Under the pieces are notes generated by a model that ran no database searches, was not told the origin of the DNA, and saw nothing but the letters and a program-made list of their open reading frames with translations. From Bacteroidota bacterium (lineage in GTDB: Bacteria > Bacteroidota > Bacteroidia > Bacteroidales > UBA7960): a DNA stretch of 64,000 nucleotides. Positions 1 to 64,000 of this stretch are shown here, one piece after another. The translations under genes were made by a program, and so were the position numbers. Within the stretch, counting starts at the first letter, position 1. Each line of letters begins with the position of its first letter. The stretch spans positions 25,833 through 89,832 of the forward strand of contig JBBISA010000003.1 in NCBI GenBank assembly GCA_037441525.1. The letters are read 5' to 3'.

Positions 1-1154
1 AGGGTAACAGCGGTTCCCTCAGGAAGTGTAGGGACAATGGTAGATACAGCACCCCCTCTTGCAGTTGACCGGCAGGCTATTATGCTTTTACCCAATCCGT
101 CAAGCCCTTCAACGGCACCTACTGCTGTGTCGGTTTGTCCTCCAGTTCCTGAATGCTGATTAATGCCTATGGATTCGCTGGCCACCTGCCCGGTGAAATC
201 AATCATTAAGCAGGTATTAATAGAAACCATTTTGCTGTTCTGTTTTATTACACAAGGATCGTTTACATATTTTCCGCGAAGAAATTCAACCGAAGGATTG
301 TTATGAAGCCATTTGTACATTTTCTCCGACCCCATAGCAAAAGTGCAGATCGACTTCCCTTTATGGAGTGCTTTCATTTTATTAGTGATCACCCCTTTTT
401 CATAAAGTTCCACCATGGAGTCCACAAACATTTCGGTATGAATACCCAGGTCTTTTTTGCCACCCAGTGACAAAGCAGCGGCGTTGGGAATTTCACCAAT
501 GCCGAGTTGAATGGTAGAACCATCTTCTACCAGGGAAGCAATATGTTCTCCAATCCTGAGAGCAACCTCATCGGGCTGTGGATCAGGCAGCGTGGGGGGC
601 ATTTGGGAATATTCAACAAAATAGTCCACATCTGAAACATGCACCTGTGTATCTCCAAGGGTTCTGGGCAATTGATCGTTCACTTCGAGAACCGTAATAT
701 CGGCGGCTTCAAGAATGTCTTTTTCATAGGTAATCCCAAGCGACAGTGAAACGAAGCCTTTATCATCGGGCGGAGTGCATGTTCCGAAGAATATATGGGG
801 CCGACGCACCTTGAGCCGGTCGGTGGCGGCACGATGCAACATATTAGGGACATAAGTTACTGTGCCCACTCCTTGCTTGATTGCCTGCCGGGAACCTGGA
901 GCATGAAACCAGCTGCATAACTCAAAATGCCCCTTCATTTCGTGCTTCATATAAAAGTCGTAGGGTTTGAGGGTCAGTACTGAAAATACCTGCACGTTTT
1001 CAACGTGGTTTTTTGCAAGGTGAAATTGCGACATGCAACCCTGGGGCTCCGATGCGCATTGGGCTACAATTACATCGGTGTTACTCTTCAACAACATTAC
1101 CGCATCTTGTATGGTGATGAGCTTCGATTGATATATCTGCTGGTACGATTTCAT
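1..1154 (-). CDS. Acetyl-CoA hydrolase/transferase family protein (4-hydroxybutyrate CoA-transferase-like); partial, runs off the left edge
   Basis: Not in the ORF track. Manual translation from ATG 1154 gives MKSYQQIYQSKLITIQDAV... and includes family motifs DGSTIQLGIGEIPNA, LGIHTEM and SGTGGQTD. The ATG overlaps the TGA of the symporter (ATGA coupling). Confidence 0.9.
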   Translation of the reverse strand, partial: MKSYQQIYQSKLITIQDAVMLLKSNTDVIVAQCASEPQGCMSQFHLAKNHVENVQVFSVLTLKPYDFYMKHEMKGHFELCSWFHAPGSRQAIKQGVGTVTYVPNMLHRAATDRLKVRRPHIFFGTCTPPDDKGFVSLSLGITYEKDILEAADITVLEVNDQLPRTLGDTQVHVSDVDYFVEYSQMPPTLPDPQPDEVALRIGEHIASLVEDGSTIQLGIGEIPNAAALSLGGKKDLGIHTEMFVDSMVELYEKGVITNKMKALHKGKSICTFAMGSEKMYKWLHNNPSVEFLRGKYVNDPCVIKQNSKMVSINTCLMIDFTGQVASESIGINQHSGTGGQTDTAVGAVEGLDGLGKSIIACRSTARGGAVSTIVPTLPEGTAVT

Positions 1155-2701
1155 AATGTACGCTGTTTGTAAACACTGAAAAAATGAACAAGTAATCCAA
1201 CCAATGCTGAGCTTACTATAGCCATGGAAGAAGCAATAGCGGGGTTGCGAACTGTACCCTGCACATACTTTGTAAAAAAACCCAGGTTCAGGTCCCAGGC
1301 CAATACCATTTGCGGGAGCAGATAGTAGATTCCAAAATGTATAACAAGAGCGGTTACAGAAGCAGCAACAGCGGCCTTTAGACCTGCCTTGCGCGAAAAA
1401 ATTCCCAGCACAATCGGAATAAAAGCTATGGAAAAGAAGGCATAAACACCGTTTTGTGCCAGGATGGCCACACTCAGTTTGGGATTGAGCAGTTGATCGC
1501 GTGCAATCATAAAAGATACTATGGCAAGGAAGGCAATTGCAACCTTATTCCAGTGCATATAGCTTTTTTCATGGCTAATGAATCGCCCGAAGACCGGCCT
1601 GATTATATCGCTGGTGATGGTAGTGGATAATGACTGGATAAGCCCTTCGAGTGTTGAAAGGCCGGCACTTATAAGTCCCATGATCACAATTAATCCCACA
1701 ATGACCGAAAACCATCCCTTTGAAAAAACGCTTACTACATAGGTTGGAATAACATCATCTGCTTTTAATATCTTACCCCCTGCTATAAGGTCAGGAAATT
1801 GAAGCCGGGCATAAAGACCAACAAAAACCACCGAGAAAAAAAGCATTTGGGCAATTACCGCCGAAACAAGGAAGGTATTAACATCGCTTTCCTTTTTCAG
1901 AAATAATGATTTGGTGATGATGTGTGGCTGGCACACAACTGCAACACCTATCACAATCTGGGCAAAAATTATCTCGAAATAGTCGCGGAACAGCTGGCTG
2001 GATGGGTTGGTATTCTTAACCAACATTGGGTCTATGGCTGCCAGTTTCTGAAAAAAACCATTAATGCCATCTCTGAAATGTTCTAATCCCGATGTAAGCA
2101 AAATAACAGCTACCACAAGCATAACAAATGCCTGAATGGTATTGGTGTAGACCAATGAGTTGGCGCCGCCGAACATCATATATCCAAAAACGAACACCAC
2201 AATAAATGCCAGTACACTTATCTGGTCAATATTCAGGGCGGCCGAAATTACCTTGGCCAGTGCTACCAGTATTAGAACGATGAAAGTGATAAGCAGAAAC
2301 GACATAAAACCTATGAACAGCGAATAATTACGGCTGTTGTAACGGCCGCCAATCCACTGGGCCAATGTGGTCGCTTTATTTGCCTGACCGTATTTGCGGA
2401 AACTTTTGGTAAGGATTACCAGAGATACCAGTGAAGCAACCGGAAAAAATATTCCGAATGATAAAACCCCGCTCCATCCGAAAATAGTAATAAGCGCCGG
2501 ATTGATCACAAAGGTTGCGGCACTTGTCATTGAAACCGCAAGGGATAAGCCCACAAAAGCCGGGGAAAAGTTAAGGTTACCGATAGCATAATCATGTATG
2601 CTTTTGGTGCGAAGTGCCCCTCTGACCACAAAAAATAGCACCAGACCCGCGTATAAAAACAGCAGTATCCAGGTTCCCAGTATTTGTTGTTCTGTTGCCA
2701 T
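1151..2701 (-). CDS. Sodium:solute symporter (SSS family, PanF/PutP-like)
   Basis: 516 aa with about 13 hydrophobic segments; N-terminal 'DYAIGN..S..FVGLSLAVSMTSAATFV' and 'AGLSTLEGLI' SSS-like motifs. Confidence 0.85.
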   Translation of the reverse strand: MATEQQILGTWILLFLYAGLVLFFVVRGALRTKSIHDYAIGNLNFSPAFVGLSLAVSMTSAATFVINPALITIFGWSGVLSFGIFFPVASLVSLVILTKSFRKYGQANKATTLAQWIGGRYNSRNYSLFIGFMSFLLITFIVLILVALAKVISAALNIDQISVLAFIVVFVFGYMMFGGANSLVYTNTIQAFVMLVVAVILLTSGLEHFRDGINGFFQKLAAIDPMLVKNTNPSSQLFRDYFEIIFAQIVIGVAVVCQPHIITKSLFLKKESDVNTFLVSAVIAQMLFFSVVFVGLYARLQFPDLIAGGKILKADDVIPTYVVSVFSKGWFSVIVGLIVIMGLISAGLSTLEGLIQSLSTTITSDIIRPVFGRFISHEKSYMHWNKVAIAFLAIVSFMIARDQLLNPKLSVAILAQNGVYAFFSIAFIPIVLGIFSRKAGLKAAVAASVTALVIHFGIYYLLPQMVLAWDLNLGFFTKYVQGTVRNPAIASSMAIVSSALVGLLVHFFSVYKQRTL

Positions 2702-2713
2702 GCAGGTTGGTTG

Positions 2714-3457
2714 TTAAATGGTTATACCCCCATCCACACTTATTACAGCCCCGTTTATATAGGCTGCCTCTTCAGATGCAAGATAGGCATAAATGGATGC
2801 TATTTCGTCGGGATGACCCAATCTGCCTACCGGTACTTTGTCCTCCATTGATTTAAGAATTTCGGCAGGCATTTTTTTTACCATATCGGTGGCTATAAAA
2901 CCAGGGGCTACTGCATTAACAGTAATCCCTTTGCGGCCGAGCTCGCGGGCAAGGGTTTTGGTCATACCTATAACTCCGGCTTTTGTTGCCACATAGTTGG
3001 TTTGCCCAAAATTGCCATACAAAGCCACTACCGATGATGTATTGATGATGCGTCCGAAATTCTTCTCAACCATATACTGGCTGATTACCTTGGCACAGTT
3101 GAACACTCCGGTAAGATTCACATCAATAACCTGTTGCCATTGTTCTGGTGTCATTTTTTTGATGGATGCATCTCGTGTAATTCCGGCATTATTGATCAGA
3201 ATATCAATTTTTCTGTATTTTTCTATTACATTGGTTGCGGCTGCCTCAACATCGGCGAAAAGAGATGTATTTACCTTCATAAAAACAGCTTCACCGCCAA
3301 TAGCAGCAATCTCCCTGCAGGTTGTGTCCCCTGCTTCAGTGTTCATATCCCATAGTACAACCTTAGCTCCTTCGTTGGCTAATCTAATCGCACCTGCTTT
3401 GCCAATGCCGGCAGCACCTCCGGTAATAATGGCTACCTTTTTTTCGAATCGTTTCAT
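2714..3457 (-). CDS. SDR oxidoreductase, FabG/acetoacetyl-CoA reductase-like
   Basis: TGGAAGIG, NNAGITRD, YVATK catalytic motif, VNAVAPGFIAT. Confidence 0.9.
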   Translation of the reverse strand: MKRFEKKVAIITGGAAGIGKAGAIRLANEGAKVVLWDMNTEAGDTTCREIAAIGGEAVFMKVNTSLFADVEAAATNVIEKYRKIDILINNAGITRDASIKKMTPEQWQQVIDVNLTGVFNCAKVISQYMVEKNFGRIINTSSVVALYGNFGQTNYVATKAGVIGMTKTLARELGRKGITVNAVAPGFIATDMVKKMPAEILKSMEDKVPVGRLGHPDEIASIYAYLASEEAAYINGAVISVDGGITI

Positions 3458-3486
3458 TGTGTTTGTATTTTAAGGGTGTTGTGTTT

Positions 3487-4692
3487 TCAGGATAATTTTT
3501 CAATGATAAGCGCTGTGCCCTGCCCTCCGCCTATGCAAAGTGTTGCCAGGCCCATCCGGGCATCGCGGCGACCCATTTCGTAAATCAAAGTAGTGAGAAT
3601 TCGTGCCCCGGAAGCCCCAATAGGATGCCCAAGGGCAATGGCACCACCGTTTACATTGACCTTGGTCGTATCAAAGCCCAAATCCCTGGCAACAGCGAGC
3701 GACTGCGCAGCAAATGCTTCATTGGATTCAATCAGGTCAATATCACCGATGGTTAAACCCGCCTTTTGAAGAGCAGAGCGGGTAGCCGGAACAGGGCCAT
3801 AGCCCATAATTCCGGGATCGAGGGCGGCATTGGCATAAGAAACAATGCGTGCCAGGGGTTTGACCCCAAGTTCGCGGGCCTTTTCGGCTGACATAACTAT
3901 CAGCATTGCAGCACCATCATTAAGCCCTGATGCATTCCCTGCAGTTACAGTTCCCTCTTTTTTAAAGGCCGGAGAGAGCTTTGCAAGTTTTTCAAGGATT
4001 AAGCCATGCTTTGGGTACTCGTCGGTATCAAATACCATCGGGTCGCCTTTGCGCTGCGGAATTTCTATTCGTACTATTTCATCCCTGAATCGGCCTTCCC
4101 TGTGTGCTTTTTCAGCCTTGTGCTGGCTTGCCAGGGCAAACTCGTCCTGTTCCTGCCTGGTAATATTCCATTGCGATGCAATGTTCTCAGCCGTTATTCC
4201 CATGTGATAATTATTGAAAGCATCGGTAAGGCCATCCTTTATCATACTGTCGGTTATTTCACCATGGCCCATCCTGTAACCAAATCTTGCTTTCTCCAGC
4301 AGATAAGGAGCATTCGACATGCTTTCTGTTCCACCTGCCAGCACCACATCGGCATCGCCCAGCATTATAAATTGGGCTGCCATACTTACAGCCCTTAAAC
4401 CGCTTCCGCAGAGTTTGTTTATGGTCATTGCAGGGCTGGTTTCGGGAACTCCGGCTTTAATCGATACCTGCCGGGCAATGTTTTGCCCCTGCCCTGCCGA
4501 CAAAATATTCCCTACAATAGTCTCGTTAATATCTGTGGGCTTTATTCCGGCTCTTTTTATAGCCTCCCGGGATGCGAAAACCCCAAGATCAACTGCTGAA
4601 AAACTGCCCAACCCACCACCGTAGCTGCCGATAGCAGTTCTGGCTGCTGATACAATTACTACTTCGCGCATATCATTTAGATTTTGAATCAC
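3487..4692 (-). CDS. atoB: Acetyl-CoA C-acetyltransferase (thiolase II)
   Basis: NKLCGSGL (catalytic Cys), [27 protein letters not shown]. Confidence 0.93.
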
Positions 4693-4861
4693 TTACAATT
4701 TTCTTACAAACATCATAATAAAGGATGCCTCCATGTTAATGATTTCTTAACTTTACAGGGTTGACTTTTAGATCATTTTAAAGCGATGTGCATTTTATAT
4801 TACTGTTTATCTGTACTTTAAACACTGTACAAACCCTATCGACCTGGAAATTCCTGACCCC

Positions 4862-6283
4862 ATGAACAGCCGCCTTAACAAATTCACCAAGTACGCAAAT
4901 TCCCTCTACCCACATGAGCTCGACTATTTACTCCATATCCAAAAATTCGAGCATTCCGGGAATCTGAAAATTCTGGACCTGGTAAATTACAACTCAAAAA
5001 ATCCACAAAATCCGCTGCCCTTTGATGTGAGTTTAGACAAGCGAAGGTATAGCTACATGAAAAACTGGATGGAAGAGCAGCTTGCCGAAATGGATGTGGA
5101 TCTTTTCTATGAATGGCTTATCTCGTGCGAAAAAAAAGTTCTTACTGATATGATCACCGTTGAAGAGGAAAAAGTTATCCTCAAAAAATCACGCATCATT
5201 AATCATACTCATTACTACTTTATCAGGTTTTATGAATTGATGCGCTATTACCGCGATTACCTTCTCATACGCAACCGCACCGATTCATACCGAAACATTA
5301 TCACCTATCTGCGCAAAAACCAGCAATTTTATCAGGTTGCAATTGATCTTAACACACGAATAAACCGTGCATCAGAAGATATAGTGGGCCAGTATTTCGA
5401 TAGCCACACCGAATCACGGCAATGGGAGGAGTTATTAAATGAAGTTTTCTTTAACAAAGAAATTGATGGGTACACCCGATACCGGGCTGCTGTAAGGTTA
5501 ACCTACATGTACTATAACTACCGCGAATTTGGCAAACTTCGCAATATTTACGAAGAACTCGACAGAAGTTTTCAGGCAGGGGTATTCTACTCGCGGCGCA
5601 TACTGGCCAATTACTATGCAAACAGGGCTATGATGCATTCAAAACTTGGCGAATTAAAGGATGCAGAAAAATATGGCTGGCTGGCCATAAGGCACGAAAA
5701 CAGCGACTTCATTTTTTATGTTCTTAATTTGTGCGGGGTTTTACTGAAAAACCACAAGTCTGCCGAAGCCCTTGGTTTAATGCAACGGTCAATACAAAAG
5801 CTGCGTAAAACAGCCAACTACTATTACAGGATCGGTTTTGCAGCTTTTTACATAAAGGCATTAACGGCCAACAAACATTATCGCGAAGCCGCAGACTATG
5901 CTGAAACATTCCATGGCAGCCACAAAAAAGAGATAATACGCAATCGCTGGCATTTGTTCTATTCAAACTATTTCCAGGCATTGGCATGGTGCGAGAATTA
6001 TGGAAAGATTATATCTCTCTCGCGACGCTATCAACTGGTTGATATGGAAAAAAAACAAGCTGGTGAAGCACGTTATATGCCTGTTTTACTGTGGTATACC
6101 ACAATCGCCGATTATATAGAGGGGCACACTGGAGTTGATAAATTAACCGATACTATTGTAAAATCATGCCAGCACCTGGTTCAGAACAACTACAGTGTAG
6201 GGAAAATAAAAGAGCTATTAAATGAATTATCACAATTTGCACCAGAAGCGTTCAGAAACGTAATTGACCAAACCAATTTATGA
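4862..6283 (+). CDS. Hypothetical all-alpha protein with TPR-like C-terminal half, divergent from the thiolase operon
   Basis: 473-aa ORF, Tyr/Leu-rich amphipathic helices, no catalytic motif recognised. Confidence 0.6.
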   Translation: MNSRLNKFTKYANSLYPHELDYLLHIQKFEHSGNLKILDLVNYNSKNPQNPLPFDVSLDKRRYSYMKNWMEEQLAEMDVDLFYEWLISCEKKVLTDMITVEEEKVILKKSRIINHTHYYFIRFYELMRYYRDYLLIRNRTDSYRNIITYLRKNQQFYQVAIDLNTRINRASEDIVGQYFDSHTESRQWEELLNEVFFNKEIDGYTRYRAAVRLTYMYYNYREFGKLRNIYEELDRSFQAGVFYSRRILANYYANRAMMHSKLGELKDAEKYGWLAIRHENSDFIFYVLNLCGVLLKNHKSAEALGLMQRSIQKLRKTANYYYRIGFAAFYIKALTANKHYREAADYAETFHGSHKKEIIRNRWHLFYSNYFQALAWCENYGKIISLSRRYQLVDMEKKQAGEARYMPVLLWYTTIADYIEGHTGVDKLTDTIVKSCQHLVQNNYSVGKIKELLNELSQFAPEAFRNVIDQTNL

Positions 6284-6337
6284 CTGTTTATCGGGAAAAG
6301 ATAATCCTCAAAGAGCCAATAAAAACATTTGGTGGCC

Positions 6338-6435
6338 AAACAAAAGGCGAGCCCTGCACCCGCCTATTGCTTTTAACCACCAAAACAAAAACAACATTAA
6401 CCAATAAAAACAATCAAAGAATGATTAATTTTTCA
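6338..6435 (-). ncRNA. Candidate GU-rich small RNA (sRNA-A)
   Basis: Near-consensus -7 element (TGTACTTTG, plus 6442-6450), about 100 nt non-coding GU-rich body, hairpin 6345-6365 followed by TTTGTTT on -. The upstream gene already has its own terminator at 6556-6584. Confidence 0.45.
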
Positions 6436-6555
6436 GCATACCAAAGTACAATTTTTTTTTAAAAAATCAAAACATTTTTTTCTAAAAAAATACTCTGAAT
6501 GTTCGTCAGAAATCAGTTTTTTCTCTTCAAAAATAAAAAATATAATTTACAGAAC

Positions 6556-6584
6556 AAAAAAAGGCCGCCAGCAAAGGCGACCTT
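6556..6584 (-). terminator. Intrinsic terminator of the 6610-7221 gene
   Basis: Minus strand AAGGTCGCC-TTTGCT-GGCGGCCTT followed by a T run. Confidence 0.75.
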
Positions 6585-6609
6585 AATATTTTAAGAAAAA
6601 TTTATTCTT

Positions 6610-7221
6610 TTACCACCCCTGGTTGTTCCGATACATGGGGTTAGAATTAAAGGGATTCGTCTGCATGGGCATAAAGGGGTTACTCCCATGCGATACATTC
6701 ATCTGTGCACCGATGCTGAATTTTTTATTTATCTTGTAATCAAAACCAACCATCATGCCCCCTATGGTGCGATTAAAGGCCTGGGGGTTTATCTGTGGGG
6801 TAAAAAATGCAGGCATATTATTTCTTTCGGTCCAGACACCACCCGAAACCACAAGCCTTGGGTTCATTCTGTATGCACCCAATGCATAAACAGTTGCTGA
6901 GTGAAGTCGTCCCTGATTTGTGGAACCGAAAATGGGTGATGACGACCCAGACAAAGACCCAGTAGATAGCTGACTGCCAACCATGAAACTGAAATTTCTT
7001 CCAGGATGAAAAGTAAGGTGCGGAGAAACTGAATGGGAGAAAAATCCCCCGCCAAACCCGGTGGAAAAACTACTCCCTAACTGAAGGCCAAAAACAGGTT
7101 TCTGACTATAAATTGAATAATTATCTGATAAAAGTCCTGACTGCGTGTGTTGGCTGAACTGCGCGCTCACAAAACCGAATGTGAGCATCAAAGCCAAACT
7201 AAGGAAAATTTTTGTTTTCAT
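6610..7221 (-). CDS. Exported hypothetical protein, possible outer-membrane beta-strand protein
   Basis: Signal peptide (MKTKIFLSLALMLTFGFVSA-Q), alternating beta-strand patterns, 'VGFDYKINKKFSIGAQMNVS'. Confidence 0.6.
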   Translation of the reverse strand: MKTKIFLSLALMLTFGFVSAQFSQHTQSGLLSDNYSIYSQKPVFGLQLGSSFSTGFGGGFFSHSVSPHLTFHPGRNFSFMVGSQLSTGSLSGSSSPIFGSTNQGRLHSATVYALGAYRMNPRLVVSGGVWTERNNMPAFFTPQINPQAFNRTIGGMMVGFDYKINKKFSIGAQMNVSHGSNPFMPMQTNPFNSNPMYRNNQGW

Positions 7222-7407
7222 AATTCAACTGTTTAAGTAAACTTTCGGTTTAGAAAATTATTAAGCAAAACATTCAAAATTACAAAAAATTGCCAAGGGG
7301 GTAGTTCCTTTAATGTTTTTTTATGTTATAACAGCCCTTTCACTAATTTTGTAAAATCACATTCTCAATTATTTTTTCGGGGCCAGCAATCTAAATTACA
7401 ACCATTT

Positions 7408-8280
7408 ATGAGATTTCGAAAATTTAAGAATCCTGTATTCAACTCCGTTTTGAGCTATTTGATAATCACTTTAGGGTTGTTTATTAATGCTCTCGCCTGG
7501 ACTTCATTCATATTGCCCTCCAAGGTTGTGGGGGGAGGCATTACAGGTTTGAGTGCACTGGTATTTTACGCCACTGGAATTCCGGTTGGACTAACTTTTT
7601 TTGCTATCAACATTGTATTGATCATTCTTGGGATAAAAAGCCTGGGACTCTCCTTTGGGATACGTACCATTTATGCCAGTGTAGTGCTTTCAATATTTCT
7701 TAGTGTTTTGCAGCAGACAATTACCGAGCCCGTGGTTGACGACAAGTTCATGGCAACTATAATTGGGGCTATACTTGGCGGTGCCAGTGTGGGCTTGGTT
7801 TTCTCGCAGGGTGGAAGTACCGGTGGTACCGATATCATTGCCATGATGATCAACAAGTATCGCAATATCAGTCCGGGAAAACTTATACTATATATGGATG
7901 CCGTGATTATATCAAGCTCTTATATTCTTTTCCAATCTATTGAGTTGCTAATGTATGGCTTTGTTTTTATGGGGGTTGCTTCATACGCAATCGACATGGT
8001 ATTGATGGGGCACCGTCAAAGTGTGCAGCTATTCATCTTTAGCAGTAAACCAGAAATAATTGCCGAGCAAATAGCCAATGAGATTGGCCGGGGAGTTACA
8101 TTGATAAACGGCAAAGGTTGGTACAGCAAGACCGACACCAATATACTCATGGTGGTGGTAAAACGATACGAAAGTGGTCAGGTATTAAGAACCATTAAAC
8201 AGATAGACCCCGAAGCATTTATCTCCATATCTAATGTAATGGGTGTTTTCGGAAAGGGTTTCGACCCTTTAAAATATTAA
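7408..8280 (+). CDS. YitT family membrane protein (DUF161/DUF2179)
   Basis: GGITGLS, GGSTGGTDIIA, GRGVT..GKGWYS, IDPEAFISI motifs. Confidence 0.92.
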   Translation: MRFRKFKNPVFNSVLSYLIITLGLFINALAWTSFILPSKVVGGGITGLSALVFYATGIPVGLTFFAINIVLIILGIKSLGLSFGIRTIYASVVLSIFLSVLQQTITEPVVDDKFMATIIGAILGGASVGLVFSQGGSTGGTDIIAMMINKYRNISPGKLILYMDAVIISSSYILFQSIELLMYGFVFMGVASYAIDMVLMGHRQSVQLFIFSSKPEIIAEQIANEIGRGVTLINGKGWYSKTDTNILMVVVKRYESGQVLRTIKQIDPEAFISISNVMGVFGKGFDPLKY

Positions 8281-8332
8281 TTCCGGAATAGTTATTAGGG
8301 ATGCCGTGAACTAATGACTTAGCCGGGTTTAA
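8281..8332 (+). repeat. REP-like palindromic dispersed repeat, copy 1
   Basis: 46/52 identical by manual alignment to the reverse complement of 34431-34482; internal inverted repeat CCGG..AGTYATTAG / CTAATGACT..CCGG. Confidence 0.8.
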
Positions 8333-8443
8333 TGTTCCGGGGGATGGGGTAAAGCTAAGAACCAGGATTTTTGTTTGCTATTCAAAGTTTAGGTTATTTA
8401 AACCTTCTGATTTCAGATTTAAGGCAATCCACATCGTCCGGTA

Positions 8444-10921
8444 TCAGTCTTTTCTTAGCACTTCTGCTGCATTGATGTATAATACTCTAACTGTATGTAA
8501 AACAATAGCTGCAGCAATGGTTGCTCCAACCAAAATACCCGAATAAATGAATGGCATTATGCCGGGATTTACGCTAAACGCGAAGGTTTTTAACCACTCC
8601 GAAATAAGCTGATAACACAGTATAAACCCCATACTGCAACCCATAAGATATTGTAAAAAGTAGTTTCTGAAAAACATAAGGAAGAAATCAAACCACGAAG
8701 CCCCCATTACTTTTCTAATCCCAATTTCAATGCTTCGTCTTTCTATATCAAAAGCTGTTATGCCAAAAATTCCCAGGAAGGAAATGATAATACAAAGCCA
8801 GGCAAAGTATCCAAAAAACCGACTAAGATTTCGGTTTTCTGCAAAGAACATTGCAATTTGATCTTCTACATGATAATAGTTTAATGGGTTTCTGACTTCG
8901 AATTTTTCCCAGGCATCTCTAATTATTTCTTCCCTCAGTTTTTTATCTACTTCATCAAACTTAACAGCAATATATTTAGCTCTGCCAAAAGGCAGAGGAA
9001 GTATTATCAATGGCTCAATAGGTCTGTTTAGCAATGCATAATAAAAATTATCAACAACCCCTTTTATTTCACGTTCTCTTCTTTGTAGCCCTTCAAGAAA
9101 CTGGTATTGAGTAATAATGGTTTTACCCACAGGCCAACCATAATTGAGTGAATCATTCAATACCCTATTTACAAAAACACCGTTGTTGGAAAGCAAGCCC
9201 GCAGGTGCTTCAATCCCATTTTGAGCAAAAATTCCGACCCCCATTAATTTCAGATAATCTTCCGATACCTGTACATTATAATAAGATCTTACAAGCAAAT
9301 CATTTTCCTTTGCAAATAAAACTGTATGTTTAATCGGATTCATTGAAAAAACATAATTGGTTCGCGCAACTTGCTGAACACCTTTCGATTGACGCAACAA
9401 TTCCTCAAACTCATCAAGCCGCTCATTGGCTTTTCGTGTGCCCACATCAATTACAGTAATATTTTCGGTGTCGTAACCAAGATCAAAGTTTTGCATAAAC
9501 CCAAGTTGCTGGTAAACAACAAATGTGGCTGCAATCATGAATGCTGCTACTGTGAACTGAACAGTTACAAGAGCATTTTTTAGAAAAACTGTGCGGCTTC
9601 CGGTTGAAAACCTGCGAACCAAAAGCTTTATAACAGGCGTGGTAACAAAGAATATGGCGGGGAAGAGACCTGACAATAATGCACAAACCAAAAATACCAG
9701 TGCGATAACGACCAGCAGGAATGGGTCGTTCAATATATTCAGGCTCATATCAGCCATCAGAAAACTATTAAATGGTTCAAGGGCAATTTCAACCAACACA
9801 AGAGCCAACCCCAGACTTATAAACGAATAGATCGCAGCTTCGGTAAAGAACCCAACGAATATGCTTCGGGTTGAGCTGCCCAACACCTTAACCATTGCCA
9901 TCTCCTTCCGGCGCTTGCTAAAATGGCTGATTGAAAGATTGGTGTAGTTGATAGAAGCCACAACCAGAAGAAATACCGCAATTACAATGAATACCAATAC
10001 AATCATGGGGTTCATTATGCGCATATTGATGGACTCGCCAGACAGTTCATAAATCAGGTCTGATTCAAGGTGGATGCTTGCCAGGGCTTGGAAGATTGGA
10101 TGGAAGGTGTAGGTAGGTTCTGAATATAGTCCAAAATTTTCTTTTCTAAGAAATTCTGTCCATGACTCGCCCGAAAAATTATTTCGATCAAAATCATTAT
10201 CCACCAAAATATATGACCAGACCACAATACTGCCAAAAGTCTGTTCAAAAAGTTTCCATGTCATTCCCGGTCCAAAAGAGTATTCGAATAGCTCTTGTAT
10301 ATAGTTCATCGACGACATGGACAATAACCCGGAAAAACGAAAATGAGTGTTTAGCGGTGGGTCTTCAATTACTGCCGTAATGGTAAATTCTGCTGCATCA
10401 GATAACCAAATCTTTTCACCAACCACGTTGACCCTGCCAAAGAATCTTTTTGCAAGTGTTCTGGTAACTACAAAGGATAAGGGTTTTTGCAGTGCTTCAT
10501 CTGTGTTTCCTTCAATTGTTTCTGCATGAAAAAAGTCGAAGAAGGTGCTGTCAACGGCAAAAATTCCCGAATCGCTTATGGCGTAATGTTCCGAATAAAA
10601 AATCATATCCTGCAGGAAATAAGCAGGATAGAAAATTCGCAAGGCCGACTTAACCCCTGGGAAATGCTTCTGAATAGCCGGAACCAAAGCCGCTGAACTA
10701 ACTGCATATCCCTGGCTTTGACCAAACAATTCCAATTCGGTTCCAACTCTCAAAATATCTTTATGCCTTGGGTGGTATTTATCGAAGGAAGTCTGATACC
10801 TGATAAAAAGAAACACGAGTAAGGCACTGGCCATGCCCATTGCAAGACCTGCAATATTTACAGTTGAATATACCTTCTCACGATATATCCGCCGGAGGCT
10901 GGTCTTAATAATGTGTTTCAA
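8444..10921 (-). CDS. ABC transporter permease, MacB/FtsX-like duplicated type
   Basis: 825 aa, TTG start; 'STVNIAGLAMG', 'SINYTNLS', 'RRKEMAMVKVLG', 'RSIEIGIRKVMGAS'. Confidence 0.9.
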   Translation of the reverse strand: MKHIIKTSLRRIYREKVYSTVNIAGLAMGMASALLVFLFIRYQTSFDKYHPRHKDILRVGTELELFGQSQGYAVSSAALVPAIQKHFPGVKSALRIFYPAYFLQDMIFYSEHYAISDSGIFAVDSTFFDFFHAETIEGNTDEALQKPLSFVVTRTLAKRFFGRVNVVGEKIWLSDAAEFTITAVIEDPPLNTHFRFSGLLSMSSMNYIQELFEYSFGPGMTWKLFEQTFGSIVVWSYILVDNDFDRNNFSGESWTEFLRKENFGLYSEPTYTFHPIFQALASIHLESDLIYELSGESINMRIMNPMIVLVFIVIAVFLLVVASINYTNLSISHFSKRRKEMAMVKVLGSSTRSIFVGFFTEAAIYSFISLGLALVLVEIALEPFNSFLMADMSLNILNDPFLLVVIALVFLVCALLSGLFPAIFFVTTPVIKLLVRRFSTGSRTVFLKNALVTVQFTVAAFMIAATFVVYQQLGFMQNFDLGYDTENITVIDVGTRKANERLDEFEELLRQSKGVQQVARTNYVFSMNPIKHTVLFAKENDLLVRSYYNVQVSEDYLKLMGVGIFAQNGIEAPAGLLSNNGVFVNRVLNDSLNYGWPVGKTIITQYQFLEGLQRREREIKGVVDNFYYALLNRPIEPLIILPLPFGRAKYIAVKFDEVDKKLREEIIRDAWEKFEVRNPLNYYHVEDQIAMFFAENRNLSRFFGYFAWLCIIISFLGIFGITAFDIERRSIEIGIRKVMGASWFDFFLMFFRNYFLQYLMGCSMGFILCYQLISEWLKTFAFSVNPGIMPFIYSGILVGATIAAAIVLHTVRVLYINAAEVLRKD

Positions 10922-11032
10922 ATACCAAAGGTTTTAAATTTTCCTGGATAACACCAATTTAAACCACAACAAAAAATACTTTGTTATGCCTGGTGTTTTA
11001 TTAAAAGAATTTCGCCAGTTGCGTTTGATTGA

Positions 11033-11266
11033 TTAATCAGGATTTTCTGAAGCCTGTTGTTCTGAAATACTATCGGCTTTCTGAAGCATCTGATTCGCTC
11101 TTTCCATCAATTCTCTGCGCTCCTGGTCAAGTTTCAGACTATCCTCAATCTCCTGCTGTCTTGCTTGTTCCTTTTTTGAGGCACTCCCACATGATAACAT
11201 TATAGATAAGCCAAGCAGCCCGAGCAATGCAATGTAAGTTGATTTTAAAAAAATAATTCTTTTCAT
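11033..11266 (-). CDS. Small lipoprotein with coiled-coil body
   Basis: Lipobox IMLS-C after a hydrophobic signal; own -7 element TATATTTG at plus 11302-11309. Confidence 0.7.
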   Translation of the reverse strand: MKRIIFLKSTYIALLGLLGLSIMLSCGSASKKEQARQQEIEDSLKLDQERRELMERANQMLQKADSISEQQASENPD

Positions 11267-11308
11267 TGGAGTAGGTTTTTAAATTCATTGGATTTACAGC
11301 ACAAATAT

Positions 11309-11421
11309 AAAAAAACCGGCTGGTAACCACACCAGCCGGTTCAATCCACAATTAAATAACCACAAAAACTAATACACTTTGAAACCAATGAAAACTATTG
11401 GTAACTAATGTTTGTTTGCCT
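11309..11421 (-). ncRNA. Candidate GU-rich small RNA (sRNA-B), divergent from rprXY
   Basis: Consensus -7 TACTTTTG (plus 11427-11434), about 110 nt non-coding body, perfect 11-bp hairpin 11314-11341 followed by a T run on -. Confidence 0.55.
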
Positions 11422-11660
11422 TAATACAAAAGTATTTCTTTTTTGTTCGATTCTTAACAAAAAAACGTTAATTGAGGTTAATATCAAACTATGGTTTCAA
11501 AACATCTATCTTATTCTGACCTCATCATAGTTTTTGCCCAAATATATATACCTAAATTAAACTTTGTTAAAATAAAAACAATAGCACGCCCCTGTTTGTA
11601 ATTTTACAACCATCATTAAAAAGTGGTAATCAAACATTAAAAGAGTATCAGGTTCTGATC

Positions 11661-13262
11661 ATGAAACAAAATGTCATCATATTTGTCATTGTAGTGCTCA
11701 CCATTTCACTACTCGGGCTCATAGGCATTCAGCTTTACTGGATCAGCAATGCTCTATCGGTTAAGGAATCTAATTTTAACCGCGGTGTCAGCGAAGCAAT
11801 CTCTTCAGCAGTATATAAATTCAACAAACTTGAAATGGCCGACGCCCTGATGCGAAATCAGGAGCAGGACAAGCATGTTAACCGGTTCTTCAGCGTTTTA
11901 GACTCAATTAATCGTGAGTATTATCGCGAGGTCGTCTCGGCTATGAACCGCGAAAGAACCATACTCGACGATTTTCTTTCAGGAATTCCGGTTGACACAT
12001 TATCTACCCACAGCAATATATCAATTGACCGGCCATCAGCCCAACGAGCAGACACCATACGAACCATCTCCCCGGCCCCTCAGCAAGGCAGAGGTTATGC
12101 CGTAAGACGTGGAGTGGCCAATAATTCTTATGATGCTATAGTTGAATTTTTCCAGAAAACAAAGATCGTGAATGATCTTTTTGATGACCTATTTTCGGAA
12201 GACGTGGCATATAACGCTGCATCTGAAGAAGGAAAACAGCTCCTCGATTCATTAATCAAATCTGAATTGGAACGGCAAGGTGTAAATACAGATTTCGAAT
12301 TTGGCATTTACGATCCTGTTTACAACACCCTACTAGCCGAAAAATCGGGGAAATTCTCAAAAGAATTGCTTGAATCGGGGTTTATTTTCAGTCTGTACCC
12401 CAACGATGTTTTCAGAAAACCCGAATTTCTTCTTGTTTATTTCCCTCATCAGAATACCTACTTGCTTTCGAGAATGAATCTGATGTCGGCAATATCCTCA
12501 ATATTTATACTTGTAATTATTTCATCATTTACATATACAATAATTACAATTTTTCGACAAAAGAAAGTATCTTTGATAAAAAATGACTTCATTAACAATA
12601 TGACCCATGAATTAAAGACCCCAATTTCAACCATATCCCTTGCTTGTCAGGCACTTAGAGATAAGGATGTTCAGAAGTCGGAAACTTTGTATCAGAATTA
12701 CATAAATATGATAAACGAAGAAAACGAACGATTGAGCATGATGACCGAGAAAGTACTTCAGACAGCCCAACTCGAAAAAGGGAAACTACGGTTGAATAAA
12801 GTGGGCTTTAATCTGCATGATGTTATTGAAGATGCAAGTTGCAAAATTGACCTGCAGCTTAAGGCCAGAAATGGTAAACTTGAAAATAATCTTGCCGCAG
12901 AGTTCAGTTTCGTTGAAGCTGACAAAGTGCATCTTACAAATGTCATTTTTAATTTGCTTGATAATGCCATCAAATACTCTCAGGAAAGCCCGGAGATAAA
13001 AATATCAACCGAGAATCTGAACAATGGCATCCTTATTCATGTTAAAGACAACGGTATGGGCATTAGCAAAGCAAACCAGAAAAAGATTTTTGATACATTG
13101 TACCGAATTTCTACCGGAAATATTCATAATGTAAAAGGTTTTGGACTGGGATTAAGTTATGTTAAAGCTATTGTAGAATTGCATGGTGGAGATATCAAAC
13201 TTGAAAGTGAAATTAAAAAGGGGTCTACCTTTAGTGTTTATATTCCTTTCGGATTTGAATAA
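11661..13262 (+). CDS. rprX: Sensor histidine kinase (RprX-like)
   Basis: Two TM segments, H-box FINNMTHELKTP, N-box NLLDNAIKYS, G boxes DNGMGI and GFGLGL. Confidence 0.85.
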   Translation: MKQNVIIFVIVVLTISLLGLIGIQLYWISNALSVKESNFNRGVSEAISSAVYKFNKLEMADALMRNQEQDKHVNRFFSVLDSINREYYREVVSAMNRERTILDDFLSGIPVDTLSTHSNISIDRPSAQRADTIRTISPAPQQGRGYAVRRGVANNSYDAIVEFFQKTKIVNDLFDDLFSEDVAYNAASEEGKQLLDSLIKSELERQGVNTDFEFGIYDPVYNTLLAEKSGKFSKELLESGFIFSLYPNDVFRKPEFLLVYFPHQNTYLLSRMNLMSAISSIFILVIISSFTYTIITIFRQKKVSLIKNDFINNMTHELKTPISTISLACQALRDKDVQKSETLYQNYINMINEENERLSMMTEKVLQTAQLEKGKLRLNKVGFNLHDVIEDASCKIDLQLKARNGKLENNLAAEFSFVEADKVHLTNVIFNLLDNAIKYSQESPEIKISTENLNNGILIHVKDNGMGISKANQKKIFDTLYRISTGNIHNVKGFGLGLSYVKAIVELHGGDIKLESEIKKGSTFSVYIPFGFE

Positions 13263-13304
13263 TTTCACTGTTTTAATTGATAAATAAACTTTCAGGAGGT
13301 TCCT

Positions 13305-14024
13305 ATGGAGAATAAGAAAATTAAAATTTTACTTGCAGAAGACGACCCAAATCTGGGTACAATTCTTAAAGCATTTCTGGAAGCCAAAGGTTTTCCAGCA
13401 AAACTTGCCGTAAATGGCGTTGAAGCTCACAACATGTTTTTGAAGGAATCTTTCGATTTCTGCATTTTTGACGTTATGATGCCCGAAAAGGATGGCTTTT
13501 CATTGGCCAAAGACATCCGCAAAATTGACAAAAAGGTACCCATTCTTTTTCTTACTGCTAAAACTATGCAGGAAGATATTATCGAAGGGCTTAAAATTGG
13601 CGCCGATGATTACCTCACGAAACCCTTCAGCATGGAAGAACTTTTATTGAGGATTGGTGCAATTGTGCGCAGGGCTAATCTTGATGATGCATCTAATTCG
13701 CAGAAAACATTTTTTCATATCGGCGATTATACCTTCGATTTTGCAAGGCAAATTCTCGCTTTCAAAGGTGAAGAGCAAAAACTCACTTCAAAAGAGGCTC
13801 AATTGCTGAAAATGCTCTGCGATTTTACCAATGAAGTGCTCGACAGATCACTTGCACTTAAAAAGATTTGGCTTGACGACAACTATTTTAATGCCCGAAG
13901 CATGGATGTTTATATTGCCAAATTGCGTAAATATCTCAGACGCGATTCCAATGTCGAGCTATTAAACGTTCATGGAAAAGGTTTTAAACTTATTGTTCAG
14001 GAAAATTCCAGCGTTGTCAGTTAA
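13305..14024 (+). CDS. rprY: OmpR-family response regulator (RprY-like)
   Basis: ILLAEDD, FDVMMPEKDG, FLTAK, GADDYLTKPF; winged-helix 'RSMDVYIAKLRKYL..NVHGKGF'. Confidence 0.88.
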   Translation: MENKKIKILLAEDDPNLGTILKAFLEAKGFPAKLAVNGVEAHNMFLKESFDFCIFDVMMPEKDGFSLAKDIRKIDKKVPILFLTAKTMQEDIIEGLKIGADDYLTKPFSMEELLLRIGAIVRRANLDDASNSQKTFFHIGDYTFDFARQILAFKGEEQKLTSKEAQLLKMLCDFTNEVLDRSLALKKIWLDDNYFNARSMDVYIAKLRKYLRRDSNVELLNVHGKGFKLIVQENSSVVS

Positions 14025-14073
14025 TGGCAATGCGCTTATTTACTTCCTGAAATAGTTTCCATTTCAGCCAAAG

Positions 14074-14111
14074 GTTGCCAGGTGCATACAATCGCCTGGC
14101 AACTTTTTTTT
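14074..14111 (+). terminator. Intrinsic terminator after rprXY
   Basis: GTTGCCAGG (14074-82) / CCTGGCAAC (14095-103) followed by a T run. Confidence 0.8.
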
Positions 14112-14350
14112 ACGGGCTGCTTCATTAATGAATTGTATTATTGTTTTAAACAGGCCACATGTGTTTGCTCACCAAATAAAAGTCATAAAAAGTATGAGTT
14201 TTTTCTTTTGGCTGAAACCAATATCACGCTTTGGTGAAACAAACAAAGATGCAATACAATTACTCCAATCCAAGTTTTCTTGTAATTAAAAGACAAGTTA
14301 TTATCCCACAACATTCCTTTTTATTATGAAAAAATATGCGTTCTCTTTCG

Positions 14351-14386
14351 TATATTTGCAGCCTATTTAAAATCAATCTAAATAAG
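14351..14386 (+). promoter_or_regulatory. suf promoter -7 element with adjacent palindromic operator (Fur-type iron box candidate)
   Basis: TATATTTG at 14351-58; imperfect palindrome CTATTTAAAATCAATCTAAATAAG at 14363-86. Confidence 0.55.
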
Positions 14387-14452
14387 AATAATGCAGCCAA
14401 GGTGTTTCAATCCAAAGGATTGAAACATTATCAATGATAAATATGAATACCC

Positions 14453-15904
14453 ATGGCCGAAGATAAAAGCAACGATATACTTGACGAGGTTACCCAAAGT
14501 GAATACAAATACGGTTTTTACACAGATATAGAAATGGATCAGGCCCCCAAAGGCCTCAGTGAAGATACCATCAGATTTATATCAGCCAAAAAAGGTGAAC
14601 CCGATTTCATGCTTGAATTCAGACTTAAAGCATTCAGGCACTGGCTAACCATGAAAGAGCCCAAGTGGGCTCACATTCATTATCATCCAATTGATTTCCA
14701 GGACGTAATCTATTATTCAGCACCCAAGAAGAAAGTACAATACGATAGCCTGGATCAGGTAGACCCTGAGCTGCTCGAAACCTTTGAAAAGTTAGGAATT
14801 CCATTAGATGAGCAGAAAATGCTTGCAGGTGTTGCAGTCGATGCTGTAATGGATAGCGTTTCAGTGGCTACCACCTTCAGGGAAACACTGGAAAAAAAAG
14901 GGATAATTTTTTGCTCGTTTAGTGAAGCGGTTAAGAATTATCCAGAACTGGTAAAAAAACACATGGGTTCTGTTGTTCCATACACTGACAATTACTACGC
15001 AGCCCTTAATTCTGCTGTTTTCAGTGACGGATCTTTCTGCTACATTCCAAAGGGTGTGCGATGCCCCATGGAACTTTCCACCTATTTCAGGATAAATGCA
15101 GCCAATACAGGTCAGTTCGAGCGTACATTAATTGTGGCCGAAGAAGGAAGTTATGTGAGCTATATGGAAGGTTGCACTGCCCCCATGCGCGACGAGAATC
15201 AGCTTCATGCTGCCATAGTTGAAATTGTTGCCATGAAAGACGCTGAAGTAAAATATGCTACAATTCAGAACTGGTGGCCCGGCGATAAACAGGGCCGTGG
15301 AGGGGTATATAACTTTGTTACCAAAAGAGGTTTATGTGCCGGCGAAAACTCAAGGATATCCTGGACACAGGTGGAGACAGGCTCTGCAATTACCTGGAAA
15401 TATCCCAGTGTGATTCTGTTGGGCGACAATTCGGTAGGAGAGTTTTATTCTGTTGCTGTAACCAATAATTACCAACAAGCAGATACAGGAACCAAAATGG
15501 TGCATATCGGAAAAAACACACGCAGTACCATTATATCGAAGGGAATATCGGCAGGGCATAGCAATAACAGTTACAGAGGCCTGGTAAAAACAACCAAAAG
15601 AGCCGAAAATGCCCGGAACTTTTCACAATGCGATTCACTTCTTCTTGGCGATAAGTGCGGTGCACATACATTTCCATATATTGAGGTGGGCAACAGGTCA
15701 TCCATAGTGGAGCATGAGGCAACAACCAGTAAAATTTCAGACGACCAATTGTTTTATTGCCTGCAAAGGGGTATTGATATGGAAGGTGCTATCGGCCTTA
15801 TCGTAAATGGCTATGCCAAGGAAGTGCTCAGTAAACTTCCAATGGAATTTGCTGTTGAAGCACAAAAGTTACTCTCTATTAGCCTTGAAGGAAGCGTAGG
15901 TTAA
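14453..15904 (+). CDS. sufB: Fe-S cluster assembly protein SufB
   Basis: [51 protein letters not shown]. Confidence 0.97.
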
Positions 15905-15950
15905 TATCCGGAATCAATTCGCAACAATAATATAACCAAAGACTTACATT

Positions 15951-16187
15951 ATGAAATCAATTGCATTTAAATCGAAAATTGAGAACAATAAAATTCCGGT
16001 ACCCGACAGTATGTTTGCCGACCTTAAAGATATGAATCTAAAAGATGTACGAGTAATTGTGCTGATGGAGGAGTTAGAAGAATTTGACGACGCTGCTTTT
16101 AAGGAGTTCTCATCGCAATTTTTCAAAAAATATGCTTCAAATCTCGAAAAGATTAAAAGCATGATAGATAATACTAAAAAAGCTTGA
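15951..16187 (+). CDS. Small hypothetical protein inserted in the suf operon (antitoxin-like)
   Basis: 78 aa, MKSIAFKSKIENNKIPVP..VRVIVL beta-rich N-terminus and acidic tail; stop overlaps the sufC 5' region. Confidence 0.5.
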   Translation: MKSIAFKSKIENNKIPVPDSMFADLKDMNLKDVRVIVLMEELEEFDDAAFKEFSSQFFKKYASNLEKIKSMIDNTKKA

Positions 16188-16192
16188 TTATA

Positions 16193-16957
16193 ATGTTACA
16201 AATAAGAAATTTACAGGTTTCCATTAACGGAAAGACAATACTTAAAGATTTCAACCTTGAAGTTAAGCCTGGTGAAGTACACGCAATTATGGGGCCCAAT
16301 GGCACAGGTAAAAGTACTCTGGCATCGGTAATTGCCGGAAAAGATATGTACAATATCGAAAATGGCGAAATTATTTACCTTGGAAACGATGTTCTCGAAA
16401 TGGAACCCGAAATCAGAGCCCGCGAGGGTATTTTCCTTGGTTTTCAATATCCGGTTGAAATTCCGGGTGTTAGCATGGCTACTTTTTTACGTACCGCCAT
16501 CAACGAAAAAAGAAAACACCACAATCTTGAACCTATGTCGGGTGCTGATTTTCTGAAACTTATGGAGGAGAGGAAAAAGCTGGTTGAAATCCACTCGAAG
16601 TTAACTAACCGTTCGGTAAATGAAGGTTTCTCGGGAGGTGAGAAAAAGAAAAATGAAATATTCCAGATGGCTATGCTTGAACCAAAGCTGGCTATTCTTG
16701 ATGAAACTGATTCAGGGCTCGATATAGATGCACTGAAGGTAGTAGCTCACGGTGTAAACAAATTACGCCGCCCTGATAATGCAACCATTGTTATTACCCA
16801 CTACCAGCGACTGCTCGATTATATTATTCCCGACTTTGTTCATGTGCTATTTGACGGAAGAATTGTAAAAAGCGGAGGAAAAGAGCTTGCCCTCGAACTT
16901 GAAGAAAAAGGATACGAATGGGTTAGACGCGAAGTAGGTCTTAAGGAACTATTGTAA
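16193..16957 (+). CDS. sufC: Fe-S cluster assembly ATPase SufC
   Basis: GPNGTGKST Walker A, FQYPVEIPGV, FSGGEKK, LDETDSGLDIDAL; ATG 16193 preferred to TTG 16184. Confidence 0.97.
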   Translation: MLQIRNLQVSINGKTILKDFNLEVKPGEVHAIMGPNGTGKSTLASVIAGKDMYNIENGEIIYLGNDVLEMEPEIRAREGIFLGFQYPVEIPGVSMATFLRTAINEKRKHHNLEPMSGADFLKLMEERKKLVEIHSKLTNRSVNEGFSGGEKKKNEIFQMAMLEPKLAILDETDSGLDIDALKVVAHGVNKLRRPDNATIVITHYQRLLDYIIPDFVHVLFDGRIVKSGGKELALELEEKGYEWVRREVGLKELL

Positions 16958-16977
16958 TACGATTAAATCTCTGTTGA

Positions 16978-18387
16978 ATGTCTGAATTGATTGAAAATAT
17001 AGCTGCCAGCCATTTAATGGCGGGTATTTTCAGAGAAAATTTTAAAGAAATTTCGGCCTCTGATACCCCATCAGTAACATCTTTACGGCAAAATGCCATT
17101 GAGGCTGTTTTTCAAAATGGTTTTCCTGACAGTGAAACTGAAAACTGGCGAAATACCCCTATTGACCAGTTATTCGTTACACCATACCATTACGATTTCA
17201 GCAATCAGAGCAGGCCTTTCGATATTGAAAAAATATTTACCTGCGATGTTTACGAATTAGATACCTATAGTATAACTCTGCTAAACGGATGGTACGTTTA
17301 TAAAAATGCACCGCTTACTACATTGAACGATGGTACTATTATAGGCTCCTTGTCCAAAGCAATGCAGGTTTATCCCGGGCTGACTGATAAATATCTTGGG
17401 AAAGCGGCTGATATGTCTCAGCCAGGACTTACCGCACTTAATACAGCTTTTTTTCAGGACGGCCTGTTTATTTATGTACCGGAAGGAGTTGAAGTTCAAA
17501 AACCAATTCAGTTAATAAACATTATCAACTCTACAGTTCCTTTGCTCATACAACCCAGGCATCTTGTAATCCAGGAAAAGAACAGCAAACTAACCCTGGT
17601 GCAATGCGACCATTCACTTTCGCATAATCAGAGTTTCTCAAACAGCCTTACCGAAAGTTTTTTGAATGAGAAGGCCCAAAAGTACTATTATAAAATACAG
17701 AACAAGGGACAAAATGCTTCAGTAATCAACAACAGTTTTTTCAGACTGAAATCAGAAAGCGAACTTGTTTCGAATACCCTCGTGCTAAATGGAGGATTTA
17801 CCAAAAATATGCTCAATGTTGCCCTGGAAGAAAAACACAGCAAGGCAACCCTGAATGGACTCTACCTGATGGATGGCACTCAGCATGTTGATAATCAGAT
17901 TTTTATTGACCACATGGCACCCGAATGTGAAAGTGAGCAACTTTACAAAGGAATACTTGATGATGAAGCCACCGCAGTGTTTAGCGGAAGGATAATGGTT
18001 CGTCCTGATGCGCAAAAAACATTGGCCTACCAGAATAATAAAACCATTTTGCTCACCGACGATGCCAAAGCCAATACCCAGCCGCAACTGGAAATTTATG
18101 CCGATGATGTAAAATGCAGCCATGGTGCAACAGTGGGCCAGCTCGACCCCGAAGCAATGTTTTATTTGCGTTCCCGAGGCTTGTGTATGCTTACTGCCCG
18201 TCAGTTACTTATGTATGCCTTTGCAGGTGAGGTGGTGCAAAGAATTTCCATCGCCCCGCTAAGGGAGCGTATCGACAGGATGATAGAAAAAAGGCTTAAG
18301 GGAGAACTTTCGGTTTGCGACCAATGTGTGCTGCACTGCAACAGTAAAGAACCTGCTGTTTTTAAAATTGACATGAGCAAAATCTGA
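16978..18387 (+). CDS. sufD: Fe-S cluster assembly protein SufD
   Basis: PQLEIYADDVKCSHGATVGQLD..FYLRSRG; C-terminal CDQCVLHC extension. Confidence 0.95.
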   Translation: MSELIENIAASHLMAGIFRENFKEISASDTPSVTSLRQNAIEAVFQNGFPDSETENWRNTPIDQLFVTPYHYDFSNQSRPFDIEKIFTCDVYELDTYSITLLNGWYVYKNAPLTTLNDGTIIGSLSKAMQVYPGLTDKYLGKAADMSQPGLTALNTAFFQDGLFIYVPEGVEVQKPIQLINIINSTVPLLIQPRHLVIQEKNSKLTLVQCDHSLSHNQSFSNSLTESFLNEKAQKYYYKIQNKGQNASVINNSFFRLKSESELVSNTLVLNGGFTKNMLNVALEEKHSKATLNGLYLMDGTQHVDNQIFIDHMAPECESEQLYKGILDDEATAVFSGRIMVRPDAQKTLAYQNNKTILLTDDAKANTQPQLEIYADDVKCSHGATVGQLDPEAMFYLRSRGLCMLTARQLLMYAFAGEVVQRISIAPLRERIDRMIEKRLKGELSVCDQCVLHCNSKEPAVFKIDMSKI

Positions 18388-18395
18388 ACCGACTG

Positions 18396-19616
18396 ATGCC
18401 CTTTAATCTCGACCAGCTTCGCCGGGAATTTCCCGCACTTCACCAGGAGGTAAATAACCGTCCGCTTATTTATTTCGATAATGCGGCCACCACCCAAAAA
18501 CCAAAGGCAGTAATCGAAAGACTTTTGCAGTATTATTCCCGCGAAAACAGCAATATTCACCGGGGAGCACACTTTCTGAGCCAGCAGGCAACCGAAGCTT
18601 ATGAAAGTGCCCGCGAAACGGTGCAGCTTTTTCTGAATGCAGCTTTCAGCCACGAAATTATTTTTACTCGCGGAACAACAGAATCTATCAATCTGGTAGC
18701 CCACTCTTTCTTTAAACGGTTTGTTAAGCAAGGAGATGAAATCATTATTTCGGCAATGGAGCACCACTCGAATATTGTACCCTGGCAAATTGCCTGCGAA
18801 GATTTCGGTGCTAATCTCAAAGTGATTCCGATGGATGAACGAGGGGTACTGGATTTGAATGCCTATGAAAAATTACTGAATAAAAAAACCCGGTTGGTAG
18901 CTGTAACCCACGTAAGCAATGCACTTGGTACCATTAACCCCGTAAAGAAAATTACCGAACTTGCGCATAATGCCGGATCAAAGGTTTTGATTGATGGAGC
19001 TCAGGCAACATCACATATTAAGGTAAATGTTCAGGATATCAATTGCGATTTTTATTGTTTTTCGGGGCATAAACTATATGGGCCTATGGGTGTTGGTGTT
19101 TTGTACGGGCGGGAGGAATTGCTTAACCAGATGCCCCCGTATCAGGGTGGTGGCGAAATGATTAAGGATGTAACATTCGAAAAAACCACATATAACGACC
19201 TTCCTTTTAAATTTGAAGCCGGCACACCCAATGTGGGCGATGTTCTTGGGCTTGAGGCAGCCATCAGGTTTGTTTCCTATTTAAGGCTCGATGAGATTGC
19301 TGCCCACGAAGAGCGTCTTCTGAAATATGCTACAATGCAACTGCAAACCATCGAAAACATTAAAATAATCGGAACCGCACCGGAGAAAACCTCGGTCATT
19401 TCATTTATTTTTAAGGATATCCACCCTTACGATACCGGCACCATTCTCGATAAATTGGGAATTGCAGTAAGAACAGGTCATCATTGTGCCCAGCCAGTTA
19501 TGGATCATTTTGAAATACCCGGAACTGTAAGGGTTTCGCTGGCAATATATAACACCCGCCAGGAAATAGACAACCTTATTGAAGCATTAAAGAAAGTTAG
19601 AGAGATGTTTGCTTAG
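18396..19616 (+). CDS. sufS: Cysteine desulfurase SufS
   Basis: YFDNAATTQKP, FSGHK (PLP Lys), RTGHHCAQP (group II). Confidence 0.96.
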   Translation: MPFNLDQLRREFPALHQEVNNRPLIYFDNAATTQKPKAVIERLLQYYSRENSNIHRGAHFLSQQATEAYESARETVQLFLNAAFSHEIIFTRGTTESINLVAHSFFKRFVKQGDEIIISAMEHHSNIVPWQIACEDFGANLKVIPMDERGVLDLNAYEKLLNKKTRLVAVTHVSNALGTINPVKKITELAHNAGSKVLIDGAQATSHIKVNVQDINCDFYCFSGHKLYGPMGVGVLYGREELLNQMPPYQGGGEMIKDVTFEKTTYNDLPFKFEAGTPNVGDVLGLEAAIRFVSYLRLDEIAAHEERLLKYATMQLQTIENIKIIGTAPEKTSVISFIFKDIHPYDTGTILDKLGIAVRTGHHCAQPVMDHFEIPGTVRVSLAIYNTRQEIDNLIEALKKVREMFA

Positions 19617-19657
19617 CAAATCTCTCTTTTCGATTTCTGCAAAACCTGCAATTAACC

Positions 19658-21139
19658 TTAGAACTTATAAGACACAAAGAAATTCTTTCCGGCTTTAAGA
19701 ATCTGCGGGGCTGATGGGTCTGTCAGGATTCCCATGAACGAACTTCTTTGCGACATTCCAATGGTAAAACGATAAACATCAAGTCCCATCCCAAAATTCA
19801 TCCCCCACTCATGTTGCCTGAAATTGTTTTGCCAGAAAATTGGGGAGTCAACCTGGTTTAGGAAATTAAACCCGTAATAAACCCCGGCTTCTAAATAAAT
19901 TCTGATGGGATTGGAGTTATCATCAGGAGTGCCAAATTGCAGGCTCAAAGGCAACAGAAGAGAATGTTGCCTGAAAGTCCCGTAAGGTATTTTACTGGTA
20001 AACAGATCATAAATAACTTCTTGTTGCAATCCTATAGTTCTGGTAACTGGGAAACTGGCAAATAACCCTCCAGCGAAGGATATCGCCGGGTCGGATCTAA
20101 AAAATTCATTGCGATACAAATGGGAACTGCTTCCGGTATAGAGAATTGCTCCTGTTGAAAGTTTTGATTTCCGTGGATTTGCAAGTGTTGATACTCTTGC
20201 ACTAAAATCAGGAACCAGTGCTGGCATTTCGGCAAGAGCAGATATAAGCGATTTCGAAAACATCACAATGCTTTCCATCCCATCATAATCGAGCAAAGAA
20301 TAGACATCGCCCGGTTTGTGATAAGGCGATTTGGTGCCTGTAAAAACATGAACTGCTGGAATACCGGCCCTGCCAAATGGAGCTGTATCGGTTCTGCGTT
20401 CAAGATTTTTCCCCATCTTTTTTAGTCTGATACCATGTTCCTGCGCAATTTTCATAGCAACCTGGCCTCCATCTCTCAGCATCTCCTTCCCTTTCAGGAT
20501 TAATCCATTATTTGCTGCGAGCATCCCAACCATGTCAAAACTCAACATGAGTTTTATTTGAGATAAAGGCACCGGGGAGTTTTGAACGAAATGGGTGGAA
20601 CCAATAAGCCCGCTCTCTTCAGCATCAAATGCAACGATGATAAGGCTCCTTTTCAACTTTCCGCGGTTAGATGCAAAATATCTGGCAAGTTCAATAATTG
20701 CAGCTGTGCCTGATGCATTATCATCTGCACCAGGGTAAAGAATTTTGTTTTGATTATCAAGTTTAAATCCAAGATGGTCGTAATGAGCTCCCAACACGAT
20801 GTATTCATTGTTTAACAGGGGGTCGGTACCAGTAATAATGCCTACAACGTTTATCCCTTCTGACCATATTATCCCAGTCCTAAAATCAAAACTTTGCAAG
20901 TAGGTCCCGGTAGAATTGTCAATTGGCTCAACACCTGCCTGCCTGAACTGTTCAGCAATATAATTTCTTGCCATGGCGGCGCCACGGGTTCCAACACCCC
21001 TCCCTTCGAGCGAATCTGATGTAAGTATTTTTAGATGGTTTTTCAGACGGTTGCTGAGGTTCATTTCAGGCTGTGCCTGCAGTACCATCAGATTAAAGAA
21101 ACCTATAAGTATAAAAATAGAAAATCGATGGCGTGTCAT
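19658..21139 (-). CDS. M28 family metallopeptidase with C-terminal outer-membrane beta-barrel-like domain
   Basis: GAHYDHLG, GADDNASG, FDAEESGL, MLSFDMVG, YHKP; likely start MTRHRFS at 21139; ends in aromatic F (VSYKF). Confidence 0.85.
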   Translation of the reverse strand: MTRHRFSIFILIGFFNLMVLQAQPEMNLSNRLKNHLKILTSDSLEGRGVGTRGAAMARNYIAEQFRQAGVEPIDNSTGTYLQSFDFRTGIIWSEGINVVGIITGTDPLLNNEYIVLGAHYDHLGFKLDNQNKILYPGADDNASGTAAIIELARYFASNRGKLKRSLIIVAFDAEESGLIGSTHFVQNSPVPLSQIKLMLSFDMVGMLAANNGLILKGKEMLRDGGQVAMKIAQEHGIRLKKMGKNLERRTDTAPFGRAGIPAVHVFTGTKSPYHKPGDVYSLLDYDGMESIVMFSKSLISALAEMPALVPDFSARVSTLANPRKSKLSTGAILYTGSSSHLYRNEFFRSDPAISFAGGLFASFPVTRTIGLQQEVIYDLFTSKIPYGTFRQHSLLLPLSLQFGTPDDNSNPIRIYLEAGVYYGFNFLNQVDSPIFWQNNFRQHEWGMNFGMGLDVYRFTIGMSQRSSFMGILTDPSAPQILKAGKNFFVSYKF

Positions 21140-21208
21140 GTTGATAATATTTTTATTGCTACTGATTGATTCAGACCTTCGGATTTTTGTCAAATAAAAA
21201 AATTTAGA

Positions 21209-22177
21209 TCATTCAACAACCATGTGTTTTGTTTTAATGATTGTATCCTTAATCTTATGATGTTTTACCCTGGCAATAGGAGATTGGGTTTTAACAAACT
21301 CCCTTTTAAATGTCTTTTCATCAAGTTCTTCCCAATCATTATTTGCATAAGATGATATGGCCACTAAAGGACGAAACGATTCACATTGAGTAATTTGAGC
21401 GAATTTCTGATTATGTGGACATACGCTCTGGCAAATATCACATCCGTAAATGAACCCGTGGGAACCTGAAAGCTGTTTCCTTAAAACTTCTTCTTTATTT
21501 TCAATCGTCAGATACGATATGCATTTCCACGAATTTACAACCCCGGGACTTTCGATTGCTCCGGTGGGGCACGCCTGCATGCACTGAGTGCATTTACCGC
21601 ATAAATTTTTGCTAAACGCATCGTCGGCAGGCAGTTCAATGTTTAACAAAATCTCGCTAAGAAAAAACCAGCTCCCTTTTTTTGGTATAATAAAGCATGC
21701 GTTTTTACCCGGCATGCCCAATCCTGCCTTCCATGCCCAGTATCTTTCTAAAACTGGAGCAGAATCAGTGAAAACTCTTCCCTTAGCAGCGGGCACATTT
21801 ACCTTAATAAAATCAAGCAGTTGATACATCATCGATTTCATTACATAATGGTAATCCTTTCCCGCTGCATAACTGGAAATTCGATAAAATGTATCTATTG
21901 GTTGATAATTTTGCTGATGATAGTTTAAAGCAAGGGAGACGATGGTTTTACAGCCCGGAACCAGAACCCTCGGGTCGATCCTTTTGTCGACATTTGCCGC
22001 CATGTAATCCATCTGTGCGTGGAAACCCAAAGATAGCCATGATTTGAAAAAGGATTCGAAATTGGTTTCCACGGCATCTGCTTTTGCAAAACCACATGCA
22101 TCAAAGCCAAGTTCCCGGGCCTTTTCTTTGATCAGTAAACCTAACCTGATGTTGTTGAAGCTTTCCGTTTGTGCCAT
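21209..22177 (-). CDS. queG: Epoxyqueuosine reductase
   Basis: YAAGKDYH, FTDSAPVLER, CGKCTQCMQACPTGAI, CISYLTIE, GCDICQSVCP. Confidence 0.95.
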   Translation of the reverse strand: MAQTESFNNIRLGLLIKEKARELGFDACGFAKADAVETNFESFFKSWLSLGFHAQMDYMAANVDKRIDPRVLVPGCKTIVSLALNYHQQNYQPIDTFYRISSYAAGKDYHYVMKSMMYQLLDFIKVNVPAAKGRVFTDSAPVLERYWAWKAGLGMPGKNACFIIPKKGSWFFLSEILLNIELPADDAFSKNLCGKCTQCMQACPTGAIESPGVVNSWKCISYLTIENKEEVLRKQLSGSHGFIYGCDICQSVCPHNQKFAQITQCESFRPLVAISSYANNDWEELDEKTFKREFVKTQSPIARVKHHKIKDTIIKTKHMVVE

Positions 22178-22178
22178 T

Positions 22179-23210
22179 TTAATCGAATAATGAGCCCTGC
22201 ACCGGATTTTTTATCCGGCCCAAGTGTCTATAGGCCAGCTCCGTTGCTTCGCGTCCTCGGGGGGTTCGCATCAGATAACCCTCCTGAATTAGAAAGGGTT
22301 CATACACTTCTTCAATGGTTCCGGGGTCTTCGGCCACGGCAGTTGCCAGGGTGGTAAGGCCTGCCGGGCCACCTTTAAACTTATCTATAAGTGTAAGCAA
22401 CAGCTTATTGTCCATCTCATCCAGCCCGTTGTTATCCACATTCAATGCGTCGAGACCATACAAAGCTATTTCGATATCGATTGCCCCGTTTCCTTTTACC
22501 TGAGCAAAATCTCTGATGCGACGGAGCAATGCATTGGCAATACGCGGAGTTCCCCGACTTCGGCGTGCAATTTCCATGGAGGCATCAGGTGAAATATCTA
22601 CCTTTAAAATAGCTGCACTCCTTCTGATAATCTTATTTAGCAGTGCAGTATCGTAGTAGTTCAACCGGGCGTTAATCCCAAACCTTGCCCTCAGAGGAGA
22701 TGTTAACAATCCCGAACGGGTAGTTGCTCCCACCAGGGTAAACGGGCTCAGGCTTATTTGTATGCTTCGGGCATTGGGGCCTGTTTCAATCATTATATCA
22801 ATTTTGTAATCTTCCATGGCGGAGTATAGATACTCTTCCACTACAGGGCTCAGCCGGTGTATCTCATCAATAAAAAGGACATCCTTTTCGTCAAGGTTGG
22901 TGAGCAGGCCGGCCAGATCGCCAGGTTTATCCAATACAGGACCAGAGGTGATTTTTATTCCAACGCCCATTTCGTTGGCTATAATATGGGCAAGGGTAGT
23001 TTTACCCAGCCCGGGAGGCCCGTGAAACAACACATGATCGAGGGCTTCGCCCCGGTGCCTGGCAGCGTGTACAAATACCTTCAGGTTTTCAATTATATTC
23101 TGCTGCCCGGTAAAGCTATCGAAACTGTCGGGTCTTAATGCCTTTTCGTATTCCTTTTCTACATTGGTTAGGCGTCCCGAGGCAGGGTCAAGCATTTCGT
23201 TTTTTGCCAT
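22179..23210 (-). CDS. ruvB: Holliday junction helicase RuvB
   Basis: [42 protein letters not shown]. Confidence 0.98.
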
Positions 23211-23494
23211 TTATGTGTGCATGAATTTAGATAATAACAAAAATACATTTTTACACCGAATGGAAGCGGCTATGGGCGATATGTATCAATAAATAATAGC
23301 CGGCAAACAGCATCGACGAAGGTAGTTGTTTAACCAAAGAAATGAATACTGAAAGGCCCGGGGATTGTAATAGATGACTCTGCCCATGTCTTAACTTATT
23401 TTGTCGACATTAATTGGCAGTACGGTAATTCCTACATAATTTTTTCCTATTTTTATGAGCCGAAAGTTATTTAACACATTTAAACAGGATAGTT

Positions 23495-24346
23495 ATGAGT
23501 GAAATTGTAGTAGCCATAGATTTCTCGTCGTGCTCAGTAAACGCTACGCGAACAGCTGTTTTAATTGCAAATGCATTCGATGCCAATATTACCCTGGTAC
23601 ACGTATGCAAGCCTGGCAGCGACGAGTCTGTTTATCCTAATACCCAGGATGTGCACTACCTTGAAGCCGAGAAAAGGCTCAAAGAAATGGTTAGTGATTT
23701 CAGCCTGCTTATGAAAAATGAAATACGGTACAGGATAAGACAAGGGAAAGTTTACACCGAAATAGTGAATGAGGCCAAATACAATGATGCAATTATGCTC
23801 ATTGCCGGCACACATGGTATTTCAGGATTTGAGGAGTATTTCATTGGCAGCAATGCTTACCGGCTGGTATCTCTTAGCCCCTGCCCCATGGTCACCATTA
23901 GAACAATGTTCCAGAAAAAGGACATTAAAAAGATTCTTTTTCCCATTGATTCATCGCGCGATACCCGGCAAAAGACCAACTATGCCGCCGAAATGGCAAT
24001 TAAACTCAATGCCGAAATAAGAGTTCTTGGCGTTTATGACAGCGGTATCAAAGAGATACGTAAAAAGATAAAAAACTATGCTCTACAGGTTCTTAAGCTA
24101 TTTGAACAAAGAGGCATTAAAACTTCCATTGATTTTGCCGAAGGGAAAAAGGCATCAGGCATCATTCTCGATTACGTTACCATTCATGATTTTGACATGA
24201 TAGCCATGATGAGTGACAAGGATGTTGCCACCATGATAATTGGCAATGAGGCACAAAGGGTGATAAACCATTCGCCGGTACCAGTTCTCAGCATTCATCC
24301 TAAAGAAACACTCACTTCATCCATTACTCTTTCGGGCAGTGGTTAA
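23495..24346 (+). CDS. Tandem-domain universal stress protein
   Basis: IVVAIDFS, GTHGISGFEEYFIGSNA..PCP, second domain GNEAQRVINHSPVPVLSI. Confidence 0.9.
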   Translation: MSEIVVAIDFSSCSVNATRTAVLIANAFDANITLVHVCKPGSDESVYPNTQDVHYLEAEKRLKEMVSDFSLLMKNEIRYRIRQGKVYTEIVNEAKYNDAIMLIAGTHGISGFEEYFIGSNAYRLVSLSPCPMVTIRTMFQKKDIKKILFPIDSSRDTRQKTNYAAEMAIKLNAEIRVLGVYDSGIKEIRKKIKNYALQVLKLFEQRGIKTSIDFAEGKKASGIILDYVTIHDFDMIAMMSDKDVATMIIGNEAQRVINHSPVPVLSIHPKETLTSSITLSGSG

Positions 24347-24369
24347 TCAGTTGTTGTTTAAATATATAG

Positions 24370-24405
24370 AAGCCGTCTCAAAAACTAAAATGAGGCGGCT
24401 TTTTT
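24370..24405 (+). terminator. Intrinsic terminator after the USP gene
   Basis: AGCCGTCTCA / TGAGGCGGCT stem followed by a T run. Confidence 0.75.
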
Positions 24406-24605
24406 ATTTTAGCATAAAACTATTGCAATACAATTATTGGGCTAAAGAGCTTAATCTTTCGCATTAAAAAATACCAGAAGCCATAGGTTCGCTCAATTGG
24501 CTATACCGGGAAATTATTTCCAAAGATACCTCCCGGATTTATGTAAATTATCGGCATGAATTGCCCGTCGGAAAATAACTAAATTTGCGCCAATTACCAA
24601 TATTT

Positions 24606-25592
24606 ATGGACTATCAGAGGTTTGAAAAGAAATTGTTTAGCATCAGTTCAGATGATGATTTTAATGCCCTTTCGCTGGATGTTTTTAAATTCCAGTATTT
24701 AAACAACCCCGTATTTGGTAATTTCTGCAAAGCATTGGGCAAATCCCCGGAAACGGTGAGCCATTATACTCAAATCCCATTTTTGCCTGCCGAGTTCTTC
24801 AAAACTCACCCAATAATTGCTGGGGGAAGAAAAGCCGAAATAATTTTCACCAGTAGCGGTACAACAGGCACTGACACCAGCAAGCATTATGTTGTTGAGC
24901 CTGAACTATACAGAAAAAGTTTTGTAAAGGCATTTGAGCTGTTTTATGGTCATCTGTCAAATTATCACATCCTTGCCTTGCTGCCCGGATACCTTGAAAG
25001 AAAAGGCTCATCCTTGATTTATATGGTTCAGGAGTTAATAAGGCTCTCAGAAAGCGAACACAGTGGCTTTTTTCTGAAAAAGACAAATACCCTAACGGAC
25101 AAAATAAAAATGCTTAACGACCGCAGGATACTATTACTGGGCGTAAGCTTCGCCCTGCTCGATTTGGCCGAAACAACATCATTGCATAATCCTAATCTTA
25201 TAGTAATGGAAACCGGCGGTATGAAGGGGCGACGCAGAGAGCCTGTTCGCGATGAGCTTCACACAATGCTTTGTCAGTCATTTAATGTTAATACCATTCA
25301 TTCTGAATACGGGATGACCGAATTGTTATCACAAGCTTATTCAACCGCGAATGGGGTTTTTTATACCCCTTCCTGGATGAAAGTGTTGATTCGCGAAACA
25401 AATGACCCCTTATCGATAAATTATCGCAACGGAATTACCGGTGGCATAAATATTATTGATCTGGCAAACCTTTTTTCCTGTTCCTTTTTAGCCACCCAGG
25501 ACCTCGGCAAACTTCACCCCAGGAATGGCTTTGAAGTTACCGGCAGGTTCGACAATAGCGATATTAGAGGATGCAATTTGCTTGTGGAGTAG
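24606..25592 (+). CDS. LuxE/PaaK-like acyl-protein synthetase (ANL superfamily)
   Basis: FTSSGTTG, METGGMKGRR, HSEYGMTELLSQAY, GRFDNSDIRGCN; likely ATG 24606. Confidence 0.85.
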   Translation: MDYQRFEKKLFSISSDDDFNALSLDVFKFQYLNNPVFGNFCKALGKSPETVSHYTQIPFLPAEFFKTHPIIAGGRKAEIIFTSSGTTGTDTSKHYVVEPELYRKSFVKAFELFYGHLSNYHILALLPGYLERKGSSLIYMVQELIRLSESEHSGFFLKKTNTLTDKIKMLNDRRILLLGVSFALLDLAETTSLHNPNLIVMETGGMKGRRREPVRDELHTMLCQSFNVNTIHSEYGMTELLSQAYSTANGVFYTPSWMKVLIRETNDPLSINYRNGITGGINIIDLANLFSCSFLATQDLGKLHPRNGFEVTGRFDNSDIRGCNLLVE

Positions 25593-25726
25593 TTATTAAC
25601 AAAAAGAGCATCATTTTGTAGTCATGATACGATTTTTTGTATTAATCCGCCCATTTAACAGTTATTTGCTTAAATTTGGGCAGACGTGGTAATCAATGCA
25701 TTGTAACATCATAAAAAGAAGGAATT

Positions 25727-27775
25727 TTGATTAACTTTCAACCCTTATTTAAATTTCTGCTTTTCAAAACAATTGCCCTTCTTTTTCTTTGCAACGCCTT
25801 ATTGGTTGCCGCAAAACCTATGGCCCGGCAGGGTATTCTTGATGCAAAAGATTTTCTGCTTGATGAAACAGGCTATATTTATCTGGATGGAGAATGGGAA
25901 TTTTACCCCCACCAATTGCTTTTCCCCTCTGACTTTTCCGAATCCAGGCCTTTCAATACTTCCATAGTACCCGACATTTGGGAAAAGGATAGTTTAGGCA
26001 ATAAAATTGAATTTGCCACCTACAGACTCAGAATAACAAACCATTCGCTGCCACCGGTTTTCAGCATCCGTAACCATGAAATATTCAGTGCCTTTGTACT
26101 ATTTCTGAATGGTGTAGAAATACTGCGAAACGGTACTGTTGCTATGGAGAAAGAAAATGAAGTTCCCGGATATATCCCCAAAACAGCCAGCCTTTATTCT
26201 TTGGCTGATACCATTGAATTGGTTCTTCAGGTTTCTAATCATCATTATTACAAGGGGGGGATTTCAGAGTCGCTTATAATCGGACGCGCATCGGCATTGC
26301 ATCGCAATCAGTTAATGGGAAGTGGTTTTGAGTTCTTCATCATGGGCAGCCTTTTGATTATGGCTATTTATTATCTGAGTTTATTTATTGTACTCAAAAA
26401 GAATAACTCATCCCTTTATTTCTCTATTTTCATATTTCTGGCCATACTCAGAATTCTGGTAACTGGCCAAAGATTGCTTCTGGTGCTCTTTCCTGAAATT
26501 TCATGGAATGTTGTAATGCGTCTTGAATATGGAACCCTTTATTTAACTCCGGTATTTTTTATCCTGTTTTTTAATTCAGTTTTCAGAGAGGAGATAAAAA
26601 TTTATGTGGTTAATATAGTAATCGCCATTTCCAGTATTTTCTTTTTAATTGCTATCACAACTACTTTAAAATTCTTTTCAGGCGCTGTAATTTATTATCA
26701 GCCATTTCTTTTTATTCTTGGACTGAGTCTTGTTATTTGGTTATGGAAAGCCCGTGCAAACAACAAAGAGGGGGCATTGGTACTGATGGTTGGGTTACTC
26801 ATCCTTTTCTCGTCTATGCTTTACGATTTGGCATTTTCAAGGGGAAGTTTCAGGGGTAGTGAAATGTTTCCAGCCGGAGTATTCCTGTTTATATTATGCC
26901 AATCCTACATATTATCAATAAAATTTTCATCCATCAATAAAGAAAACCAGCTTTTGTGGGAAGAGCTTGATTACAAAAATCAACATCTTGGGCAAATGGT
27001 CATTGAACGAACATCGGAACTTGAGCAACAAAAAAATCTTTTGGAACAAACCAATTCTGAGTTGGAGCAAAAGAAACGAACCACAGAAAATCAAAGCCAT
27101 CTGCTCGAAGGCATTAATGAATTGTTAGAAAAAGAGAAAGAGAAAACAGACCAGCTATTGCTAAACGTATTACCCCAGAATATTGCCAACGAACTCAAAG
27201 CTTACGGCAAATGCATGGCACATAGTTACCCCCTTGTAACTGTGTTGTTTATTGATTTTGTTCAGTTCTCAGATATTTCGGAACATCTTACACCCGACAA
27301 CCTGATAAGGGAGCTTCATAGCTATTTTGCAGGATTTGACGAGATTGCCAAAAAGTATAATCTCGAAAAAATAAAAACCATCGGCGATGCCTATATGTGT
27401 GCCGGAGGTTTGCATGAAGATGCCGGGCCCGAAGATGTTATCAATACTGTGAAAGCCGCCCTGGAAATGAGTCTGTTTGTTTCGGCACAAAAGGATGACA
27501 GGATTGTTATGGGCGATATCTGGTTCGATTGCCGCATCGGGTTGCACACCGGACCCGTTATTGCCGGAGTGGTTGGAAAAACTAAGTTTGCCTTCGATTT
27601 ATGGGGAGGCACAGTTAATATCGCCAAACGAATGGAAGCAACATGCGAGCCGGGACAGGTAAACATTTCTGAATCTACCTACCAGTATGTCAGCGATGCT
27701 TTCACATGCCAATCGCGGGGAAAGGTTGCAACAAAGCACAACAAAAACATGAGAATGTTTTATGTTGAATATTGA
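25727..27775 (+). CDS. Class III adenylate/guanylate cyclase with periplasmic DISM-like domain, 7TM region and coiled coil
   Basis: LDGEWEFY N-terminal domain, seven hydrophobic segments, VLFIDFVQFS, KIKTIGDAYM, GLHTGPVIAGVVG, WGGTVNIAKRME. Confidence 0.88.
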   Translation: MINFQPLFKFLLFKTIALLFLCNALLVAAKPMARQGILDAKDFLLDETGYIYLDGEWEFYPHQLLFPSDFSESRPFNTSIVPDIWEKDSLGNKIEFATYRLRITNHSLPPVFSIRNHEIFSAFVLFLNGVEILRNGTVAMEKENEVPGYIPKTASLYSLADTIELVLQVSNHHYYKGGISESLIIGRASALHRNQLMGSGFEFFIMGSLLIMAIYYLSLFIVLKKNNSSLYFSIFIFLAILRILVTGQRLLLVLFPEISWNVVMRLEYGTLYLTPVFFILFFNSVFREEIKIYVVNIVIAISSIFFLIAITTTLKFFSGAVIYYQPFLFILGLSLVIWLWKARANNKEGALVLMVGLLILFSSMLYDLAFSRGSFRGSEMFPAGVFLFILCQSYILSIKFSSINKENQLLWEELDYKNQHLGQMVIERTSELEQQKNLLEQTNSELEQKKRTTENQSHLLEGINELLEKEKEKTDQLLLNVLPQNIANELKAYGKCMAHSYPLVTVLFIDFVQFSDISEHLTPDNLIRELHSYFAGFDEIAKKYNLEKIKTIGDAYMCAGGLHEDAGPEDVINTVKAALEMSLFVSAQKDDRIVMGDIWFDCRIGLHTGPVIAGVVGKTKFAFDLWGGTVNIAKRMEATCEPGQVNISESTYQYVSDAFTCQSRGKVATKHNKNMRMFYVEY

Positions 27776-27790
27776 TGTACTGATAAATAA

Positions 27791-28345
27791 TCAAATCAGA
27801 TAAAGACCCAGAGCAACCAGCATTATCCCAATACCTGAAAGTGATTCTACTATTTTGCCCTGGTTGTAAGAAAAGCGATTGGCATTTACAAACCCACTTA
27901 AGGCAAAAATAAGGGTGGAAATCCCCAGTATTTTTGAATTGGAAGCAATAGAGCCATTTAGAAGTTTTACCGCCACGCCTGCAAATAATTGATTAATGCT
28001 GAAAGCTACAGCCATACCCAAAAGCATTACATTACTTTCTATATTATAAATTCTTTGCCGGGCTCTGTTTTTGTAAACCCCTGTAATTATCCTGACACTG
28101 ATTAGCAGAAGCATTACCATCGACACATATAATTCTCTTCCTGCTACATAACCTGAAATAATACCAGCAAAAAAGTACCCCGCAACCAATAAAATCACAC
28201 CTGACAACGCAAATAAAAGAGCCCCTTTCATGTAGGTGCCGGGTTTTGGTTTTTCGCCCCCCCTGGCATTCGCAAGAGCATAGTTGAAATATTGCATTCC
28301 CAGCAATACAGGCAAAACAAAAACCAGAATATCTTTTATTCCCAT
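27791..28345 (-). CDS. MntP-like manganese efflux membrane protein
   Basis: 184 aa, about 6 TM segments, 'GMAVAFSINQLFAG' resembling the MntP A.SiDAl motif; diverged. Confidence 0.55.
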   Translation of the reverse strand: MGIKDILVFVLPVLLGMQYFNYALANARGGEKPKPGTYMKGALLFALSGVILLVAGYFFAGIISGYVAGRELYVSMVMLLLISVRIITGVYKNRARQRIYNIESNVMLLGMAVAFSINQLFAGVAVKLLNGSIASNSKILGISTLIFALSGFVNANRFSYNQGKIVESLSGIGIMLVALGLYLI

Positions 28346-28365
28346 AATTTTGTTTAATAAAGTTA

Positions 28366-28830
28366 TTATTCGATTTTAAGCAAAGAAAGAATTCTCTCGA
28401 GCCCTTCGGCATCAGCATCATCAAATGAAGAGAAATCCTTACTGTCAACATCCAGAACCCCTATAACAGCACCTTTTAAGTTCCGAAGGGGGACAACAAT
28501 TTCGCTGTTGCTACGGCTGTCGCAGGCAATATGTCCGGGAAACTGGTGAACATCGGGCACAACCAGCGTTTTTTGCTGGATGATGGCAGCCCAGCAAACA
28601 CCTGTATTTTTTGCCAGCAACTGACAGGCAACAGGCCCCTGATAAGGACCGGCAATGAGCTCTCCCTTATCAAGCAAATAAAAGCCGCACCAGAAAAAGT
28701 ATTCCATTTTATTGTGCAATACAGCTGCAATGGTTGCCATTCGCGATATATCGTTGCCAGGCTTTGCCAGCAGGCCTTCAATCTGGTCGTACAACCGCTG
28801 GTATCGTCCTGTTTTTCTGTTTTTTTCCAT
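28366..28830 (-). CDS. msrC: GAF-domain protein, free methionine-R-sulfoxide reductase-like
   Basis: WCGFYL, GPYQGPVAC, GVCW, HIACDSRSNSEIVVP, VLDVDS. Confidence 0.85.
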   Translation of the reverse strand: MEKNRKTGRYQRLYDQIEGLLAKPGNDISRMATIAAVLHNKMEYFFWCGFYLLDKGELIAGPYQGPVACQLLAKNTGVCWAAIIQQKTLVVPDVHQFPGHIACDSRSNSEIVVPLRNLKGAVIGVLDVDSKDFSSFDDADAEGLERILSLLKIE

Positions 28831-28951
28831 AGAAGTATATTGGGTTTGTTGGAAGGTGCAAATTTATCAACAACAGTGATTAAAGTTGCAACGAATTTGC
28901 AACAACAATAATCACTATATTGTTGACTATGAAGTATTGTATTTAAAGCAT

Positions 28952-30331
28952 TTACTTAGCCCGTTCGAGCCTTATGGTAAAATGCCGCATTATGGGGGCT
29001 TCTGAAACAATTCTGAATCCACGGGTAATGCTTGCTCTCCGCTCCCAGATGTTGGCAAGACCGATGGCAATATAATCCATGTGGTTGTTGGTATACACAC
29101 GGCGAGGGATGGCCAGTCGCAATAGTTCCAAAACAGGGAAACGGTTTTCCCGTGTTACAGGGTTGCGATCGGCCATAAGGGTACCAATCTCTACACCACG
29201 CACTCCACATTCTATATAAAGCTCCACCGCGAGAGTCTGGGCCTGATACTCCTCTTTGGGTACATTGGAAAGAAATTTTTTGGCATCAACAAATACCGCA
29301 TGACCTCCGGTAGGTTGCTGAATGGGTATGCCAAACCCAGCCAGTTTCTTGCCCAGATATTCCACCTGGCCTATGCGGGCTTCAAGGTATGCAAATTCAG
29401 TTCCCTCCATCAACCCCTGGGCAAGGGCGCCAAGGTCGCGGCCTGCAAGCCCGCCATAGGTAAGGAACCCTTCGTACATGATATTAAAAACACTTGCCTT
29501 ATCGAACAATGATTTATCCCTTATGATAATAAAACCGCCAATATTTACGATAGCATCCTTCTTGGAACTCATGGTGGCCGCATCAACATAAGAAAACATT
29601 TCCTTCACAATTTCACGGATGCTATTGTTTTCGTAGCGTTTTTCGCGGGTTTTAATAAAATAGGCATTTTCGGCAAATCGTGCAGCATCAAATACAGGCA
29701 AAATCCCATACCTGCGGCACAGGGTTGATACCTCGCGGATGTTTTCCATTGATACCGGCTGCCCCCCGCTGGTATTGCAGGTAATGGTAATAATGCACAT
29801 AGGTATCTTTTCTCTTGGATACTTTTTGAAAACATCTTCAAGTTTCTGAAGGTCAATATTGCCTTTAAAGGGATGATATTCATCAGTATGGCAGGCTTCA
29901 TCAATAGTGCAATCAATGGCACGGGCATTCCGAAATTCAATGTGTCCTTTGGTGGTATCGAAATGGGAGTTTCCCGGAACTATATCACCACTCTTTATCA
30001 GGGCCGAAAACAATACATTTTCGGCCGCCCTGCCCTGATGGGTAGGCAGAAACCAGGGCATATCAAATAGTTCGTTAATGGTATTCTTTAATTTATAGTA
30101 ACTCGAAGAGCCGGCATAACTTTCGTCGCCCAGCATTATTTCTGACCATTGGTACTGGCTCATGGCGCCGGTGCCGGAGTCAGTCAGCAAATCGATAAAC
30201 ACCTGCTCACTTTTCAGGTTAAAAAGGTTGAAACCGGCTTGTGCCATCCAGTGTTCCCTCTCTTCGCAACTACTGCGGTAAAGAGGTTCAACAACTTTCA
30301 TTTTCCAGGGTTCGGCATAAGGTAATTCCAT
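28952..30331 (-). CDS. tnaA: Tryptophanase
   Basis: DLLTDSGT, THQGRAAE, MSSKKD (PLP Lys), RLAIPRRVYT; C-terminal RHFT (His as in tryptophanase, not the FF of tyrosine phenol-lyase). Confidence 0.9.
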   Translation of the reverse strand: MELPYAEPWKMKVVEPLYRSSCEEREHWMAQAGFNLFNLKSEQVFIDLLTDSGTGAMSQYQWSEIMLGDESYAGSSSYYKLKNTINELFDMPWFLPTHQGRAAENVLFSALIKSGDIVPGNSHFDTTKGHIEFRNARAIDCTIDEACHTDEYHPFKGNIDLQKLEDVFKKYPREKIPMCIITITCNTSGGQPVSMENIREVSTLCRRYGILPVFDAARFAENAYFIKTREKRYENNSIREIVKEMFSYVDAATMSSKKDAIVNIGGFIIIRDKSLFDKASVFNIMYEGFLTYGGLAGRDLGALAQGLMEGTEFAYLEARIGQVEYLGKKLAGFGIPIQQPTGGHAVFVDAKKFLSNVPKEEYQAQTLAVELYIECGVRGVEIGTLMADRNPVTRENRFPVLELLRLAIPRRVYTNNHMDYIAIGLANIWERRASITRGFRIVSEAPIMRHFTIRLERAK

Positions 30332-30415
30332 AGCAATTCAATTTTATTTTGATAATGAATAAAAACAGAAAAATGACCGGAAAAGAAAAAAACCCGGTCC
30401 GAATGAATTGCTATG
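30329..30415 (-). promoter_or_regulatory. tnaA 5' leader structure: 12-bp helix sequestering the tnaA start codon, enclosing a terminator-like hairpin
   Basis: Plus 30329-30340 CATAGCAATTCA is the exact reverse complement of 30404-30415 TGAATTGCTATG; inner GACCGG/CCGGTC stem (30375-80/30394-99) is followed by ATTTTTCTGTTTTT on -. Confidence 0.7.
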
Positions 30416-30488
30416 CCCGATAAGTGTCGCGCCGCTTAATATTAAGCCAAAGTAAATTGTTGTTATTGGTTAAATATTTGCAAAGCAT
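30411..30488 (-). CDS. Putative Trp-sensing leader peptide of tnaA, MLCKYLTNNNNLLWLNIKRRDTYRA
   Basis: Manual translation: 25 aa, single Trp14 in WLNI, ends 80 nt before tnaA; consensus -7 TACATTTG upstream (plus 30513-30520). Confidence 0.65.
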   Translation of the reverse strand: MLCKYLTNNNNLLWLNIKRRDTYRA

Positions 30489-30671
30489 AGATTATAAGGA
30501 GATTAACCAGTACAAATGTATAAAAATTCCCATTTTGATTATAGCAGCAATTTTGAATTTTTAGTCAGGAATTGAATTTATGGACTTAAAATTTTGCCAA
30601 TAAATCAAAATGAAGCTTGTAAAAAAAACAATTATAGCTAATTTTAGCGCTATAAACAAAAACACACCTGA

Positions 30672-30740
30672 ATGAACATTTACAGCCACACTTGTTGTTG
30701 TTGCAATACAAAGCCTCCGGGCAATGTAAAGGCTGTATAA
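30672..30740 (+). CDS. Cys-rich attenuator leader peptide of cysE-cysK, MNIYSHTCCCCNTKPPGNVKAV
   Basis: Manual translation: ATG 30672, TGT TGT TGT TGC at 30693-30704, TAA 30738-40; directly upstream of a terminator and cysE. Confidence 0.8.
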   Translation: MNIYSHTCCCCNTKPPGNVKAV

Positions 30741-30772
30741 TATTATCTGAAAATTCATAACAGAAAATATCG

Positions 30773-30804
30773 AACCTTTCATTGCTCTTATGAAAGGTTT
30801 TTTT
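30773..30804 (+). terminator. Attenuator terminator upstream of cysE
   Basis: Perfect 10-bp stem AACCTTTCAT (30773-82) / ATGAAAGGTT (30790-99) followed by TTTTT; the alternative partner GCAATGTAAAGG (30721-32) lies in the leader ORF. Confidence 0.85.
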
Positions 30805-30863
30805 ATTTCTGGTCCTTTGGTAGCCAGATAAACTTTAACTGAACAACTAACTTAAAAATAGTC

Positions 30864-31697
30864 ATGGAAAACCTGAGAACATTTGCCGAAAAACTTCTGC
30901 ACGACCATAAATCAGATGTTTGCTATATGCCTTCGCGAAGAGATAGCAGCCAGTTTGTGAACGATATGCTTGAGTTGCTTTTTCCTCTTGATATTCCCTG
31001 CTCAACCGATGAATATCTTTTGCGATTTATGAATTCAGAACACCAACTGCGCAAGATGCTCAACAGCTTGAAAATACTCCTGAAAGAAGAACCAACCAAA
31101 ATTGTGAACCACTTCTTCCCTGCACTCCCGGGCATTTATGAAAGTCTCAGGCATGATGCCGAATCGATTTATAAGTTCGACCCTGCAGCAGCAAGCATTC
31201 AGGAAGTAGTGCATGCTTATCCCGGTTTTTTTGCCATTTCGGTTTATCGGATTTCTCACCAAATGGCAAAACAAAATGTTCCGGTTTTGCCCCGTTTGTT
31301 TTCCGAATATGCCCACAGCCGAACCGGTATCGATATAAACCCGGGAGCCATTATCGGACAAAACTTTTTCATTGACCATGGCACCGGGGTGGTAATTGGA
31401 GAAACATCTGCAATTGGCGATAATGTGAAAATATACCAAGGTGTAACACTTGGAGCAATAACGGTTGAAAAAACACTTGCGGCCACCAAGCGGCACCCAA
31501 CCATTGAAGATAATGTGATTATTTATGCCGGGAGCACGGTACTTGGCGGAAAAACAGTTGTTGGGCACGATTCAATCATCGGGGGCAATGTGTGGCTTAC
31601 TGAAAGCGTACCCCCGTTTTCGGTGGTTTATCATAAAAGTGAAGTAAAAATCAGGTCGGGGAAGAATCATTTCGAACCCATCAATTTCGTAATTTAA
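30864..31697 (+). CDS. cysE: Serine O-acetyltransferase
   Basis: DPAA..EVVHAYPG, TGIDINPGA, FIDHGTGVVIGET, IYQGVTLG, KRHPTIED hexapeptide repeats. Confidence 0.93.
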   Translation: MENLRTFAEKLLHDHKSDVCYMPSRRDSSQFVNDMLELLFPLDIPCSTDEYLLRFMNSEHQLRKMLNSLKILLKEEPTKIVNHFFPALPGIYESLRHDAESIYKFDPAAASIQEVVHAYPGFFAISVYRISHQMAKQNVPVLPRLFSEYAHSRTGIDINPGAIIGQNFFIDHGTGVVIGETSAIGDNVKIYQGVTLGAITVEKTLAATKRHPTIEDNVIIYAGSTVLGGKTVVGHDSIIGGNVWLTESVPPFSVVYHKSEVKIRSGKNHFEPINFVI

Positions 31698-31760
31698 AAA
31701 AACCGGAGAACGAATCAACAATCAATCTGCAAACAATATTCACAATTAAAACTATAACAA

Positions 31761-32675
31761 ATGAAAGCTAATACCATTTTAGAACTGATTGGCAACACGC
31801 CACATCTGCGAATTAATAAACTCTACCCTGCCGATTATGAGGTTTGGATGAAACTTGAAAGAAGCAACCCCGGTGCCAGTATCAAAGACCGCATTGCCCT
31901 TTCGATGATTGAAGATGCTGAACAAAGTGGCGAACTAAAGCCGGGCGGCACCATCATTGAACCAACATCGGGAAATACAGGAATAGGGCTGGCCATTGTG
32001 GCAGCTGTTAAAGGCTACAAGGTAATATTGGTGATGCCCGAAAGCATGTCGCTTGAAAGGCGCAGGATAATGAAGGTTTTGGGAGCAGAATTTGTGCTTA
32101 CTCCCCGCGAAAAGGGAATGAAAGGCGCTATTGCCGAGGCAACTGCCTTGGTTGAATCCACTCCCGGTTCATGGATGCCACGTCAGTTCGACAATCCTGC
32201 CAATCCGAAGGTGCACCGCGAAAAAACTTCCCTTGAAATCATCCAGGATTTCCCCGATGGGATTGATTACCTCATAACAGGTGTTGGAACCGGAGGCCAT
32301 ATTACCGGCGTGGCTGAGGTATTGAAGGAGAAGTTTCCCAACCTGAAGGTTTTTGCTGTTGAACCCGCCCTTTCACCAGTAATCAGTGGTGGTGACCCGG
32401 GCCCCCATCCCATTCAGGGAATAGGAGCAGGATTTATTCCGCAAATACTTAATAAATCACTCCTCGATGGAGTAATTACCGTAAGTAAGGAAGAAGCCTT
32501 TGAATTTGCCCGAAATTCTGCCCTTAAGGAGGGAGTATTTATCGGTATTTCCTCAGGCGCATCGCTTGCCGCGGTGAGCAAAAAGCTTCCCGAAATACCC
32601 AAAGGGTCTCGGATTCTTACCTTCTGCTACGATACCGGAGAGCGATATCTTTCAGTTGAAGGTCTGTTTGAATAA
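31761..32675 (+). CDS. cysK: Cysteine synthase A (O-acetylserine sulfhydrylase)
   Basis: [11 protein letters not shown] (PLP Lys), [34 protein letters not shown]. Confidence 0.96.
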
Positions 32676-32723
32676 CTGGTAAAAAAGGCTGATTTTGCGT
32701 AACTTTACCCAAAAAGCAGAGTT

Positions 32724-33476
32724 ATGTACACAGCAATTGTTACCGGAGGAGCGCAGGGTATAGGCAAAGCAATTACCCTGAAATTAATAGAAGAAAACAT
32801 CTATGTTTTTATTCTCGATAACGATCAGGAGGCACTCTCGGACTTTGAAGCAGAACATCATGGCATGGAGATGAGCAAAGCCATTTTCTGCGATGTTTCC
32901 GATAGTACCATTCTTGTTAAAACCCTTTCCAGCATAGCCCGGCAAAAGCCTTCCTTAAGGTATCTGGTTAATAATGCCGGGGTGTCGCGTTTTAAACCCA
33001 TGCCAGAGCTGAGCCTCGACGAATGGAATTATATTCTTGCGGTAAATCTCACTTCTTTTTTCTTAACCACTAAAACTGTGGCCGAAAATCTGCAACGCAA
33101 TCATGGTGCGGTTGTAAATATCAGCAGTACCCGGGCATTAATGTCTGAACCCCATGGAGAAGCTTATGGTGCGTCGAAGGGCGGTGTATTGGCTCTTACC
33201 CATGCTATGGCCATTAGCCTTCAGCCAAGAGTCAGGGTAAACAGCATCAGTCCCGGGTGGATAGATGTACAACCATGGCAAAAACGCAGCCGCAGAAAAA
33301 CAATTTGGTGGGAAGACAAACATCACCTTCAGCACCCGGCCGGGCGCATTGGTACGCCTGAAGATGTAGCAGAGCTGTGCTGGTATCTTTTATCTGATAG
33401 AGCGGGATTTATTACCGGGCAAAATTTTGTCCTGGATGGTGGAATGACTCGTAAGATGATATATGAAGAGGAATAA
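32724..33476 (+). CDS. SDR family oxidoreductase
   Basis: TGGAQGIG, NNAG, SSTRALMSEP..EAYGASKGG, FITGQNFVLDGG. Confidence 0.9.
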   Translation: MYTAIVTGGAQGIGKAITLKLIEENIYVFILDNDQEALSDFEAEHHGMEMSKAIFCDVSDSTILVKTLSSIARQKPSLRYLVNNAGVSRFKPMPELSLDEWNYILAVNLTSFFLTTKTVAENLQRNHGAVVNISSTRALMSEPHGEAYGASKGGVLALTHAMAISLQPRVRVNSISPGWIDVQPWQKRSRRKTIWWEDKHHLQHPAGRIGTPEDVAELCWYLLSDRAGFITGQNFVLDGGMTRKMIYEEE

Positions 33477-33489
33477 ACCATTATAATGA

Positions 33490-34098
33490 TTATAACCCCT
33501 TCAGACGTTTGATCTCATTAAAATGGTCTATCGACTGTTTCTCAAACCTTTCTCTCGATGATTTTTTGTACTCCTCGTATTCGGTCTTCAAATCGTTTAG
33601 GTCCGATATCTTTACCTTTGCTGCGGACTGGGCACTTTTCATAATAGAAAAGGTAAAAATTACAAGTGCTGCCAGGGCAGCAATAATGGCCCATAAAATC
33701 ATATTGTAAAACACCTTATCTATGGCAACACCTAAAAGGTTGAAACTATCTCGTTCCTTAACCGCCATATCTCTTTGCTTTGTAACTTCATTGAGTTGCA
33801 TGTTAGCCGTTTCTCTTTCCAGTTTTAAAACTGCCTGCTCTCTATCCATTCCCTTTATCAGCATCTGTAAATTTTGAAGAGAATCTAAGCTATTGCGTTG
33901 GATTTTTCTGAACATATCTTCTCTGACAGCCCTGTAATTATTGTAAATATTGGTGCGCTCCTGCAAATAATCGAATTGCTCCTTAAGGGTGCCCTGATCA
34001 AAAACATCAGGAAGATGTTGTGAAATGACCGGCGAATGAACCGATAAAACCCATATTGCAAAAATTACCGTCAATTGAAAAAATCTGCGAATCATCAC
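33490..34098 (-). CDS. Conserved exported coiled-coil protein with one TM anchor
   Basis: Signal peptide, long heptad region, TM 'MILWAIIAALAALVIFTF', C-terminal 'EYEEYKKSSRER'. Confidence 0.65.
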   Translation of the reverse strand: MMIRRFFQLTVIFAIWVLSVHSPVISQHLPDVFDQGTLKEQFDYLQERTNIYNNYRAVREDMFRKIQRNSLDSLQNLQMLIKGMDREQAVLKLERETANMQLNEVTKQRDMAVKERDSFNLLGVAIDKVFYNMILWAIIAALAALVIFTFSIMKSAQSAAKVKISDLNDLKTEYEEYKKSSRERFEKQSIDHFNEIKRLKGL

Positions 34099-34285
34099 CT
34101 TTAATATTTGGTTTTACATTGGAAATTCAAACGAATAAAAATCCGGATAATTACTAAACTGGATTGAACGAAACAAATGGTTGCCGTTGGGGAGATTTCG
34201 TGACTAAAGTTAATCAAATTCGATTTTCCCCCCTTGAAAGGATAAAATTTATTGTTATCAATAATAGCAATAAACCCAGATTTGT

Positions 34286-34334
34286 CTTATGCCGATTTTT
34301 CTAATGCCCGTCATTAGAAAAACATCGGCATAAG
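34286..34334. repeat. Long intergenic inverted repeat (21-bp stem with a 2-nt bulge)
   Basis: CTTATGCCGATTTTTCTAATG / CATTAGAAAAA(CA)TCGGCATAAG; shares the CTAATG/CATTAG core with the REP-like repeat. Confidence 0.7.
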
Positions 34335-34430
34335 TTATTGATAATAATATTATTAGAACGACAAATGGGATAAGAAAAACTATAAATTGTAATCAGAAAT
34401 GCTTACAATTTATGTTTTTCTAAGGCGGGG

Positions 34431-34482
34431 TTAATCCCGGCTAAGTCATTAGTTCACTGCATTCCTAATGACTAATCCGGGA
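34431..34482 (-). repeat. REP-like palindromic dispersed repeat, copy 2
   Basis: Reverse complement matches 8281-8332 at 46/52 positions. Confidence 0.8.
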
Positions 34483-34552
34483 TAAATATTCAGAACAGAG
34501 TTTCTGTCCACCAAAATAATCAGTAGGTTTGTAAAAAATTGCTCCGCATTGA

Positions 34553-35656
34553 ATGGAACCAAACGAAACCCAGCAACAAAAATTTGAAAGCGCCCTGAAG
34601 GTAAACAAAGGGGTAGAACAACCCTCATCTCTCAACCAGAAGGCAATACATACGTTGCAGTTGAAAAGGCGCGCCGAATTAACTGCAGATAACATGATTG
34701 ATGGGATTCTCAGGGGCGACAGAAGCATATTGAGCAGGGCTATTACCTTAATTGAAAGCTCGTTACCAGCCCATTACGAAAAAGCACAACTGATAATTGA
34801 ACGTTGCCTGCCTTATTCGGGAAAATCTTTCCGAACAGGTATCACGGGTGTTCCGGGAGTCGGGAAGAGCACCTTTATTGAAGCATTCGGATTACGCCTT
34901 ATCGCAAGGGGGCACAAGGTTGCTGTTTTGGCGGTCGATCCCAGCAGTGAGATTTCGAGAGGCAGTATTCTTGGCGATAAAACCCGCATGGAACAGCTTG
35001 CCAATCATCCTTCAGCCTTTATCAGGCCCAGCCCATCGGCTGGTTCATTGGGTGGGGTGGCTCGCAAAACACGTGAAACCATTATTTTATGCGAAGCAGC
35101 CGGATTCGACAGGATCATGGTTGAAACCGTTGGGGTTGGGCAATCGGAAACAGCTGTTCAATCGATGGTGGATTTTTTTCTTTTATTAATGCTGGCAGGG
35201 GCTGGCGATGAACTTCAGGGCATAAAACGAGGTATCATGGAAATGTGCGATGGAATGGCTATTAATAAAGCCGATGGCGATAACCTTGTTAAGGCACAAC
35301 TGGCAAGGATACAATACCAGAATGCCCTGCATCTTTTTCCAACACCGGCCTCAGGATGGGCTCCAGGGGTAGAGCTATGCTCAGCATTGCACAAATCAGG
35401 GATTGATGCCATATACAATATGATAGCGACCTATGATGCCCATGTGAAAAAGAATGGATTTTTTGTGACCAGGCGAAAGAATCAGCAAACAAACCAGATG
35501 TTCGATTCTATACGTCAATACCTCGACGATCACTTCAACCATCATAAAAAAGTGCAGCAACTTACCCCCGAAATAATTAACCAGATGCAAAATCAAAAAT
35601 TAACCCCCTACCAGGCCGCTCAGAAGTTGCTCGATGTTTATCTTTCTGATATTTAA
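34553..35656 (+). CDS. meaB: Methylmalonyl-CoA mutase-associated GTPase MeaB/ArgK
   Basis: GITGVPGVGKST, AVDPSS..GSILGDKTRM, ETVGVGQSE, GDELQGIKRG, NKAD. Confidence 0.95.
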   Translation: MEPNETQQQKFESALKVNKGVEQPSSLNQKAIHTLQLKRRAELTADNMIDGILRGDRSILSRAITLIESSLPAHYEKAQLIIERCLPYSGKSFRTGITGVPGVGKSTFIEAFGLRLIARGHKVAVLAVDPSSEISRGSILGDKTRMEQLANHPSAFIRPSPSAGSLGGVARKTRETIILCEAAGFDRIMVETVGVGQSETAVQSMVDFFLLLMLAGAGDELQGIKRGIMEMCDGMAINKADGDNLVKAQLARIQYQNALHLFPTPASGWAPGVELCSALHKSGIDAIYNMIATYDAHVKKNGFFVTRRKNQQTNQMFDSIRQYLDDHFNHHKKVQQLTPEIINQMQNQKLTPYQAAQKLLDVYLSDI

Positions 35657-35689
35657 AACATTATAGATAGATCATAATTTTTCCGACTC

Positions 35690-36565
35690 ATGACATCAAT
35701 AAAACCTTTAAAATATTTGGTCGCAACGCTTCTGGTTGCAGTATTTTCTTTCAATAAAATGATGGCGGAGAACCCCGACGCTGTTATTTATAGTTACGGG
35801 TTTGAAAAACAAAACAAAATTCCAACTCTTAATCTTACCTACGGAATTAACCTGGGGGCATATTTTGCCAACCGATCAACGGCCAATTACTACAACGGCT
35901 CCGGAGAACATAGTGTTGACGAAGCGTTGAACCGATATTACAACAGGGATAAACTCATTGCAAATATTGATGAGATTATACAGGATTTCGAGATTGGGGA
36001 ACTGCCGCAAAACATGCATTACAGCCCGGCGGCCCAGGTTGGTTTCTTTGCCGGGTTAACCTTTAATTCAGCACTGGCCATTATCGGGGAGTTTAACTAC
36101 ACCAAACTTAACCTGGCCGACCGTTTCACCATATTTACTGATAAATTTACATCAACATCAGAGCCCTATCGCCTTCTTTCGGATATCTATGGCAGCGAAG
36201 AAAGGATTGAGCTTCGGTTGGGGTTTCAGTTTACGCGATACTCAAAATCATACATTCACCCTTTTATTGAAAGTGGATTAAATATAACCGACACCAAGGT
36301 GATTGAAAACAAAGTTCTGGTTAGAGGCATGGAGTTCAACATACGCGAAATAAGGGTAGATTATTACAATGTGCGCGATTTTGGAATGGGGTTGGGCATC
36401 TATAGTGGGATTGGGATTTTGATGCAGGTAAGCAGTCAACTCAGCTTCAGGGCAGCCGGAGCGGTGAGTTTTAGCCGCATCAATCTTGGAGACAATAACC
36501 GCATTGCCCCGCAATACACTCTATATCTTAGGTTAAATCTGCACGATCTGTTTTCGGGTAACTAA
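35690..36565 (+). CDS. Exported hypothetical protein, probable outer-membrane beta-barrel
   Basis: Signal peptide, amphipathic beta strands (YGINLGAYF, LRLGFQF, YLRLNL). Confidence 0.6.
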   Translation: MTSIKPLKYLVATLLVAVFSFNKMMAENPDAVIYSYGFEKQNKIPTLNLTYGINLGAYFANRSTANYYNGSGEHSVDEALNRYYNRDKLIANIDEIIQDFEIGELPQNMHYSPAAQVGFFAGLTFNSALAIIGEFNYTKLNLADRFTIFTDKFTSTSEPYRLLSDIYGSEERIELRLGFQFTRYSKSYIHPFIESGLNITDTKVIENKVLVRGMEFNIREIRVDYYNVRDFGMGLGIYSGIGILMQVSSQLSFRAAGAVSFSRINLGDNNRIAPQYTLYLRLNLHDLFSGN

Positions 36566-37134
36566 TTCTGTTCCGCTTTGAAATTCTGGGGAGAAAGGTT
36601 GAATTTCTCAGGATGACGAGCCTGCTTATCGAGATAAAATTCCTGGATTTTCTTAATATCAGCATCATAATCGCCTGTGGGATAAAATACAGGGCCCATA
36701 CCTCCGGTCTTGGTCTTATAATCAAGAAATCCAAGAATGATAGGGACTTTGGCCTGTTCAGCAATAAAATAAAAACCCTTTTTCCAGTTTTTTACCAGCT
36801 TTCGAGTACCCTCTGGGGTAATCAGGAGAAAAAAAGAATCGGCCTGCTCCATCATTCCAGTGATTTTTTTTATGGTTCCGGTACTAAATCCGCGGTGGAG
36901 AGGTTCTGCACCCATTGCTTTGAGAAGGATTCCCAGGGGAAAAAAGAAAGATTCTTTCTTGATCATGATTTTGGGTTTCACCCCTTTGCTGATAAATCCC
37001 AGCTTCCCTATCACAAAATCAAGGTTGCTCGTATGTGGAGCCATTATGATTACCGCTTTGGGAATCCCTTCCGGCATACCATGAGTGACTCTCCATCCCA
37101 AAAGTTTCAATATCAAAAAGGCAATAAGGCGCAT
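36562..37134 (-). CDS. 1-acyl-sn-glycerol-3-phosphate acyltransferase family protein
   Basis: PHTSNLD (HX4D), ITPEGTR, WKKGFY. Confidence 0.9.
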   Translation of the reverse strand: MRLIAFLILKLLGWRVTHGMPEGIPKAVIIMAPHTSNLDFVIGKLGFISKGVKPKIMIKKESFFFPLGILLKAMGAEPLHRGFSTGTIKKITGMMEQADSFFLLITPEGTRKLVKNWKKGFYFIAEQAKVPIILGFLDYKTKTGGMGPVFYPTGDYDADIKKIQEFYLDKQARHPEKFNLSPQNFKAEQN

Positions 37135-37172
37135 AGAAAAAAAATTTTGGTTTACAAATAGATATCCTTGTT

Positions 37173-39431
37173 TCAGAAAATATTCTGATCAAAAATTCCT
37201 CGCGGGTTGCGTGGTTGTTCTATTTCGTTGCAATTGGTCTGGAACGGCAAAGGGGTTAAGGGTGGCTCAAAATCGCCTTGTGAAATGGTGATGGAAGGAT
37301 CGTTGTAAACCCTTTTCATAAACAAGGCCCAGATAGGAAGCGCCATGTTTGCGCCCTGCCCCAGGGCAATGTTCCTGAACCTGATTCCACGGTCTTCGGC
37401 TCCAACCCAAACACCGGCAACAAGGTCGGGTGTAAGCCCTATAAACCATCCATCGGAGTTATTTTGGGTAGTACCCGTTTTCCCGGCAATTGGGTTGGTA
37501 AGATTATACCTGAACCGCAATCTGATACCGGTACCACTTTCCACCACACCTTTCATAAGTTCGAGCATAAGATAAGCAGCCTGCTCACTCATAGCTTCGT
37601 TTTGCTGTGGTATAAATGACTCAATAAGGTTGCCGTTGTTATCTTCAATATGGGTTATAAAACTTGGCTTTATATAAATCCCCTTATTGGCATAAGTAGC
37701 CATGGCCCCTACCATGTCATATACCGACAAATCAGGAGTTCCGAGGCTTATGGCAGGCACCGGATCAATGGGTTCGGTGATGCCCATATTATTTACCAGC
37801 CTGATAAGGGCATGGGGCGAGTATCTTTTAATAAGATAAGCTGAAACGTAGTTGATAGAATTGGCCAGAGCCCATTTGAGGGTAACCATCTCCCCTTCGC
37901 GGTCTGTAGAAGAGTTTTTTGGAGTCCAGATGGTGCCATCATGAAGGTCGAATGAAACAGGTGTGTTTGGCACCTCGGTACATGGGCCGTATTCGCCTTC
38001 CATCATAGCCAATGTATAGAGAAACGGCTTAAAAGTTGATCCCACCTGCCTGCGACTTTGGGTAACATGGTCGAATTTGAAATATTTTATATCAATTCCA
38101 CCCACATAAGCCCTCACCTGACCTGTTTGTGGTTCAACTGCCATAAGTCCTGTATTAAGGAAAAATTTATAATAGCGTATCGAATCCATGGGGGTCAAGA
38201 TGGTATCAATTTCTCCTTTCCATGAAAAGACCCTCATGGGCACCGGAGTGTTGAAGCTTTTACGAATAGAATCTTCTGAAGCTTCGGCCTTGCGCAAGTT
38301 GCGGAATCGATCGCTTCGACGCATAGAATTGTTTATTAGCCTTTGTACATCTTCGCGGCTAAGATCGGCACCAAAGGGTGCATTGGGTACACCTCGCCAG
38401 TGATTGAAAAACTCACGTTGCAAATAGCCTCCCATATGCTCGGCAACAGCAGCTTCTGCATGTTTCTGCATTCGGCTGTCAATTGTTGTATATATTTTGA
38501 GCCCATCACGGTAAATATTGTAATTATTACCATCAGGTTTCTTTCGTGTTTGAGCCCATTTGTCCAGATCGAGGCGCAACACCTCGCGGAAATAGGTTGC
38601 TAACCCGGTATTATGATCCTGTACCCTGAATTCTGACATATCAAGAGGGATCAACCTTAGCGAATCGTACTCCTGAGAGGTAATATAACCGTAACGGGCC
38701 ATCTGGTTTAAAACAACTTCCCGGCGTTGAGTGGCACGAACCGGATTTCGCACCGGATGAAACCAGCTGGGGGCCTTAAGCATTCCCACCAAAACAGCTG
38801 CCTGCTCCACCTTTAGCGAATCGGGCGATGTATTGTAATACGTTTTGGCTGCCAGTTTTATCCCAAATGCATGACTACCGAAATCAACCGTATTGAGATA
38901 CATTGCCATTATTTCATCCTTGGTATACCTGCGCTCCAGTTTTGCTGCAGTAACCCACTCCTTTAGTTTTATTATTATCATCCTTATGATGGATGGGTTT
39001 TCCTCTCGTGGAAACAGGTTCTTGGCAAGCTGCTGGCTAAGGGTACTGCCGCCGCCGGCGCTACGTTGCCCCCCGATTATGTTCATCACAATTACCCTGA
39101 ATATACTGCGGATATCAACACCAGAGTGGTTATGAAACCTTGCATCTTCAGTCGCAATCAAAGCATTGACCAGGTTGGGGCTCAACTCATCAAAACTAAC
39201 GTTTGACCGGTTATGAATAAAAAAGGTACCCAGCAATTGTCCATCAACGGAATATATTTCGCTGGCCAAATTGCTTTTAGGATTTTCAAGTTCTTCGAAC
39301 GAAGGCATAAAGCCCCATAATCCCAGCGAAATTGATCCAAAAATCAGAATAGCAAGTGCCACGGGCGATACAACCACCAGCCAAAAGGCCTTAATGTACT
39401 TTTGTGTTTCCAGTTTGCTGATTTTACTCAT
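37173..39431 (-). CDS. mrcA: Class A penicillin-binding protein (PBP1A)
   Basis: ATEDARF, GGSTLSQQLAKN, YLNTVDFG (transglycosylase); STFK, SIN, KTGT (transpeptidase). Confidence 0.93.
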   Translation of the reverse strand: MSKISKLETQKYIKAFWLVVVSPVALAILIFGSISLGLWGFMPSFEELENPKSNLASEIYSVDGQLLGTFFIHNRSNVSFDELSPNLVNALIATEDARFHNHSGVDIRSIFRVIVMNIIGGQRSAGGGSTLSQQLAKNLFPREENPSIIRMIIIKLKEWVTAAKLERRYTKDEIMAMYLNTVDFGSHAFGIKLAAKTYYNTSPDSLKVEQAAVLVGMLKAPSWFHPVRNPVRATQRREVVLNQMARYGYITSQEYDSLRLIPLDMSEFRVQDHNTGLATYFREVLRLDLDKWAQTRKKPDGNNYNIYRDGLKIYTTIDSRMQKHAEAAVAEHMGGYLQREFFNHWRGVPNAPFGADLSREDVQRLINNSMRRSDRFRNLRKAEASEDSIRKSFNTPVPMRVFSWKGEIDTILTPMDSIRYYKFFLNTGLMAVEPQTGQVRAYVGGIDIKYFKFDHVTQSRRQVGSTFKPFLYTLAMMEGEYGPCTEVPNTPVSFDLHDGTIWTPKNSSTDREGEMVTLKWALANSINYVSAYLIKRYSPHALIRLVNNMGITEPIDPVPAISLGTPDLSVYDMVGAMATYANKGIYIKPSFITHIEDNNGNLIESFIPQQNEAMSEQAAYLMLELMKGVVESGTGIRLRFRYNLTNPIAGKTGTTQNNSDGWFIGLTPDLVAGVWVGAEDRGIRFRNIALGQGANMALPIWALFMKRVYNDPSITISQGDFEPPLTPLPFQTNCNEIEQPRNPRGIFDQNIF

Positions 39432-39493
39432 TATAATTTTATCGATTGATTAGTGTATTCCGGATTTACTAAAAGGGATATAATAATCGGATG

Positions 39494-40012
39494 TTATTTT
39501 TTTTCGATGCGCAAACCCACATCGCTGATACCCGGTATCCACTCTTCGCGCATTGCATGTTGAATTGAAAACTGATAGGTGCCTGATGCCGGGAACCAAA
39601 CATCCTTTCTGAAATGGAAACTGTTGGTTTTAATCCGGCCAAACCCTTTTCCAGTCCATTTACCCTGTTTATCGGCAAGGGTCATTTCAAGAGTGTCTCT
39701 GAATACTCTGCCGTCAGGGAATTTTGTTTGAAAAAAAACGAAGAAGTTGGTGTAAGGATATTCATTTGTATTTCTTATGTTCAGAAAAAGGTCGAAGAGT
39801 TGGGTTGAATCCGAAAATTCCTTTTCAAAAACCACGATATCATTCAGTTGCCACCCTTTGTCTGTATCGAAACTATGGTATTGATCGAAAACTATATTTT
39901 GATAGCATGAAATAAGGATCAGAAACACCAGCGGCAAAAAAGATATGCCTGCAATTTTGGGAGTATTTTGGTGAATCAATGAGTTGAGTATTGATTTTTG
40001 TTTGATGCTCAT
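39494..40012 (-). CDS. gldH: Gliding motility lipoprotein GldH
   Basis: Lipobox LISC; RNTNEYPYTNFFVF, DTLEMTLAD..GKWTGKG, IQHAMRE, ISDVGLRIE. Confidence 0.88.
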   Translation of the reverse strand: MSIKQKSILNSLIHQNTPKIAGISFLPLVFLILISCYQNIVFDQYHSFDTDKGWQLNDIVVFEKEFSDSTQLFDLFLNIRNTNEYPYTNFFVFFQTKFPDGRVFRDTLEMTLADKQGKWTGKGFGRIKTNSFHFRKDVWFPASGTYQFSIQHAMREEWIPGISDVGLRIEKK

Positions 40013-41283
40013 TGTTTTCTTCCGGGTCTGTTTTTCTTTTTTTTGCGGCGGTTTTGTTCCTGGTTATCAAACCGTGTCAGGCTGTCTTCATGATATCCTG
40101 TGGGGGGAATTTTCACAGCTTCAACTTCCACAACTTCTTCGGGTTCCAGAGCGTCGGGCATTTGGTTCCGACGGTTCATTTTCTGAATTTCTTTAACCCG
40201 GTCTATACTGATACCAATAAAGGTTGAAGGATTATCATCATAAGTGAAATACATCAAATTGCGCAAAATATCAGTTTTCTGATGCAATGCTTTCCCCTTT
40301 TTGGTTTGAAGGGGTGCCGACACTTCAGGATGATGTTTGAGTGCATCGATATAAATATCGTTCTCGTAGTTAATGCAACATTTGAGTTTGGAGCACTGAC
40401 CGGCGAGTTTTTGCGGATTAAGCGACAATTGCTGGGTACGTGCCGCATTTGTAGATACCGACCTGAAATTGGTAAGCCATGTAGAACAGCATAATTCGCG
40501 GCCGCAAGTACCAATACCCCCTAAGCGGCTGGCTTCCTGCCTCATTCCTATCTGTCGCATTTCTATTCTGACATTGAAAGCTTCGGCCAATTTTTTTATC
40601 AGCTCTCTGAAATCGACCCTTTCATCGGCTGTGTAATAAAAAATGGCTTTGGTTCGGTCGCCCTGGTATTCCACATCACTTATTTTCATATCGAGTTTAA
40701 GCGATGATGCTATTTCGCGCGAACCAAACATGGTAGGATTTTCGAGTTCAACTGCGCAAACCCATTTCTCAATATCTGAAACCTTGGCCTTGCGGTAAAC
40801 TTTTTTGAACTCGGTCCTGTTAAAATCAATTTTTTTCTTCCGTAACTGAATTTTTACTATCTCTCCTGCCAGGGAAACAATACCTATATCATGACCGGGT
40901 GATGCCTCCACGGCAACAAAATCGCCCTCTTCGAGTTGAACATCATCGGGGACTACCAAAAAATCCTTCCGTGAGTTTTTAAACCTTACTTCTACCAGCT
41001 CGCGGGTAGGAAAGTTCTTTGGTGGTTTAATATCGTCGAGCCAATTGAAAACATTTAGTTTGGTGCAAGAGTGGGCATGTACTTCTTCTTGCCTGGTGGT
41101 GTTGGGACGAGGTGAGCATCGGCAACCCCGCGATATGAAGTTATTGTTGTTTTGTTCCAAGTTTATGAATAATTTATGGGTTGTATATTGGGTGTGATTA
41201 GTGTAGCGAAAAAATGGTTGATGTTCTGTTTGAATCTCTTTTAGGTTTTGATTATCAATAACCCGCCACAAATGAAACACCAA
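40009..41283 (-). CDS. ricT: PSP1-domain protein (RicT/YaaT)
   Basis: DVEYQGD, FYYTADERVDFRELIK, GTCGRELCC, KLAGQCSKLKCC; the true start may be TTG 41160. Confidence 0.88.
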   Translation of the reverse strand: MVFHLWRVIDNQNLKEIQTEHQPFFRYTNHTQYTTHKLFINLEQNNNNFISRGCRCSPRPNTTRQEEVHAHSCTKLNVFNWLDDIKPPKNFPTRELVEVRFKNSRKDFLVVPDDVQLEEGDFVAVEASPGHDIGIVSLAGEIVKIQLRKKKIDFNRTEFKKVYRKAKVSDIEKWVCAVELENPTMFGSREIASSLKLDMKISDVEYQGDRTKAIFYYTADERVDFRELIKKLAEAFNVRIEMRQIGMRQEASRLGGIGTCGRELCCSTWLTNFRSVSTNAARTQQLSLNPQKLAGQCSKLKCCINYENDIYIDALKHHPEVSAPLQTKKGKALHQKTDILRNLMYFTYDDNPSTFIGISIDRVKEIQKMNRRNQMPDALEPEEVVEVEAVKIPPTGYHEDSLTRFDNQEQNRRKKKKNRPGRKQ

Positions 41284-41304
41284 CCTGCAAAAGTAGCAAA
41301 TTAT

Positions 41305-42441
41305 TCATTTTTTTGCTTGTATAAAAATCTGTCCCATTTTTAACGAAAGGTCAGTAAACAATATCTTCGGGTTGGCATTGCGCTCCACATGATAAATGGC
41401 TTTTGAAAATTCATCTACCATCTGTGCGGCAAGTTCTGGTCTTAAAACCTTAGAGAATTTGCTTACAAACTCCTTTACATCAGGATTTGTCTTAACCAAT
41501 TTACCGGCAGCAAAATTCATCAAGGTGCATTGTCTGAAAATCTCAAGGCCAAAATTAAGGAAAGCTTTTTGGCGCTCGCGCCCCATTTTCGATAATTCTT
41601 CAACATAATCGAGCATTTCCTTTATTTTAAAAGTATAACAATCGCGAAGCCAATCTCTAAGAAACTTCGTGTGATTGTCGGTTGTTTCATCGCTCTGGCA
41701 GAAGGACAAGGCCTGATAAAAATTTCCATCGGCAATAAAAGTGGCTTCACGGGCAGTGGCTTCATCAATACCATAAATCTGAGTAAGTCCCTGAATTACT
41801 TCATCATCAGCAAGCCTGGGTATCTTTACTAATTGTGTGCGCGATAAAATGGTACTGAGAATTTGTTCCTGATTTTCTGAAACAATGAGGAACAAGGTTT
41901 TTTCGGGTGGCTCTTCCAAAATCTTAAGCAACTTAGGGGCCGCCGAATGATAGAGGCGTTCTATCATCCAGATAATAACAATTTTATACTCGCTCTCAAA
42001 TGATTTGTATCCCAGAATTCTTATAACCTCATTACAGTCCTCGGCGCTGATTATACCCTGTTTGTTTTCAATTTCAAGGTGGTTATACCAATCGTTTAGT
42101 ACAGGATAAGCCGGTCTGGATAGAAAAGTACGCCACTCGTTGATGTAATCTTTGCTTATGAGGGTTTTATCGCTCTGTTTGCGTGATGCCACCGGATAAA
42201 AAAAGTTTAGATCAGGATGGGCAAGTTTATTAAACTTTAGGCAAGAAGGGCAAACGCCACAGGCATCGCCGCTGCCGGGGTTTTTACAACAAAGAAAACG
42301 GGCATAGGCAATTGCCATGGCAAGTTTTCCACAACCTTCGGGCCCCAGAAACAATTGTGCATGGCTGATTCTGCCATTTCTTATATTCAGGATTAGTTTT
42401 TCCTTTACGGGCAATTGCCCGGGAATATCTCTAAAAAACAT
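41305..42441 (-). CDS. holB: DNA polymerase III delta' subunit
   Basis: HAQLFLGPEGCGK, CGVCPSC zinc motif, HPDL, LLKILEEPP, TILSRTQ. Confidence 0.93.
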   Translation of the reverse strand: MFFRDIPGQLPVKEKLILNIRNGRISHAQLFLGPEGCGKLAMAIAYARFLCCKNPGSGDACGVCPSCLKFNKLAHPDLNFFYPVASRKQSDKTLISKDYINEWRTFLSRPAYPVLNDWYNHLEIENKQGIISAEDCNEVIRILGYKSFESEYKIVIIWMIERLYHSAAPKLLKILEEPPEKTLFLIVSENQEQILSTILSRTQLVKIPRLADDEVIQGLTQIYGIDEATAREATFIADGNFYQALSFCQSDETTDNHTKFLRDWLRDCYTFKIKEMLDYVEELSKMGRERQKAFLNFGLEIFRQCTLMNFAAGKLVKTNPDVKEFVSKFSKVLRPELAAQMVDEFSKAIYHVERNANPKILFTDLSLKMGQIFIQAKK

Positions 42442-42827
42442 TCATGCTAAATTTAATCCAAAAGTACCAAGAAATCATTTATGCGAGTATCCTAAAAATC
42501 TGTATATTCGTAAGTACCTGTATATGTACGATTTATGAAATATTTTACACGCCAGGTAAATAAGTTTTAAAAACAGGAAATTAGCAATCGATTGCGGAAA
42601 ATTTTATCAACAAGTTATCAACAATCTTGCATCTCTGCAACCCTTGACAGGCAACGGTTCTGATACTTCATTCTTTTACCTGTTGGTAATTTTGACCCGT
42701 TTAGATAAGTTTTTGTTTACTTTATCCTTACCTTTGCCGAATCAGTCAAAATTCAACGGAGGCATTGAAGGGAAGAAAAAATGAATTACCTTTGCCGGCT
42801 CTTTTGCTTCTGCAAAAATTTGAAATT

Positions 42828-44279
42828 ATGAGACAACACCATTTAGTTAAACTTCTTCTGGTTGTCGCGATTCCCGTTTTAATATTTACAGGATTGATTA
42901 TCATCAACAAAACAGTTAATGTTGATCATGCGGCAGTGGAAAAAGTTGAAAATCCCAATGACCTTCCTGCAATTCTGAAGCGGGGTGTCATCAAAGCAAC
43001 CACCGACTATAACTCAACCAATTATTTTGTTTACCGCGGCCAGCCTATGGGTTTCCACCTTGAACTGCTCCGGTTATTTGCACAACATATTGGCGTAGAA
43101 CTTGAGATTTTTGTTTCCAACAATCTTGATGAAAATTTTTCATGCCTGATGGCCGATGGCGAATGTGACATTATTGCAATGGACCTCGCGGTTACACTCA
43201 GCAGACAGAACCTTTTTGCTTTTACTGAGCCACATAGCCAAACCCGTCAGGTACTGATACAACGAAGACCCGAAAGCTGGTACCACATGCGTTCGGCTGA
43301 AATCGAAGACCTGCTGATTCGCAACCAGCTCGACCTTGCAGGGAAAACCATCTATGTGCAGCGAAATTCATCACACCTAACAAGGCTTCGAAACCTTATG
43401 GAAGAGATTGGGTCCACCATTAACATTGTGGAAGTTGATCAGGAAACAGAAATGCTCATTGAAAGGGTTGCCAACGGTGAAATTGAATTTACCGTTAGCG
43501 ATGAGCATGTTGCCATGGTAAATCAAACTTATTACCCAAATCTCGATATTCAAACCCCATTGAGTTTCATGCAGAATCTCTCGTGGGCAGTTAGAAACGA
43601 TACCCCGTTGCTTAAGGCTGCCATTGATGAATGGATAAGCAACTTTACCAAGACCCGTCAATATGCCACGCTTTATTCCAGGTACTTCCAGAATCCCCGA
43701 AGCTCGCTTATTGCAAAAAGCCCTTTTCACTCACTGGGTGGCGGAAAGATTTCTGTTTTTGATGACTATTTCAGGAAGTATTCTGATATAGTGGGATGGG
43801 ACTGGCGTCTGATTGCTTCTCTGGCCTTTCAGGAGTCACGCTTTAACAACGATGCGGTTTCATGGGCAGGTGCATACGGAATTATGCAGCTGATGCCTAC
43901 AACAGCCGATATGTTCAATGTTTCTCCCGAATCGGCTCCCGTTGAAAATATTGTTGCAGGTATCCGTTATCTCGACTGGATTGACCGCCGTTTGGGCGAA
44001 TTTATTGAAGATGATGAAGAACGGATAAAATTTGTACTTGCTGCCTACAATGTTGGTGTGGGTCATGTGTTGGATGCGCGCAGGCTTGCCGAAAAATATG
44101 GTAAAAACCCCAACATCTGGAAAGAAAATGTTGATTATTATGTCCTTAACAAATCGAAACCACAGTATTACATGGACCCTGTTGTAAGGCATGGCTATGC
44201 ACGTGGTTCAGAGCCTTACAATTACGTAATCGAAATCCTTGAAAGATTCGAGCACTACAAAAACACCGTAGGCAGCTAA
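42828..44279 (+). CDS. mltF: Membrane-bound lytic murein transglycosylase F-like (SBP_bac_3 + SLT)
   Basis: YFVYRGQPMGF, FQESRF, GAYGIMQLMP, LAAYNVG, GYARG.E; likely ATG 42828. Confidence 0.88.
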   Translation: MRQHHLVKLLLVVAIPVLIFTGLIIINKTVNVDHAAVEKVENPNDLPAILKRGVIKATTDYNSTNYFVYRGQPMGFHLELLRLFAQHIGVELEIFVSNNLDENFSCLMADGECDIIAMDLAVTLSRQNLFAFTEPHSQTRQVLIQRRPESWYHMRSAEIEDLLIRNQLDLAGKTIYVQRNSSHLTRLRNLMEEIGSTINIVEVDQETEMLIERVANGEIEFTVSDEHVAMVNQTYYPNLDIQTPLSFMQNLSWAVRNDTPLLKAAIDEWISNFTKTRQYATLYSRYFQNPRSSLIAKSPFHSLGGGKISVFDDYFRKYSDIVGWDWRLIASLAFQESRFNNDAVSWAGAYGIMQLMPTTADMFNVSPESAPVENIVAGIRYLDWIDRRLGEFIEDDEERIKFVLAAYNVGVGHVLDARRLAEKYGKNPNIWKENVDYYVLNKSKPQYYMDPVVRHGYARGSEPYNYVIEILERFEHYKNTVGS

Positions 44280-44297
44280 TGCAAGGTTCAAGAAGGT

Positions 44298-44321
44298 AAA
44301 AGGGGCTTTAGGGCCCCTTTT
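44298..44321. terminator. Bidirectional terminator between mltF and polA
   Basis: AAAAGGGGC / GCCCCTTTT. Confidence 0.75.
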
Positions 44322-44324
44322 CAT

Positions 44325-47129
44325 TTAGTGGGCTTCGAGCCAGTTTTCGCCGGTTTTCATATCTATTTCAAGATCAACACTAAGCTCTAAGGCTCCCTTC
44401 ATATTTTTTCCTACAATTTCCTCCATTTGACGAAGTTCCTCTTTGAATACATCAAACACCAATTCGTCGTGAACCTGCAAAATGAGTTTTGAGCGAAGGC
44501 CTGATTTCTTCATTTCGCTGTGAATACGGATCATGGCAAGCTTGATAAGGTCGGCTGCAGAACCCTGAATTGGTGAATTGATGGCGTTGCGTTCGGCAAA
44601 ACCCCGAACAGCACTGTTGGAACTGTTGATATCGGGCAGATAACGGCGACGCTTCATAATAGTTTCCACATAGCCATGCTTACGGGCAAAAGCTATTGTT
44701 TGATCCATATAATTGCGGATACCCGGGTACTGTGTGAAATAGCTTTGAATAATTGATGCAGCTTCATCGCGGGGTATATTGAGCCTTTCGGCCAGCCCAA
44801 ATGCTGAAATTCCGTAAACAATACCAAAGTTCACTGTTTTGGCTTTTCTGCGCATATCGCGGTCAACGGAATCAATATCGACTCCAAAAACCCTTGATGC
44901 AGTGGCCGCATGAATATCGTGTCCCTTGCGGAAGGCATCAATCATTGCCTCGTCACCACTAAGAGCAGCAATTATACGAAGTTCAACCTGCGAATAGTCA
45001 GCTGCCAGAAGAATAAAATCCTGACCACCAGGAACAAAAGCCTTTCTTATTTCTCTGCCTTGCTCGGTGCGAATGGGAATATTCTGAAGGTTGGGGTTGT
45101 TTGACGATAACCTGCCGGTAGCAGCCACCGCCTGATTAAAACTTGCATGCAACCGGCCGGTTATCGGGTTTATAAGCCTTGGGAATACATCTACATAAGT
45201 GGACTTTAGCTTTGTGAGCGACCTGTAATCGAGTATCCGTGGAATGATCTCATGCTTTTCGGCAAGCTTGGAAAGTACATCTTCGCTGGTGCTGTACTGT
45301 TTGGTTTTGGTCTTTTTTGCCTTGTCAACAATTTTCAATTTATCAAACAAAACTTCTCCTAATTGTTTGGGCGAACCGATATTAAACTTAACCCCTGCCA
45401 GCTGGTAAATAGCCTTTTCAGTTTTTTCAATTTCAATTTGCAATTCGGCGGAGTAGGCTTCCAGGGCCTTTATGTCAAGTTTCACACCTGCGTGCTCCAT
45501 ATCTGATAACACAGCGACAAGCGGGGTTTCCAGATTATAGAATAAACCGGTTAATCCAAGCTTCCCAAGTTCGGGTTCAAATACCTTGCGCAATCGAAGG
45601 GTTATATCGGCATCTTCACAGGCGTAGGCAGTAATATCGCGAACCGGGACATCCCTCATGCTCCCCTGACCTTTCCCTTTTTTACCGATCAACGATTCTA
45701 TGCTCAGCGGTGTGTAATTCAAATAAACTTCTGCAAGTACATCCATGTTGTGCCGCATATCGGGCTGCAACAGGTAATGGGCCAGCATGGTATCAAATAT
45801 TTTTCCCTTTACCTGGATGCCATAGTTTTTTAAAACGCTTATGTCGTACTTTAGATTCTGTCCGGTTTTCTCAATGTTTTCATCTTCAAGAACTATTCTG
45901 AACCTATTTACTAATATACCTGCTTCTGCCCGATTATCGGGTACCGGCACATACCAGGCCTGATCAGGCATAACGCAAAAAGACATACCAACAAGTTCGG
46001 CATCAATTATATCAAGTGACGTAGTTTCTGTGTCAAAACAGAAGGATGTAGCTTTCCCCAGAATTTCAAGCAGGTTATTTATTTCATTGTCAGATGATAC
46101 AGTTTTATAATCATTTTCAGCCATTAGCCGGTTTACTTTTTCAGTAGCCAGCTCCACAGGATCAACAAAGGCATCCGAGCCGGAAAAAAGGTCTATTTGT
46201 CCTTGAGGCTGCGATGGCTGGGGCTTTGCGGTCGCAACAGGAACCGGAGTATTTTCAAACATTCGTCGCGAAATGGTTCTGAATTCCAACTCTTCGAACA
46301 AGGGGATCAACAAACCAGGGTTTGGCTCATTCAATGCAAGTTCATTTTCGTTCCATTCAACCGGAACATCAAGAATAATGGTCGCCAGACTTTTCGAAAG
46401 CAAGGCTTGTTGTGCATGTTCCCTGAGCAACTCACGACTTCTTTTATCGGCAACATCATCCACATTTGCCAAAATGTTTTCAATAGAGCCAAAATTTCGG
46501 ATAAGGTCGCGTGCTTTCTTCTCGCCAATGCCAGGCACACCGGGTATATTATCTGAAGCATCGCCCCACAAACCAAGCATGTCAATTACCTGCTCTGGTT
46601 TTTCAATTCCAAATCTGTGGCATATTTCCTTTATTCCCCAAACTTCAATATCGTTGCCCATACGTGCAGGTTTATACATATATATATTGGGCGAAACCAA
46701 TTGCCCAAAGTCCTTGTCGGATGTCATCATATAAACCTGAAACCCTTCCATTTCAGCCTTTTTGGCAAGCGTGCCAATAATATCATCGGCTTCATAGCCC
46801 GGAATTTCGAAAAAGGGAATACGGAAGCCTTCCACCAGCCTTTTTATGTATGGCAATGCACTGACTATATCTTCGGGGGTTTCCTGGCGGTTCGCTTTGT
46901 ATTGTGCATAATCAGTCTGGCGTTGAGTGGGAGCGTACGCATCGGTTGCAACGGCAATATGAGTGGGTTTTTCCTTGCGGATAAGATCGAGCAGGGTATT
47001 GGTAAAACCATATACCGCTGAGGTGTTCATCCCTTTTGAATTTACCCTCGGATTTCGTGAAAAGGCAAAATACGCTCTGTAAATCAGCGCCATTGCATCG
47101 AGCAGAAAGAGTTTCTTTTGTTCAGACAT
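44325..47129 (-). CDS. polA: DNA polymerase I
   Basis: LLDAMALIYRAYFA, FDTETT, GRLSSNNPNLQNIP, ADYSQVELR, KTVNFGIVYG, QVHDEL. Confidence 0.98.
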   Translation of the reverse strand: MSEQKKLFLLDAMALIYRAYFAFSRNPRVNSKGMNTSAVYGFTNTLLDLIRKEKPTHIAVATDAYAPTQRQTDYAQYKANRQETPEDIVSALPYIKRLVEGFRIPFFEIPGYEADDIIGTLAKKAEMEGFQVYMMTSDKDFGQLVSPNIYMYKPARMGNDIEVWGIKEICHRFGIEKPEQVIDMLGLWGDASDNIPGVPGIGEKKARDLIRNFGSIENILANVDDVADKRSRELLREHAQQALLSKSLATIILDVPVEWNENELALNEPNPGLLIPLFEELEFRTISRRMFENTPVPVATAKPQPSQPQGQIDLFSGSDAFVDPVELATEKVNRLMAENDYKTVSSDNEINNLLEILGKATSFCFDTETTSLDIIDAELVGMSFCVMPDQAWYVPVPDNRAEAGILVNRFRIVLEDENIEKTGQNLKYDISVLKNYGIQVKGKIFDTMLAHYLLQPDMRHNMDVLAEVYLNYTPLSIESLIGKKGKGQGSMRDVPVRDITAYACEDADITLRLRKVFEPELGKLGLTGLFYNLETPLVAVLSDMEHAGVKLDIKALEAYSAELQIEIEKTEKAIYQLAGVKFNIGSPKQLGEVLFDKLKIVDKAKKTKTKQYSTSEDVLSKLAEKHEIIPRILDYRSLTKLKSTYVDVFPRLINPITGRLHASFNQAVAATGRLSSNNPNLQNIPIRTEQGREIRKAFVPGGQDFILLAADYSQVELRIIAALSGDEAMIDAFRKGHDIHAATASRVFGVDIDSVDRDMRRKAKTVNFGIVYGISAFGLAERLNIPRDEAASIIQSYFTQYPGIRNYMDQTIAFARKHGYVETIMKRRRYLPDINSSNSAVRGFAERNAINSPIQGSAADLIKLAMIRIHSEMKKSGLRSKLILQVHDELVFDVFKEELRQMEEIVGKNMKGALELSVDLEIDMKTGENWLEAH

Positions 47130-47275
47130 ATTTTTTTACTTGTTAGAAGGCCAAAGGTAAGCGATTGACCGGGAGAAAAAAAATTATGCATCTTCGGACT
47201 CGAAAAGCATATTGCAAAGAACCCGGACAATTAAAAAAAACAGGTATTATTGCATAATTAACCAAACAACTTTTT

Positions 47276-47818
47276 ATGGATTTCAAAGACCTGGTGTTTG
47301 TGCGCGAAAGTACCCGCCGATACCTTCGGCGGGCAGTGGAGCCTGAAAAAATTGAACTGATCATGGAATCGTGCCGTATGGCCCCTTCGGCCTGCAACTC
47401 ACAACCCTGGCGGTTTGTAATTGCCTCCGAACCAGCGATTGTAAACGAACTTGCACGCGCCAGTATAGGCCCGGCATCAACATTTAATAAGTTTGCCACA
47501 CAAGCCCCAGTAATTGCTGCTATTGTTGCCGAAAAACCCAACTGGTTATCGCGGGTTGGAGGAAATGTAAAGGATAAGGATTTTTACCTGATGGATATCG
47601 GCATTGTAGCTATACACTTTTGCCTTCAGGCAACCGAGCTTGGACTTGGCAGTTGTATGATTGGATGGTTTGATGAAACCAGGGTAAAAAAAGCGCTTAA
47701 AGTACCAGCCAACAAACGAGTACTGTTGCTAATAACGCTGGGGTACGCTGCAAAAGAAGGACCCCGTAGGAAAATAAGAAAACCATCCAATGAAATGTGG
47801 GCGTTGAACATGTATTAG
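47276..47818 (+). CDS. Nitroreductase family protein
   Basis: RESTRRY, APSACNSQPWRF, ATELGLGSCMIG. Confidence 0.92.
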   Translation: MDFKDLVFVRESTRRYLRRAVEPEKIELIMESCRMAPSACNSQPWRFVIASEPAIVNELARASIGPASTFNKFATQAPVIAAIVAEKPNWLSRVGGNVKDKDFYLMDIGIVAIHFCLQATELGLGSCMIGWFDETRVKKALKVPANKRVLLLITLGYAAKEGPRRKIRKPSNEMWALNMY

Positions 47819-47987
47819 TAATTTATGTTGCTAAACCTGGCATTTCTAATCAGCAAATAACTTGATTGTTAATAGTTTGATTTAATCCAAGTTTTGCTAA
47901 TTTCATCCATGTTTTAGCTTGTTTACTTTGAAAGAATGCCGTTAATTTTTCACTATACAGTTCCTTTTATTAATACAACCATATATT

Positions 47988-48917
47988 ATGACCATCCATC
48001 CGCTTGCCGAAAGATTTTACAGGGCAGAAAACGAAGCCCGAAGGATGAGAAATAATAAACACCGCGACATACTGAGGGATTATTTAACCATCCGTGAATT
48101 CTGCAACTCACTGAAGCTGGGATTTATTGAAAAAAAGGGAGATTCCCGTTTCCCGGCAGTTTACAGATTTTACAGCACTTTTTTTACCCTCCCCAACGAA
48201 ACCGAATCTTTCGAAGGCTTTGAAGCCACCCTGGGTCTCAACAATAATTCAGAACTTTCCTATAAATATGGCCGTTTCAGAGAAGCATGGCTATATTTCT
48301 CTCTACCGGATACTCATGAAATTATTGCAGGGATCAATTTCAGTGTTTACGAATTGGACAAAAATTGCCAGGTTTCACTGCCTTTCAATGCCACAGGCCA
48401 TGTAATTTACATTTTTGTGCAACCCGAATACCGAAGCCTTGGAATTGCCCAGCTTTTGCTCGAGAAGGCCGAAATTTATGCCGGAGAATATATGGATGGC
48501 AGAGAAAAAATACTCTGGTTTTGCGAACAGAATGCCCCTGAAAAAATGACCCCTGACGAATATTTTGCTGATAATGTAAACGCTATGATAGACCAGTGTG
48601 ACAGGTTGATATGGTGGGATAAACTGGGTTACAAGCGATTGCGTTACGATTACATGCAACCCCCCCTTAACCCTGGACAAGAGCCCTGTACTTCACTCAC
48701 CTTTAATGTTAATGCACCTGATGCAGATGCCATACCGGCGTGCCTGGTGCTTTCGCATATTAGCAGGTTCTTTATCCTGGCCGTTTATAAAGGCGACCAA
48801 TCGCGGATTGATTCTATTTACCACAAACAAACTGAATGGCTTGCAAGCCAAAAGGATATAGAGCTCTATGGTGATGCAAGGATGTATATGAGTTTAAAAA
48901 ACAGATTCTATCGATAG
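47988..48917 (+). CDS. GNAT-fold acetyltransferase-like protein
   Basis: YIFVQPEYRSLGIAQLLL (acetyl-CoA motif A), WWDKLGY. Confidence 0.7.
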   Translation: MTIHPLAERFYRAENEARRMRNNKHRDILRDYLTIREFCNSLKLGFIEKKGDSRFPAVYRFYSTFFTLPNETESFEGFEATLGLNNNSELSYKYGRFREAWLYFSLPDTHEIIAGINFSVYELDKNCQVSLPFNATGHVIYIFVQPEYRSLGIAQLLLEKAEIYAGEYMDGREKILWFCEQNAPEKMTPDEYFADNVNAMIDQCDRLIWWDKLGYKRLRYDYMQPPLNPGQEPCTSLTFNVNAPDADAIPACLVLSHISRFFILAVYKGDQSRIDSIYHKQTEWLASQKDIELYGDARMYMSLKNRFYR

Positions 48918-48931
48918 AACCTGGTTTAATA

Positions 48932-50914
48932 CTATCCAGCCTTTACATTGTAAATAAACTCGGCAATTGCCTTTAGCTTTTCAACGCCGGGTTTAATATC
49001 TTCACGTTCCCTCACTGGCATATAATACCAGATAAATTCTGGTTCTTCATAGCCTGTTTCCTGAAAACCATTTACAGCCCAAAATCTTCTTTTGGTAACC
49101 GAACTTCCTTCCTTATTGCCCAGGGGAACAGGAGCCAGCAAATAATCAAGAGAGTAATTGCGATTAATAAATGCATCGTTACGTATCAATTGCATGGAAT
49201 GATTGAGCAGGTTTTTACCGATTCCCTGGTTTCGGAAGGCTTCTGAAACCGCAATACTATCCACAATTCCACATCGATATTGAGGTAGATAAAATACAGC
49301 ACACCCGCCAGGTACCTGCCCCGATTCATCAACCGCAAGGGTAAAATAGAATCTGAAAGTGCCCTCGGTAGTTTTTAAAAGGTTGAAAATCCTGTCGAGT
49401 GTAAGCGCTGACTTTTGCGATGCAAACACATCAAGATAGGTCTCGGCATAAAAATTACACAAGTATTTAACTGTGATTTTATCAGTCATATTAACCTTGC
49501 CCATCCTGAAACTTGCTTCCTTCACAATAAAATAATTATCAAAAGTATCGAGTATCTCGCCAATAGAATAAGGTGATGATGTTGACAAATTGTATTTAAA
49601 CCACTCGCCTGATTCACCCTTTTTCATTACTTCAAGTTTTTCAAGGAAAAGCTTTTCAATATAAGAATTCATTGCAAGGCAAAAGCTGTATTTGCGCACC
49701 TTGAATTCAGGATGCGAGGCAATAGATTCAAAGTGTCGAAAGCATTTATCGATAAGCGAGTGGGCCAGAAAATTGTAGTTTTCTGTATCGGCCAGATTGG
49801 CGTGTTCGAAAAAGGTGAGCGACTTTCGGGGTGTAAATCCGGGGTTGGCTGCATCGCTAAGCCCGAACATAATCCACAGGTAAGCGGAAAAGAAATAGTT
49901 TTCGGCTTTAAGGTTGGTTTTAATATCAAAATCAATTAGTTCAAGAAGATATGGAATCCCAAGGTGGTCGGCGGTTAATCGCTTCAAAAAAGGAATACAG
50001 CGATGGTCAACCTTCTCATGACAGAAGGTGTAATACTCTGAAGTATCACACAACTTACCCTTAATAGAACAATTGTAGCCAAACTTTTTATACCCTATGG
50101 TTTCAGCATCGTGTGAAAAGGTATTCCATATTTCCACCCCCTTTTCGCGATTCTTCAGGATAACATTAACCGAATTCGACTCATCTCCAAATCCATATTG
50201 TATCAGTTTGTAGGTATCATTGGCATATTTGATCTGATAGCTTGGCCCCCACATAAGCCAGTTGTAGGTAAAATAGAGTTCCTGTGGCAAAATAGCGCTT
50301 TCCGGGGGTAAATCGTCACTAAAAGCGGTAAAGTAGTTGCCGAGAATCTTTACCCAATCTTCATCATAACGGTCGTTTAGACCAGTAATAAAGGTAATGG
50401 GAACAATATACCCTTCACTTACTTCCAGATTGGTAATGAATGAAATCGGTTCAGTTGTTGGAATGGCAAATTTGCCTGATGCCTTGTTTTGCCTGAAATA
50501 ATTATAGTAGTCTTTTATAGAATCGTTAAACTCGGTGGTTACCAAATCGAAAGGAGTATCGATTTGAATGGTATAATCTCCTGATGCATCGTTATCATCA
50601 ATAAACTTTTTAAATGTTCTGCGCAAATCCTTCCACCATTTGGCATCCTGATGCATGCCCTGGCTTTTAATAATTGCCAGCTCAATATAAATTCTTATAT
50701 ATTTTCGGGGGCTTTTATAACAGATGAGCAGGATACGAATTATTTCGGAATGGTAAAGTCCCAGGCCTGTCAATAGAGAGCGAAGCGGACGAATGTAAGG
50801 TAGCATGAACAAAAACAGGGTAGCAAAAATAGTAAAAAGCAGAATGAAAAACTGCATGTAGTTATTGATGTAATCCAATACATCGCCGATGGAATAAAAC
50901 AGTTCTGATATCAT
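48932..50914 (-). CDS. Hypothetical protein: N-terminal TM anchor, unknown central domain, C-terminal GNAT domain
   Basis: TM 'FFILLFTIFATLFLFMLP'; IAVSEAFRNQGIGKNLL, FWAVNGF. Confidence 0.65.
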   Translation of the reverse strand: MISELFYSIGDVLDYINNYMQFFILLFTIFATLFLFMLPYIRPLRSLLTGLGLYHSEIIRILLICYKSPRKYIRIYIELAIIKSQGMHQDAKWWKDLRRTFKKFIDDNDASGDYTIQIDTPFDLVTTEFNDSIKDYYNYFRQNKASGKFAIPTTEPISFITNLEVSEGYIVPITFITGLNDRYDEDWVKILGNYFTAFSDDLPPESAILPQELYFTYNWLMWGPSYQIKYANDTYKLIQYGFGDESNSVNVILKNREKGVEIWNTFSHDAETIGYKKFGYNCSIKGKLCDTSEYYTFCHEKVDHRCIPFLKRLTADHLGIPYLLELIDFDIKTNLKAENYFFSAYLWIMFGLSDAANPGFTPRKSLTFFEHANLADTENYNFLAHSLIDKCFRHFESIASHPEFKVRKYSFCLAMNSYIEKLFLEKLEVMKKGESGEWFKYNLSTSSPYSIGEILDTFDNYFIVKEASFRMGKVNMTDKITVKYLCNFYAETYLDVFASQKSALTLDRIFNLLKTTEGTFRFYFTLAVDESGQVPGGCAVFYLPQYRCGIVDSIAVSEAFRNQGIGKNLLNHSMQLIRNDAFINRNYSLDYLLAPVPLGNKEGSSVTKRRFWAVNGFQETGYEEPEFIWYYMPVREREDIKPGVEKLKAIAEFIYNVKAG

Positions 50915-51122
50915 GCGTTAGCAGGTTTTAATATTACTTAACCTTTATCACAGACAAATGTAAACCAATATTGGATGAAGGGAATAAAATATCACTTCGC
51001 CAATCAAGAAAATGAACTTTATATATCCAGTTTGTCAATAATTTCCTTTACATCCAATCCGCCAGAGAAATTTGTAATTTTGGACACTTCATTGGTTTAG
51101 CACCTTTAAATTCCAAAATTCT

Positions 51123-53174
51123 ATGTCAACCAACCTAAAAACATTTATCCTGGCCATGTCAGTTGTAATTGCAGCCTGCAACAATCCGGGCAAACACGAA
51201 TTAAAACCCGAAGCCGGCAATATTGGCCAGGCTGTAATCGACCATACTGTAACCATAGTTGTTGAAAAAGCAGGGTCAGCGCAGTTAGACCAAATCAAGA
51301 GGGGTATTACTCAGGTAGCTGCCCTGTGGAACGAAACCGACGGCACTACCGCTGATTTCACAACGTTTTGTTTGGAAAACTATCAGGCTGATGCCGACTC
51401 CAGAAAAAAACTATTCGAAACCCTGTCAAGAAACTTTGAAGCCATGTGGGGTCACAGCGACCAGATTAGCGTTGAGTTCAACAAGGCTCTTCATCTTGAC
51501 TGGGGCCCGCTGGAACCGGTTGATCTGGTTTTTGCCAGTTATTCACCTATGGCTCATTTCTACGATGATTTCTTTAAGAACAAAATTGCCTTTATTACCA
51601 TTTTGAACTTCCCCTTTTATTCCCTGGCTGAAAAAAGCGCCATAGCGCCGGCTTTAACAAGACTCGAATGGGCGTACCTGCGAATGGGTGATATTTTTAT
51701 TTCAAGGATACCTGCGTCTATAAGTCAGCAAATATCAAAAATATCTACCGAAAGCGATAGCTATATCTCGGAATATTATATAAGGATGGATCAATTGCGA
51801 AATGAACAGGATGAACAACTTTTCCCATCCAACATGAGTCTGATTACTCACTGGGGTTTGCGCGACGAGATAAAAGCCAATTATGGGAAGCCAAGCGGTC
51901 TGCCCAGGCAGGAAATCATTTATCAGGTAATGCAAAGAATCATCCATCAGGACATTCCAGCAAAAGTCATCAACAACCCTGATATGCAATGGAATCCTTA
52001 CAGCAACATGGTTTATACCGATGGCACCTGGAAGGCCATGGAGCGTGAGCCCGACACAAGATATCGGCAATTGCTCAATAACTTCAGAGCCCACAGAGCA
52101 GCCGACTCTTTTCATCCCAATTATCCAACCTATATCCAAAGGGCTTTCGACCAGGGACTTGAACTATCTATGGATGAAGTGGAACTGCTCTTTGCCGAAG
52201 CCTTGGGCTCACCGGTATTGAAGGAAACAGGAGCACTGATAAGCCAGCGGCTTGGCCGGCCTTTAAGGCCCTACGATATCTGGTACGACGGGTTCAAAGC
52301 CCGGAGTGCTATTCCGGCCGAAAAACTAAATGCCACCACTCAGAAACTCTATCAAAACGCTGCGGCCTTTGAGAAGGATATGCCCAACCTGCTTGCTAAA
52401 CTGGGCTATAACCAAGAAAGAGCGCAATACATTGCATCAAAAATAACCGTTGAGGGCTCACGGGGTGCCGGACATGCGTGGCCTGCCCAGATGCGGTCGC
52501 AAAAATCGAGGCTGCGCACACGAATCCCGGAAGGTGGAATGGACTATAAAGGATACAACATTGCTATTCATGAATTCGGACATAATGTTGAGCAAACAGT
52601 TTCGCTTTATGATGTTGATTATTATATGCTTCGCAGTGTTCCCAACACAGCTTTTACTGAAGCGCTGGCTTTTATCTACCAGTCGCGCGACCTGCAATTG
52701 CTCGGCATGAAGATCACCAACTCTGAAGCAACTTATCTGAGTACACTTGACAAGCTCTGGAGTACCTGCGAAATTATGGGAGTGGCCATGGTTGATATGA
52801 CTGTGTGGCGTTGGATGTATAATAATCCCGATGCAACCCCTGAACAATTGCGTTTAGAAACAATCCGCATTGCCAAAGAGGTTTGGAATAAATGGTTCGA
52901 ACCGGTATTTGGTATTGCTGATGAGCCAATCTTAGCCATTTATTCGCACATGATAAGCTACCCATTATATCTGGCCGCTTATCCGTTGGGTCATTTGATT
53001 GAATTCCAGATTGAGCAGCAAATTACAGGAAAAAATCTGGCTCTGGAAACCGACAGGATGTTCAAGGCTGGACGGATTACCCCTCAGGACTGGATGCAAC
53101 TTGCTGTAAATGAAAAACTATCTGCACAACATCTTTTACAGGCATCAGCCGAAGCCTTAAAGGCTCTCAAATAA
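51123..53174 (+). CDS. Lipoprotein zinc metallopeptidase, gluzincin (M3/M32-like)
   Basis: Lipobox IAAC; HEFGH, downstream FTEAL, HMISYPLYLAAY. Confidence 0.7.
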   Translation: MSTNLKTFILAMSVVIAACNNPGKHELKPEAGNIGQAVIDHTVTIVVEKAGSAQLDQIKRGITQVAALWNETDGTTADFTTFCLENYQADADSRKKLFETLSRNFEAMWGHSDQISVEFNKALHLDWGPLEPVDLVFASYSPMAHFYDDFFKNKIAFITILNFPFYSLAEKSAIAPALTRLEWAYLRMGDIFISRIPASISQQISKISTESDSYISEYYIRMDQLRNEQDEQLFPSNMSLITHWGLRDEIKANYGKPSGLPRQEIIYQVMQRIIHQDIPAKVINNPDMQWNPYSNMVYTDGTWKAMEREPDTRYRQLLNNFRAHRAADSFHPNYPTYIQRAFDQGLELSMDEVELLFAEALGSPVLKETGALISQRLGRPLRPYDIWYDGFKARSAIPAEKLNATTQKLYQNAAAFEKDMPNLLAKLGYNQERAQYIASKITVEGSRGAGHAWPAQMRSQKSRLRTRIPEGGMDYKGYNIAIHEFGHNVEQTVSLYDVDYYMLRSVPNTAFTEALAFIYQSRDLQLLGMKITNSEATYLSTLDKLWSTCEIMGVAMVDMTVWRWMYNNPDATPEQLRLETIRIAKEVWNKWFEPVFGIADEPILAIYSHMISYPLYLAAYPLGHLIEFQIEQQITGKNLALETDRMFKAGRITPQDWMQLAVNEKLSAQHLLQASAEALKALK

Positions 53175-53197
53175 CAGAATAATCAGATTTTTTAAGC

Positions 53198-53235
53198 AAA
53201 ACCCTGTTTCAGAGCCGATGCTGAAACAGGGTTTT
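53198..53235. terminator. Bidirectional terminator between the peptidase and purN
   Basis: AAAACCCTGTTTCAG / CTGAAACAGGGTTTT 15-bp inverted repeat. Confidence 0.85.
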
Positions 53236-53256
53236 ATTATTAAGGTCAGTCTGTGA

Positions 53257-53853
53257 TCAGTTATTCATAAACGTATTCTCAATTACTTTTTCGATTAAAA
53301 CCGGGAAATGCTCATACTCCAGCGCATGTATCCTTTTAGCAAGTGATTCAGGGGTATCATTTTCCATAACCGCACATTCAGCCTGAAAAATCACATCCCC
53401 CTCATCGTAATGGTCGTTAATAAAATGAATAGTGATCCCCGATTTCTTCTCTCCTGCTTCAATTACAGCTTTATGAACACGCTCCCCATACATACCTTTG
53501 CCACCAAATTTTGGGAGCAGTGCCGGGTGAATATTAACCATTCTGGCAGCAAATTGCTTTACCATCCAGGAAGGAATCAGTAACAAATAACCGGCAAGCA
53601 CAATAAAATCAATCTTGTTTTCTTTAAGTAATTCATCAACGTTATCTTTTTCCTTCCATGCTGGTCCGGGAATAACCGCAGCAGGAACTCCCAATCTGGA
53701 AGCCCTCCTCAGTACGCCGGCATCGACCTTATTGCTGATAACCAGTGCAACACGTATCGTTGGATGAGATGAAAAATACCTGATGATATTTTCAGCATTG
53801 GTACCGCTTCCCGATGCTAAGATAGCTATATTGACATGGCTCTGCAATGGCAT
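53257..53853 (-). CDS. purN: Phosphoribosylglycinamide formyltransferase
   Basis: ASGSGTNA, LAGYL, NIHPALLPKFGG, GITIH..YDEG. Confidence 0.96.
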   Translation of the reverse strand: MPLQSHVNIAILASGSGTNAENIIRYFSSHPTIRVALVISNKVDAGVLRRASRLGVPAAVIPGPAWKEKDNVDELLKENKIDFIVLAGYLLLIPSWMVKQFAARMVNIHPALLPKFGGKGMYGERVHKAVIEAGEKKSGITIHFINDHYDEGDVIFQAECAVMENDTPESLAKRIHALEYEHFPVLIEKVIENTFMNN

Positions 53854-54287
53854 TATAAAACAGATATTGGAAACTTAAAACTATTGGGTAATCATCAAGG
53901 ATTCTGAAACCAATTTCAGAGTCTTCAAAAATAGATAAAATACCCGCAATTGATTGCACAAACGATTAAAACCTGAAAAGTTTTACCATGGCAAATGCAA
54001 AATAAAGTGTTAAAGCCTGTTTTTCAGGTAAAAAGCAATCAAAAACAACTATGAACAATGCTATCGATTGCAGCCTTCTGAACAAGCTGGTTAATAAATT
54101 GATTTTCTTATGATTACCCTCTGTTTTTTATTCTTCTATGCTATCTGTAAAACCTTCATGATTATTGCTCACAAAAGGGTTTAAATCAATGTATTGCAGC
54201 GCATTATGAAAAAAAGGGTAAAAAAAGTTGCGTATGAGAATTTTTGTTTTTTTCTTTGCAGTCTGTTTAACAAAAAAAGGAGAAAAC

Positions 54288-54524
54288 ATGTCTGACATTT
54301 CAACAAGAGTTAAAGCTATCATTGTTGATAAGCTTGGCGTAGACGAAAAAGAAGTAACCCCAGAAGCAAGTTTTACCAACGACTTGGGAGCTGATTCATT
54401 GGATACCGTAGAGCTTATTATGGAATTCGAGAAAGAATTTAACATTGCCATTCCTGATGACCAAGCTGAAAAAATCAGCACTGTAGGTGATGCTGTTGCC
54501 TACATTGAAAACAACAACAAGTAA
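54288..54524 (+). CDS. acpP: Acyl carrier protein
   Basis: [17 protein letters not shown]; ATG 54288. Confidence 0.97.
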
Positions 54525-54542
54525 AACTTAACCAGTTTTTTA

Positions 54543-55793
54543 ATGAAACTCAGAAGAGTAGTCGTTACAGGACTTGGCGCTCTTACACCCATAGGCAACA
54601 CCGTTCCGGAATTCTGGAACGGTTTGCTTAATGGAGCCAACGGTGCCGGACCTATCACCCGGTTTGACACATCCAAATTCAAAACACAATTTGCCTGCGA
54701 AGTAAAAGGTTTCAACTACCTCGACCATTTCGACCGTAAAGAAGGCAGGAAATACGACCCGTTTGCACAATATGCGCTGGTTGCAGCTGATGAGGCTATT
54801 AAAGATGCAGGACTCGACGAATTTAAGCCCGACCCCGACCGTGTAGGTGTTATCTGGGGAAGCGGTATTGGCGGTTTAGATACATTCCTTAAAGAAATTA
54901 TCGATTTTGCCAAAGGAGACGGCACACCCCGATTTAGCCCATTTTTTATCCCCAAGATGATTGCCGACATTGCGGCCGGCCATATATCCATCAGATACGG
55001 TTTCAGAGGCCCCAACTTCACCACTACATCTGCCTGTGCATCAGCAGCCAATGCATTGGTTGATTCACTGAACTACATCCGCCTCGGAAAAGCCGATATT
55101 TTTATAAGTGGTGGTTCGGAAGCGGCTGTAAACGAGGCCGGACTTGGGGGATTCAACGCTCTTACAGCATTATCAGTGCGCAATGATGATTATCTTACAG
55201 CATCACGGCCATTCGATAAAGACCGCGATGGCTTCGTTCTTGGCGAAGGTGCAGGCGCACTTGTTTTCGAAGAACTGGAGCATGCACTTGCCCGTGGTGC
55301 AAAAATCTATGCTGAAGTAGTTGGCGGAGGCTTATCAGCCGATGCATACCATATGACAGGCCCTCACCCCGAAGGTTTGGGTGCCCGCAATGTTATGAAG
55401 TATACCCTGCAAGATGCAGGTATTAAACCCGAAGATGTTGACCACATTAATACCCATGGCACTTCTACCCCTCTTGGTGATATTGCCGAACCTAAGGCTA
55501 TTGTTGACCTCTTTGGTGACCATGCAACTAAAATCAGCATCAATTCAACCAAATCAATGACTGGTCACCTTTTGGGTGCCGCCGGAGCTGCCGAAGCCAT
55601 TGCAGCTATTTTGGCAGTCAAAAATGATATTGTACCACCTACAATCAATCATTTTACCGATGACCCCGAAATTCCAAATCTGGACTTCACGTTCCATAAA
55701 GCCAGAAAGCGTACTGTGAACATAGCCATGAGCAATACCTTTGGTTTTGGCGGACACAACGCCTGTATTGCATTTAAGAAATTTACAGAATAG
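54543..55793 (+). CDS. fabF: 3-oxoacyl-ACP synthase II
   Basis: TSACASA, INTHGTSTP.GD, KSMTGHLLGAAG, SNTFGFGGHN. Confidence 0.97.
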   Translation: MKLRRVVVTGLGALTPIGNTVPEFWNGLLNGANGAGPITRFDTSKFKTQFACEVKGFNYLDHFDRKEGRKYDPFAQYALVAADEAIKDAGLDEFKPDPDRVGVIWGSGIGGLDTFLKEIIDFAKGDGTPRFSPFFIPKMIADIAAGHISIRYGFRGPNFTTTSACASAANALVDSLNYIRLGKADIFISGGSEAAVNEAGLGGFNALTALSVRNDDYLTASRPFDKDRDGFVLGEGAGALVFEELEHALARGAKIYAEVVGGGLSADAYHMTGPHPEGLGARNVMKYTLQDAGIKPEDVDHINTHGTSTPLGDIAEPKAIVDLFGDHATKISINSTKSMTGHLLGAAGAAEAIAAILAVKNDIVPPTINHFTDDPEIPNLDFTFHKARKRTVNIAMSNTFGFGGHNACIAFKKFTE

Positions 55794-55797
55794 AAAT

Positions 55798-56538
55798 CTG
55801 ACTGTTTTGTCACTTTTCAGATCATTCTTCAGCCGTAAAAGAAAAAGCGACCAGCAACTGGAGCGCGCGCTGAAAAATATATTCGGATTCAAGCCACGGA
55901 ATATTTCTCTTTACAAACTTGCCTTCAGGCACAAATCGGTGGCTCAACCCGAAAACAACGGATTCAGGCACAGCAACGAAAGATTGGAATATCTTGGCGA
56001 TGCTGTGCTTGGTTCTTGTGTGGCCGATTTCCTTTTTAAAAAGTATCCTTATAAAGATGAAGGTTTTCTCACTGAAATCCGCTCCAGAATTGTAAGCCGG
56101 CAAAACCTCAATTCTCTTTCGCGCAAACTGGGAATCGATAAACTGGTTCAAACCAGCCGCGAAAACCAAATGACCGGCACATCAATACTGGGTGATGCCT
56201 TCGAAGCATTTATCGGCGCCTTGTACCTCGATAAAGGTTACCGGTTTACTTACCGGATTGTGGTGAGCAAAATCATTCAAAACCATATTGATCTTGATGA
56301 ACTGGTGGTGAAAGAAATAAATTTTAAAAGCAAACTTATTGAGTGGGCGCAGAAAGAAAAGAAAGAGCTTGAGTTTGAACTGGCCGAAGAGACCGAGAAC
56401 AGCCGAAAAATGCGCATTTATCACATTAATCTTCGAATCGATAACCAGCTAATTGCCCAGGGGCAGGATTACTCCATCAAAAAAGCGGAACAGAGTGCCG
56501 CTGCCCAGGCCTGGGAAAAACTTTTCTCTGAATTATAA
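55798..56538 (+). CDS. rnc: Ribonuclease III
   Basis: NERLEYLGDAVL, GDAFEAFIGALYLD, C-terminal dsRBD; no ATG, so start is probably CTG 55798 or TTG 55807. Confidence 0.93.
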   Translation: MTVLSLFRSFFSRKRKSDQQLERALKNIFGFKPRNISLYKLAFRHKSVAQPENNGFRHSNERLEYLGDAVLGSCVADFLFKKYPYKDEGFLTEIRSRIVSRQNLNSLSRKLGIDKLVQTSRENQMTGTSILGDAFEAFIGALYLDKGYRFTYRIVVSKIIQNHIDLDELVVKEINFKSKLIEWAQKEKKELEFELAEETENSRKMRIYHINLRIDNQLIAQGQDYSIKKAEQSAAAQAWEKLFSEL

Positions 56539-56545
56539 CTCCCTC

Positions 56546-57979
56546 CTAAAGGTCTTTTATCAGCCGGTTTTCGGGCATCTTTTCAAGGGTATTGTTAAAC
56601 AGCCACAAGGTTTGTTTTATCTTTTCAATCTCCTGAGTATCTCTGGCCAAAATAACATCCATCCCTTTGTGATCGAGTTTATGCAAAACGCTCCTGACAG
56701 AAACCTTATGAATATCGGTGGCAGGTTGCCAGGCATTTTCTTTATGATGATCTGATTTGGTTTCGCTGATCAGTTTTATTTCGTTAAGATCGTCGAGCAC
56801 TTCGCGAATGAGTTTTATAGGTATTTCAAGCTCATGCGACAATTGTGGAGGAGTAAGTGGTGAATCGCCCGCTTCAAAGCGCTTTGCAATGGCATTATAT
56901 ACAAACAATGATAAAATTTTTCTATTGTAGGGGCTTATATTTTTTGATTCATTCTCAAATTCGTAATATTCCACGTTCTGGTTGGCAAAAGAAATCTCAG
57001 CCCCAAACAAAACAATAAGCCAGCTAAGCCTTATCCATAAAAGCAAAAGAGGTAGCGCGGCAAAACTACCATAAATAGCATTGTATCGCGAAACCCCCAC
57101 CTGAAAATAAATATAGGCCCATTGAATCACAATGAAAATGCTTCCGGCAATAATTGCACCGATAAGAGCTGAACTTAGCTTTACGTTGGTATTGGGCATT
57201 ACCATATAGAGCAAGGTAAACACAATCCAAATGAAAACGTATGGGGTAAGATTGACCAGAAATAAAATGGTAGGCTCCATGAAATCAAGCACATTCAGTT
57301 GTTCCATAACCAGCGAAATCTGTGTAGTTACGAAAACCGATGCTGTGCTTGATAAAATTAGGAAAATTGGTGCAACGAAAATCATGGCAAAATAATCACT
57401 TACCTTGCGTGCAAAAGGACGTGACTGTTTTATTTGCCAGATTCCATTGAATGCCTCTTCCACATACACCATCACAATAATGATGGTGTAAAGCAAAATT
57501 GCCAACCCTACCCCCGCTACTACTCCACCTTGTGTGGTTTGAAGCATAGAATTGGCAAACTCCATAATGTAAACATAAACGTCTTCCCTGCCGGTAAAGG
57601 CTTCTTTTAATTGTCTGTCGAGAAAGGCTTCCAGACCAAAACCCTTGGCAATACCAAAGCCCATTGCAACAACCGGAACTATTGCCAGAAGGGTATAGTA
57701 GGTGAGGGCCGATGCACGCAGATGAAGTGCATCCTCCTTAAACCCCCGAAAGGCAAGAATAAATATTCGCAATTGTTTTATCAGGAAAGATTTCCGCGGT
57801 GGAAGATCCTTTAATGGGATTTTCCAGACATCGCGCTCTATAAAATTAGTGGCCTCCTTAACCCAGGCCATGATCTTTTCTCGGCGGTTCATATCACTAC
57901 TTTTTATCAAACCCGAATCATTTGATTCAAATTCCATGAATTTATACGTAAAATCTGCAAAAGGGTTAGCGCTGTTCAA
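56546..57979 (-). CDS. YihY/BrkB family membrane protein with C-terminal winged-helix extension
   Basis: RASALTYYTLLAIVP, YNAIYGSFAALPLLLLW..LFGAE; start uncertain (ATG 57937 or 57892). Confidence 0.88.
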   Translation of the reverse strand: MNSANPFADFTYKFMEFESNDSGLIKSSDMNRREKIMAWVKEATNFIERDVWKIPLKDLPPRKSFLIKQLRIFILAFRGFKEDALHLRASALTYYTLLAIVPVVAMGFGIAKGFGLEAFLDRQLKEAFTGREDVYVYIMEFANSMLQTTQGGVVAGVGLAILLYTIIIVMVYVEEAFNGIWQIKQSRPFARKVSDYFAMIFVAPIFLILSSTASVFVTTQISLVMEQLNVLDFMEPTILFLVNLTPYVFIWIVFTLLYMVMPNTNVKLSSALIGAIIAGSIFIVIQWAYIYFQVGVSRYNAIYGSFAALPLLLLWIRLSWLIVLFGAEISFANQNVEYYEFENESKNISPYNRKILSLFVYNAIAKRFEAGDSPLTPPQLSHELEIPIKLIREVLDDLNEIKLISETKSDHHKENAWQPATDIHKVSVRSVLHKLDHKGMDVILARDTQEIEKIKQTLWLFNNTLEKMPENRLIKDL

Positions 57980-58514
57980 ATTTACAGGTTTGAAGCCTGA
58001 CCAAAGTATTATTTTGGTTTCTTTTGGACATCATTAAAAACTTTGAAAACTTTCCTGAAGAATTTAAGCCTCGCTGAACTTACAAACTTGGTTCAATCGT
58101 CATTTAGTTTAACACATCACGCTCGTTTCATATCATATATGCTGGTGTCATTCTGGTTTAGGATGTTCGCGATGATTTAAACGGACTATTACCTATAATG
58201 AGATACTCGCACACAAGGCCTGGTTATCAGCCAACAACGCTAAAACCCTTTTGTTGGCAGTAATTATACGGAATATTTTTTTAAAAGGAGCACTCTGCAT
58301 TATCCCCCACGAATACTTGTTCCTTCGATAAAAAAGAAAGTTTTGATTGGTGAAATGGATAAAAAACAATTTGGTAAATTTGGCCTGACCAATGACGAAT
58401 TGGAATTTTTAACCACCTGAATTAGTGATGTTTGAAAAATATTAGTCAAAATTTTTAAAAAAGGCAGAAACTGATAGTTTGGTGCCAAAAGAAAAAGAAT
58501 TTAATTATATCGAA

Positions 58515-59246
58515 ATGAGAGTAGCAGTAGCCCAAATTAAGCCAGCAAAAGGGAGTATTGAAAAGAATTTGGTAAAACATGTAAAGTGGATAAAACAAGC
58601 AATTCAAAATAATGCGGATTTGATTGTTTTCCCTGAATTGTCATTAACTGGTTACGAACCAAATTTAGCGAAGAATCTCGCAACGAATCAGGATGATAAA
58701 AGGTTAGAGGAAATTCAGCAATTAAGCGATAGAAATGGAATTATCATAGGACTTGGGCTGCCAACAAAATACCAGAGTGATATATTTGTAAGCATGATTA
58801 TTTTTCAACCTGATAAAAAGCCAATAACCTATTCTAAACAATATTTATATCCAACAGAAGAACCAATTTTCAAAGCAGGCAAAAATCCACTAGTCTTAAA
58901 TTTTGAAACAGAAGTTGTAGCTCCGGCAATTTGCTATGAAACGACTAATAAAGTCCATTGCGAATTTGCAAAGCAAAATAATGCAACTATCTATGTAGCT
59001 AGTGTGCTTAGTTCAACAAACGGAATCAATGCTGAGCTAAATAATTTATCCGACATCGCTAAAAAAAATAATTTTATAACATTTATGGCAAATTTTGTTG
59101 GAGAATCAGGAGGATATCCATGTGCCGGGAAATCATCTGTTTGGAATAAGAAAGGGGAATTAATCGGGCAACTCGGAGAAAAGGAAGAAGGTTTATTGAT
59201 GTTCGATACAAAATCAAAAGAGATAATAACGGCCACAGACATTTAG
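58515..59246 (+). CDS. Carbon-nitrogen hydrolase (nitrilase superfamily)
   Basis: VFPELSLTGY, YSKQYL, AICYE (Glu-Lys-Cys triad); likely ATG 58515; visibly AT-rich. Confidence 0.9.
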   Translation: MRVAVAQIKPAKGSIEKNLVKHVKWIKQAIQNNADLIVFPELSLTGYEPNLAKNLATNQDDKRLEEIQQLSDRNGIIIGLGLPTKYQSDIFVSMIIFQPDKKPITYSKQYLYPTEEPIFKAGKNPLVLNFETEVVAPAICYETTNKVHCEFAKQNNATIYVASVLSSTNGINAELNNLSDIAKKNNFITFMANFVGESGGYPCAGKSSVWNKKGELIGQLGEKEEGLLMFDTKSKEIITATDI

Positions 59247-59538
59247 CCCAAAGACCTGATAAAACCCTTCTATCAGTATTGACTGCAGATGGGTTTTTGA
59301 TTTGTTGGACTTTGAGCTAACCCTATCTGGAAGAAACAAGCTGCGATTTTTGGAGTGGAAAAATAACCGCCGCCGACCAATAATCCTTGTTAAGGATTTT
59401 CTTATTATTATATTTGCAAATAATTTATGTTTTATGGGTTATTCTATGAATACTCCCCCCCCCCATAAATTCTTTAATATATTGTTTATCAGAAATATAT
59501 TTTTGTCTGGTAATTTCTTTCACACAAATTGATTTACA

Positions 59539-61620
59539 ATGAGAAATTTCAAAAGCTTTTTAACATCAGCATTTTTATTTTTTTTGATTATTAATAATCA
59601 GCTAATTGCAAATTTAACCAATACATTACCATCGGCAGTAATTACTTATCCGCACAGTAACGCCTATTATCAGGAAGGGTCTAATGTTACCATTAATGTG
59701 TATTCAACTGATATTGGGGGCACCTTTGCCAACGGAACAATAGAAAAGGTTGAGTTTTTTATCAATGGGGAGCTGGTCTTCCAAACTCCAACGCACAAAA
59801 ATAACACTTATACATTCGTCTGGAACAATGTTCAGGTGGGCCAATACCGTATAACAGCTCGCGCAACCGATAATTCAGGCGACTCATTTACCTCGGCCGG
59901 CGTGTTACTTCACGTGGGTAAGAACCCAGTTATTAAAAAAGGACTAAGTGCCGGTAAAGGAAAATACCTTGCAAATATTTTAGCTTCATCAACTGTGCGT
60001 TCCGATTTTCTCACCTTCTGGAATGGCGTAACTGCCGAAAATGCTCATAAATGGGGAAGCATAGAAAATGTAAGAAATGTAATGACCTGGACAACAGGCG
60101 ATAATATTTACAACTATGCAAGGAATAACCATTTAATTTTCCGTTACCATACCATTGCCTGGGGAAGCCAGTACCCCAGATGGCTCGAAACCCTTGGGCC
60201 TGCCGATTTTCAGGCTGAAATTGAACATTACATGTCGGAAATAGCAAAGAGGTATCCTTATATGGACCAGGTCGAGGTATTGAATGAGAATTTGTATAAG
60301 AACACCTGGAACGGACAGGAACATGCAGCCGGAACCCCCTTTTTCAGAGCCGGCCTGGGTGGTCCGGGTGAAACAGGGTACGATTGGGTGATTTGGCTTT
60401 TTGAAAAGGCCCGTTACTATTTTCCTAACTCAAAACTTGTAATGAACGACTTTGAGCTCGAAAATAACCCCAACGGCATCCGCGAAATGCTCGATGTGAT
60501 TAAGGTACTACGCGACAGGGGTTTGATTGATGGTTTTGGTACCCAGGCCCATACCTTTAATGTTGATGTAATGTGGAACCAAACTGCCACCCTGAAACAG
60601 CGCATCGACCTGATGGCTTCAAGCGGTGTTCCGGTTTATGTAACTGAGCTTGACCTGAAAGGGCAACCTGCTTCAGAGGAAAACCAATTAAGGGCTTACA
60701 GAAATATTTTTCCTGTGTTTTGGGGGCATCCGGCCGTGGCAGGTATTACTCTCTGGGGATATGTTGATGGTGCTATCTGGCAGGCTAATGCCGGTCTTTT
60801 GAGAAGCAATGGCACAAAGAAACCTGCAATGGAATGGCTCGAGGAATACATGAAAGGACTGCCTGACGTGGGTTATCCGTTTCAGGGTGTTGAAATAGTA
60901 AATGATGGCAATATGATTAGCAACGGCCAGTTTGACCTCACTACAACAGGCTGGAACATTCAAAACAACTCCGGAGCTACCAGCTCAATGGAAGTGGTTA
61001 CTGGTGCAGGAATGTCGGGCCCAAGGGCGCTGCGTATTTGCCCCGAAAATGTTGGCACTGCAAGTTGGCATATTCAATTGCGACAACAAACCCCAATAGT
61101 TAGCCAGAAAAAGTATTCCATCGCATTTTTGGCCAAAGCTGATGTAAACAGAACAATTGATGTGGCCATTCAGCAGGATGCCGACTCTTATACAACCCAT
61201 TTTCAACAGCGGGTTAACCTTACCAATGAACCACAGGAATTCTCTTTTGAGTTTACTGCACCGGTTACTGACCAGGTGGCTGCCTTAAAATTCTACATTG
61301 GAGACATTGCCGGCTGTGTTTATATCGACAATGTCAGAATGTATAATTTAACTGACACATCATCGGATAATACATTTCCAAATGAACAGAATAAGATTAT
61401 TGTCTATCCTAATCCTTTTAATGATAATCTTACAATAGATTCAAAATTTGCTCTCAATGGTGCACGTTATCAATTAATGAGTCTGTACGGCCAGGTTTTG
61501 AAAGAAGGGAACTTTGATCGTACCAAAACCATTGAAACACTCGATTTACCGGTGGGCTTATATATACTTCGGATTGATGATGATAAAAGAACCGAGTTAC
61601 TTAAGCTAATGAAAAGATAG
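59539..61620 (+). CDS. Secreted GH10 endo-1,4-beta-xylanase: Ig-like domain + GH10 + CBM4/9-like + T9SS CTD
   Basis: TAENAHKW, VLNE (acid/base), GTQAH, VTELD (nucleophile), ITLWG; NMISNGQFD module; YPNPF..YILRI..KLMK. Confidence 0.88.
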   Translation: MRNFKSFLTSAFLFFLIINNQLIANLTNTLPSAVITYPHSNAYYQEGSNVTINVYSTDIGGTFANGTIEKVEFFINGELVFQTPTHKNNTYTFVWNNVQVGQYRITARATDNSGDSFTSAGVLLHVGKNPVIKKGLSAGKGKYLANILASSTVRSDFLTFWNGVTAENAHKWGSIENVRNVMTWTTGDNIYNYARNNHLIFRYHTIAWGSQYPRWLETLGPADFQAEIEHYMSEIAKRYPYMDQVEVLNENLYKNTWNGQEHAAGTPFFRAGLGGPGETGYDWVIWLFEKARYYFPNSKLVMNDFELENNPNGIREMLDVIKVLRDRGLIDGFGTQAHTFNVDVMWNQTATLKQRIDLMASSGVPVYVTELDLKGQPASEENQLRAYRNIFPVFWGHPAVAGITLWGYVDGAIWQANAGLLRSNGTKKPAMEWLEEYMKGLPDVGYPFQGVEIVNDGNMISNGQFDLTTTGWNIQNNSGATSSMEVVTGAGMSGPRALRICPENVGTASWHIQLRQQTPIVSQKKYSIAFLAKADVNRTIDVAIQQDADSYTTHFQQRVNLTNEPQEFSFEFTAPVTDQVAALKFYIGDIAGCVYIDNVRMYNLTDTSSDNTFPNEQNKIIVYPNPFNDNLTIDSKFALNGARYQLMSLYGQVLKEGNFDRTKTIETLDLPVGLYILRIDDDKRTELLKLMKR

Positions 61621-61725
61621 CAACCCGTGCCAGAAAGAACCGTCAAAAACCAATTGGTAACCATATCCTTGCCGGGCTGCCGATAATTATTATTCATTAA
61701 ATATTAATCAATAATCTTAAAAGCT

Positions 61726-63288
61726 ATGAGACCTTTGCTAAAGATTTTATTTTTACTATCAATCGCGACAGGATTTTGTTTTACAGGATGCAACCCAATG
61801 GCAACCAACCAAAAGGAACCGGTAGTCAAAACCACCTCCGGCAAAGTTTCAGGCAGTTTTAATAATGATGTTTATGCATTCAAGGGGATACCTTATGCCA
61901 AGGCCGAAAGATTCATGCCGCCACAGAGTCCGGATACCTGGGATGGAATTCGCCAATGCACAGAATTTGGACCGGTAGCCAGACAGGTGGTGCCCTGGTA
62001 CCCCGATTCAGTTCAGAACGAAAGTGAACTTTTCAGTGTAAATGTATGGACACAGGGAATAAAGGATAGAAAGAAGCGTCCGGTAATGCTATGGTTGCAT
62101 GGAGGTGGTTTTCATGTAGGCGCAAGCAACGACCCCATGACCTACGGTGAAGCTTTGGCAAAGAAAGGCGATGTGGTATTCGTTTCGGTAAATCACCGGT
62201 TAAACATACTTGGTTTTCTTGATCTGTCGGCTTGCGGAGATAAATATTCACAATCAGCAAATGTTGGTATCCTCGATATTGTTAAAGCCCTCGAATGGAT
62301 CAAAAACAATATTGAGAATTTTGGAGGCAACCCCTCTGACGTTACCATTGTTGGTGAATCGGGTGGTGGCGGAAAAGTTGGCACACTCATGTGCATGCCT
62401 GCGGCAAAGGGGTTGTTTCACAAAGCAATTATTCAAAGTGGAACCCTTATCAATACAATGACCCGGGAGAAATCGCAACAGCTGGGTTTAGCAGTACTCG
62501 AAAGTTTTGGACTTACACCTGCCGATGTTGCAAAGCTGGATACCATCCCTTATGCTGATCTTGTTAGAGCTGGAAATGAAGCCATGGCAAAACTTTCAGG
62601 TCCAAGAAGACCAGGATCTCCCACCATGTTTGGGTTTGCCCCTTCTGCCGATGGTGTGGTTCTGCTCCAGCAACCCTTTAGCCCGGGATTTGCTCAGATT
62701 TCAAACAACATCCCTCTCCTGATGGGCAGCACCTTAAATGAGATGATGAGAACTGCTTATGGCGAAAAAGACCTTACCCTTGCGCAAGCCAAAGAACGCC
62801 TGGCAAAGGAATATGGCAATAAAACAGATCAATACATTGAGCTATTCGCCGGGGCCTATCCTGATTACACTCCCCAGGATCTTCTTTCTGTGGATAATGT
62901 TTTCAGGCCTTTTACCATCCGAACTGCAGATGCAAGAGCGTTAGAGTCAGCAGCTCCCCTTTATGTTTATTTTCTGGCCTGGAAAAGCCCGGTGGATGAT
63001 GCATCGAAAGGTTCTTTTCATGGATTGGACATTCCCCTGGCTTTCAATACGGTTGATCTGAGACCCGACTGGACAGGCAATTCAGAAGAAGCATGGAAAC
63101 TGGCTGATAAAATGAGTTCTGCCTGGATAAACTTTATTAAAACCGGAAACCCAAATGTTGACGGGGTGCTCCCACAGTGGGAAACCTACACTGCCCAAAA
63201 TGGTGCAACCATGTACTTTGACAATGAATGTCGAATTGTGCATAATCACGACAGAGACCTTATGAATTTTATAAGACCGTTAAATTAA
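61726..63288 (+). CDS. Type B carboxylesterase (PnbA-like) lipoprotein
   Basis: Lipobox FTGC; FKGIPYA, WLHGGGF, GESGGG (catalytic Ser), SFHGLDI. Confidence 0.92.
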   Translation: MRPLLKILFLLSIATGFCFTGCNPMATNQKEPVVKTTSGKVSGSFNNDVYAFKGIPYAKAERFMPPQSPDTWDGIRQCTEFGPVARQVVPWYPDSVQNESELFSVNVWTQGIKDRKKRPVMLWLHGGGFHVGASNDPMTYGEALAKKGDVVFVSVNHRLNILGFLDLSACGDKYSQSANVGILDIVKALEWIKNNIENFGGNPSDVTIVGESGGGGKVGTLMCMPAAKGLFHKAIIQSGTLINTMTREKSQQLGLAVLESFGLTPADVAKLDTIPYADLVRAGNEAMAKLSGPRRPGSPTMFGFAPSADGVVLLQQPFSPGFAQISNNIPLLMGSTLNEMMRTAYGEKDLTLAQAKERLAKEYGNKTDQYIELFAGAYPDYTPQDLLSVDNVFRPFTIRTADARALESAAPLYVYFLAWKSPVDDASKGSFHGLDIPLAFNTVDLRPDWTGNSEEAWKLADKMSSAWINFIKTGNPNVDGVLPQWETYTAQNGATMYFDNECRIVHNHDRDLMNFIRPLN

Positions 63289-63543
63289 ACGGTGTTTGTA
63301 TTTCTGATGTCAAATGTATCATATTCAGGCATTTAACACTGCATAAGAACAAGATAAGGCATTGACAGCAATTGCAACCTATCCTAAAATCAGACTTAAA
63401 GGGTGGTTAGAATCATATTGTATAATTTCGCAGGACCATAGGTTATAGGTTTCGAATTTGGATTTAGAATTTCCGGAAAGCTTTTCAAATCTCATTCTAA
63501 ACTGTTAGAAAAGGGCTCGTTAAAAACCCCAAAGTTTAGAAAT

Positions 63544-63855
63544 ATGACAGGTGGAGCAGGACATATTTTGGATATGATGGCACGATTGCGTATGAACAAT
63601 TCGACCATCAGAAAAAAGCGTCCGTTTAAGCATGCAAGGAAAGAATATATTTTAGCTGCCAAACAGAAGCACATCGACTACCATCGGGCTACTCCACAAC
63701 AATTGGAAGAAATAAGAATGCAGGTTCTGATAAACCGCGATAAAAGCAGGCTTCAAATGGCGGTTTCATTTGTGCTAACAATAATACTTTCTTCGGTTTT
63801 AATGTGGGGATTATGGTATTTATTCCGCATTATTTGGGATGGTTGGAATAATTAA
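63544..63855 (+). CDS. Small hypothetical protein with C-terminal TM helix
   Basis: 103 aa, basic N-terminus, hydrophobic C-terminal segment. Confidence 0.55.
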   Translation: MTGGAGHILDMMARLRMNNSTIRKKRPFKHARKEYILAAKQKHIDYHRATPQQLEEIRMQVLINRDKSRLQMAVSFVLTIILSSVLMWGLWYLFRIIWDGWNN

Positions 63856-64000
63856 CCTGAAAAAAGAATTTACCTATAAATTGTTTTTCATCCGTAAATA
63901 ATTTTTAAGTTAAGGTCGGGTAGTTTATCCCGTTTTTACGGGAGAACCATACATGTTCTAAAAACTTATTCTCATCGGTGTTTGTGTTGTGCAAAAACAT

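Follow-up and report, generated by a model that had tools for sequence, protein, structure and literature searches.

In a Bacteroidales genome, the short open reading frame (uORF) ahead of the tryptophanase gene tnaA is a genuine, selected regulatory leader, and we consider it fairly likely that it represents a previously undescribed family of Bacteroidales leader peptides, in which the nascent chain would hold the ribosome when an inducer, most probably free L-tryptophan, is present, turning the downstream gene on. The last ten residues of the leader recur before tryptophan-breakdown genes throughout the order and the tryptophan residue does not, so that the leader most likely serves as a peptide-based sensor, not described before, by which indole production is turned on. 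Literature searches covering tnaC and tryptophanase leaders in Bacteroidetes, arrest peptides and the motif strings returned no description of this leader, and none of the control of indole production in Bacteroidota.

The window, by which we mean the whole stretch of 64,000 nucleotides that was analysed, carries the locus on its minus strand. As the original prediction had it, a -7 box, a 25-aa uORF, a hairpin with a U-rich tail and then tnaA can all be read in the sequence, and the identity of the downstream gene as tryptophanase is confirmed by its score. The features are, in order of transcription:

30513-30520, minus strand: -7 promoter box of the Bacteroidota type, TACATTTG, read directly, 24 nt upstream of the leader ATG
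30411-30488, minus strand: leader ORF of 25 codons plus TAG, MLCKYLTNNNNLLWLNIKRRDTYRA, with its ATG at 30488 and its TAG at 30413-30411
30420-30449, minus strand: motif W14-L-N-I-K-R-R-D-T-Y23, an instance of [Y/F]-x-N-[I/L]-K-x-R-D-x-[Y/F]
30404-30415, minus strand: 5' arm of the long-range helix, CATAGCAATTCA (RNA CAUAGCAAUUCA), overlapping the leader stop UAG (30413-30411)
30375-30399, minus strand: hairpin GACCGGG (30399-30393) / UCCGGUC (30381-30375), nested inside the long-range helix
30361-30374, minus strand: U-rich, terminator-like tail AUUUUUCUGUUUUU, directly after the hairpin
30329-30340, minus strand: 3' arm of the long-range helix, TGAATTGCTATG (RNA UGAAUUGCUAUG), containing the tnaA ATG (30331-30329)
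28952-30331, minus strand: tnaA, tryptophanase, 459 aa, matching NF053783 at 809 bits (cut-off 750) and PF01212

The uORF lies immediately upstream of its target on the same strand, with the promoter box ahead of the leader, and co-transcription of the two is predicted. In 68 of 90 relatives a TAnnTTT[GC] box lies in the 70 nt ahead of the leader ATG, and the distance from the end of the box to the ATG has a median of 20.5 nt (IQR 16-24). The window leader contains a single UGG codon, located 12 codons upstream of the stop, and ends in R-A. An Rfam scan of positions 28000-32000 with E up to 10 detected no family at the leader, no existing gene call, Pfam model or NCBIfam model was found for the motif, and an exact look-up of ten leader peptides among 15 billion proteins showed 0 of them present. 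The window sequence was matched solely in DNA runs (subsurface metagenome); at the Marinifilum locus, short metatranscriptome contigs span tnaA and part of the spacer, with the leader uncovered.

Of the related loci drawn from the genus, the family and the order (L001-L044), 39 were usable, and in 38 of these tnaA is preceded by a leader bearing this motif, as it is in 59 of 80 named genomes. When 401 genomes sampled across the order Bacteroidales were searched with a strict DNA pattern for the motif, 150 had matches; a reversed-pattern control gave roughly 30 matches in all. About 117 of the 150 listed matches sit upstream of tnaA, and in 82 of these the gap to tnaA ranges from 40 to 182 nt with a median of 76. 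Eighteen of the 150 listed matches were dropped as chance, because they fell inside long ORFs or showed Ser or stop codons where the pattern is degenerate. Translated in six frames, the window's own genome (4.2 Mb) contains the motif once. The leader is present in about 100 genera, including the cultured Williamwhitmania, Marinifilum, Carboxylicivirga and Ancylomarina and one Parabacteroides, which makes the hypothesis testable at once. Roughly a quarter to a half of the tnaA genes in Bacteroidales have no such leader; the two families with the best TnaA scores for the NF053783 model (f26 and f27) gave 0 motif matches, and the TnaA homologues retrieved with G091 belong to Dysgonomonadaceae, Petrimonas, Tenuifilaceae and similar groups. 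This comparison of tnaA upstream regions had been proposed originally as a check on a Trp-containing uORF and its helix: the uORF proved to be conserved, the Trp codon and the helix did not.

We derived motif statistics from 137 unique leader copies. The Lys, the Arg and the Asp of the motif are invariant (137/137) and the Asn is kept in 130, while the first aromatic position is Tyr in 81 copies, Phe in 55 and Trp in a single one, that of this window, the rest having UAY or UUY codons. A looser search in the loci that did not match the motif found no substitutions of K, R or D. Codon usage within the motif varies freely: Lys is encoded by AAA in 71 copies and AAG in 66, Asp by GAT in 79 and GAC in 58, and the invariant Arg by CGN in 84 and AGR in 53, with all six Arg codons in use. 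The entropy is 1.37 at third codon positions, 0.63 at first and 0.46 at second positions. The reading frame and a stop codon are kept in all cases, the stop being TAA in 72 copies, TAG in 37 and TGA in 28. These patterns argue that selection acts on the leader peptide and not on the RNA.

The conserved part of the leader comprises the C-terminal 10-15 residues only; the N-terminal part is variable and can be as short as 5 residues, and between 0 and 13 residues, most often 0 or 2, follow the motif. Were stalling to occur at the stop codon, this varied distance would place the motif at differing depths in the exit tunnel, and so the putative stall site has to keep a set distance from the motif. 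With amino-acid-level conservation at the C-terminus, a variable N-terminus and a position in cis before genes of one metabolic theme, the leader has features of a metabolite-sensing arrest peptide. A new arrest peptide was indeed one of the options offered by the original prediction, and it fits a C-terminal sequence conserved at the amino-acid level across the order; what we infer beyond this is that the ribosome is arrested, which ligand is sensed and in which direction control runs.

The leader is specific for genes of tryptophan catabolism. Its targets are mostly tnaA, and a median of 84 nt separates the leader stop from the beginning of the target gene. It was also found upstream of fused IorA-IorB-like (indolepyruvate-oxidoreductase-like) genes in 4 genomes, of ADP-forming acyl-CoA-synthetase-like genes in 6 genomes, and of one TrpB2-like gene. 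At three of the six acyl-CoA-synthetase-like loci the next gene is tnaA, an IOR-like gene or a lyase, and the motif was not present ahead of lyase paralogues. These other targets point to tryptophan or an aryl compound as the ligand. TrpB2-like enzymes make tryptophan from indole, and this one target fits poorly with tryptophan as the inducer.

Downstream of the leader, the perfect pairing between the 12 nt at the leader stop and the segment holding the tnaA ATG could be verified: the two arms, CATAGCAATTCA and TGAATTGCTATG, are exact reverse complements, and the 12 bp that they form link the leader stop with the tnaA AUG. The duplex alone is worth -17.1 kcal/mol (z = -4.4, 0/200 shuffles as good), and the minimum-energy fold of the leader holds both this helix and the nested hairpin (z = -3.15, 0/200 shuffles). 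Counted from the first base of the leader stop codon, the 5' arm runs from -2 to +9, and it falls within the footprint of a ribosome at the leader end. The nested hairpin has 7 pairs, an 11-nt loop and an energy of about -9.5 kcal/mol; it was missed by a simple terminator scan because its loop exceeds 8 nt. The window leader carries a terminator-like hairpin and U-tail nested in a long-range helix; an antiterminator pairing was sought there and none was found.

The anti-start helix thus stands as a real element of the window whose 5' arm a ribosome at the leader end could cover, but it is not conserved in relatives. In the closest one (G013, TnaA 86% identical) the 12-bp helix is absent, and the z of the duplex between leader and start averages -0.3 for 39 loci and -0.23 for 137. 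Start-masking duplexes of their own are present in 12 of the 137 leaders (about 9%), where about 3 were expected. The 12-bp helix, then, does not belong to what is conserved in the system. Within the genus a hairpin of unrelated sequence is found at the same position in 21/21 loci, and in 20 of them it reaches -3.7 kcal/mol or stronger and lies no more than 19 nt from the stop; the exception (L012) has a 308-nt spacer, relative to which its hairpin is weaker. Over the first 60 nt of spacer, z averages -2.69 in the genus and -0.71 outside it. These genus hairpins begin, at the median, about 12 nt beyond the stop, where a ribosome sitting at the stop could barely reach them. A hairpin followed by a U-run occurs in only 17 of 103 relatives, and 29 of the 103 spacers are essentially unstructured. 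There is no RNA platform common to all leaders.

The first 20 nt after the leader stop contain 25% C, 40% U and 13% G, and the spacers overall are G-poor (C 19%, G 10%), with an average C/G skew of 0.31 versus a background mean of 0.12; the window spacer, at 0.13, is ordinary. The genome encodes rho (657 bits, 678-aa frame). With rho present and spacers that are pyrimidine-rich and G-poor right after the stop, Rho may take part in the control, and the claim that this would operate by attenuation "rather than by Rho" is not supported.

The same pyrimidine-rich, G-poor RNA after the stop would suit a leader that is translated constitutively and senses nothing, its translation opening the RNA or shielding it from Rho and its peptide being a ligand-independent pause sequence; in the window, translation alone would briefly melt the 12-bp helix. 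We regard this as unlikely. A ten-residue motif with invariant K, R and D in about 100 genera goes far beyond the needs of simple coupling, and the four enzyme families that the leader precedes are unrelated and have nothing but tryptophan or aryl metabolism in common, which argues for a specific signal.

TnaC is the leader peptide of the tnaCAB operon; it has 24 aa in E. coli, where the spacer between leader and tnaA is about 220 nt, and extra codons after the Pro in the Proteus vulgaris variant. Like TnaC, the Bacteroidales leader is a short uORF directly upstream of tryptophanase and expected on the same transcript, its conservation is confined to the C-terminal half, it has an aromatic-x-N-I segment some 10-12 residues from the C-terminus, it is followed by pyrimidine-rich, G-poor RNA in a Rho-bearing organism, and induction by tryptophan is expected. 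It could be a highly diverged true TnaC member, sharing common descent with the enterobacterial peptide and the same Trp pocket, with Tyr or Phe replacing Trp12. Position and size (14-40 codons just before tnaA) are in keeping with this, as are the match of the aromatic-x-N-I segment to W12-F13-N14-I15 of TnaC and, with the commonest tail of 2, the location of the aromatic residue 11 from the C-terminus as compared with 12 in TnaC.

Membership of the TnaC family nevertheless seems to us quite doubtful, since TnaC has four residues shown to be essential and three of them are absent here. The W12 position is Y/F in 136/137 copies, the D16 position (aromatic +4) is Lys in 137/137, and there is no conserved Pro equivalent to P24, position +10 being Pro in 14/76 copies; the likeness of the W-x-N-I segment together with the lack of D16 and P24 equivalents had been correctly noted at the outset. 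W12 and I15 of TnaC touch the bound L-Trp in the cryo-EM structure, where N14 is bonded to A2058; the E. coli peptide no longer stalls with any other residue in place of W12, nor even with D16E (PMC8429421). Conversely, the invariant K-x-R-D block of the Bacteroidales leader has no counterpart in TnaC. The leader also differs in its mixed stop codons, as opposed to the RF2-specific UGA, in its variable tail after the motif, in its spacer of about 84 nt and in heading genes other than tna (IOR-like, ACS-like and TrpB2-like). Six leaders compared with Pfam-A and NCBIfam, where TnaC is represented by PF08053 / TIGR02616, gave no match at E up to 10, such short queries having little power, and a likeness over four residues can come from chance or convergence. 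We conclude that the leader peptide, on sensing free tryptophan, probably brings the ribosome to a halt, with an action like that of TnaC, and is not a member of its family.

Purifying selection on the peptide sequence would likewise be compatible with a free micro-protein acting in trans, for instance as a modulator of enzymes or of a regulator, and peTrpL is an example of a leader peptide that acts in this way. Here we find it very unlikely: the conservation is limited to the C-terminal 10-15 residues with the N-terminus free, the ORF always lies shortly 5' of its target, in the same orientation and immediately behind the promoter, and the unrelated enzymes that it accompanies make a shared binding partner improbable.

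The original prediction described a single-Trp leader and offered, as an alternative to arrest, that ribosomes facing scarce Trp-tRNA would stall at W14 and never reach the helix. The one UGG of the window leader, 12 codons before the stop, is what such a codon-based attenuator would use. Given that W14 is Tyr or Phe in 136/137 relatives, the Trp codon is not the sensor and the description as well as the option falls; UGG occupies this position in 1/137 leaders, a search across the leaders for a second conserved Trp codon found none, and stalling at W14 would induce a catabolic gene under the wrong condition, all of which leaves codon-based attenuation next to no probability. Just as implausible is a conserved RNA or DNA element (a protein-binding site or riboswitch-like motif) with an incidental ORF, for which the location in a 5' leader, a common place for such elements, is outweighed by the concentration of variation at third codon positions, the use of all six codons for the invariant Arg, including CGN/AGR changes, the unfailing retention of frame and stop codon, and the lack of an Rfam match in the region.

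We therefore return to the peptide-based sensor, which could operate as follows. As the first ORF of the transcript, the leader would start about 20 nt downstream of the -7 box and lie ahead of tnaA or another gene of tryptophan or aromatic catabolism, and its motif would act in cis, as a nascent chain in the ribosome exit tunnel. With the inducer present, most probably free L-tryptophan, the ribosome would be held at the leader end, and the held ribosome would turn the downstream gene on via the RNA platform of that lineage. In the window this platform would be the 12-bp helix: a parked ribosome would keep the tnaA AUG free, the helix would re-form once the ribosome had gone, and transcription termination at the nested hairpin and its U-tail may contribute as well. 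In other lineages the likely platform would be Rho-dependent termination, as in E. coli tna.

A wider interpretation, to which we assign slightly less than an even chance, is that Ar-x-N-I-K-x-R-D-x-Ar constitutes a second Trp/aryl-sensing arrest peptide that evolved independently of TnaC and serves as a portable module before at least four enzyme families (tryptophanase, indolepyruvate oxidoreductase, aryl-acyl-CoA synthetase and TrpB2), its output being start-codon masking, intrinsic termination or Rho according to the lineage. If true, a portable sensor before these families would control the formation of both indole and indole-acetate in Bacteroidales, and both compounds, when produced by Bacteroidota, matter in gut, wastewater and sediment communities.

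To our knowledge, very few nascent peptides are known to sense metabolites on the ribosome, the main ones being TnaC, SpeFL and the fungal arginine attenuator peptide. If true, another tryptophanase leader, unrelated to the first, would permit a direct comparison of how one ligand is read by different peptides on the ribosome, and it would provide a new sensor part for organisms without Shine-Dalgarno-led initiation. For the proposed sensor there is precedent in TnaC and SpeFL, peptides encoded by uORFs that hold the ribosome on sensing a small molecule (PMC8429421, PMC12360218). [quoted passage not shown] The Bacteroidales leader is similar to it as a uORF peptide proposed to sense a small molecule ahead of a catabolic or decarboxylase operon, while their sequences, ligands, phyla and targets are all unrelated. 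Arrest peptides of the RAPP type and of the SecM/MifM type are likewise lineage-restricted, unannotated uORFs with a conserved C-terminal arrest motif, but they sense protein export force and not a metabolite, and have other motifs and targets (PMC10987492). Codon-run attenuators such as trpL share with the Bacteroidales leader the arrangement of a short leader ORF, then RNA hairpins, before genes of amino-acid metabolism; they differ in that they sense charged tRNA by means of regulatory codon runs and control biosynthesis, whereas the Bacteroidales tna leader has no codon run, a conserved peptide and catabolic targets. A leader of the codon-run kind, with a poly-Cys run, is located on the opposite strand of the same intergenic region.

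The elements that the original prediction placed before the tryptophanase gene tnaA (promoter box, small ORF, hairpin, U-rich tail and the gene itself, in that order), together with a perfect 12-nt pairing between the leader stop and the tnaA start, are all present in the window and were fully confirmed.

Leader region of tnaA in the window, read from sequence (helix arms are exact complements)
30520-30513, minus strand: -7 promoter box, TACATTTG
30488 (ATG) to 30413-30411 (TAG), minus strand: leader ORF, MLCKYLTNNNNLLWLNIKRRDTYRA
30415-30404 and 30340-30329, minus strand: arms of the 12-bp helix, CATAGCAATTCA and TGAATTGCTATG
30399-30393 paired with 30381-30375, minus strand: hairpin, GACCGGG / UCCGGUC
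30374-30361, minus strand: U-rich tail after the hairpin
30331-30329, minus strand: tnaA ATG

The product of tnaA is a tryptophanase, scoring 809 bits with NF053783, whose cut-off is 750. Both the 12-bp helix and the hairpin nested in it appear in the window's minimum-energy fold (z = -3.15), and the 12-bp duplex taken alone has -17.1 kcal/mol (z = -4.4), equalled by 0 of 200 dinucleotide shuffles.

To compare tnaA upstream regions, we searched 61 related genomes for orthologues, which most of them have, oriented the loci and read 400 nt upstream; loci from other families were fetched in addition. At 38 of the 39 usable loci a small ORF precedes tnaA and ends in a common peptide with the consensus [Y/F]-x-N-[I/L]-K-x-R-D-x-[Y/F], the N-terminal part varying freely. 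The small ORF is conserved, but the Trp codon and the 12-bp helix proposed along with it are not; at the position of the window leader's single Trp (W14), all other leaders carry Tyr or Phe. The motif leader is absent upstream of lyase paralogues, which served as controls. A further beta-eliminating lyase of the window's genome, encoded outside the window (C2:188115-189458) and sharing 40% identity with TnaA, has no leader motif upstream.

Codon use in the first 39 loci is mixed: AAA 20 and AAG 19 for the invariant Lys, GAT 20 and GAC 19 for the invariant Asp, AAC 20 and AAT 18 for the Asn, and all six codons for the invariant Arg. Entropy averages 1.37 at third codon positions, compared with 0.63 at first and 0.46 at second positions. 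This mixture of synonymous codons, with entropy concentrated at third positions, argues that the leader ORF is translated and its C-terminal sequence selected, and points to the peptide rather than the RNA as the conserved unit. In a set of 137 unique copies, all 137 have K, R and D and 130 have N; the Arg is CGN in 84 and AGR in 53. Since K, R and D were built into the search expressions, non-matching loci were searched again allowing K/R/Q, R/K/Q and D/E/N; only one further locus was gained, also K-x-R-D, so the invariance is not a search artefact.

The leaders have a median length of 26 codons and end in TAA (72), TAG (37) or TGA (28). Position -3 relative to the motif is mostly Lys, -1 hydrophobic and +11 frequently aromatic; 35 copies end with the motif itself and 58 carry two more residues, the other tails being 1-13 residues long. 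Of 90 copies, 68 have a TAnnTTT[GC] box upstream (median 20.5 nt from box end to leader ATG), and the target gene begins a median of 84 nt after the leader (IQR 65-100).

Translated in all six frames, the window's 4.2-Mb genome contains the motif exactly once. Across an even sample of 401 Bacteroidales genomes, 252 of which have tnaA, a strict DNA pattern for [YF]xNIKxRDx[YF] matched in 150 genomes and 96 of 237 genera; the reversed pattern, as a control, gave roughly 30 matches in total. About 117 of the 150 matches listed precede tnaA (82 paired with a listed tnaA at a gap of 40-182 nt, median 76, the others read directly), 11 precede other genes, 4 are at contig ends or ambiguous and 18 are by chance. 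Among named records the leader was found at 59 of 80 tnaA loci, carriers including Carboxylicivirga taeanensis, Marinifilum flexuosum DSM 21950, Ancylomarina salipaludis, Saccharicrinis sp., Parabacteroides sp. PFB2-10 and two MAGs labelled Flavobacteriaceae; Williamwhitmania taraxaci and a Petrimonas sp. carry it as well. The gene calls of these records lack it, ten leader sequences looked up in a 15-billion-protein collection were not there, and Pfam and NCBIfam models gave no match. Full-text literature searches (tryptophanase/tnaC leaders in Bacteroidetes, arrest peptides, motif strings) found no description of this leader.

TnaC requires W12, D16, I19 and P24; in its complex L-Trp lies between A752:U2609 and W12, I15 and D16, and N14 bonds A2058 (PMC8429421). 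The leader motif shares the aromatic-x-N-I segment with TnaC but has Y or F where TnaC has W, an invariant Lys at the D16 position and no terminal Pro, and it alone carries the invariant K-x-R-D block. By sequence, it is therefore TnaC-like in design yet falls outside TnaC itself, and distant homology between the two seems quite improbable.

Three other kinds of gene lie directly 3' of the same leader. Four genomes have fused IorA-IorB-like indolepyruvate:ferredoxin oxidoreductases of about 838 aa (TIGR03336 386-399 bits, below the equivalog cut-off; IOR-beta and POR domains present), six have an ADP-forming acyl-CoA-synthetase-like (ACS-like) protein of 685 aa, and one gene is TrpB2-like. After three of the six ACS-like genes comes tnaA, an IOR-like gene or a beta-eliminating lyase. 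Judged from their sequences, the targets have only tryptophan or aryl-pyruvate metabolism in common, which is our main argument that the signal would be tryptophan or a close relative and the leader a cis-acting sensor rather than one enzyme's partner.

Apparent operons run leader-ACS-like-tnaA in L177 (G543:C122; tnaA 2.4 kb downstream), leader-ACS-like-IOR-like in L173 (G660:C317) and leader-ACS-like-beta-eliminating lyase in L167 (G525:C13). Locus L158 (G045:C298, minus strand) has two leader copies, ending in FLNIKERDCYHF (55-84) and FLNIKERDHYCF (2291-2320), each before a stop, on either side of the 685-aa ACS-like gene. As the second copy is at the contig end and tnaA of this genome begins at the extreme end of another contig, the order may be leader-ACS-leader-tnaA. 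In L160 (G041:C266, 974-2425) the leader MISITAKVLYLNIKNRDAF, with its stop, stands about 130 nt before the TrpB-like PLP enzyme (TrpB2; NF009057, 572 bits, above cut-off), in a genome where no tnaA orthologue reaches E <= 1e-150; as TrpB2 converts indole to tryptophan, it fits oddly with a switch induced by Trp. L166 (G475:C536) has a leader ending in VFINIKNRDRY and a stop, then a gap of 563 nt, then a protein with a thiolase domain (below the NF004936 cut-off at 117 bits).

The 12-bp helix is not characteristic of the leader family: duplex z averages -0.3 over 39 loci and -0.23 over 137, and the nearest relative (G013) has no such helix. Significant pairing of their own between leader 3' end and target start codon is found in 12 of 137 leaders against about 3 expected, and a complement of NNNAUG at 10 loci against 2.5, so start masking appears to have evolved more than once. 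In L081, L108, L198, L049 and L149, tnaA is preceded by independent duplexes of -11 to -13 kcal/mol that mask its start, the 5' arm lying within motif codons, in the tail or over the leader stop; tail codons UUU/UUC-CAU (Phe-His) complement AUGAAA/AUGGAA of the tnaA start. A stable hairpin follows the leader stop at 21 of 21 loci of the window's genus (sequences unrelated, mean z = -2.69) and is patchy outside it (mean z -0.71); of 103 spacers, 29 show essentially no structure and only 17 carry a hairpin plus U-run. Spacer composition is high in pyrimidines and low in G (overall C 19%, G 10%; over the first 20 nt C 25%, U 40%), with a mean C/G skew of 0.31 against 0.12 for 5' regions of the window's genome; the window's own spacer, at 0.13, is ordinary. 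At L012 (G009:C401) the spacer extends to 308 nt, where about 90 is usual, has a very stable fold (-84 kcal/mol) and is possibly an inserted repeat element; that before tnaA in L043 (G054:C31) is mostly short tandem repeats, GGTTGCC-like units and then six copies of CCTTCTCAA.

We infer arrest, ligand and output alike. When Trp is abundant, the motif as nascent chain would hold the ribosome at the leader end; as tail length varies, the stall point cannot simply be the stop codon. In the window the held ribosome would cover 30415-30404 and free the tnaA AUG, and the hairpin may aid closing of the long-range helix or contribute termination. For most other lineages, the absence of conserved structure and the composition after the stop would fit attenuation through Rho, the mechanism of E. 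coli tna (PMC12360218). The window's genome has rho, including the extended N-terminal region that is usual in this phylum (PMC12360218).

Divergent from the tnaA leader, the plus-strand region 30672-30804 contains a 22-codon ORF with four tandem Cys codons (MNIYSHTCCCCNTKPPGNVKAV) and, after it, a terminator-like hairpin of 11 bp (30772-30800) with a T-run; cysE (30864) starts 59 nt beyond this element, and cysK is at 31761. From its sequence this region looks like a cysteine attenuator, and it has sub-threshold Rfam matches to PyrR and the trpB motif.

Follow-up and report, generated by a model that had tools for sequence, protein, structure and literature searches.

A predicted cysteine-sensing transcription attenuator upstream of cysE-cysK in a genus of Bacteroidales

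Results

A short ORF with four Cys codons and an intrinsic terminator precede cysE and cysK

The window (the whole stretch of DNA that was analysed, 64,000 nucleotides) carries a gene for a CysE-type serine O-acetyltransferase, followed by cysK and by a gene for an oxidoreductase of the SDR family; a short leader lies upstream of cysE, and the divergent gene upstream of the leader codes for tryptophanase (tnaA). The features of the locus to which we refer below are the following:

30639..30646, + strand: possible Bacteroidota-type −7 promoter element, TAATTTTA, 33 nt 5′ of the sORF ATG; weak motif match
30672..30740, + strand: leader peptide sORF, 22 codons plus stop, MNIYSHTCCCCNTKPPGNVKAV; ATG at 30672, TAA at 30738-40
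30681..30687, + strand: TACAGCC, 5′ strand of an outer protector helix, pairing with GGCTGTA at 30731-37
30693..30704, + strand: four tandem Cys codons, TGT TGT TGT TGC; putative sensor and region 1
30721..30732, + strand: region 2, the antiterminator 5′ strand GCAATG(T)AAAGG (GCAATGTAAAGG), inside the sORF
30773..30804, + strand: intrinsic terminator, regions 3 and 4; perfect 10-bp stem, 7-nt loop, U7 tract
30864..31697, + strand: cysE-type serine O-acetyltransferase, 277 aa
31761..32675, + strand: cysK, cysteine synthase A, 304 aa
32724..33476, + strand: SDR-family oxidoreductase, 250 aa

A first-pass annotation, made from the sequence alone, had described upstream of genes that it named cysE and cysK a 22-aa sORF with four tandem Cys codons (30672-30740), followed by a perfect 10-bp terminator with a U tract (30773-30804), 59 nt ahead of cysE. 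All the coordinates that it gave for the leader upstream of cysE are correct, as checked base by base on the window, and the sORF and the terminator are both found where it had placed them. The names given to the two genes also hold: the cysE product, which has a Hexapep domain, scores 153.9 bits against NF041874 (cut-off 150) and 159 bits, under the cut-off of 210.65, against TIGR01172 (cysE), and the cysK product scores 408 bits against TIGR01139 (cut-off 351). The SDR gene starts 48 nt past cysK, no convincing terminator-like site was found between the two, and the gene is kept downstream in at least 11 loci of the genus; judged by this arrangement, it is possibly the third gene of the operon, co-transcribed with cysE and cysK.

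The sORF reads ATG AAC ATT TAC AGC CAC ACT TGT TGT TGT TGC AAT ACA AAG CCT CCG GGC AAT GTA AAG GCT GTA TAA. The leader is A-rich 5′ of the ATG, as is expected in the Bacteroidota, which are poor in Shine-Dalgarno sequences and initiate translation without them. A scan of the leader region for sigma-70 promoters returned no match, which is also expected for this phylum. As a −7-like promoter element, TAATTTTA may serve as a weak lead: matches to TAnnTTT[GA] are found 26-43 nt 5′ of the sORF start in 8 of 16 leaders of the genus, in a region so AT-rich that chance matches are likely. The peptide encoded in the window has a PPG motif, which is not kept in relatives and to which no role was assigned. 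With the covariance models of Rfam 15, nothing in the leader reached a gathering threshold, nor were there Rfam matches in seven related loci; the hits to PyrR (30 bits, gathering 54) and to the trpB motif (26.7 bits, gathering 59) are far under threshold and were discarded as chance.

Two mutually exclusive structures share the 5′ arm of the terminator

The terminator was found by a pattern scan, for which the shuffled intergenic region yields 0.2 such sites. Its arms, AACCTTTCAT (30773-82) and ATGAAAGGTT (30790-99), enclose the loop TGCTCTT and are followed by a T tract that runs to 30804, leaving 59 nt before the cysE ATG at 30864; the stem has just three G-C pairs and a predicted energy of −11.7 kcal/mol. 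Region 2 begins 16 nt past the last Cys codon and ends 5 nt ahead of the stop codon. Its partner, CCTTTCATTGC (30775-85), consists of the 5′ arm of the terminator together with part of the loop, and is common to both structures. This complementarity, which the first-pass annotation had pointed out, is well beyond that of shuffled strands (−17.4 kcal/mol for the duplex 30721-32/30775-85 vs −7.3 ± 2.3; z = −4.3). Region 2 has two further potential partners upstream. The first is TACAGCC at 30681-87, which lies within the footprint of a ribosome stalled at the first Cys codons; the second is formed by the Cys codons, of which GUUGC (30700-04) can pair with GCAAU (30721-25). The annotation had likened the TACAGCC/GGCTGTA pairing to the 1:2 protector helix of known attenuators. 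That helix does form in the ribosome-free minimum-energy folds, but the main conserved region 1 is another, namely the Cys codons in the form GUUGY (see below).

The leader was then folded with the position of a ribosome imposed as a constraint. In nascent RNA extending to 30789, which has yet to include the 3′ arm of the terminator, the minimum-energy structure with a ribosome on the Cys codons is the antiterminator, in which 30720-32 pairs with 30775-86 (−16.2 to −18.9 kcal/mol); the same RNA without a ribosome forms the protector helices instead, and a ribosome set at the stop codon excludes the antiterminator. Constrained folding thus reproduces what had been proposed from inspection, that a ribosome stalled on the Cys codons would free 30721-32 and that one at the stop codon would cover it. 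When the whole leader was folded with its Cys codons masked, the terminator (−17.6 kcal/mol) and the antiterminator (−16.7 kcal/mol) were nearly isoenergetic; an equilibrium (thermodynamic) switch was dropped, as this fold slightly favours the terminator and the antiterminator was obtained only in truncated, co-transcriptional folds. Since the two structures are so close in energy at full length, the switch must, on the model, be kinetic, as in trp, and must depend on the trapping of a pre-formed antiterminator, a standard property of attenuators.

The small difference in energy would also suit a leader that senses cysteine through the sORF but acts by other means, that is, through Rho-dependent polarity, through translational coupling or by blocking the start of cysE, or through altered mRNA stability, with the hairpin mainly a pause site or a stabiliser. 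Precedents for such an output exist in the mycobacterial Cys uORFs that have been studied, which act on translation (10.1101/834739), and in the actinobacterial Cys leaders, which have no terminators (PMC1262725). The stem found here is, however, perfect, it is followed by seven U residues, and it stands 59 nt from the cysE start, which the predicted structures leave untouched. For these reasons, and for the conservation described next, we consider an output other than termination improbable.

The Cys codons and the pairing strands are kept across the genus, the peptide is not

A search for CysE orthologues within the genus found one per species in 18 further species (72-78% identity); a contig end interrupts the upstream region in one of them, with the terminator still visible, and 17 are readable. 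The first-pass annotation had suggested, as a check, that Cys runs be sought upstream of orthologous cysE genes and that covarying stems be sought with them, and both are found. A short ORF with a Cys run (CC, CCC, CCCC or CCCCCC) is present in 16 of the 17 readable regions, beginning with ATG in 15 and with TTG in one, although the members of the genus are related, so that this and the other conservation counts given here are of non-independent events. The leader element is absent from the genus members L007 and L008, and in L005 the Cys run is just CC and no convincing antiterminator is seen. The gene order is also kept in the genus, with tnaA divergent from the leader, cysE and cysK (and the SDR gene); cysK comes next after cysE in every locus of the genus that reaches beyond cysE.

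Beyond the Cys run, the peptides of the genus are essentially unrelated (for example MLHLNKYCCCCCCKDTFHAMAELCFD, MKKHTSVCCCYLLTFVAMRRFTIVV and MNYIFPGSSLCNCCCCFKMNAVHTMDG) and range from 22 to 33 aa; in the nucleotide alignment, only the Cys codons and the terminator form invariant columns. The spacing, in comparison, varies little: the terminator lies 61-73 nt from the last Cys codon and 23-33 nt from the stop codon, as measured in the 14 of 16 leaders in which the script placed the terminator correctly, and the antiterminator strand begins, in most leaders, 11-17 nt past the last Cys codon and ends 0-14 nt ahead of the stop. That the sORF encodes a functional Cys-rich micropeptide, such as a metal-binding peptide or the precursor of a RiPP, and that the hairpin merely terminates its transcript, is a reading to which the existence of small Cys-rich peptides and the position of a terminator-like hairpin downstream of the sORF lend some colour. 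It is hardly credible for a peptide that is not conserved in sequence beyond its Cys run and that varies in length as described, with conserved nucleotides that are RNA pairing partners and make up no peptide motif, and with no genes for modification or export nearby; sORFs rich in His, in Ile/Thr and in Phe/Tyr, moreover, occupy the same position before hisG, ilvD and tyrA (see below).

Both stems keep their pairing, each with compensatory changes. Across 16 leaders of the genus the terminator is paired in 93.8% of cells, vs 31-58% when the strands are slid against each other, with six compensatory cells. For the antiterminator, the figure is 75%, counted without correction for register shifts, vs 33-54% slid, again with six compensatory cells, among them a change from A-U to C-G in two species with an altered terminator arm; its covariation score was matched by one of 500 shuffles. 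When the strand 11-17 nt past the Cys run was paired, species by species, with the 5′ arm of the terminator, the duplex was stronger than those of shuffled strands in 15 of 16 leaders, with p ≤ 0.003 in seven. The retention of this complementarity and of its spacing from the Cys codons, with compensatory changes, also speaks against an output other than termination.

When RNAalifold was run unguided on the genus alignment, it returned the terminator and one further helix. This second helix joins GUUGY, from the last Cys codons, to GCAAU, which makes up the 5′ half of region 2, and 93.8% of its cells are paired vs 21-69% slid. In 13 of 16 leaders, region 2 is sequestered in ribosome-free nascent RNA by a partner that a Cys-stalled ribosome would cover. 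As read from these alignments, the main conserved region 1, or anti-antiterminator strand, of the genus leaders consists of the Cys codons themselves. The CAUUGC of the terminator arm would then be almost invariant because it competes with UGUUGC for one and the same partner strand.

The leader is also a strongly structured RNA (minimum-energy fold −39.1 kcal/mol, z = −4.08 vs shuffles), as might be expected of an element that works without translation and in which the Cys ORF is incidental, be it a terminator that is constitutive or controlled by a protein or a ligand (riboswitch-like), or a small RNA of ~150 nt. A distant element of like design is seen as leader-sized RNA alone in metatranscriptomes (see below), and trans-acting attenuator RNAs are known (rnTrpL; PMC6614838). 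Against such an element stand the in-frame start, the Cys run and the stop, which are kept in 16 of 17 loci while the other codons differ, the rarity of CCC by chance (0.18% of sORFs), a spacing that suits ribosome footprints, and the lack of any Rfam family match; we judge it highly improbable. A role of the leader RNA in trans could add to attenuation but would not replace it.

The Cys leader is unique in its genome, which has leaders of like design for other amino acids

The genome, a MAG of 4.2 Mb and 42% G+C from a subsurface metagenome, was scanned for sORFs of 8-60 aa that begin with ATG. Among the 53,493 found, CC occurs in 1,722, CCC in 97 (0.18%) and CCCC in about 10. The other CCCC sORFs that were checked lay inside long ORFs on either strand, except for C39, of 8 aa, which no listed long ORF overlaps; the cysE leader is the only CCCC sORF with a strong terminator. 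A second scan, for an intergenic sORF followed by a strong hairpin with a T run and by a gene within 300 nt, gave 126 candidates, and here too the cysE leader is the sole Cys case among those with amino-acid runs. The idea of a wider Cys regulon of leaders in this genome was dropped, as the scan for intergenic sORFs with terminators returned no other Cys-run leader.

Leaders of like design are found before other biosynthetic genes of the same genome. hisG is preceded by MKRYIHHHHHYRLVPTE, whose terminator has a predicted energy of −16.7 kcal/mol, ilvD by an Ile/Thr-rich leader (MSYIITTIYIYIILFVRQKGSENGV), and the gene for prephenate dehydrogenase (tyrA) by two Phe/Tyr-rich leaders in tandem, both followed by a terminator of their own. 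Ribosome-mediated attenuation is evidently, on this sequence record, a general strategy of the organism, and the presence of cognate leaders at hisG, ilvD and the prephenate dehydrogenase gene makes the Cys reading of the cysE leader much more credible.

Cys leaders recur in a patchy manner beyond the genus, and some are found as RNA

The leader element is absent upstream of CysE orthologues from other families of the same order (about 52% identity). Among the loci that carry names, the best CysE hits are from Bacteroidales MAGs (58% identity). Near 80 such named cysE loci (46-61% identity), Cys-run sORFs were found upstream on the same strand in 10 cases, on the opposite strand in two and downstream in none; an ATG-only scan of the same 80 loci gave 12, instead of 10, upstream on the same strand. 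The leaders outside the genus include those of Chitinophagales (MKFNRTYFQACCCCCPLPRKGISATCGYEAVS), Saprospiraceae (MQLKSVNAFTCCCCCPAPKERRFSNCRRRTDG) and others, and mostly have strong terminators, of −14 to −30 kcal/mol; a near-copy of the terminator 3′ arm (GGAAAGGG) is seen inside the sORF in leaders of this group. Proteiniphilum and Petrimonas have sORFs of the form M..CCCCC-stop and no clear U-tract terminator, a configuration that an output other than termination would accommodate, and two Calditrichota MAGs have a longer ORF with CCCCCPVCK or CCCCPVCK at its end. The distribution of the Cys leaders is patchy, also inside clades.

The sequencing runs found to contain the window are all DNA runs from the subsurface metagenome, with no RNA run among them. 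For a Saprospiraceae leader (L120), however, each of four metatranscriptomes, from two studies, holds one exact-match piece of 134-153 nt. These pieces start 20-25 nt 5′ of the sORF ATG, span the sORF and end just short of the terminator hairpin, and none covers cysE, although contigs of this kind can attest that a sequence is present but not that it is absent; adapter remnants mark two of the pieces as whole inserts. The pieces fit a short, abundant leader transcript. In a metatranscriptome from an alkali sediment, a close relative of L004, a member of the genus, is represented by pieces of the leader, of cysE and of cysK at similar contig depth. The leader is transcribed in that relative, and these RNA data say nothing more, neither supporting nor excluding attenuation.

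Discussion

The leader described here has, as far as computation goes, the parts of an attenuator of the trp/his type: an sORF, a run of codons for the presumed signal, a terminator, an antiterminator, a 1:2 helix and a suitable geometry. [quoted passage not shown] As in the enterobacterial attenuators, the regulatory codons are part of region 1 or adjoin it, the helices 1:2, 2:3 and 3:4 exclude one another, an intrinsic terminator stands ahead of the first structural gene, and a ribosome at the stop codon would cover region 2. Unlike those systems, it would sense cysteine, its host belongs to the Bacteroidota, the Cys codons are themselves the conserved half of region 1, and there is no kinship with them in sequence or in Rfam.

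We propose that the leader works as follows. Transcription would begin a little 5′ of 30672, and the 22-codon leader would be translated. When cysteine is plentiful, the ribosome would pass the four Cys codons and reach the stop codon at 30738-40, masking region 2 (30721-32); after its release, GUUGC (30700-04) and TACAGCC (30681-87) would pair again with region 2. Region 3 would be free to pair with region 4, and the hairpin at 30773-99 with its U tract would bring about termination 59 nt ahead of cysE. When Cys-tRNA is scarce, the ribosome would stall at 30693-30704, where its footprint hides region 1; since this footprint ends short of 30721, GCAAUG(U)AAAGG would pair with CCUUUCAUUGC (30775-85) as soon as the latter emerges. 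With the antiterminator formed, the terminator could not assemble and the polymerase would continue into cysE-cysK, control that probably extends to the SDR gene downstream of cysK.

The attenuator interpretation of the first-pass annotation is supported by the comparative and folding analyses, and we put at roughly 85% the probability that the leader is a functional, Cys-sensing, ribosome-mediated transcription attenuator of cysE-cysK. We infer, as parts of the same proposal, its promoter, the translation of the sORF, the stalling of the ribosome and the response to cysteine in vivo.

The first-pass annotation knew of no described cysteine attenuator in the Bacteroidota and had placed Cys-codon leaders mainly in the Actinomycetota, and the literature searched agrees on both points: in full-text papers available without subscription, we found no cysteine attenuator in the Bacteroidota and no description of a terminator-based attenuator that senses cysteine. 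A comparative study of attenuators that Vitreschak and colleagues published in 2004 reportedly left cysteine out. Among the relatives in design are the mycobacterial polycysteine sORFs (of the Ms5788A type), which also have consecutive Cys codons upstream of genes for cysteine or sulfur metabolism and in which stalling on these codons is the sensor, proposed or shown; there, in leaderless mRNAs, the Cys tract sequesters the Shine-Dalgarno sequence of the next gene, so that control is translational and no terminator is involved (Canestrari et al., 10.1101/834739). In the leader described here, by contrast, a terminator is present, and the predicted partner of the Cys codons is region 2 rather than the start region of cysE, some 160 nt distant. 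The 2020 mycobacterial paper called uORF-mediated cysteine attenuation undescribed (10.1101/834739), and a 2026 paper treats it likewise (PMC13236596). In the actinobacteria, short ORFs with runs of Cys codons upstream of cys and cbs operons were proposed as candidate leader peptides on the basis of comparative genomics, with no terminators (Seliverstov et al., 2005; PMC1262725), whereas all the parts of an attenuator are present here and are conserved. Within the phylum, Flavobacterium psychrophilum has predicted leader-peptide attenuators at ilvE and other genes, in Ile-rich and other cases that share the design principle of the cysE leader (PMC9723704); no Cys leader was found in the main text or supplements of that study.

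Control by a Cys-specific T-box would resemble the proposed mechanism in its target genes, in sensing the charging of tRNA-Cys and in its output by termination or antitermination. A T-box RNA, however, binds uncharged tRNA directly, without translation, and no T-box was detected here. With control by CymR in the Bacillota or CysB in the Proteobacteria, both of them DNA-binding proteins, the likeness is confined to the target genes cysE and cysK. None of these three systems from model bacteria explains this cysE-cysK locus.

Beyond the genus, we lean, if only slightly, towards the view that the element belongs to a widespread and uncurated family of terminator-based attenuators that sense tRNA-Cys and act as the main regulator of cysteine synthesis across the Bacteroidota and neighbouring phyla (Chitinophagales, Saprospiraceae and Bacteroidales, possibly also Calditrichota and others), in which the sensor codons UGUUGY double, in this genus, as the anti-antiterminator strand and the terminated leader of ~150 nt may accumulate as a stable small RNA. 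If so, the double use of UGUUGY would force GCAAUG and CAUUGC to stay complementary to the Cys codons or to mimic them, and the use of the sensor codons as the anti-antiterminator strand would explain why the terminator sequence is near-invariant.

The logic of the element is textbook; what is new, as far as checked, is the phylum, the sensing of cysteine and an output through a terminator, and the surprise for a specialist would accordingly be moderate. A Cys-run sORF followed by a terminator would make a signature for annotation, one that is missing from Rfam and from the annotation sources checked. To our knowledge, the regulation of cysteine synthesis in the Bacteroidota is essentially undescribed, and we know of no cysteine regulator there. 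A conserved Cys-codon attenuator would give cysE-cysK a concrete regulator in a large part of the phylum, and classical attenuation would thereby extend to cysteine.

Leaders elsewhere in the genome

Outside the window, leaders followed by terminators also precede hisG, a prephenate dehydrogenase gene and ilvD, on other contigs of the same genome:

C48, 466-640: His leader (MKRYIHHHHHYRLVPTE) with a terminator of -16.7 kcal/mol
C2, 22555-22890: a tandem pair of leaders rich in Phe and Tyr (MNRNFFYTYFFYFYFTGKNGAVV; MNTSGLYFGFYFYYFYPLQGRDR)
C28, 12168-12312 in reverse-complement coordinates, reverse strand: Ile/Thr-rich leader (MSYIITTIYIYIILFVRQKGSENGV) with a terminator

The His leader and its terminator lie 56 nt upstream of hisG, and the small open reading frame (sORF) contains TTCCCACGG, a sequence complementary to one arm of the terminator, CCGTGGGAA. 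Both Phe/Tyr-rich leaders precede the prephenate dehydrogenase gene, each with its own terminator, and this arrangement would make a double attenuator in series, which is unusual. The Ile/Thr-rich leader and its terminator are directly followed by ilvD.

Variation among Cys leaders

In Chitinophagales and Saprospiraceae, the 5' arms of the Cys-leader terminators start with CCCTTTC(C) (cysE loci L047/L111, L062/L120, L076/L119, L110, L113 and L118), which resembles the genus consensus ACCCTTTCATTGC. This likeness could reflect common descent of the Cys attenuators; it could also have arisen by convergence of G/C-based stems placed before U tracts.

The leader peptide of the window carries a PPG motif (30714-30722), immediately before the antiterminator strand. 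PPG slows ribosomes in the absence of EF-P. Since the motif is not a conserved feature of the other Cys leaders of the genus, its presence here is probably incidental.

In two species of the genus (loci L007 and L008) cysE-cysK is present with neither a Cys leader nor a terminator upstream; at L008 the tryptophanase gene, tnaA, still adjoins cysE-cysK, with a spacer of 440 nt. These are natural cases of loss or replacement of the leader, useful as a comparison.

The divergent tryptophanase gene

The intergenic region that holds the Cys leader contains a second sORF, on the opposite strand, and the following features were located in the window:

28952-30331, - strand: tryptophanase
to about 30375, - strand: GACCGG/CCGGTC hairpin and T run, after the 25-codon sORF
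30411-30488, - strand: 25-codon sORF (MLCKYLTNNNNLLWLNIKRRDTYRA)
30864-32675, + strand: cysE-cysK

The hairpin lies 42 nt upstream of the tryptophanase start, and the sORF was recovered independently, as an sORF plus terminator, by the genome-wide scan for an intergenic sORF followed by a hairpin with a T run and then a gene. At least 15 of the species in the genus share the divergent arrangement of tryptophanase and cysE-cysK (among loci L002-L019). Lyases of the tryptophanase family are also able to degrade cysteine, and the pairing may therefore link the synthesis of cysteine to its breakdown.
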